A stretch of DNA of 28,275 nt from a virus (lineage: Duplodnaviria; Caudoviricetes): positions 1 to 28,275 of the IMG/VR virus record IMGVR_UViG_3300007960_000132; one strand, 5' to 3'. The notes under the pieces were generated by a model. The model made no database searches. It was given only the letters and a program-made list of their open reading frames with translations, and was not told the origin of the DNA. This document shows, one piece after another, positions 1-28,275 of this stretch; position 1 is the stretch's first letter, and every line of letters starts with the position of its first letter. The position numbers were made by a program, and so were the translations under genes.

Positions 1-3000
1 AATATCAATGGGCAAACCCATCCTGAACTGCCTTCGTATGATAAGGTTTTGAAGTTTTTTATACGTGATGGATCATCATTGTAAACAAACTGTACACTTG
101 TTATATGTTGGTTGCCATAAAAGTTACATCTAGTTTCACTATCATGAGACCATAACATACCATTTTTAAAGGTATAGTAAACGTTATTTAGTGACAGACC
201 GCCTTCCTTTAAGAACGACTTTCTACTCGTCCAACCGTTAACGTCATCATTAAACGATATTGTTTCACCGTTAAGTGTTAAGTGATAAAGATTTGAATAA
301 TCATCGAAAGACCCAATAGCTGTTGTTGCTTGATTTAGGTTTCTCTTGAAGAAATCAGACATGCCGTGTCTTGATATTTCGGTCAAACCATCTCTAGATA
401 ATCTCAACACAACGCCTCTGTTTTTATCAGTAAAGTAAGCTCTAAAACCGTATGACGCGAATGATTCTGGATTTTTAGATATTCCAAATTCACCAACGTA
501 AGGTATTGACTGACCAAGAACTCTATTAGAAGCTGTTAAGTTAGCATTACCGTCAGCATTGTACAAAGCGTCCTTATCGGCTAACACTCTGAATACCTTG
601 TCTTCACACATGACAATTAAGTCAGTGTCTCTAGCGTGAAGCTTCTGTATGGTACCGTAAACAGGATTAAAGTCCTTTGTTATATTCTCAGCCATTAAAA
701 ACTGATTGAGATTGTTAACGCCAGACGTAGAATTGTATATTCCAGAGAATATTAAACTGGATCCCTTACGCTCAACACTGTAAGGTTCTTCTAGTGTTGA
801 CGAAACTCTAGGTCCCTTATCTATGGTAACCGCGTTAAAGTCATCCCTTATTCTATTTGACTCGCAACCGTTGCCAAAACTGAAACAGTTCGACCACTGT
901 ATAGTTATATCGTTACCATGCTGAGACATTGGTATACCATCTGTTATCTCGTAGTACAGATCAATATCAACGGATTCTTTTGGCTCTGTTTCAAATATAG
1001 CTGGATTAGAAGACGATAGTATGACGTTGTCAGAATCTAGTATGTCAGCCCAATCCGTTTTCTTAGCATACATTTTAAAGTTGTAGTCAGTCCAAGAAGA
1101 CGTGTCGGCTGTTACAGCTGTGTTTAGTACTATTGTTTTTATAAGTCCCCAAGCTCCATCACCGCCGGTAATGAAAGGACCGTTATGCGTTATGTTTACT
1201 ATCTCGTAATACGTGTTAGTACTGTCTTGATCAAACTTTACAAACGTACCAACCTTGATGTTATCGAACCAATATGTTCCAACAGTTGTTCCGCTTGGTT
1301 GTGTAGATCCAGTCCAAAACAAAGAGAAGTTTGCGCTTCCCTGAATTGGTATAGAGGGATACTGTGTTCCGTAAACACCATAAGTAACCTCACCAATCCC
1401 AGGTGGAAGAAAACCGTCATCAGGATCGTCGGTTGACGTTAGGTCAATTATACTGCTAGAATTTACTCTTATATACGATGTTTGATCCTGAACCAGTGGG
1501 TTGATAATATACTCGTCGAAAGAAGGGTCTCTGTTTATCTTAACAAAAAACTTTCCTTGGTACTCTTTCTTGTATACGTTTTCATATTTGTACACCTGCA
1601 CGTTTATAGTGGCACCAGAAGCTAGAGAGCTCATCCAAGAATCTTCAGATCCAAGACCATCTTTAAGTACTATGCTGTACCTGGTTGTAGTGTCTCCAGA
1701 GAAACCGCCTTCTCTTATCTCGTAAAAATCAGACACGTTAGACGTTCCATTAACCGTGTTCCAGAATCTGACAACACACGTGCTATCCCAAACTTCAAAA
1801 AACTTTGGATCTTGTATCTGTGTCGGTCCATTGACTAATAAGTTTTTACCACCAACGGCCAAGCCAGATTGAGCCATGGTGCACTTATACGCGGTTTGAA
1901 ACGTTCTTACTCTAACAACGTCGTCTGGAGCATTGTTACTTATGTCCAGAACGCGATATCTAGCATCTTCAACAACCGCAACGCTGGTGTCATGCTCTTT
2001 CTTCAAGATCATGTAATCGCCAGTTTGTAGCTTGTTTCTCTCTGCACTTGGAAAAGACAACCAAACGTTTCCGTCGTCAGCTTTATAAAATCTATCTAAA
2101 GCTAGGTTGTAGTATTCGTTTGATGTTTCTTTAACTAAGTATTTGAAATATGATGCAAAGTCTGGAGCTTGTGTCGTTACTCTAGCTTTTAATTTCACAA
2201 CCTTTTCTGAGTTGCTTTTAGGTGAAACAACACTTCCTCCATTGCTTGAAAACACGGGTGTTTCTCTTCCATATTCATCTCCATAAAGCACACCAATCTG
2301 GTATGTCCTCATTGATTTTATGGATTTCAGTGGATTTTCTACAGAACTATGTGTATTGACATCTAGTGACGCGCTTACGATCGGTTGAATACTATTACTA
2401 CCGCTCTTCATACTTAAGTTCTGCTCGTAGTTTCCATATACAACTCTATTGCCTATCACCTCTTGTGATTTGGCTTTTATTGGCACGTTATCCCATGGTC
2501 TTAGAGATTGGTTGGAAGGTACTACGTTACCTATCAATTCCGATGTAATCGTGTAACCAGATTGAACAACAGGTATTGAATCAACCTTATAGACAACAGT
2601 ACTATTAGACTCTTTGTATAATATATCTACTTCCACCACCTCTTCAGATGGGGTCTGTAGTGAATTGATATTTAGGTAGCGAATGTTATTCGTCATACCT
2701 ATATTGTGCGACCTAGAAGAGTTGTATTTAAACGAATCAGCAACAAATGCTACTTCTGACCACGGCGCGAATGTGGAATATTCACCATCCGCATATTTCC
2801 ATCTATACGAGAACCTTGGAAACTTGAACTCGAACATAGGAGGGTCTTCCTCTAGCACGGATGTCCACTCATAAGCGTAGTCTTGAATGCTACTCGATAT
2901 AGTTACGATAGTTGCATTAACCTCGTAAGGTGTCACTGTGGCGTCAACAGTGTTAACCTGCAACCTAACCTGATACTCGTCAATGAAGTTATTGTCATTG

Positions 3001-3767
3001 AGTTTACTAGCCGTCAGTGATATTATATCGCCATTAAACCAGTTTGGCAACTCATCGTATTGTAGCGTAACGCTAGTACCAACTTCTTTTACTAAGAAAT
3101 ACGCTGATACTGGATCCGTAAAGTCAAATGTCGTCTTAATCTTATTTATACCACAACCTATACCGGTTCCACCAGTAGAGGTTCTAACAGTAGAACTCAT
3201 CAATAGCGATGGAGCTACAGTTGGTGCTTTCTTTATGACTGCGACGTCGGCAGCTGTGAAAGGCCTAGTGTAAACAACCGTGTGTGTATCAAAGTCTATA
3301 CTACCGGACTTAAATGTGTCTATATTTATCTTTCTAGGATCGTTTAAATCATCTGTCCAAAGAAGAAGATTGTCTATGACGTTAACACCAGTTATAAGAA
3401 ATTTATCATCGAAATTAAGCACGTTGTTTTTGTCTACCACAACCGGCTTAACTAAATCTAGCGATTGATCATATTCAGCTATAGCGTGGACAGTGCCGTT
3501 CGTTAAAAACCAGTATATCTTATCGGTACTATCTACCTTTATTTGACCTATGCAAACAGCATCACGCACAAAAGCCCAATCACCAGACGAGTCTTTTCTG
3601 TTTCTAAGCTGATTACCCAGTACATTTTCTATAGCGCCGACATTGTTGTCTTCTGACGCTGCAACCTGCACGTTAAGCGCATCTGTGTACTCGCCATTTG
3701 GCACAAGTCTTTCGTCCAGATCCTTGTTCATCTTTCCAGACGTAAAGACGCGTTTCATTTCTGGCAT
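1..3767 (-). CDS. Large tail protein, probable muzzle/stabilisation protein (crAss-like muzzle / P22 gp10-type); 3' end lies outside the window (>=1255 aa)
   Basis: Not in the ORF track because it has no stop inside the window. ATG at 3767 gives MPEMKRVFTSGKMNKDLDERLVPNGEYTDALNVQVAASEDNNVGAIENVLGN. The same frame at the left edge reads KNFKTLSYEGSSGWVCPLI. It directly follows the two ring-like genes. I did not check every codon in between. Confidence 0.75.
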   Translation of the reverse strand, partial: MPEMKRVFTSGKMNKDLDERLVPNGEYTDALNVQVAASEDNNVGAIENVLGNQLRNRKDSSGDWAFVRDAVCIGQIKVDSTDKIYWFLTNGTVHAIAEYDQSLDLVKPVVVDKNNVLNFDDKFLITGVNVIDNLLLWTDDLNDPRKINIDTFKSGSIDFDTHTVVYTRPFTAADVAVIKKAPTVAPSLLMSSTVRTSTGGTGIGCGINKIKTTFDFTDPVSAYFLVKEVGTSVTLQYDELPNWFNGDIISLTASKLNDNNFIDEYQVRLQVNTVDATVTPYEVNATIVTISSSIQDYAYEWTSVLEEDPPMFEFKFPRFSYRWKYADGEYSTFAPWSEVAFVADSFKYNSSRSHNIGMTNNIRYLNINSLQTPSEEVVEVDILYKESNSTVVYKVDSIPVVQSGYTITSELIGNVVPSNQSLRPWDNVPIKAKSQEVIGNRVVYGNYEQNLSMKSGSNSIQPIVSASLDVNTHSSVENPLKSIKSMRTYQIGVLYGDEYGRETPVFSSNGGSVVSPKSNSEKVVKLKARVTTQAPDFASYFKYLVKETSNEYYNLALDRFYKADDGNVWLSFPSAERNKLQTGDYMILKKEHDTSVAVVEDARYRVLDISNNAPDDVVRVRTFQTAYKCTMAQSGLAVGGKNLLVNGPTQIQDPKFFEVWDSTCVVRFWNTVNGTSNVSDFYEIREGGFSGDTTTRYSIVLKDGLGSEDSWMSSLASGATINVQVYKYENVYKKEYQGKFFVKINRDPSFDEYIINPLVQDQTSYIRVNSSSIIDLTSTDDPDDGFLPPGIGEVTYGVYGTQYPSIPIQGSANFSLFWTGSTQPSGTTVGTYWFDNIKVGTFVKFDQDSTNTYYEIVNITHNGPFITGGDGAWGLIKTIVLNTAVTADTSSWTDYNFKMYAKKTDWADILDSDNVILSSSNPAIFETEPKESVDIDLYYEITDGIPMSQHGNDITIQWSNCFSFGNGCESNRIRDDFNAVTIDKGPRVSSTLEEPYSVERKGSSLIFSGIYNSTSGVNNLNQFLMAENITKDFNPVYGTIQKLHARDTDLIVMCEDKVFRVLADKDALYNADGNANLTASNRVLGQSIPYVGEFGISKNPESFASYGFRAYFTDKNRGVVLRLSRDGLTEISRHGMSDFFKRNLNQATTAIGSFDDYSNLYHLTLNGETISFNDDVNGWTSRKSFLKEGGLSLNNVYYTFKNGMLWSHDSETRCNFYGNQHITSVQFVYNDDPSRIKNFKTLSYEGSSGWVCPLI

Positions 3768-3770
3768 ATC

Positions 3771-4652
3771 TTAGTGTTTTATGTGCTTTGATTTACCTCT
3801 AAGTACTTGAGAGATTTCTTCAAGCTTAATATTTGACAACCTCAACTTAGCTTGCCTTGCGGCGGCGAACTTCTCTTTTTTATATCTGGCCACTATATAC
3901 TCAGGCATATTTGACCTTGTTGAGATTATAGCGTGAGCTATATGCTTATATATGGCTTCTTCAGCAAATTTATGTACTAGCATCTCACCGTCTAGAGCGA
4001 CGCCGTCGCTTATGTACTTTATAGTAACTATTCTACCAGCCATATCAGAACTAAAATACACGGTTGACTTAACTGGGTCTATAAAGAACGTGCCGTTATC
4101 TTGCGCATATTGTGGATCTAAACCGTATCTCTGGCCATAAGCTAGGTTGAACGCGCTATCGTGATCCTCTGATGTAACGGAGTTGTTAGAAGCGTTCCCT
4201 GGACCGTTAGAGCTGTATCTATCCCACGTATTAGAGTCTTGAGCATACAACAAGTTGTCTCCATTGTACAAGTACTTGTAATTACTGTCTTGAAGTATAG
4301 CTTTTGGATTCGAGGTTTTTGCTGCTGGATATATAACATGCTCAACACCGTTTGAGTCTGTCCACGTGAACTTAACGTAATTGACATAATCATGCGGTAG
4401 TGGCATGGTCAACGCTGGACTTATTTCTATCTCCTGGGTTTTCTCAGATCTCAGCGTATCATAACTAAGTTCTTGCATTGCTCTCTGAGCGTGGAATGCA
4501 ACATCAGTTCTCTTTATCTTAGATATCGTCTTTCCTTCACCGACGTAGGCTATAATAAAGTTGTTTACCAGATCATCCATAGAGATGAACTGATACCCAC
4601 CGAAATCTCCGTTTTCGTAGTAGTCTTTTTCTGTGTAATTCTGTAAACCCAT
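3771..4652 (-). CDS. Virion structural protein, probable tail ring/adaptor protein (293 aa)
   Basis: ORF track. Position between the capsid and the large tail gene. The helix-beta-helix layout (AQRAMQELSYD...LPHDYVNYVK...IKYISDG...EEAIYKHIA) resembles tail tubular/ring proteins. Confidence 0.6.
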   Translation of the reverse strand: MGLQNYTEKDYYENGDFGGYQFISMDDLVNNFIIAYVGEGKTISKIKRTDVAFHAQRAMQELSYDTLRSEKTQEIEISPALTMPLPHDYVNYVKFTWTDSNGVEHVIYPAAKTSNPKAILQDSNYKYLYNGDNLLYAQDSNTWDRYSSNGPGNASNNSVTSEDHDSAFNLAYGQRYGLDPQYAQDNGTFFIDPVKSTVYFSSDMAGRIVTIKYISDGVALDGEMLVHKFAEEAIYKHIAHAIISTRSNMPEYIVARYKKEKFAAARQAKLRLSNIKLEEISQVLRGKSKHIKH

Positions 4653-4655
4653 TTA

Positions 4656-5354
4656 TCAAGCTTTTTCTTCGGCTGTGTCTCTTTGTTCTTCGGCGACGGC
4701 TATCTGGTAAACCTGAGGATCTTTCAATATCAAGCCACATAGGGCAAGTATATTTATAACCAAGTCGGTTTCTTCAGAAGGATGTACCTCGAAATCAACA
4801 CTTCCAGTTGCGGTATATTGAGGATAACCAAGTACGTCTGTGTAGTTCCAAATAACTTTAGCTGGTTTTTTTATGTAGTTTAATCTAACGTCGCCAGTCG
4901 TAACATATTCGGTATTACCATACACTCTCAAGCCGCTTTCGTCTCTAACGTATATTGGTCTAGTATTTTTCGGTTTGGTTAGGGGAGATAAATTGTAGTA
5001 AAGAAACTCGTTCTTAGCTACTTTCTCAGCTTCAATATTAGAAGCATCAATTATAACCGTACCTAGTCTATATAAATCACCCGGAATTTGATAAGCATTA
5101 TTACTATAAGTCAAATTTGTCTCTTTTTCAAACACACTTATCTTTTCGTTTAGATTGTCAAGCATATCTGAATACTCAGTGTCATTACCGTGCATCCGAC
5201 CAAACTGGTTGATGTCATAAAAATATTGTTCGAACAAATCAAGCTGAACCTGATTAGCGAACAAGTTAAATTCTTCTGGGGTTACATATCCTCTCTGCTC
5301 TTTATTGAGGATAGCTAATACCCGTTGATATACAGTATCTACACTAACGGCCAT
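4656..5354 (-). CDS. Virion structural protein, probable tail ring/head-tail adaptor protein (232 aa)
   Basis: ORF track. N-terminal LNKEQRGYVTPEEFNLFANQVQLDLF and later YIKKP resemble crAss-like ring proteins. Synteny downstream of the major capsid gene. Confidence 0.6.
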   Translation of the reverse strand: MAVSVDTVYQRVLAILNKEQRGYVTPEEFNLFANQVQLDLFEQYFYDINQFGRMHGNDTEYSDMLDNLNEKISVFEKETNLTYSNNAYQIPGDLYRLGTVIIDASNIEAEKVAKNEFLYYNLSPLTKPKNTRPIYVRDESGLRVYGNTEYVTTGDVRLNYIKKPAKVIWNYTDVLGYPQYTATGSVDFEVHPSEETDLVINILALCGLILKDPQVYQIAVAEEQRDTAEEKA

Positions 5355-5373
5355 AATGATTTGTTTTAAAGGT

Positions 5374-5402
5374 AAAAAGGGCCACCGTATGGTGACCCTT
5401 TT
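5374..5402 (-). terminator. Intrinsic terminator hairpin, possibly bidirectional
   Basis: Minus strand reads AAAAGGGTCACC-ATAC-GGTGGCCCTTTTT: GC-rich stem with one G-U pair followed by a U tract, 12 nt after the stop codon at 5414. Confidence 0.8.
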
Positions 5403-5413
5403 CCCTACGGTGA

Positions 5414-6175
5414 TTACTTGAGTCTTTTCTCAATATTTTGATAGATCTCTACACCTTCATCTGTTTTAAAGAAAGCAGCTAATGCTGAGTATGGGTTTTC
5501 ATCGAACGGAACGGTCATAACCTTTCTTCCGTTGCTTGCCCACTGGAATGTACGTTGATCTTCCGCTAGTTTGAGTATGTTAGCTTCAACCGCTTTAATA
5601 CCAAAGTTTCTGATCTGTACGTTTTCATCTTTCGCTAATGATATAAACGTGTTTGGTTGTCTTCGAGCGAATATCAATAGATCACGCTTGATTTCCTTAG
5701 ACGTCATGTCCTTAACTTTAGATCCAAACTCAACTCGTAAAATTGCTTCTGCAGAATCAACATCCATCGCGTTAGCGAGGTTGAGTGCTTCGAGTTCTAG
5801 TTCTATCACATCCAATTCGTCAACAGCTTCTTTTACAGCATCGAATTCCTCGTATGCCCTACCTCTTAGTGGGTGGTATAAAGAAAGAAGCTTTTGCAAC
5901 GCTTGTTTGTTTCTTGGTACGAACAAAGTTCCATCTCTAAATACGATGTGCTCCAGCGTGACGTTCCCGTTTTGTTCATCAACAAACACGGATTGCTGGT
6001 TAGTAGCATATCTAAGTTCTCTTTCGTAACCAAGTGCTTCATCAAAGTACAACAGAGGTCTTTTCTCTGAGTGCCTAGATGGTACCGTCATGATGATCGG
6101 TTTTTTTCTTGAAATCAAGTAGTATACTCGATCTTTAATTTCCCAACCTTGATCGATTGTTTCTTTTTTTGCCAT
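5414..6175 (-). CDS. Hypothetical phage protein following the major capsid gene (253 aa)
   Basis: The ORF track starts at 6238, but that extension runs through a terminator hairpin. ATG at 6175 (MAKKETIDQGW) after an AT-rich leader is more plausible. Confidence 0.75.
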   Translation of the reverse strand: MAKKETIDQGWEIKDRVYYLISRKKPIIMTVPSRHSEKRPLLYFDEALGYERELRYATNQQSVFVDEQNGNVTLEHIVFRDGTLFVPRNKQALQKLLSLYHPLRGRAYEEFDAVKEAVDELDVIELELEALNLANAMDVDSAEAILRVEFGSKVKDMTSKEIKRDLLIFARRQPNTFISLAKDENVQIRNFGIKAVEANILKLAEDQRTFQWASNGRKVMTVPFDENPYSALAAFFKTDEGVEIYQNIEKRLK

Positions 6176-6197
6176 GATAAAATAATATATGAAAATT

Positions 6198-6235
6198 AAA
6201 AAGTAGTAAGTAAGGCCCCCGGCGAACCGGGGACC
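6198..6235 (-). terminator. Intrinsic terminator-like hairpin downstream of the major capsid gene
   Basis: Minus strand reads GGTCCCCGG-TTCG-CCGGGGGCC (9-bp stem with one G-U pair, UUCG loop; 6214-6235) followed by the interrupted U-rich tail TTACTTACTACTTTTT. Confidence 0.75.
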
Positions 6236-6257
6236 CAACTACTATAGGATGCTGTTG

Positions 6258-7670
6258 TTAGGCAGCGGTATCCTTGAACAAGATGAAGTTGTTAGCACCT
6301 TGAACACACAAACAGCGCTCAGAAAGCATGTGTACGTTCATCTCGTCGATGTCGCTAGTGTAGTTACCACCGACAGAACCAGTGATCCAAGACTTCATGC
6401 GACGATCATCTGCCTCAGAAGCGCGGTAACGCACGTGCAAGAACGGACGTTGGATGTTCTTACCAAGGGTTTGATCGTAAACAGTAGAAACACCAGCAGG
6501 AACCAATACACCATCGATGTCAGCGGTAAGACCGCGAGTCGCAGCGTCGTTCAAGTATTTCCAGTCAGTTTTGTAGAAGTCGTAAGAACCACGACGGAAT
6601 CCAGAGAAACCAAGGTTCAACGCCATATCAGCAGAGTTGTTGAATACTCCGTAAGAAGTACCACCAGCACCGTAAGAGTTAGCGCGAGCCAACATGTTAT
6701 CGATAGCCAAAGAAGTACCGCGATCCAAGAACAACATGTTCTCTTCGATAGCTCCCTGCTTGTCAAGCTCTTTCAAGATAAGATCGAACTCACCAAGACC
6801 AGTAAGACCAGTAGCGTTGTTAAAGTCGTGATCGTTGAATACCAAACCGCGAGATTCGATAGCAGCGAACAAACCTTCAGTACCACGTACGTCAGCACCA
6901 GAAGCGTCAGAGATTGATACAGCAGCTTTTTCAGCTTCAACCATGGTCATTTCCAAGTAGTCCTCGAAACGAACGCGAGTCTCGTGCTCAGACTTCAGGT
7001 ACCACAAGTAACCAGAAGTACCCATTTCAGAGGTAACCTCAACCCAACCGATCTGAGCAGTGTCAGAACCGTTGATAGAGTACTTGTCCTTGATGATGAT
7101 AGGAGAGTTGCTGAACTTCTGGAAACCAGCGTCGATAGACCCTTGCATACCAGCAGCACCTTTACCGAACTCAGAACCGAAAACGAATACTTTCAACTTA
7201 GGGTTGGTAGCAGCTACGAAAGAGCTAGGCCAAGTTGCAGCATCGTAAGGGTAAGCTTCGATAGAGTTAGCAGAAACACTCTTAACAAAAGCACGAACGG
7301 TGTCGTAACCGAAAGCAACTACGATAGTTTGGTTAGCGCGGATAGCGTGACCAGTGATATTGATCGTGTTGTCAGTGTTGTCGTTAGCAGTAGCGATAAC
7401 AGCGTCATCGTAAGCAACGTGTAGACGACCTTGTTCAGTCCATACAACTTCGTCAGAAGCCATAGGCATTTCAGCGCCGACCATACGCAAGAAAGAAGAT
7501 ACAGTACGGTTTCCGTAACGCTCTACTTCTTTTTCATAAACTTCTGGCAAAAATTGCTTTGCGAAGTTGAAATCATTGTTGCCAATTGAAAGGTAGTTAC
7601 CATCAAAAAGCGTTTTCGTGGGAGAAGGAGTCAATCCAGCAGGATATGCTCCACCAGTAGCAAAACTCAT
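6258..7670 (-). CDS. Major capsid protein (470 aa)
   Basis: Size, position after portal and scaffold, strongly biased codon usage and a following terminator. Motifs VVWTEQGRLH, GSEFGKG, GTEGLFAAI and GFSGFRRGSYDFYK resemble crAss-like-related capsid proteins. Confidence 0.85.
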   Translation of the reverse strand: MSFATGGAYPAGLTPSPTKTLFDGNYLSIGNNDFNFAKQFLPEVYEKEVERYGNRTVSSFLRMVGAEMPMASDEVVWTEQGRLHVAYDDAVIATANDNTDNTINITGHAIRANQTIVVAFGYDTVRAFVKSVSANSIEAYPYDAATWPSSFVAATNPKLKVFVFGSEFGKGAAGMQGSIDAGFQKFSNSPIIIKDKYSINGSDTAQIGWVEVTSEMGTSGYLWYLKSEHETRVRFEDYLEMTMVEAEKAAVSISDASGADVRGTEGLFAAIESRGLVFNDHDFNNATGLTGLGEFDLILKELDKQGAIEENMLFLDRGTSLAIDNMLARANSYGAGGTSYGVFNNSADMALNLGFSGFRRGSYDFYKTDWKYLNDAATRGLTADIDGVLVPAGVSTVYDQTLGKNIQRPFLHVRYRASEADDRRMKSWITGSVGGNYTSDIDEMNVHMLSERCLCVQGANNFILFKDTAA

Positions 7671-7699
7671 GTTCTATATTTTTTTAGAGTTGTTAGTAC

Positions 7700-8854
7700 T
7701 TATTTAAACTTAACTCGAAGCTTTGAACCACTATCACCGCTAACTGCGCGAACCTTTATGCCTCCAGCGTTGGCAACACCCTCGTGTTGACCTCTAGGCT
7801 GCATATCAACGTTCTTAGATCTGGAGATACTATCTTTCATAGCATCAGCCTTACCTTGCTCATAGAAGTGATTAGCTATAGCATCAGCGTTCATTGCGGT
7901 GAAAAGTGCTTTATGATACCCCTTCGCGTCACCAATAGTATTATCGTTGTTGAGAAACTTTCTCACAAAATTATTGATATCGGATTGAGTGTCTTTGACT
8001 TCAGCCGCGTTCTTCACATTAAACCTATAACGCTTGTCCCCAACGCTGTATTCAAAACCTTTGAACTCACTGTTGAAAACCTGGTTTGTCTTTTCGACGA
8101 ATAGGCTTTGCTGTTGCTTGAACGTTTCCTGTTGCTGTTCTTGCTCCTTGTTGTAACGGTTAAAGAATTCAACTGCTTTCTGCTGATCGGGAGTCAATCT
8201 TGATCCAGACTTAATCTCGTTGTAGTATTGATCCTTCATCGAGTTAAGATACTTTTTCGCGCTTGACAGCTCTTCTTTATATTTCAGTTTCTTTCTTTTA
8301 ACTTCTCTTTCATCGTCGAGTTCTTCATCGTAGGAGAAATTATCCGACAATAAGAAATCGATCTCTTCACTATCGAGATGTGGCTTTGTTTGAGCGTAGT
8401 ACTCTTTCAAAAGCTGAACCTCATCTAGTGAGGATACATCTTGATTTAATCTAACGTAGTCTTCCAGTGAACCGCCAGTTTCATTCATGAACTTAACTAG
8501 CTTTTCGATACCCTCTGGTAACTCTACTTTATTATCTTCAACCGGTTGTTCTGATTGCTTGTCTTCTACGACATACTCTTCTTTGTGTTCAACCGCTTGT
8601 TCTTCTTCACCAACTACTTCTTCGAGCACCCGTACTTCTTCAGCGGGCTCTCCGTCATCTTGTACGGACTCTTCGACATCTTTGCTGGACTCCACTTCAT
8701 CGGGCTGCTGTGCTTGCTGCACATTTTCATCGGACTGCAACCGCAGCTCTTCACCGCTGTTTTCATCTTCGGCTTCCTGTTTAAAGTTTCTTAAATCAAC
8801 TCTGATGACACCGTCATCTTGTTGCTCTTGTGTGATATTGTTTTCTTCACTCAT
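7700..8854 (-). CDS. Probable capsid scaffolding protein (384 aa)
   Basis: Highly acidic disordered N-terminus, coiled-coil middle and basic C-terminal tip. Lies between the portal and major capsid genes. Confidence 0.65.
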   Translation of the reverse strand: MSEENNITQEQQDDGVIRVDLRNFKQEAEDENSGEELRLQSDENVQQAQQPDEVESSKDVEESVQDDGEPAEEVRVLEEVVGEEEQAVEHKEEYVVEDKQSEQPVEDNKVELPEGIEKLVKFMNETGGSLEDYVRLNQDVSSLDEVQLLKEYYAQTKPHLDSEEIDFLLSDNFSYDEELDDEREVKRKKLKYKEELSSAKKYLNSMKDQYYNEIKSGSRLTPDQQKAVEFFNRYNKEQEQQQETFKQQQSLFVEKTNQVFNSEFKGFEYSVGDKRYRFNVKNAAEVKDTQSDINNFVRKFLNNDNTIGDAKGYHKALFTAMNADAIANHFYEQGKADAMKDSISRSKNVDMQPRGQHEGVANAGGIKVRAVSGDSGSKLRVKFK

Positions 8855-8889
8855 AAGATAAAATATTAAAAAAATCTACAATTTATATA

Positions 8890-11313
8890 TTACTTAGGTT
8901 CGAAAGAACCTAATTTGAAATCGCCGCTAATTATATCGTTACCAGCTGATTCAAAATTTTGAGCCATACCGCCTTGCTGGCGTTGCTCTATGAGTTTGCT
9001 TTGTTGGCTAGCTTGGATTTTAGTTCTATCGTCCTTCCTATCCTCTTTATAGCTCTCTCTGTTTTTAAACACTTCTGACTCCATTTGCTTGAGCTTCATG
9101 TTTATCTCAAACTCATATTGCATTAGTTCTTTCTTGGCTTGCTTTTCCTGCTCAAGTCTTTGTGCCGCCAGTTGACTCTTTAATTGTTCCAACTGAGCTT
9201 TACTTTGAGTTTCAACCTGAACCTTCTGTGCTTCCGCTTGAATAGTAGCTTGCTGTGCCTGAGCATTCGCCATAGCTTGAGCTTGCATATTTTGCTGAGC
9301 CATAGCTTGATCCCGCTGCAACTTGCGTTTTCTTCTAACCTTAAGCAATTGATTCGCTAACTTTATATTCTTTATATCTCTAATGTCTATAGCGTCTTCT
9401 AGATCTATTGTTTGTTGAGCAAGTGCCATTTGAATATTATTTTCTAGCAGTTGCTTTTCTTCTTCATCTGGAGCTATATCTATAAAGATACCAAAGTCAT
9501 ACAAATGTAGAGAGGCGATTTCCTCTAAGGTAGCCACGTTGTGAGCACCAATCATCTGTATGAATGCTTCTCTAGTTGGCGAGTATTCAAGTACATCCGA
9601 TACTCTAAGTGATATTTTCTCAGCTATATCAACCGTTAAGAATAAACCAGCCTGCAAAATGTGTCTAGTAGCCGTATTCGAATTTGCTGCGGCGAGTTTC
9701 TGTACTCCAACCAAAGCGTCTTTAGCTGGCGTTGATGCGTCTCTAGCTTCGTTTAGACCTGTTACATCTCTTATCATCTGTAGATAATAGTTGTAAGTAC
9801 TGATTAGCTGAGGTATTTTGTTACCGCCTGAACCGCTCGTTATTTCTTGAATAGGAACTTTACCAGGGTTCATATCACCCTCTGAAGTAAAGGATCTACC
9901 GATAACAGAACCCGTCTGAAAGAACATGTTTAATGCTTCCTGTGGGTTATAGTTTGTTCCATTACCTAGATCAACCTCGGCCAAACCGTCAGCGTCTAAG
10001 TATATACCGTCTGGAACCATTCTAGAGAGAACCTGCTGTAGTTTCAAGTGCGTAAGCTGAATCATATCAGCAAAACCAGTTATTCTAGAAACTAAAGACT
10101 CTATTCTACCCTTATACATTCTAGGGGCAACAATGCTGTAATTCATGCGAACCTTAGTGAAATCACTCTTAGGTCTAAGCATGTTCTTAGCCATTTCCCA
10201 CTTCAATACTTTCTCAGTGCCAAGTACAAAAACACCTTCATACAACACCTCTAGCGATCTAGATATTTTAGAAAACTGTTCCGCTAACTCTGCTGGAGGA
10301 TTGAACTGATCATCCTTGATGATTATCTTACTAGCTCCAGTCGACGTCTCTTTTATCTTGTATACTTCGTTTGCGTAGGTCTTGAAGTTGAAGTAGAGAA
10401 GCTGCACGGTATTCACGTCTTTCTCATTATTCTCCCACGCTCCTCTACTATAAGCTCTAGTGTTTTGAACGCCTTGACCCATTATTTCTTCAAGATCCTC
10501 GTCACTAAGGTCAGGGAATTGCTTTTTCAACTCATTTACTGGAACCGTTTTAACCTCTCCAACGTAGTATATATCTTCGAAGTAAGGTGATTCAGTAAAA
10601 GAATAAACGAGATCGGCAGGATCAACGTACTCCACTTTGATACCCTCGCTCTTAGTGAACGTATCTTTAACACAGCCGATACCAAGAACAGTGAGATCAT
10701 AATTAAAGCGCTTCTTGATGTTTTCGTATTTATTACCTTCTAGTATAACGCTTATAGCCTGCTCTTCGGCTAGTTCTACACCCTGCTTGTAATTTAACTG
10801 CATGTGCACTTCTAGCTCGTCTTTATCGCCTGGTAATTCCTCTTTATTGTTTTCAAATAAGTTTACACCAAATGCTTCCGCTGCGAATTCATTGAGATCT
10901 TTAGTGGCCATGTCTCTCAAAATTGATTCCATATACTTGGTTCTCTTGGAAACACCATTTGGATCTTGAGAGAAAGCTTTTATATCAAACATTCTTTCCG
11001 AAATACCATTGACGACTATATCCACAAACTTTGGTATAATCGGCACTGGTTTCCAGTCTAGGTTTAGGTAAGATAAATCACCGTTTATCGCTAACTCGTC
11101 TTTATACTTTTGTATTGGTTGTTCACCTCTAGCATAAAGCCTCAAGCTGTGAAATACGTTTTGGTTGTTGTAAAACCTATTCACGCCGGAATCTCTGCGA
11201 AACCACTCGTGCTCGATAGCTTTAGCGACTTTTAAACCGTACTCTGCCGATGCTTTTTCAATGTCACTAGCTACTTGGCTAGGAAAGTAATTTTTTGCAA
11301 CTGATTCAGCCAT
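8890..11313 (-). CDS. Portal protein (807 aa)
   Basis: Immediately downstream of TerL. PIIPKFVDIVVNG, IRDVTGLNEARD and a long Gln-rich C-terminal helical barrel are typical of podovirus/crAss-like portals. Confidence 0.85.
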   Translation of the reverse strand: MAESVAKNYFPSQVASDIEKASAEYGLKVAKAIEHEWFRRDSGVNRFYNNQNVFHSLRLYARGEQPIQKYKDELAINGDLSYLNLDWKPVPIIPKFVDIVVNGISERMFDIKAFSQDPNGVSKRTKYMESILRDMATKDLNEFAAEAFGVNLFENNKEELPGDKDELEVHMQLNYKQGVELAEEQAISVILEGNKYENIKKRFNYDLTVLGIGCVKDTFTKSEGIKVEYVDPADLVYSFTESPYFEDIYYVGEVKTVPVNELKKQFPDLSDEDLEEIMGQGVQNTRAYSRGAWENNEKDVNTVQLLYFNFKTYANEVYKIKETSTGASKIIIKDDQFNPPAELAEQFSKISRSLEVLYEGVFVLGTEKVLKWEMAKNMLRPKSDFTKVRMNYSIVAPRMYKGRIESLVSRITGFADMIQLTHLKLQQVLSRMVPDGIYLDADGLAEVDLGNGTNYNPQEALNMFFQTGSVIGRSFTSEGDMNPGKVPIQEITSGSGGNKIPQLISTYNYYLQMIRDVTGLNEARDASTPAKDALVGVQKLAAANSNTATRHILQAGLFLTVDIAEKISLRVSDVLEYSPTREAFIQMIGAHNVATLEEIASLHLYDFGIFIDIAPDEEEKQLLENNIQMALAQQTIDLEDAIDIRDIKNIKLANQLLKVRRKRKLQRDQAMAQQNMQAQAMANAQAQQATIQAEAQKVQVETQSKAQLEQLKSQLAAQRLEQEKQAKKELMQYEFEINMKLKQMESEVFKNRESYKEDRKDDRTKIQASQQSKLIEQRQQGGMAQNFESAGNDIISGDFKLGSFEPK

Positions 11314-11315
11314 GG

Positions 11316-13532
11316 TTAATACTTAATAATTTCTGAAGAATAGCCATTGTTGGAATATCTAGCTATACCTAAATTTAGTTTTTCTTTTTCAACTTTCTGG
11401 GTTGGAGCGTATAAATGTCTATTACAAGCCATTATAGCGAGTCCAGAACTAATAGAAGCATCGTGCTTCGTTCTTTTATTTATATCGAATTTAGCCCAAT
11501 CATTGAGCGTGTCGTTGAAATACATAGTGCCAAATGTATCATTAGCAGGGTTGTAACCAACGTGATTCTCTATATACATTTCTATAGCCGCCGCGTGTGC
11601 TTGTTTTATATCCTCACTTGTGTTTGGTATACCACCTATCTCACGCTCTGTTATAGAAAGTTGATTAAATTTCTTATCAGGTCTGTTCATCGAGAAACCC
11701 CTGTAACCTCTTCTTCTTATATGGTATAAAAGCCTTGGCTTAGCATTTTCCGCCAAAACAGGCATACCATAAAATACTAAGGCCATTAAAACATCTTCAA
11801 AGAATATCTCAGCTGTTTGAGGTCTAGAGACATATTCAAGAAAAAATGTAGAAGGGGGCGCGTCCTCCATAGAGAACTTTGTCAACCCGTGCAGAGCTCC
11901 TTTCGATCCTTTTCCATCGACCGTTCCAGAGATGTCATACGAGTCGCATCCAAACGCCCCAATGTGTTCATTTCCCGGATACTTTATCCCATTCTTTAGA
12001 ATTACATTGTTTTGCAGATTTTTAGGTGGAAACCATGAAATTTTAAATCTGCCATTTCTATCTGGATTGAAAACAACCTCCGTATCCTTAATTCCATTAC
12101 GCCATTGGAAGTTTCCGACGTTTATGACGTTTGACGATTTAAGACCTTCATTGTGATCTATTTGATCATATATTTTAACGAGATTAAACAAGCTGTTTTT
12201 CATCTCATCCCTAAAGGCGTGTTCTTCAGTTCTTGGAAATTGTCTATAGAATTCGTTTAGACCATCTTGGTCGTGTTTTAAACCTTCTACTTCGTTTTCC
12301 CAGTGCTGTATTACGCCTTCATATATGTAATCTCCATACGGACCTTCAACTTCCTCGGTTGGTGTGTCAAACACTGGATGACCATATTTATCTATGAAAC
12401 CCTCGTAGTTCCACTCCATTGGTATAAACAGAGAATAAAGTCCAGATCTAGTTTGACCATTTTTGTTTCTCTGTGTAACATCTGAATCGTAATAAAGCTT
12501 TTTGAAATTATCACCACCTTTATCCAACGCGTTTGAAGTAGAACCCATCATGCATTTTCCTATGATTCTACTACCGAGTCTCAAACAAGTCTTTGTAACA
12601 CGCCAGTTGTTTAAGATGTTGTCAGGTTTTTCCCACTTTCCACTTTCGTCATGTACTAGTAATCTAAGTTTCTCACCGTCATACGAGTTATCACCTGTGT
12701 TCTTCCAGTCTATAGTGGTGTCAAGACCTTCAAGTTCTTCTCGAGTTTCAGAGCTAGATATAGATCTTCTAGTTAGTTTAGAAGCAGGAACCCTATACGC
12801 TAATTCTGTTTTAGGTCTATCCATACCATCTTGGATAGGTTTAAAAAAGAATGGGTAGTTAACAGATATTGGCACAACCTTATCTGTAAACATTTTTTTA
12901 GCGTCAGAACCCGTTTTAGAAAGTATACCAAATCTAGCATCACTAGATATAGTAGCCATATTAACCGTTTCACCAGAAGCCATAAAAGAAAAACCACTAC
13001 GTCTATTCTTTAAGTAGCACATTCCATATGCTCTACTGTCAGCTTTTACGGCTTCCCAGAAAATAAAAAACAACCTATTTGCCTCTCTAAAATCAGGGTT
13101 ACCAACGTCTATTTTAGACCACTGCAGGTACATGTAATGTGTGCCAGTTATGTATGTTGGTATACCCTTGTTTTCAAACCAAAATCCATTTTCACGCCTG
13201 TTGAACTCTTCGTCTATATAGTCTTCCCACTTGGCTTTAAAACTGTCATCCGTGTTTCTCCAGTCAAATATCGTCTTTATAGAACTTAGTTGTTTTGGAT
13301 ATTCAGATACTTCCCAAGTTCCAGAATCGAATTTTACTGGTTTTTCAACCTTTGGTAAAGCTATCTTTAGGTTTTGTATTTCGTATACCTCACCTATTTG
13401 ACCAGATTTGCTTATAACAACAACGTCGTGTTCTTTGTTGTAACCATACTTCCAACTCTTAGACTTGTTTAGTCTAGCTATAGTGTTGAGCTTTATTGGC
13501 TCTACTATTTTATATAGAGTTTGTTCGTACAT
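11316..13532 (-). CDS. terL: Terminase large subunit (738 aa)
   Basis: Walker A-type LKNRRSGFS, Walker B LLVHDESGK, motif III MGSTSN, nuclease acidic residues in FGCDSYD and KHDASISSGLA. Confidence 0.93.
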   Translation of the reverse strand: MYEQTLYKIVEPIKLNTIARLNKSKSWKYGYNKEHDVVVISKSGQIGEVYEIQNLKIALPKVEKPVKFDSGTWEVSEYPKQLSSIKTIFDWRNTDDSFKAKWEDYIDEEFNRRENGFWFENKGIPTYITGTHYMYLQWSKIDVGNPDFREANRLFFIFWEAVKADSRAYGMCYLKNRRSGFSFMASGETVNMATISSDARFGILSKTGSDAKKMFTDKVVPISVNYPFFFKPIQDGMDRPKTELAYRVPASKLTRRSISSSETREELEGLDTTIDWKNTGDNSYDGEKLRLLVHDESGKWEKPDNILNNWRVTKTCLRLGSRIIGKCMMGSTSNALDKGGDNFKKLYYDSDVTQRNKNGQTRSGLYSLFIPMEWNYEGFIDKYGHPVFDTPTEEVEGPYGDYIYEGVIQHWENEVEGLKHDQDGLNEFYRQFPRTEEHAFRDEMKNSLFNLVKIYDQIDHNEGLKSSNVINVGNFQWRNGIKDTEVVFNPDRNGRFKISWFPPKNLQNNVILKNGIKYPGNEHIGAFGCDSYDISGTVDGKGSKGALHGLTKFSMEDAPPSTFFLEYVSRPQTAEIFFEDVLMALVFYGMPVLAENAKPRLLYHIRRRGYRGFSMNRPDKKFNQLSITEREIGGIPNTSEDIKQAHAAAIEMYIENHVGYNPANDTFGTMYFNDTLNDWAKFDINKRTKHDASISSGLAIMACNRHLYAPTQKVEKEKLNLGIARYSNNGYSSEIIKY

Positions 13533-13810
13533 TACTTAGATCTTCTTTCAGCGAAACCTTTAAAGGCTTGTTTTTCTTCCCTTTCTATAGGCTTATCTTC
13601 AAGCCTAGCTTCTTCCTCCTGTATCCTAGATAGTATTTCAAAAGCATCGAAAATAGCTAATTTCTTGGTTGCTGCGGCGTTCTTTAACCTATCGGCAGAA
13701 ACGTCATCATCCGTATTAGTGATGATTTTCTCTTCAGCCACTTTTATAAGCTCCTCAACTGCCTTGTGCCCAGCTTGGATTATATTCCTTTTCGTTTCCT
13801 GTACGCTCAT
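13532..13810 (-). CDS. Small helical protein, candidate terminase small subunit (92 aa)
   Basis: ATG at 13810 (MSVQETKRNII) preferred over the TTG at 13822. All-helical character. Its stop overlaps the TerL start (TAATG). Function is inferred from position only. Confidence 0.5.
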   Translation of the reverse strand: MSVQETKRNIIQAGHKAVEELIKVAEEKIITNTDDDVSADRLKNAAATKKLAIFDAFEILSRIQEEEARLEDKPIEREEKQAFKGFAERRSK

Positions 13811-14363
13811 ATTTAATAGCAATATCTGAAGACGGAACTCTATACATTCTATTTCCGTCTATAATAAATTCATACTCACTCCTAGGCGTGAATCCAACAA
13901 CGTCCTCCTTGCTTAGTCCTTTACTAATAAGTAGATCATCCAAATGTTTTAAAACACCCATCAGCGGTTGTTCTTCGTTTGGCGTCCATTTTTCATTAAA
14001 TGACTTTATTGGCTTCACAAAGCAGAAACCATCTAGTGGCTTCCAATCTCCATCACGCTTAAACATGTACACTTGATCTGGAGCAACTATATATGCATCA
14101 TCACTGAAGTATGCCGCACTATTTTTTTCGTTACCTCTAACGTCGTAAAAGCGTCTAAACACGTTATGATGCACTATCACTTCATCACCTGGTTTAACAC
14201 CTGCACAACCAAGTTCTGGTATACCAATGACTATACCAACTCTATTTACATACTTATGATCTTGAAGATCAGTGCTAAGTAATAATTCCGAATCACCAAT
14301 CTTCTTAACGTTCGTTTTTCTAGACTCTTTTGGTCTTATTACGAAGTTAAATATTGATCTCAT
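13755..14363 (-). CDS. GroES-like protein with two tandem Cpn10-like domains (202 aa)
   Basis: Domain 1: MRSIFNFVIRP...VGIVIG...VKPGDEVIVH...YIVAPDQV. Domain 2: WKPLDGFCFVKP...GVLKH...GLSKEDVVGF...EFIIDGNRMYRVPSSDIA. Both follow the GroES pattern (kPL.drVlv...G.Vv.v...vk.GD.V.f...dg..y.i....dI). Confidence 0.6.
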   Translation of the reverse strand: MRSIFNFVIRPKESRKTNVKKIGDSELLLSTDLQDHKYVNRVGIVIGIPELGCAGVKPGDEVIVHHNVFRRFYDVRGNEKNSAAYFSDDAYIVAPDQVYMFKRDGDWKPLDGFCFVKPIKSFNEKWTPNEEQPLMGVLKHLDDLLISKGLSKEDVVGFTPRSEYEFIIDGNRMYRVPSSDIAIKYERTGNEKEYNPSWAQGS

Positions 14364-14593
14364 TAGTATTCTAGATTGTATTCTATGGCTATGCCCATAT
14401 TTTTATTAAACTCCTTCCAAGGTATAATTTCATCACTCTTTTGAATGAAGATAGTAAACTTGTCTGGATCCTCTGTTATATCACATATACAATGACCACC
14501 ATATACTTCTTGGCCAACAGAGTAATGCATCGCATCAACTTTATAGTCTCTACCGATGGTTATTTTTCTTATTAGTCTAGTTTGATTTTTCAT
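14363..14593 (-). CDS. Hypothetical phage protein (76 aa)
   Basis: ORF track. Stop overlaps the next start (TAATG). Globular beta-rich composition. Confidence 0.75.
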   Translation of the reverse strand: MKNQTRLIRKITIGRDYKVDAMHYSVGQEVYGGHCICDITEDPDKFTIFIQKSDEIIPWKEFNKNMGIAIEYNLEY

Positions 14594-14828
14594 CTAAAAT
14601 GTATTCACCGGTTTCTAAATCCAGCGAACCATGACCATACTTTTCAACAAGCTCACCCATGACGCCGCGAAGCTCATCGGTGGTTTCCTTAAGTTGGTCC
14701 ATGTGCTCGTCAATTCTTTCCTGTAGTGAGTATTTAGCAATGTATAAACCGCCAATTTCGCTTTTCAACTTATTTTGACGAGATCTAACAGAGTCTAAAA
14801 TCTCTCTTTGTTTCTTTGTTATTTTCAT
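14577..14828 (-). CDS. Small coiled-coil protein (83 aa)
   Basis: ORF track. Heptad pattern ending in KYGHGSLDLETGEY. Start overlaps the kdsA stop. Confidence 0.7.
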   Translation of the reverse strand: MKITKKQREILDSVRSRQNKLKSEIGGLYIAKYSLQERIDEHMDQLKETTDELRGVMGELVEKYGHGSLDLETGEYILDEKSN

Positions 14829-15640
14829 TTTAAAGCTGATTTTATTTTATTTAACTTGATTAACAAATCTTCCAACTTGCTTAGTTCCAGCATGTTTGCT
14901 CCATCACTAAGTGCTTCAGATGGATTCGGGTGTGTCTCTATAAAAAGACCATCAGCTCCAGCCGCTACACTTGCTTTGGCCATAGTCTCTATTAGGTGTG
15001 GTAGACCACCAGTTACACCAGATGACGTGTTAGGTTGTTGCAGCGAGTGTGTCGCGTCGTAAACTAGAGGAGCGTAATTCTTCATTACTGGGAAACCTCT
15101 AAAGTCAACCACGAGATCAGAGGGACCAAACGTCATGCCTCTTTCCGTTATAAGCACGTTCTCATTGCCAGTTGACATGACTTTCTGAACAGCAAATTTC
15201 ATTGCTTCTGGTGAAACAAATTGTCCTTTTTTTATATTGACTATCTTCCCAGATTCACCAGCGGCTAATAGTAAATCAGTTTGCCTGCACAAAAACGCCG
15301 GTATTTGAAGTACGTCTACAAAGTCAGAAGCCATTTCAACTTCTTCAACTGAGTGAACGTCCGTCATGGTTGGAACACCTAGCGTGTAGCGGACCTCGTC
15401 TATAGCGTTTAAAGCTTCAAAGTTGCCGATACCGGTGAACGAGTCTATTCTAGATCTATTAGCCTTTTTGTAACTAGCTTTAAAAACATAAGGAATATTA
15501 TGCTTTTTACATATGCTAGAAACAACCCTGGCGATCTCTAGTGGCATTTCTTTATTCTCCACTACACATGGTCCAGCAAATAAAAATAAACCGTCCCCAG
15601 ACGTTATATTATCATAGATTGTATTTGACTCTATGTTCAT
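14825..15640 (-). CDS. kdsA: 3-deoxy-D-manno-octulosonate 8-phosphate (KDO8P) synthase (271 aa)
   Basis: Complete motif set: AGPCVVE, FKASYKKANRS, QIPAFLCRQTDLL, NIKKGQF, TERG, DATHSLQQP, GLFIETHPNP, ALSDG. Confidence 0.96.
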   Translation of the reverse strand: MNIESNTIYDNITSGDGLFLFAGPCVVENKEMPLEIARVVSSICKKHNIPYVFKASYKKANRSRIDSFTGIGNFEALNAIDEVRYTLGVPTMTDVHSVEEVEMASDFVDVLQIPAFLCRQTDLLLAAGESGKIVNIKKGQFVSPEAMKFAVQKVMSTGNENVLITERGMTFGPSDLVVDFRGFPVMKNYAPLVYDATHSLQQPNTSSGVTGGLPHLIETMAKASVAAGADGLFIETHPNPSEALSDGANMLELSKLEDLLIKLNKIKSALK

Positions 15641-15641
15641 T

Positions 15642-16226
15642 TTAAACCCAGGTTTTGTTGTTCAGTAGGACTGGTATGTCTTTGTTTCTGCAAGACTTTA
15701 TTTTTTCCGCCCACCAATCTAACTTTTTAACAGTACAGTGAGCGTTTTCACCGTTTGGTAATGTAGCTACAGCTGGCGCTAAACCAACCTTTATCAGAAC
15801 AAGCTTAGATGCCTTTGAGAATATTCGATTCAAAACGTAATCTAAATCTTCTTCGTGAATATGCTCTAATACGTCGTAGCAAAGAACAGCGTCGTAAACT
15901 CCATCTGGTAAAACGTTATATTTCTCAACAGCTGGGTCATATAAACCAATTTCAACATTAAGGTATTCATGTAGCAATCCTTTTTCGTATTGTACTCCAG
16001 ATGCGCACCCATAATCAAGCATGGAAACACATTTGTATTTATCAAGAGCTTCTTTAATATGCTCCTTGGATCTATAAGTCGGGCTTATATTTACCAAACC
16101 AGTGTAACCCTGCTCCTCATGCATGATCTTATATTGATCAATGTATTCTTGGTATTTTTTAGATGGTCCCGCCGACTGTTTTCCTTTCAATATCGTCGTG
16201 ATCCAATTCAGTCCAGTAAATTTCAT
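15642..16226 (-). CDS. Class I SAM-dependent methyltransferase
   Basis: Motif I MLDYGCASG, then LYDPAV and YDAVLCYDVLEHI. Start is uncertain: 16226 overlaps the cupin gene by 68 nt, and a later Met (MHEEQG) is possible. Confidence 0.85.
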   Translation of the reverse strand: MKFTGLNWITTILKGKQSAGPSKKYQEYIDQYKIMHEEQGYTGLVNISPTYRSKEHIKEALDKYKCVSMLDYGCASGVQYEKGLLHEYLNVEIGLYDPAVEKYNVLPDGVYDAVLCYDVLEHIHEEDLDYVLNRIFSKASKLVLIKVGLAPAVATLPNGENAHCTVKKLDWWAEKIKSCRNKDIPVLLNNKTWV

Positions 16227-16503
16227 AGCAAACGCAATCTGTTAGTGCTTCAAAAGAGTGGTATAAACCGGGTTTAACTATAGTTAGTTCACCCTTATTG
16301 ACGATGGTCTCGTCTGTTAGCTCGTAAGCCTTTTGCTCAACCTTAATCTTTAGAGTGCCAGACTCCATGTAGAAAGCGTTGAACTTATTGTTGTGTTTAT
16401 GTGTAGAACAAAAACCACCTTTGTTGATTTCTATTCTATGGATCTCGAAATTGTGCTTCTGAAATATGTCTTCAGTGAAGCCCCAAACTTTACCCTGCTT
16501 CAT
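16159..16503 (-). CDS. Cupin-domain protein, mannose-6-phosphate isomerase type II C-terminal-like (114 aa)
   Basis: KVWG, CSTHKHNNKFNAFYMESG and VKPGLYHSFEAL cupin motifs. Confidence 0.85.
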   Translation of the reverse strand: MKQGKVWGFTEDIFQKHNFEIHRIEINKGGFCSTHKHNNKFNAFYMESGTLKIKVEQKAYELTDETIVNKGELTIVKPGLYHSFEALTDCVCYEIYWTELDHDDIERKTVGGTI

Positions 16504-17408
16504 TATTTCTTTTTTCTTACTTCAATAAACCAATCCTTGTATTTTTCTCTCTTAGTGGTCATGTACTCCAAATAAGAGTCAAGTTTCTCTTTCCAGTTTT
16601 CTTCTATTTGCGGGCAAATAATACCTGACTTAGGACTGGATAAAGTCTTGTTGATCCAAGGTTCTGGATTATCTCTATGCTCAAACAGAAATTTATTGAC
16701 GTGGTAAAAAGACCCTCGCTCAACGTTATTATAAACGTCGATTGGTTCAATCTCTTTTCCAAGACACGCTGCGTACATAGCTGATTCACTAATGTGAGTA
16801 GTGTAAACCTTATCAGCTTTCTGCATGAAGTGATACATGTCTATATCCCTAGGCAATATCAACTCCTCTCCGAATTGATCTTTTATCTCACCTATTACAG
16901 TGTGAGTCGTGATCGGGTGGGGTTTAAAATATACGTTGTCGCCGTGTAGCTTTTTGATGTGGATCAACTTATTCAAACAAGTGTTTGACTTTAATTTGTT
17001 TGACCCAGGTAACACTACTAGATTATCAACCTCTCTGTACCTTGAGAAATCAGTACCTCTATCCTGGTACTTATTAGACATGTTCTTCTCAATGTTTGAT
17101 CTAAAATAAGAAGCGAAGTCAATAACTTTAGATTCATCTATATCTTTATCATCATACGCATCCATAATCTGCGTAAGTCTAAAGTCCAGATTGAGAGGGT
17201 GTATCATAAAACAAGTAGCGTATTCTGTATACGCAAATGTTCTAAAATACGGTATCTCCTGAGCTAACACATCGTAGCTAGTCTCTATGTTATACTTCTT
17301 AACTTGACGCAAGAAGTATCTTTCAACATCGCGAAGAGGGTCTAGGGCCTTACTTTTCTTTAGAGACCCTATCCTCTGCTTAGCGACGTTCTCGTTAAAC
17401 ATTTCCAT
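16503..17408 (-). CDS. Putative glycosyltransferase of the capsule-synthesis (KpsS/KpsC-like, GT-B, HP-motif) type (301 aa)
   Basis: The C-terminal half has VYFKPHP and FMQKADKVYTTHISESAMYAACLGKEI, matching the 'KxHP...ad.V.t..S..g.eAl..gKpv' pattern of CMP-sugar-using GT-B enzymes. Co-located with kdsA. Confidence 0.55.
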   Translation of the reverse strand: MEMFNENVAKQRIGSLKKSKALDPLRDVERYFLRQVKKYNIETSYDVLAQEIPYFRTFAYTEYATCFMIHPLNLDFRLTQIMDAYDDKDIDESKVIDFASYFRSNIEKNMSNKYQDRGTDFSRYREVDNLVVLPGSNKLKSNTCLNKLIHIKKLHGDNVYFKPHPITTHTVIGEIKDQFGEELILPRDIDMYHFMQKADKVYTTHISESAMYAACLGKEIEPIDVYNNVERGSFYHVNKFLFEHRDNPEPWINKTLSSPKSGIICPQIEENWKEKLDSYLEYMTTKREKYKDWFIEVRKKK

Positions 17409-17456
17409 TGGATATTTTATTTAAGTTAAATGTTATTCAAATATATGCTTATTTTC

Positions 17457-20400
17457 TTAATAATAGAACGTTGTCTCCCAAGTAGTTGTCGTACTAAACG
17501 TGGTAGACCAAGTTGTCGTCCAAGAAGTAAGTGTTATAGTTTGAGTTTGGAAAGTCGTTGTAGTAGATGTAGATGTTTGCCAAGTGGTGGTTGTCTGTAC
17601 ACTTGTCTCCCAGGTAGTTACAGTGTTCACACTTGTTGAAGTACTAGTTGTCCATCTTGTAACAGTAACAACGCTTGTTGTCCACGTGGTTGTTGTGCTT
17701 TTAGAAGTCTGCCAAGTGGTTGTAGTACTTTTAGATGTTTCCCACGTCGTAACCCAAGTAGTGGTGGTAGATGCGCTAGTAGCGTATGTAGTCCTTGTAC
17801 TTGTTGACGTTGTCCACTTTGTAGTTGTCTCTCTAGACGTGTTCCACGTTGTTATCCAGCTAGTCGTCGTAGACGTACTTGTGTTATACGTCGTCGTTGT
17901 AGATGTTGACGTGTTAAAACTGGTCGTCGTACTATGACTAGTGTTATATGTCGTGGTTGTTGACTTAGACGTTGACGTTGATACTGTCCAAGTAGTTATC
18001 GTAATAGTAGACGTTGTCCAACTGGTTATAGTCTCTTTAGACGTTGACCAAGTTGTAGTTGTTGACTTACTTGTTGAAACGCTTGTCTGCCAAGTTGTAG
18101 TTGTGCTTTGGCTTGTACTCCACGTGGTCACCGTTGAGTGAGATGTTTCGTATGTCGTTGTCGTTTCCTTCTCGGTTGATCTACTTGTGTTGTACTTTGT
18201 TGTAGTACTATGACTCGTATTGTAGGTCGTAGTTGTCGTTGTACTTGTATTATACGTAGTAGTCGTAGACTTAGACGTGCTATGGCTAGTTACCCAAGTA
18301 GTAGTTGTACTCATACTAGTACTCCACGTGGTAACGGTTACAGTCGTTGTAGAATACGTGGTTGTAGTACTATGAGAAGTACTATGACTAGTTTGCCACG
18401 TTGTTGTAGTAGACTTGCTAGTATTATAAGACGTAACTGTCGTTGTACTTGTATTATACGTAGTGGTCGTTGATCTACTAGTGCCATGGCTTGTCTGCCA
18501 GGTTGTAGTTGTGCTCTGACTGGTGCTCCAAATAGTCACCGTTATGGTTGAGGTGGAGTATGTTGTAGTGGTGCTATGAGAAGTACTGTGACTCGTCTGC
18601 CACGTAGTTGTCGTAGAGTGGCTAGTACTATACGTTGTGGTAGTAGAGTGGTTAGTACTGTATGTCGTTGTTGTACTCCTAGACGTTCCATGACTTGTCT
18701 GCCAAGTTGTGGTCGTACTCTGGCTTGTATTCCACGTAGTAATAGTAATAGTAGACGTTGAATAAGTTGTCGTCGTGCTATGACTTGTTGAATGGCTTGT
18801 TTGCCACGTCGTAGTTGTGCTCTTACTGGTATTATACGTTGTTGTAGTAGACTTACTGGTGTTATATGTTGTTGTAGTACTATGGCTTGTACCATGGCTC
18901 GTTTGCCAAGTGGTAGTTGTGCTTTTACTTGTGTTCCATGTCGTCACAGTAATAGTAGACGTTGATCTACTAGTATTGTACGTTGTCGTTGTACTCTTGC
19001 TGGTATTATAAGTCGTGGTCGTAGTATGACTAGTACTATACGTAGTTGTAGTGGATTTAGATGTTCCGTGACTAGTCTGCCATGTTGTTGTGGTGCTCTG
19101 ACTCGTGTTCCACGTCGTTACAGTTATAGTGCTAGTACTATATGTTGTAGTTGTAGTATGACTAGTAGAATGGCTTGTTTGCCATGTTGTTGTAGTGCTC
19201 TTAGATGTATTGTAAGTAGTCGTAGTACTCTTACTTGTGTTGTAAGACGTTGTCGTTGACTTAGAAGTTCCATGGCTAGTTTGCCAAGTTGTCGTGGTAC
19301 TTTGGCTAGTATTCCAGGTTGTAACAGTTATAGTCGATGTTGATCTACTTGTATTGTAAGTCGTTGTTGTACTCTTGCTAGTATTGTACGTCGTAGTGGT
19401 TGACTTACTAGTGCTGTACGTTGTGGTTGTACTTTTAGTTGTACTCTTAGATGTGTTGTACGTAGTAGTGGTAGACTTACTTGTATTGTATGTTGTTGTA
19501 GTAGATTTACTAGTATTATAAGTTGTAGTCCATGTTGTAGTCGTACTCTTACTAGTGTTCCAAACCGTTACGGTTATAGTAGACGTAGAATACGTAGTAG
19601 TCGTTGTCTTAGATGTGCTATGACTGGTCTGCCACGTGGTCGTTGTTGAATGACTCGTGTTGTAAGTAGTGGTTGTAGACTTACTAGTTGAGTATCTAGT
19701 CGTTGTGGAATGACTAGTGTTCCAAGTTGTTCTCGTTCTAGTAGACGTAGATGCTGAGTACGTCGTGGCAACAGTAGTATTCCATGTCGTAGTAGTAGAC
19801 TTGTTCGTAGATACGCTAGTATTGAAGTAAGTGGTAAATGACGTTGTCCAAGTCGTTGTGTACGTGGTATTCCAAGCTGTGGTCGTACTAGTTTCACCAC
19901 CAGAATACTCACCGCACAAATCTAATTGTACTATATCTCTATATGCTCCACGTATCGAAACAGAACCCTTTCTTGCACAATCAACAAAGAATTCTGGCTC
20001 AGCAAGTTCGAACTCCACGTATCTTCCATCACAATCTGTGTAGCTTAGTATAACCGGTTCTCTATCTAAGATTATGTAGTATGAGTAACATTCGCCACCT
20101 GGTAAGCTAGTAGTTGTTGATATACTGGTTGCTCTAGACGTTGATCTACTCGTCGACTTACTTGTTGCTCTACTGGTTTGCCAAGTTGTAGTCCAAGTTG
20201 TTGTTGTGGACTTAGATGTTGATCTCAACGTGTTTACAACCCAAGTTGTAGTCCAAGTTGTTATCGTATCTATGGCTGTTGGATAAGTTGTTGTAGTGCT
20301 ATGGCTAGTATCCCAAGTTGTCGTTGTTGATCTACTAGTACTGTAAGTTGTTGTAGTAGATCTACTCGTATTGTAATATGTCGTCCATGTAGTAGTCGTA

Positions 20401-22562
20401 GTGTGACTCGTGTTCCACGTAGTTGTAGTCTTAGTAGCAGTCTCCCAGGTGGTCGTCGTAGACCTGTTTGTGCTATGGCTTGTCGCGTACGTTGTTGTGG
20501 TTGAGTGACTAGTACTAAACGTTGTTGTAGTACTATGAGATGTTGACCAGGTTGTAGTATATGTCGTAGTCGTACTGTGACTAGTATTGTATGTCGTAGT
20601 CGTTGAATGGCTAGTACTCCAAGTAGTGGTAGTAGAATGACTAGTGCTCCACGTCGTGGTCCAAGTGGTTGTTGTTTTGGTTGCTGTCTCCCAAGTAGTT
20701 GTCGTGGATCTGTTTGTGTTATAGTAAGTTGTCCACGAGGTCGTCGTGCTGTGCGATGTTACCCAAGTAGTAGTCGTTGAGTGACTAGTACTCCACGTTG
20801 TCGTCGTACTCCTAGTAGTATTGTAATACGTTGTATACGTGGTTGTAGTTGAGTGACTAGTGTTCCAAGTAGTTGTGGTCTTAGTAGCCGTCTCCCACGT
20901 TGTTGTAGTACTTCTATTCGTATTGTAATACGTAGTCCAAGAAGTGGTTGTAGAATGGTTTGTGTTATACGTTGTGGTAGTGGTATGCGAAGTCGACCAA
21001 GTGGTGGTTGTACTGTGGCTAGTCTGCCACGTTGTAGTCCAAGTGGTTGTAGTTTTTGTCGCCGTTTCCCACGTTGTTGTAGTGCTTCTACTTGTATTGT
21101 AATAAGTAGTATACGACGTGGTAGTACTATGACTCGTGCTAAAAGTTGTGGTTGTTGAATGACTAGTGCTCCAAGTCGTCGTTGTGGACTTAGATGTGTT
21201 ATAATACGTGGTATAGGTGGTGGTAGTACTATGGCTAGTATTCCAAGTCGTTTTAGTCTTAGTAGCAGTTTCCCAAGTCGTGGTAGTGCTTCTAGTTGTA
21301 TTATAGTACGTTGTCCAAGACGTCGTCGTCGTGTGGTTCGTACTGTATGTGGTAGTAGTACTGTGACTGGTATTATACGTTGTTGTTGTAGATTTAGTCG
21401 TATTATACGTAGTAGTATAAGTTGTTGTTGTACTATGACTAGTGTTCCACGTGGTTGTAGTTTTTGTAGCTGTTTCCCAGGTGGTTGTTGTAGATCTACT
21501 CGTGTTATAATACGTTGTCCACGAAGTGGTAGTGCTGTGAGATGTCTGCCAGGTGGTAGTAGTACTATGACTTGTCTCCCACGTGGTAGTAGTTGACTTT
21601 GACGTATTGTAGTATGTTGTATACGTTGTAGTAGTTGAATGACTAGTGTTAAACGTATAAACAGTTTTTGTAGCTGTTTCCCAGGTAGTCGTGGTTGATC
21701 TACTAGTATTATAACTAGTTGTCCATGTAGTGGTTGTTGAATGAGACGTGCTAAACGTGGTTGTCGTGCTATGGCTAGTACTGTATGTGGTAGTCGTGCT
21801 GTGACTCGTTTGCCATGTAGTCGTAAATGTAGTGGTTGTACTATGGCTAGTACTATACGTAGTATTTGTTTTTGTAGCAGTCTCCCAAGTAGTTGTGGTA
21901 CTTGTAGATGTGTTAAAGTAGCTAATCCACGAGGTCGTTGTGCTAGTTGATGTATTCCAAGACGTCGTTGTGGTTATGCTTGTCGTCCAAGAAGTCGTGG
22001 TTTTTGTGGCGGTTTCCCAATATGTCACCCACGTTGTTGTCGTACTATGACTAGTGTGGTATGTAGTTGTAGTTGACTTACTAGTAACCCAAGTAGTTGT
22101 AGTACTATGAGATGTCTCCCAGGTAGTCGTTGTAGACCTAGACGTCGATGTTGATGTGTCGAATTTTGTTATGGTAATAGTAGACGTTTGCCACTCCGTT
22201 GTAGTGGTTGTACTCGTCTCCCACGTTGTTGTTGTAGACTTAGAAGTCGACGTAGATGTATTAAACGCCGTAGTTGTTGACGTAGATGTATTAAACGTGG
22301 TTGTAGTGGAAGTGCTTGTCGACCAAGAGGTTGTTGTTTCTGCTTCGGTGTCCCAATAAGTTATCCAAGCAGTTTTAGTCTTAGTAGCCGTTTCGAAAAC
22401 AGTTGTTGTGCTAGTAGACGTATTCCAAGTGGTTGTAGTTGATTTTTGGGTATCCCAAACCGTTACAGTGTTAGAACTAGTATTCTTAGAAGTATTTCTA
22501 GATGTGTTTGTAGAAGTTGACGTGTTCCACTTGTATATTTCCCAAAAACCAAAACCAGGCAT
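17457..22562 (-). CDS. Giant Thr/Ser-rich repeat protein (1701 aa) with two reverse-complementary arms and a central 4-Cys domain; predicted long beta-hairpin fibre
   Basis: 5.1-kb open frame in a fibre-gene context. Units of the form [WYF]xTS[HKRT]STTTT. Unique domain at about residues 820-889. Confidence 0.9.
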   Translation of the reverse strand: MPGFGFWEIYKWNTSTSTNTSRNTSKNTSSNTVTVWDTQKSTTTTWNTSTSTTTVFETATKTKTAWITYWDTEAETTTSWSTSTSTTTTFNTSTSTTTAFNTSTSTSKSTTTTWETSTTTTTEWQTSTITITKFDTSTSTSRSTTTTWETSHSTTTTWVTSKSTTTTYHTSHSTTTTWVTYWETATKTTTSWTTSITTTTSWNTSTSTTTSWISYFNTSTSTTTTWETATKTNTTYSTSHSTTTTFTTTWQTSHSTTTTYSTSHSTTTTFSTSHSTTTTWTTSYNTSRSTTTTWETATKTVYTFNTSHSTTTTYTTYYNTSKSTTTTWETSHSTTTTWQTSHSTTTSWTTYYNTSRSTTTTWETATKTTTTWNTSHSTTTTYTTTYNTTKSTTTTYNTSHSTTTTYSTNHTTTTSWTTYYNTTRSTTTTWETATKTKTTWNTSHSTTTTYTTYYNTSKSTTTTWSTSHSTTTTFSTSHSTTTSYTTYYNTSRSTTTTWETATKTTTTWTTTWQTSHSTTTTWSTSHTTTTTYNTNHSTTTSWTTYYNTNRSTTTTWETATKTTTTWNTSHSTTTTYTTYYNTTRSTTTTWSTSHSTTTTWVTSHSTTTSWTTYYNTNRSTTTTWETATKTTTTWTTTWSTSHSTTTTWSTSHSTTTTYNTSHSTTTTYTTTWSTSHSTTTTFSTSHSTTTTYATSHSTNRSTTTTWETATKTTTTWNTSHTTTTTWTTYYNTSRSTTTTYSTSRSTTTTWDTSHSTTTTYPTAIDTITTWTTTWVVNTLRSTSKSTTTTWTTTWQTSRATSKSTSRSTSRATSISTTTSLPGGECYSYYIILDREPVILSYTDCDGRYVEFELAEPEFFVDCARKGSVSIRGAYRDIVQLDLCGEYSGGETSTTTAWNTTYTTTWTTSFTTYFNTSVSTNKSTTTTWNTTVATTYSASTSTRTRTTWNTSHSTTTRYSTSKSTTTTYNTSHSTTTTWQTSHSTSKTTTTTYSTSTITVTVWNTSKSTTTTWTTTYNTSKSTTTTYNTSKSTTTTYNTSKSTTKSTTTTYSTSKSTTTTYNTSKSTTTTYNTSRSTSTITVTTWNTSQSTTTTWQTSHGTSKSTTTSYNTSKSTTTTYNTSKSTTTTWQTSHSTSHTTTTTYSTSTITVTTWNTSQSTTTTWQTSHGTSKSTTTTYSTSHTTTTTYNTSKSTTTTYNTSRSTSTITVTTWNTSKSTTTTWQTSHGTSHSTTTTYNTSKSTTTTYNTSKSTTTTWQTSHSTSHSTTTTYSTSTITITTWNTSQSTTTTWQTSHGTSRSTTTTYSTNHSTTTTYSTSHSTTTTWQTSHSTSHSTTTTYSTSTITVTIWSTSQSTTTTWQTSHGTSRSTTTTYNTSTTTVTSYNTSKSTTTTWQTSHSTSHSTTTTYSTTTVTVTTWSTSMSTTTTWVTSHSTSKSTTTTYNTSTTTTTTYNTSHSTTTKYNTSRSTEKETTTTYETSHSTVTTWSTSQSTTTTWQTSVSTSKSTTTTWSTSKETITSWTTSTITITTWTVSTSTSKSTTTTYNTSHSTTTSFNTSTSTTTTYNTSTSTTTSWITTWNTSRETTTKWTTSTSTRTTYATSASTTTTWVTTWETSKSTTTTWQTSKSTTTTWTTSVVTVTRWTTSTSTSVNTVTTWETSVQTTTTWQTSTSTTTTFQTQTITLTSWTTTWSTTFSTTTTWETTFYY
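17460..19895 (-). repeat. C-terminal arm: degenerate 30-nt/42-nt coding repeats (10-aa and 14-aa units; STITVT and WQTSH[GS]TS[HKR] markers)
   Basis: About 68 units parsed by hand. Unit lengths mirror those of the N-terminal arm. Confidence 0.9.
20106..22529 (-). repeat. N-terminal arm: degenerate 30-nt/42-nt coding repeats (10-aa and 14-aa units; WETATK and [WY]TTYY markers)
   Basis: About 68 units parsed by hand from the translation, with a ~68-aa higher-order period in the middle part. Confidence 0.9.
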
Positions 22563-22571
22563 AGCTTTGTA

Positions 22572-23099
22572 TTAACCGAAGTTACCAATATAATTTACTA
22601 ACACAGTGTCTCTATCGACAACGAAGTACGACATGATTGAAACGTCGCCAGCATCTGTTTGCCAAGCTATAGAATCTCCATTTGGTGTTTTTAAATTAGA
22701 AGGTAACGCTTCTGGTGCTGTAACATCTCTGTTAACAATAATGAAAGTGCCAGATTGACCAACGTTACCTGCTTGGACAATAACATTAAGTGCCCAAGAT
22801 CCAGCTGGAGACAACAAAAAATTGTGGCCTTCGGTTAAATCTATGATGAAAGAACCATTAGGTTCTTGATTCTTAGATACTGGAGTAAAATAATCTACCG
22901 TTGTATAAAGAGACGCTAAACTAGGAATACGAGCGACATCAAACGTGCCGCTCGTTATTTTAGATGCTGACAAGTTCGGTATACGTGCCGTAGCGAATGT
23001 TCCGCTATTTATTTTAGCGGCGTCTAGACTAGGGATGTCTGAGGCCTCAAGATTGTGAGACCCCAGAACATCAATGTCACCTATGAACTTTATTGCCAT
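22572..23099 (-). CDS. Short tail-fibre-like protein / possible adaptor (175 aa)
   Basis: Two and a bit 18-aa repeats (IPSLDAAKINSGTFATAR, IPNLSASKITSGTFDVAR, IPSL) of a kind seen in phage fibre shafts, followed by a ~100-aa beta-rich C-terminal domain. Confidence 0.65.
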   Translation of the reverse strand: MAIKFIGDIDVLGSHNLEASDIPSLDAAKINSGTFATARIPNLSASKITSGTFDVARIPSLASLYTTVDYFTPVSKNQEPNGSFIIDLTEGHNFLLSPAGSWALNVIVQAGNVGQSGTFIIVNRDVTAPEALPSNLKTPNGDSIAWQTDAGDVSIMSYFVVDRDTVLVNYIGNFG

Positions 23100-23118
23100 C
23101 TTATCCTAATTTTTACTA

Positions 23119-24189
23119 TTAGGCTCTCGTACCGATAATAAGTAGATCGTATTGTACGTCAGCCACGGTTGTGAATGTGATTTCTCTTGTAGCTCTATTG
23201 TGAACAACGTCAGTATGAACAAGTATAGCTCTGTCACCATCGAGTTCGTATAGAGTCACAGAAAGAGGAAGAGTGTTATTCCAATCAGCAACGTTGTAAA
23301 CGAAAGGTTCAGCGGTACCAACTATAACTCTACTAGCGTGGTACACATCCGTGTACATCGCCAAGGTATTGTTAGACGTAGTGTAAGCCGCGGACAGTCC
23401 ATATAGAGACGCACCGGCAATCAAACCACCAGCTAAGTCTTCGATTTCATTATTTGTTCTCTGTACGGCGTTAATCGTTATAACGTCAGAAGCTTGAGAT
23501 ACGGTTACGTTATTACCAGCCTTAATTACGACATCATCGTTAACGCCGCCGCCAGCAAGTCTAATCTTAACTTGAGAAGAGTCAGCTCCAGCAACAGTTG
23601 AGATCGCGTAAGTATAGTTGTTGTACTCAGATGGTACTGGGATAACGTTCACTGAAGAGTCAGGAAGCGTGAATACCCATCTACTATCTGGACCCTCCTC
23701 TCGCAAGAACAGAGATAAGTTTCCACCTTCGCTACCGCCTCTGTTAACCTCTATACCAGCGTCCTCTCTAGCTTGTTCGTCAACCTTAACGTTAGAGTTC
23801 AACAAGATAATGTTGTCCTGAATAGCAACAGTTTCTGGAGCTGTCATGACATAATCACCCTTGATAGTGAGGTCACCATCAATGATCATTCCCGTTGTGC
23901 TTAACACACCGTTTATACTCTGATCTCCAGATGTTCTTATAACAGAGTTATCAACACTAACTGTTACTCCATCAGCGGCGACACTGATACCATCTCCAGC
24001 AATCAAACTGGATCCAACTTCATTCCAATTTGTACCATCGAAAACGTTTAACTTACCGTCGGTGGTGTTGAAATAAACATGACCTGCAGCTAAACCTGCG
24101 GGCTCGTTAACGGTGCTGAAGTTTTCAATCCTCAGCTTTTTTAGCTCTAAACCTGAAAGGTCTAGACTAGATAGATACTTAATAGCCAT
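23119..24189 (-). CDS. Fibre/spike-like structural protein (356 aa)
   Basis: Fibre-type motifs GHVYFNTTDGKLNVFDGTNW, LIAGDGISV, IQDNIILLNSN...DAGIEVNRG and KAGNNVTVSQASDVITINA. Confidence 0.7.
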   Translation of the reverse strand: MAIKYLSSLDLSGLELKKLRIENFSTVNEPAGLAAGHVYFNTTDGKLNVFDGTNWNEVGSSLIAGDGISVAADGVTVSVDNSVIRTSGDQSINGVLSTTGMIIDGDLTIKGDYVMTAPETVAIQDNIILLNSNVKVDEQAREDAGIEVNRGGSEGGNLSLFLREEGPDSRWVFTLPDSSVNVIPVPSEYNNYTYAISTVAGADSSQVKIRLAGGGVNDDVVIKAGNNVTVSQASDVITINAVQRTNNEIEDLAGGLIAGASLYGLSAAYTTSNNTLAMYTDVYHASRVIVGTAEPFVYNVADWNNTLPLSVTLYELDGDRAILVHTDVVHNRATREITFTTVADVQYDLLIIGTRA

Positions 24190-24202
24190 CTTTTAAGGGT
24201 TT

Positions 24203-24913
24203 TTAGTTTAAAATAGCTGTGCCCGCAAATGGCTCAGCGAAGGTTATAGTTAAAGAATCTACACTGTTATGTGTAACTTGTGCTTCTACCTGTTCGTTGG
24301 TATCGTATGATAGTATCGTAACGGATGGGTTTTTACCAAGATTGTGGTTTATGACCCATTGTGACGAAGCGTTGTGAAACTGAGATCCAGTTGAATATGT
24401 TTTATCTGAATCATTTGGGTTTACAGCTAAACCGTAAATAGTTGTATCAACTAGAGTACCAGCACCCTCTACATATTCCAATGTTAAAACAACAAAGTCA
24501 CGTAATTCGGCATGGTCCTCTATAGATAATACTTTATAGTTTACAAAAGACTCTTGATCGTTAAATGAAAACAACCAAAGTTTATTACCAACGGCGTAAT
24601 TAAAAAGCGCCTTGTGGCGCTGAAGAGCGAAGTTGTAGATACTTACGCCTAGTTTGGTTATGTTAGACATGTTTAGGTCACCAGATCCCTCCGGTAAGAA
24701 CATCGAGCCATATGTTAAATATGTTGGATCTTGCTCTACCGTAAATCTTAGACTTGTTTGTCTATTTATACCTATAGACGCCGTATTGTTTAGAAACGAA
24801 GCTATGGCACTTGGCGGAAAGTTCTTGGTAGCACCAGTAGAACCATCCGTACCTAAAAGTTTATCATCGTTCTGTATCGATGTCTCTAATGCGTAAGTAC
24901 TTATTCTTGCCAT
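24203..24913 (-). CDS. Structural protein (236 aa), probably fibre-associated
   Basis: N-terminal MARISTY...DDKLLGTD and a C-terminal WVINHNLGKNPSVTI...LTITFAEPFAGTAILN small beta domain common in phage structural proteins. Confidence 0.65.
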   Translation of the reverse strand: MARISTYALETSIQNDDKLLGTDGSTGATKNFPPSAIASFLNNTASIGINRQTSLRFTVEQDPTYLTYGSMFLPEGSGDLNMSNITKLGVSIYNFALQRHKALFNYAVGNKLWLFSFNDQESFVNYKVLSIEDHAELRDFVVLTLEYVEGAGTLVDTTIYGLAVNPNDSDKTYSTGSQFHNASSQWVINHNLGKNPSVTILSYDTNEQVEAQVTHNSVDSLTITFAEPFAGTAILN

Positions 24914-24930
24914 TGTTTTTTACTTGCTTT

Positions 24931-25200
24931 TTAGCAATTCCATCTACGACGTGCGGCCAAACCTCTTTCACCTGTCCATCCCTTCGATCTAGCGCAAAAC
25001 GACTTTCTTCTCGCGGCTCTTTCTCCTGTTGGGTTCTTTTCTGTTACGGCTGTTTTCAGCTTACTACCGGGATTTTCTCTTCTGTATTGAGCCACGCCCT
25101 TTTCGGTCATACCAGCACCTTCTTCTGTAGTGCGAAATGTTCTTCCTTTACCCTTTGTTGTTTTCTTCATCAAGAAGGGCGAGTTCTGAGTATATGCCAT
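24931..25200 (-). CDS. Small basic phage protein, DUF6321-like (89 aa)
   Basis: ATG at 25200 (MAYTQNSPFLMKK) preferred to the GTG at 25257. GAGMTEKGVAQYRRENPGSKLKTAV...RRKSFCARS...RRRWNC is a recurrent phage family; the DUF number is from memory. Confidence 0.7.
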   Translation of the reverse strand: MAYTQNSPFLMKKTTKGKGRTFRTTEEGAGMTEKGVAQYRRENPGSKLKTAVTEKNPTGERAARRKSFCARSKGWTGERGLAARRRWNC

Positions 25201-25201
25201 C

Positions 25202-25318
25202 TTATTTCCTTGTAGCTCTCTTTGTAACAGGGACACAGTTTGGTACTTTTTTGCCACCTTTTTTCTTCATACCAATGGCTTCGTACCCTGTCCAGCACGG
25301 GTTAGACTTCTTAGCCAT
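25202..25318 (-). CDS. 38-aa basic two-cysteine peptide (missed by the ORF track)
   Basis: MAKKSNPCWTGYEAIGMKKKGGKKVPNCVPVTKRATRK*. ATG overlaps the upstream stop (TAATG) and its stop is 1 nt before the next ATG. The PCW.GY...GMK.K....VPNCVP motif is familiar from aquatic phages. Confidence 0.85.
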   Translation of the reverse strand: MAKKSNPCWTGYEAIGMKKKGGKKVPNCVPVTKRATRK

Positions 25319-26733
25319 TACTTATTGTATCCTTTCATTTTGAACGGTCCAGAAGCAGCCTTTGTTATAGGTTTTCCTGCTGTAGACGATTTGAAGTCAC
25401 CAACCATTTTGGCTTGCGCTTGTACCTTTTCAGCACCCCACATTTTAGCAGGACTGTCGCTATACATCATTCTTGGGTTGTGCTTGTACTTCATCTGTAG
25501 AGGCGTTTCCTCCTGGTCTATAGCCTCCATATTGCCTCTTGACTGGTATCTACCCGAAGTCGGTGTTGGCGCAGCTTGATTTCTCAATCTAGAAGCACCC
25601 TGCGTTAACGCTTTTGAGATCATATTAGAAGATCCTTCTGAACCGAGTATTGGTTTTTCAGAGAAATCAGGTTCACTGTAGCTTGACACAACCTCTACTT
25701 CACCTAGTTGACCACCATCGTAAGTCTGCTCTTGTGGCATCTGCTTCTTAATTTCCATTTTTGGTTCAGAAACAGTTGGCACTTGAGCTGTTTTCGCTGG
25801 TAATTCAATCTTTTGTTCTGGTGTGTTGCCAAACATTGTAGAGGACTCAGCTCTAGAATCAGAAGAACTAGAAGACGTTGTTGTATTACCATAGTCGCCG
25901 TGTCTATTGACATTCCACTGTTCTTCTGGTTTAGCTTCTCTATAGTTGTCGTTAGGGTCGTAAGAACCAGTTTGAGCTCTATTCTTTCTAGAATCCTGTG
26001 GGTTGTAAGAAGCGTTTCTTCCAGTGACGTTTCCAGATTCATCAGTGGTGAATCTAGTTTGATCCACACCGAAGATATCAGCTTGGTTTAGATCATATCT
26101 TTTAGAAGCATTAGCATCTGCCTTACCAGCTTCGGTTAACGCATATCCTTTTCCTCTACCAATCCCACCTGTTTTCTCAACAAGACCCTGAGACTCTAAG
26201 TATTTCATATCAGCGCGCGCTTGCTTACGGTTTGATCTACGCTGACTTTCTTGTGTTCTGTTTATATTTTTTTGCTGCCAGTTCCAACGAGTGTCTGTCT
26301 CCATTCCTTTGTTGCCCTCGACAGCTGGTCTCATTACGGGAGTTTTTGTTTCACTCTCGCTTGATTGAGTGCTGCTTGAATTGCTGGATTCAGCTTTAGC
26401 GGCTGGAAATTGATCTACATAAGAGCTTGATATATAACCCTTAGACCTTAGTTCTTCACCTGTAGCATTTGGAAATCTTTTCTTCAAGCCGGCTATGTAC
26501 TTTCCAGCATCGGCTGCTTTCGCACCGCCGCTAGACGCGGTTGGAACGTTTGATGCTGGTTGACCAGCGTTTCTAACTAGATCTCCAGCTGACTTAGTTC
26601 TGTCAACCTTAAATACATTACCACTAGCGTCTGTTTCATACGTGGTGCTAGAGCTAGTTGAAGATGATTTCTTCTCCTCTCCGTATTTCAACGGTGATTT
26701 AGAGGCTTTGCTTGTGATAGGTGTGCTTTTCAT
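25318..26733 (-). CDS. Low-complexity, probably disordered protein (471 aa); candidate internal virion protein
   Basis: ORF track. Ser/Thr/Gly/Lys-rich with few hydrophobic residues. Start and stop both overlap neighbours. Confidence 0.75.
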   Translation of the reverse strand: MKSTPITSKASKSPLKYGEEKKSSSTSSSTTYETDASGNVFKVDRTKSAGDLVRNAGQPASNVPTASSGGAKAADAGKYIAGLKKRFPNATGEELRSKGYISSSYVDQFPAAKAESSNSSSTQSSESETKTPVMRPAVEGNKGMETDTRWNWQQKNINRTQESQRRSNRKQARADMKYLESQGLVEKTGGIGRGKGYALTEAGKADANASKRYDLNQADIFGVDQTRFTTDESGNVTGRNASYNPQDSRKNRAQTGSYDPNDNYREAKPEEQWNVNRHGDYGNTTTSSSSSDSRAESSTMFGNTPEQKIELPAKTAQVPTVSEPKMEIKKQMPQEQTYDGGQLGEVEVVSSYSEPDFSEKPILGSEGSSNMISKALTQGASRLRNQAAPTPTSGRYQSRGNMEAIDQEETPLQMKYKHNPRMMYSDSPAKMWGAEKVQAQAKMVGDFKSSTAGKPITKAASGPFKMKGYNK

Positions 26734-27062
26734 TTTTTAGTTCGATTATACGCTTCCTTTTCCCATGGTAAAGATTTAGCGCCTTCGTTCATTTTTTCTC
26801 TACTGTAGATTTTACCTCTCCAATAAACGTTCTGGGTATCATAAGAAAGATCACCTCGAGACATTTGCTCAAGGTGAACCTTTTCGTGTTTTACAGCTTC
26901 CCTAACTTTTGCTGGAGACGCTTTTTGATCGACGTATATTGTTCCATCTATATTCGCCTCAGCGACAATACCATCTTGCAACTCTGTCTTTATAACTATT
27001 GGGTTATCCAACTGTTGACGCTTATGATAGTTTGACGCTTTGTGCGTTATAGGTTTCATCAT
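26730..27062 (-). CDS. Small HEXXH (zincin-like) putative metallopeptidase (110 aa)
   Basis: GTIYVD...EAVKHEKVHLEQM with a downstream PWEKEAY third-ligand-type motif. Confidence 0.65.
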   Translation of the reverse strand: MMKPITHKASNYHKRQQLDNPIVIKTELQDGIVAEANIDGTIYVDQKASPAKVREAVKHEKVHLEQMSRGDLSYDTQNVYWRGKIYSREKMNEGAKSLPWEKEAYNRTKK

Positions 27063-27499
27063 CTATCCGGATCTTTTATCATGTCATCCACCGCTTTGTT
27101 TGTGACTTTAGCGGTGTAAGTTTTGTTTTTGAAATGAACGCTCGAGCTTCCTGTAGGTATATCCTCTTCACCAAGCAATATCCTATATATTCTAAGGATC
27201 ATGTGCTTTGTTTTGTGCGAGGTTGTGTAGATCGCGTACGCTTGCGTAGTTCTGTTTCTTTCTCTCCAAACGTCGATCCAACCTTGATTTCTAAGTCTCT
27301 CCCATCTATGTTTATCCCATGAATAAGCGTAGATACCATCGATGAAATCTTTTCTAGAAAACCTGCCCAAGCAGTCTAAGTATATGAGTAACTCTAAATC
27401 AGCATCTTTTAATTCATACTGATGGCATGCCCACCTTCTAACCAATCTGTAATATTTCAGGATTTTAAAATCCCTAAGGTCGTGCGAACTGAGCCTCAT
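27059..27499 (-). CDS. Hypothetical protein, possible winged-helix DNA-binding fold (146 aa)
   Basis: LKDADLELLIYL...WERLRNQGWIDVWR...AIYTTSHKTK resembles a MarR-type wHTH pattern. ATGA overlaps at both ends. Confidence 0.55.
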   Translation of the reverse strand: MRLSSHDLRDFKILKYYRLVRRWACHQYELKDADLELLIYLDCLGRFSRKDFIDGIYAYSWDKHRWERLRNQGWIDVWRERNRTTQAYAIYTTSHKTKHMILRIYRILLGEEDIPTGSSSVHFKNKTYTAKVTNKAVDDMIKDPDR

Positions 27500-27750
27500 T
27501 CTACTATTACAATATCACTGGTTTTTATGACTTGATAAACATTACCATCAAACGTTATTTCATGCCCGGCGTGACGATCGTAGTATACTATATCACCCTC
27601 ACTTATGAAATTAGCTTGATCACCAGCAGATTGAACTTTTCCTCTTAGGTACCTTTTTTCAGAGAGTTTATCGGTGAGCTCCAACCCACCGACATTAACA
27701 TTCTCTTGTTTTAGCTTTTCTATGATTACGTAGAAGTTTACAGCTCTCAT
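27496..27750 (-). CDS. groES: Co-chaperonin GroES (84 aa)
   Basis: MRAVNFYVII...GGLEL...RGKVQSAG...ISEGDIVYYDRHAGHEITFDGNVYQVIKTSDIVIVE. Adjacent to groEL. Confidence 0.88.
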   Translation of the reverse strand: MRAVNFYVIIEKLKQENVNVGGLELTDKLSEKRYLRGKVQSAGDQANFISEGDIVYYDRHAGHEITFDGNVYQVIKTSDIVIVE

Positions 27751-28275
27751 TGTAGTCTAATATTTGATATAACAGCGTCAGCTGAGATTATTGTTGATGC
27801 AACGGACACCGCGTTTTTAAGTGCTGTTTTTGTAACTAGTAGTGGGTCAATGATACCGTTTTTTATCATGTTTACCTGTTTGCCAGTAACGACATCCATA
27901 CCGTAACCTTTTTTGAATACAGGATTCATGATAAACATATCGGCGTTGCTCATAATCGTGTTAAATGGCGCTTTAATTGCCTCTAGAAGCACTTTCTCAC
28001 CAACGGTGGACTTGTCGCTAATAAATTTATTTGAAGCCCCTAGAAGCGCTATTCCACCACCAGGTACAATACCTTCTTGTATTGCTGCTTTTACCGCGTA
28101 GATAGCATCTTCAACCCTATCCTTTTTTTCCTTTAATTCTATCTTAGAATTGGCACCAACTCGGACAATACCAACCTTACCGCTTAGCATTGCTACACGC
28201 TGTTCGATCTTTTTCTTGAAAAACGGATTATTTTCCTTTTTTAGTTTAGCTTCCGCTTGTTCTAGTCTCTCCGAC
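27747..28275 (-). CDS. groEL: Chaperonin GroEL, C-terminal part (5' end outside the window)
   Basis: The frame is open to the window edge (SERLEQAEAKLKKENNPFFKKKIEQRVAMLSG...). Motifs ELKEKKDRVEDA, EGIVPGGGIAL and GIIDPLLVTKTALKNAVSVA. Confidence 0.95.
   Translation of the reverse strand, partial: SERLEQAEAKLKKENNPFFKKKIEQRVAMLSGKVGIVRVGANSKIELKEKKDRVEDAIYAVKAAIQEGIVPGGGIALLGASNKFISDKSTVGEKVLLEAIKAPFNTIMSNADMFIMNPVFKKGYGMDVVTGKQVNMIKNGIIDPLLVTKTALKNAVSVASTIISADAVISNIRLQ

Follow-up and report, generated by a model that had tools for sequence, protein, structure and literature searches.

A mirror-matched aromatic pairing code between the two threonine-rich arms of a putative phage fibre protein

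What kind of structure is encoded by a phage gene whose product is almost half threonine? The window analysed here, the 28,275 nt of a 28-kb virus record from an uncultured aquatic phage (IMG/VR IMGVR_UViG_3300007960_000132), carries terminase, portal and capsid genes nearest those of Flavobacterium, Cellulophaga and Maribacter podophages. The finding lies in one open reading frame (ORF), in which Thr makes up 47% and Thr plus Ser 65% of the 1,701-residue product, and which matched no family in Pfam, PHROG or NCBIfam. The product consists of two arms of 812 residues each with a 68-residue, four-Cys domain between them:

17457..22562, minus strand: the ORF, 1,701 aa, with 791 Thr and 311 Ser
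20100..22535, minus strand: N-arm, residues 10–821, mainly 10-mers and 4-mers, with an aromatic residue at unit position 1
19896..20099, minus strand: central Cys domain, 68 aa at the mirror centre (855.5), with Cys 825, 844, 862 and 883
17460..19895, minus strand: C-arm, residues 890–1701, mainly 10-mers and 14-mers, the mirror partner of the N-arm

The Cys domain matched no PDB entry (E ≤ 10), Pfam family or atlas family, with all atlas matches under 0.8, and a stretch of arm (residues 521–640) had no PDB sequence match at E ≤ 1. A promoter and terminator scan returned chance-level results.

Read antiparallel, the arms match gap-free when the numbers of facing residues sum to 1711 (register i + j = 1711). 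Among 601 registers this one was best both for Thr:Thr pairs (294) and for aromatic:His/Lys/Arg pairs (110), and in this respect the aromatic–cation and Thr–Thr matches proposed in an initial annotation of this DNA hold. Scored with a pair matrix trained on 30 other clusters of relatives, register 1711 reached 454.9 bits, against 87.9 bits for the next register. Shifts of 34 and 68 residues retain much of the unit geometry; in shifted registers His–Tyr pairs number at most 27, compared with 53 in register, and His–Trp/Phe pairs rise. The two arms carry a reverse-order, residue-by-residue match.

Relatives were gathered with the downstream 301-aa gene as an anchor:

16503..17408, minus strand: the 301-aa neighbour gene, phrog_26179, a look-alike of PF05159 Capsule_synth (atlas 0.95)

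Of 166 loci, 65 could be registered; the remainder comprised 31 without a Thr-rich ORF of at least 250 aa, 18 duplicates and 52 fragments or lone genes. Most relatives have the design split over two genes, and Thr:Thr alone set the same register as the aromatic:basic pairs in 60 of the 65 two-gene pairs. Five two-gene pairs and a single-chain locus, L088, were left out because these two registers disagreed. Five weak self-matches (L030, L102, L106, L148 and L158) were also removed manually, either for low scores or because each was one gene of a two-gene pair. The final set comprised 63 ladders in 31 clusters, one being the window's own. For the code counts in the 30 other clusters, registers were set by Thr:Thr counts, and since the inclusion rule is blind to the difference between Trp, Tyr and Phe and to Gln, it introduces no bias into the tests of the code. 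The clusters share ancestry (neighbour-gene identity 51–97%), so the counts overstate independence. Single-chain forms with a Cys tip form one clade in a quick tree of the neighbour gene. The design is kept in L005 (860 aa) and in L088 (1,683 aa), which has a different unit order, mirrors only with nine 2-residue shifts and includes two Phe–Gln rungs; the four-Cys pattern is kept in both. In L019 the chain turns without a Cys domain.

All aromatic:basic pairs lie on residues of one parity (the A-face), and the other parity (the B-face) consists of Ser, Thr, Asn, Ala and Gly. Across the 30 other clusters, A-face His stood opposite Tyr in 385 of 393 cases (Trp 1, Phe 2; 137 expected under within-locus shuffling) and A-face Gln opposite Trp in 436 of 439, and Lys and Arg accepted all three aromatics. 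Exceptions were absent from 16 of the 19 clusters with His–aromatic rungs and from 20 of the 22 with Gln–aromatic rungs. After de-duplication and conditioning on geometry, His–Trp occurred once (126.8 expected), Gln–Tyr once (53) and Gln–Phe once (50.4). The window itself has His–Tyr at 53 of 54 rungs, no His–Trp, and Gln–Trp at all five A-face Gln rungs. The code thus reads as near-exclusive His–Tyr and Gln–Trp, with Lys/Arg wobble and Thr–Thr between. The initial annotation had proposed a readable residue-level pairing code in the arms; such a code is present and sharper than claimed, though most of the pairs named as its elements were the wrong ones, and the near-exclusive His–Tyr and Gln–Trp were missed. 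His3–Tyr3 metal sites are not favoured as an account of the His–Tyr rungs, given that 11 of the 30 clusters are without any His–aromatic rung.

The code evolves by compensation. Comparison of close relatives in 15 disjoint pairs showed 355 changed aromatic rungs. Aromatic swaps at His or Gln rungs were double changes in 33 of 33 cases, compared with 25 of 97 elsewhere (one pair, at 72% identity, supplied 20 of the 58 double changes), and only 1 of the 355 changed rungs was in a code-breaking state. The common single changes pass through Lys or Arg. Judging from this pattern, exclusivity probably arises from hydrogen bonding at the rings (Tyr OH to His, Trp NH to Gln) together with size. Lys and Arg would be cation–π partners and serve as neutral intermediates, like G–U in RNA, and Phe would be tolerated only with cations.

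Other pairings had been put forward as parts of the code, involving the following residues:

18483..19271, minus strand: the five C-arm Gly (1360, 1292, 1224, 1166 and 1098), opposite Tyr at sum 1711
20724..21512, minus strand: their N-arm Tyr partners (613, 545, 487, 419 and 351)
22338..22340, minus strand: E75, opposite R1636 (17655–17657); one event, not a rule
22164..22166, minus strand: K133, opposite E1578 (17829–17831); one event, not a rule

The E75–R1636 and K133–E1578 pairings are present in the sequence at 1711, but salt bridges fail as a rule: 141 of 600 shifted registers also reach two Glu/Asp:Lys/Arg pairs. In the 30 other clusters, the small-residue face showed 2 such direct pairs among 230 (1.6 expected) and the aromatic face none among 82; diagonal pairs on the small-residue face, at offset −2, were enriched (11 of 230 against 1.6 expected, in 9 clusters). 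As proposed, ETATK units face Ile/Val linkers: all ten [WF]ETATK units are so placed, compared with 3 of the 52 remaining 10-mers of the N-arm (p = 2.7e-9). The Lys itself is directly opposite Ile or Val in just two of the ten, whereas at sum 1709 it has an Ile/Val partner in all ten. This pairing is lineage-specific and absent from relatives, whose small-residue face has Lys:Ile/Val in 2 of 76 cases directly and 3 of 76 at −2 (3.5 expected). The same units were said repeatedly to face W[NS]TS[QKM], and eight of the ten do so. Thr does favour alternate positions strongly, at 508 of 812 on one parity, although not exclusively (282 of 812 on the other), and the single Pro noted inside the repeats is P761, with P821 sitting at the border of the tip.

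The five C-arm Gly were said to lie opposite the first Tyr of a TTYY, and all five do so at sum 1711; among 600 shifted registers only +1, which brings in the second Tyr, equals this. Position 6 of the C-arm 14-mer always meets the final residue of a 4-mer in the N-arm, which is Tyr in 12 of 19 cases, so that given unit geometry the Gly–Tyr association is borderline (Fisher p = 0.068). At the junctions of the 30 other clusters it is enriched (counts 41/146/72/677; CMH odds ratio 5.5, p = 6e-8; odds ratio 4.1 without L013), in 13 of 15 informative clusters. At 187 Gly junctions in those clusters, however, Tyr was opposite in 41, Ser in 61 and Thr in 56, and with flanking letters fixed the excess nearly disappears (27 against 22.3). 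Gly–Tyr is a real yet soft, secondary preference. Nor are the window's five pairs the independent support they were taken for, because they are copies within one block that a natural strain lacks. The check suggested with these claims, enrichment against shifted registers, separates them: Thr:Thr and aromatic:His/Lys/Arg exceed chance and Glu/Asp:Lys/Arg is at chance level. Gly–Tyr, given unit geometry, is borderline. As design rules, salt bridges and Lys–Ile/Val should not be used, and Gly–Tyr would be secondary.

Contigs of independent runs, aligned with the gene, revealed two shorter strains, each with gaps of equal length in both arms:

21301..21504, minus strand: strain A N-arm gap, 204 nt, 68 aa (about 354–421); runs X11 and X12
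18559..18762, minus strand: strain A C-arm gap, 204 nt, 68 aa (about 1268–1335), overlapping the mirror of the N-arm gap; runs X10 and X12
20737..21726, minus strand: strain B N-arm gap, 990 nt, 330 aa (about 280–609); runs X14, X16 and X21
18282..19271, minus strand: strain B C-arm gap, 990 nt, 330 aa (1098–1427), with a mirror offset of 4 residues, spanning all five Gly

Both strain A joints occur in X12, on separate contigs, and one each in X10 and X11. Strain B, with 482 rungs, has both joints on one 8,193-nt contig in X14 and X16 (one study), and its N-arm joint recurs in X21 (another study). The re-paired rungs, 22 in strain A and 4 in strain B, remain in code. Strain A lacks one Gly together with its Tyr; strain B lacks all five, and Tyr613 then stands opposite Ser. 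Among the rows listed, 53 of 62 changed codons were synonymous, and the three changes opposite an aromatic were Gln to Lys and Lys to Gln against Trp and His to Arg against Tyr. Several two-gene pairs likewise have equal net gaps (for example 24+10, 36 and 62). The 68-aa blocks share a codon identity of 0.28–0.53 with their neighbours (random, 0.37), which points to old copies and makes it more likely that the short forms are losses. Equal lengths lost from both arms, together with the residue match, indicate that the chain likely folds back on itself.

Which residues are laterally paired in such a fold is a separate matter from which residues covary. A-face coupling is centred on 1711 (z = 177 at offset 0; next, 16 at −2). 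On the B-face, cross-strand covariation conditioned on unit geometry, with repeated contexts removed, gave z of 45.7, 39.1, 6.3, 1.2 and 0.6 at offsets −4, −2, 0, +2 and +4 (31.2, 29.6, 4.3, 1.0 and 0.8 with flanking letters fixed), and 25 of 31 clusters peaked at −2 or −4 (sums 1709 and 1707). B-face co-change odds in 14 close pairs were 3.7, 3.16 and 2.37, against a background of 1.7–2.1. As −2 is the offset common to both faces, we infer that the backbone register is likely 1709, with the coded pairs at 1711 on the near diagonal. A toy backbone fit gave good hydrogen bonds in two of six phi/psi settings, one of them twisted; in the twisted setting the near diagonal fell at +2 for the hydrogen-bonded face and at −2 for the opposite one, with a rise of 2.76 Å. 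In a designed hairpin, as given in the available text of PMC9268152, pair 4–9 is lateral and pair 2–9 diagonal. On the aromatic face of the window's protein each aromatic would thus be lateral to Thr and the coded pairs diagonal, and the Ser/Thr/Asn face would pack tightly at 1709 and 1707. His–Tyr and Gln–Trp with Lys/Arg wobble then make up the sharp code, which likely acts on the diagonal.

The B-face Tyr fit this geometry. All 13 internal ones in the window have Ser at 1709, 11 have Gln at 1707 and 5 have Gly at 1711; partners from 1707 to 1713 are Ser, Gly, Ala, Gln and Thr, with no Asp or Glu. Among 136 B-face Tyr in relatives, 105 have Ser, 79 Gln or Gly, and 41 Gly. At sum 1709 the five Gly of the window face Thr. 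As Ser at 1709 is the constant partner of Tyr, Gly is probably not its lateral partner of the mortise/tenon type; the pairing described as directly opposite is probably two residues off, a further point against the textbook aromatic rescue of glycine that the initial annotation had proposed. Small-face Tyr would instead probably sit above Ser at sum 1709 and above either Gln or Gly at sum 1707, with Gly at 1711 giving only extra room.

Could the mirror itself be spurious, produced by low complexity, by symmetry in the DNA, by recent tandem duplication or by the assembly? A composition of 65% Thr plus Ser, unit geometry that largely survives shifts of 34 and 68 residues, and five Gly–Tyr rungs that are copies of one another all lean that way. 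Yet the gene has no exact DNA repeat of at least 45 nt, codon identity between repeat units is 0.23–0.49 (random, 0.38), and the DNA is without reverse-complement or mirror symmetry; these tests rule out DNA symmetry and recent tandem duplication. Moreover, shifted registers lose His–Tyr and gain His–Trp/Phe, independent runs show equal-length losses in both arms, and the mirror also occurs in relatives with a different unit order. This reading is already largely refuted, and we give it almost no chance. Alternatively, as first proposed, the backbone register could be 1711 itself, in a regular antiparallel ribbon with lateral Gly–Tyr rescue and lateral Glu–Arg and Lys–Glu salt bridges that help to fix the register. 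Register 1711 has both the strongest of the couplings and the highest Thr:Thr count; there Gly–Tyr is enriched in 13 of 15 informative clusters and, in L088, found in both orientations, and Tyr over a hydrogen-bonded Gly is a register-defining barrel motif (bioRxiv 2020.10.22.346965, available text). But small-face coupling at 1711 is weak beside that at 1709 and 1707, Gly–Tyr falls to 27 against 22.3 once flanking letters are conditioned on, salt bridges are at chance level, and strain B is entirely without these Gly, all of which makes a 1711 backbone improbable.

A more serious contender, though still unlikely, is that two to four hairpin copies stand in register as a narrow β-barrel or tube, six-stranded in the case of a trimer, with Ser, Thr and Asn inside. 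The couplings at 1709 and 1707 would then be two different strand interfaces, and His–Tyr and Gln–Trp might be inter-chain. The two small-face offsets are equally strong, small residues occupy 655 of 812 positions of that face in the window, and at 800 rungs a ribbon of only two strands would be floppy. Most phage fibres are oligomeric, and the T4 gp37 needle is six-stranded and antiparallel (PMC9659904, available text). Set against a tube are the 23 Glu, 15 Lys, 22 Gln and 13 Tyr of the window's small-residue face, which a narrow barrel could hardly bury three-fold, and the fact that one twisted ribbon is enough to predict both offsets, signs included. In covariation, contacts within a ribbon and contacts between symmetric copies look alike, a weakness of the single-ribbon reading.

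We therefore consider it probable that the two 812-residue, code-matched arms fold back at the Cys domain into a strongly twisted, two-stranded antiparallel β-ribbon fibre. With 10-, 14- and 4-residue units, and likewise Trp, Tyr and Phe, following in irregular order, a single register would probably be far more favourable than any slipped one, and the chain would zip out to the tip domain and back. At 2.76–3.4 Å per rung, the predicted fibre length is 225–275 nm (about 250 nm). AlphaFold2 in single-sequence mode did not find the long hairpin in residues 700–1011 (pLDDT 34). Gene order suggests a long virion fibre with the Cys domain at its tip. Further genes flank the ORF on either side:

22572..24189, minus strand: two upstream genes with weak matches to minor tail and virion structural PHROGs
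14825..16503, minus strand: downstream genes for a cupin, a methyltransferase and a Kdo-8-phosphate synthase (KdsA, above the curated cut-off)

The 301-aa neighbour follows a Thr-rich ORF in 50 of 50 homologues with 700 nt of upstream sequence. It had no PDB match below E 0.06, and in Pfam its family gave only a faint sialyltransferase match, in 4 of 60 members. As a lead, this linked Capsule_synth-like transferase possibly glycosylates the fibre.

A smaller version of the arrangement may exist elsewhere. The cultured Caulobacter phage Lullwater has a tail fibre gene, a 215-aa Thr-rich gene and a distant homologue of the neighbour in the same order, and its termini reach 26.5 bits of pairing with the learned matrix (0 of 200 shuffles). 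No comparable signal came from three relatives: ERS and BL198 were not above shuffles (17 and 11 of 200), and Quill as annotated gave no pairing (74 of 200). A mirror scan of short Thr-rich neighbours gave no clear signal in Cr30 gp254, L011, L017 or L023. The available portion of PMC11053796 makes no mention of threonine.

Taken as a whole, the picture would be of a natural protein duplex in which His pairs with Tyr and Gln with Trp exclusively, Lys and Arg wobble, Thr acts as a spacer and the reading is diagonal; its hairpins or two-chain zippers would span 150–280 nm, with matched deletions and a programmable register, possibly a sugar coat, and a miniature in Caulobacter podophages. We rate this complete picture at about even chances. 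Preferences in β-strand pairing tend to be weak, whereas the His–Tyr and Gln–Trp pairs described here are near-exclusive over thousands of natural rungs and, like RNA stems, evolve by compensation via neutral intermediates. If the structure holds, it would be a new kind of phage fibre, would supply natural rules to program the register and length of β-ribbons (protein 'hybridisation', nanometre rulers, orthogonal zippers), and would offer extensive natural data for comparing lateral with diagonal contacts across strands. The literature searched (mainly open-access papers, supplements excluded) held no published description of the architecture or the code.

Three known systems come closest. The needle of T4 gp37 carries HxH iron sites along the fibre. 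These have no counterpart in the 1,701-aa protein (0 HxH), of which neither the arm stretch 521–640 nor the tip matched the PDB. According to the available text of PMC9659904, that needle shares with the proposed structure a phage fibre of extended antiparallel strands in which the chain runs out to a head and back; there it is a short six-stranded trimer in the last 215 residues, whereas here each arm has about 812 residues, 47% Thr and a mirror code. The mortise/tenon motif likewise places Tyr next to a cross-strand Gly and is proposed to define register, with Gly as the hydrogen-bonded lateral partner and Tyr also bonding an acidic residue (bioRxiv 2020.10.22.346965, available text); here, by contrast, Gly faces Tyr in a minority of cases, Asp and Glu are absent among the partners of Tyr and the Gly is dispensable. 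Designed hairpins share diagonal cation–π and ion pairs set by right-handed twist, as well as Thr as a strand former (PMC9268152, available text), but they are 12-residue peptides with preferences of 0.1–1 kcal/mol, whereas the arms described here follow exclusive rules over hundreds of rungs, and these rungs evolve by compensatory change.

The Thr-rich fibre gene (window 17457-22562) carries two mirrored repeat arms. At the codon level, its identical repeat units matched no better than random, and the Ser codon at a given position in the unit alternated between AGY and TCN from one unit to the next; the repeats are very old, or there is selection against recombination. In a close single-chain relative (L088:4872-9920), the mirror was retained with recurring two-residue shifts in both arms (residue-pair sums of 1691, 1689 and 1687), with 4-mers such as WxSY opposite 16-mers. 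These shifts represent a putative second, bulged junction type.

Ladders from seven relatives' clusters (L024, L042, L043, L053, L072, L077 and L086) had Glu on the A-face, the parity of the aromatic:basic pairs, mostly at sum −2 from Tyr. No A-face Glu lay at sum −2 from Phe in these ladders, against 6.1 expected, and a lateral Tyr–Glu rule is possible in these clusters. In several of the relatives whose arms are split over two genes, a non-repetitive domain ended the first chain (L006, 1909-5187; L013; L015; L020), finishing with a GILTHN-like motif that we take to be reminiscent of Hint domains.

Sequencing runs X14 and X16 also held further contigs, at lower depth, with other Thr-rich relatives matching the fibre gene in short stretches, and therefore several such phages in one sample.

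Two further gene groups were located in the podovirus-like genome of the window:

14825-17408 (-), directly behind the fibre gene: consecutive genes for a Capsule_synth-like protein, a cupin, a methyltransferase and KdsA
13755-14363 and 27496-28275 (-), genes resembling GroES (two) and GroEL (one, partial); the first was called by PHROG match, the others by eye

The former group is a possible phage sugar-modification cassette; a Thr-rich ORF was linked to its first gene in 50 of 50 homologues.

Thr-rich genes were also noted in two Caulobacter phages:

L170:6321-6968, Lullwater gp41, Thr-rich gene of a cultured Caulobacter podophage (NC_047860)
L171:1201-1841, Quill gp41, Caulobacter phage Quill

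The annotated Quill ORF stops at 184 amino acids and similarity to Lullwater gp41 runs on in a second piece, which suggests a frameshift or sequence error. Under the residue-pairing code, Lullwater gp41 pairs residues 15-53 with 214-176 (F:R, Y:R, Q:W and K:Y; 0 of 200 shuffles); pairing in the ERS, BL198 and Quill homologues failed the same shuffle test. The Lullwater gene order is tail fibre, Thr-rich gene, then a homologue of the 301-amino-acid neighbour of our fibre gene.
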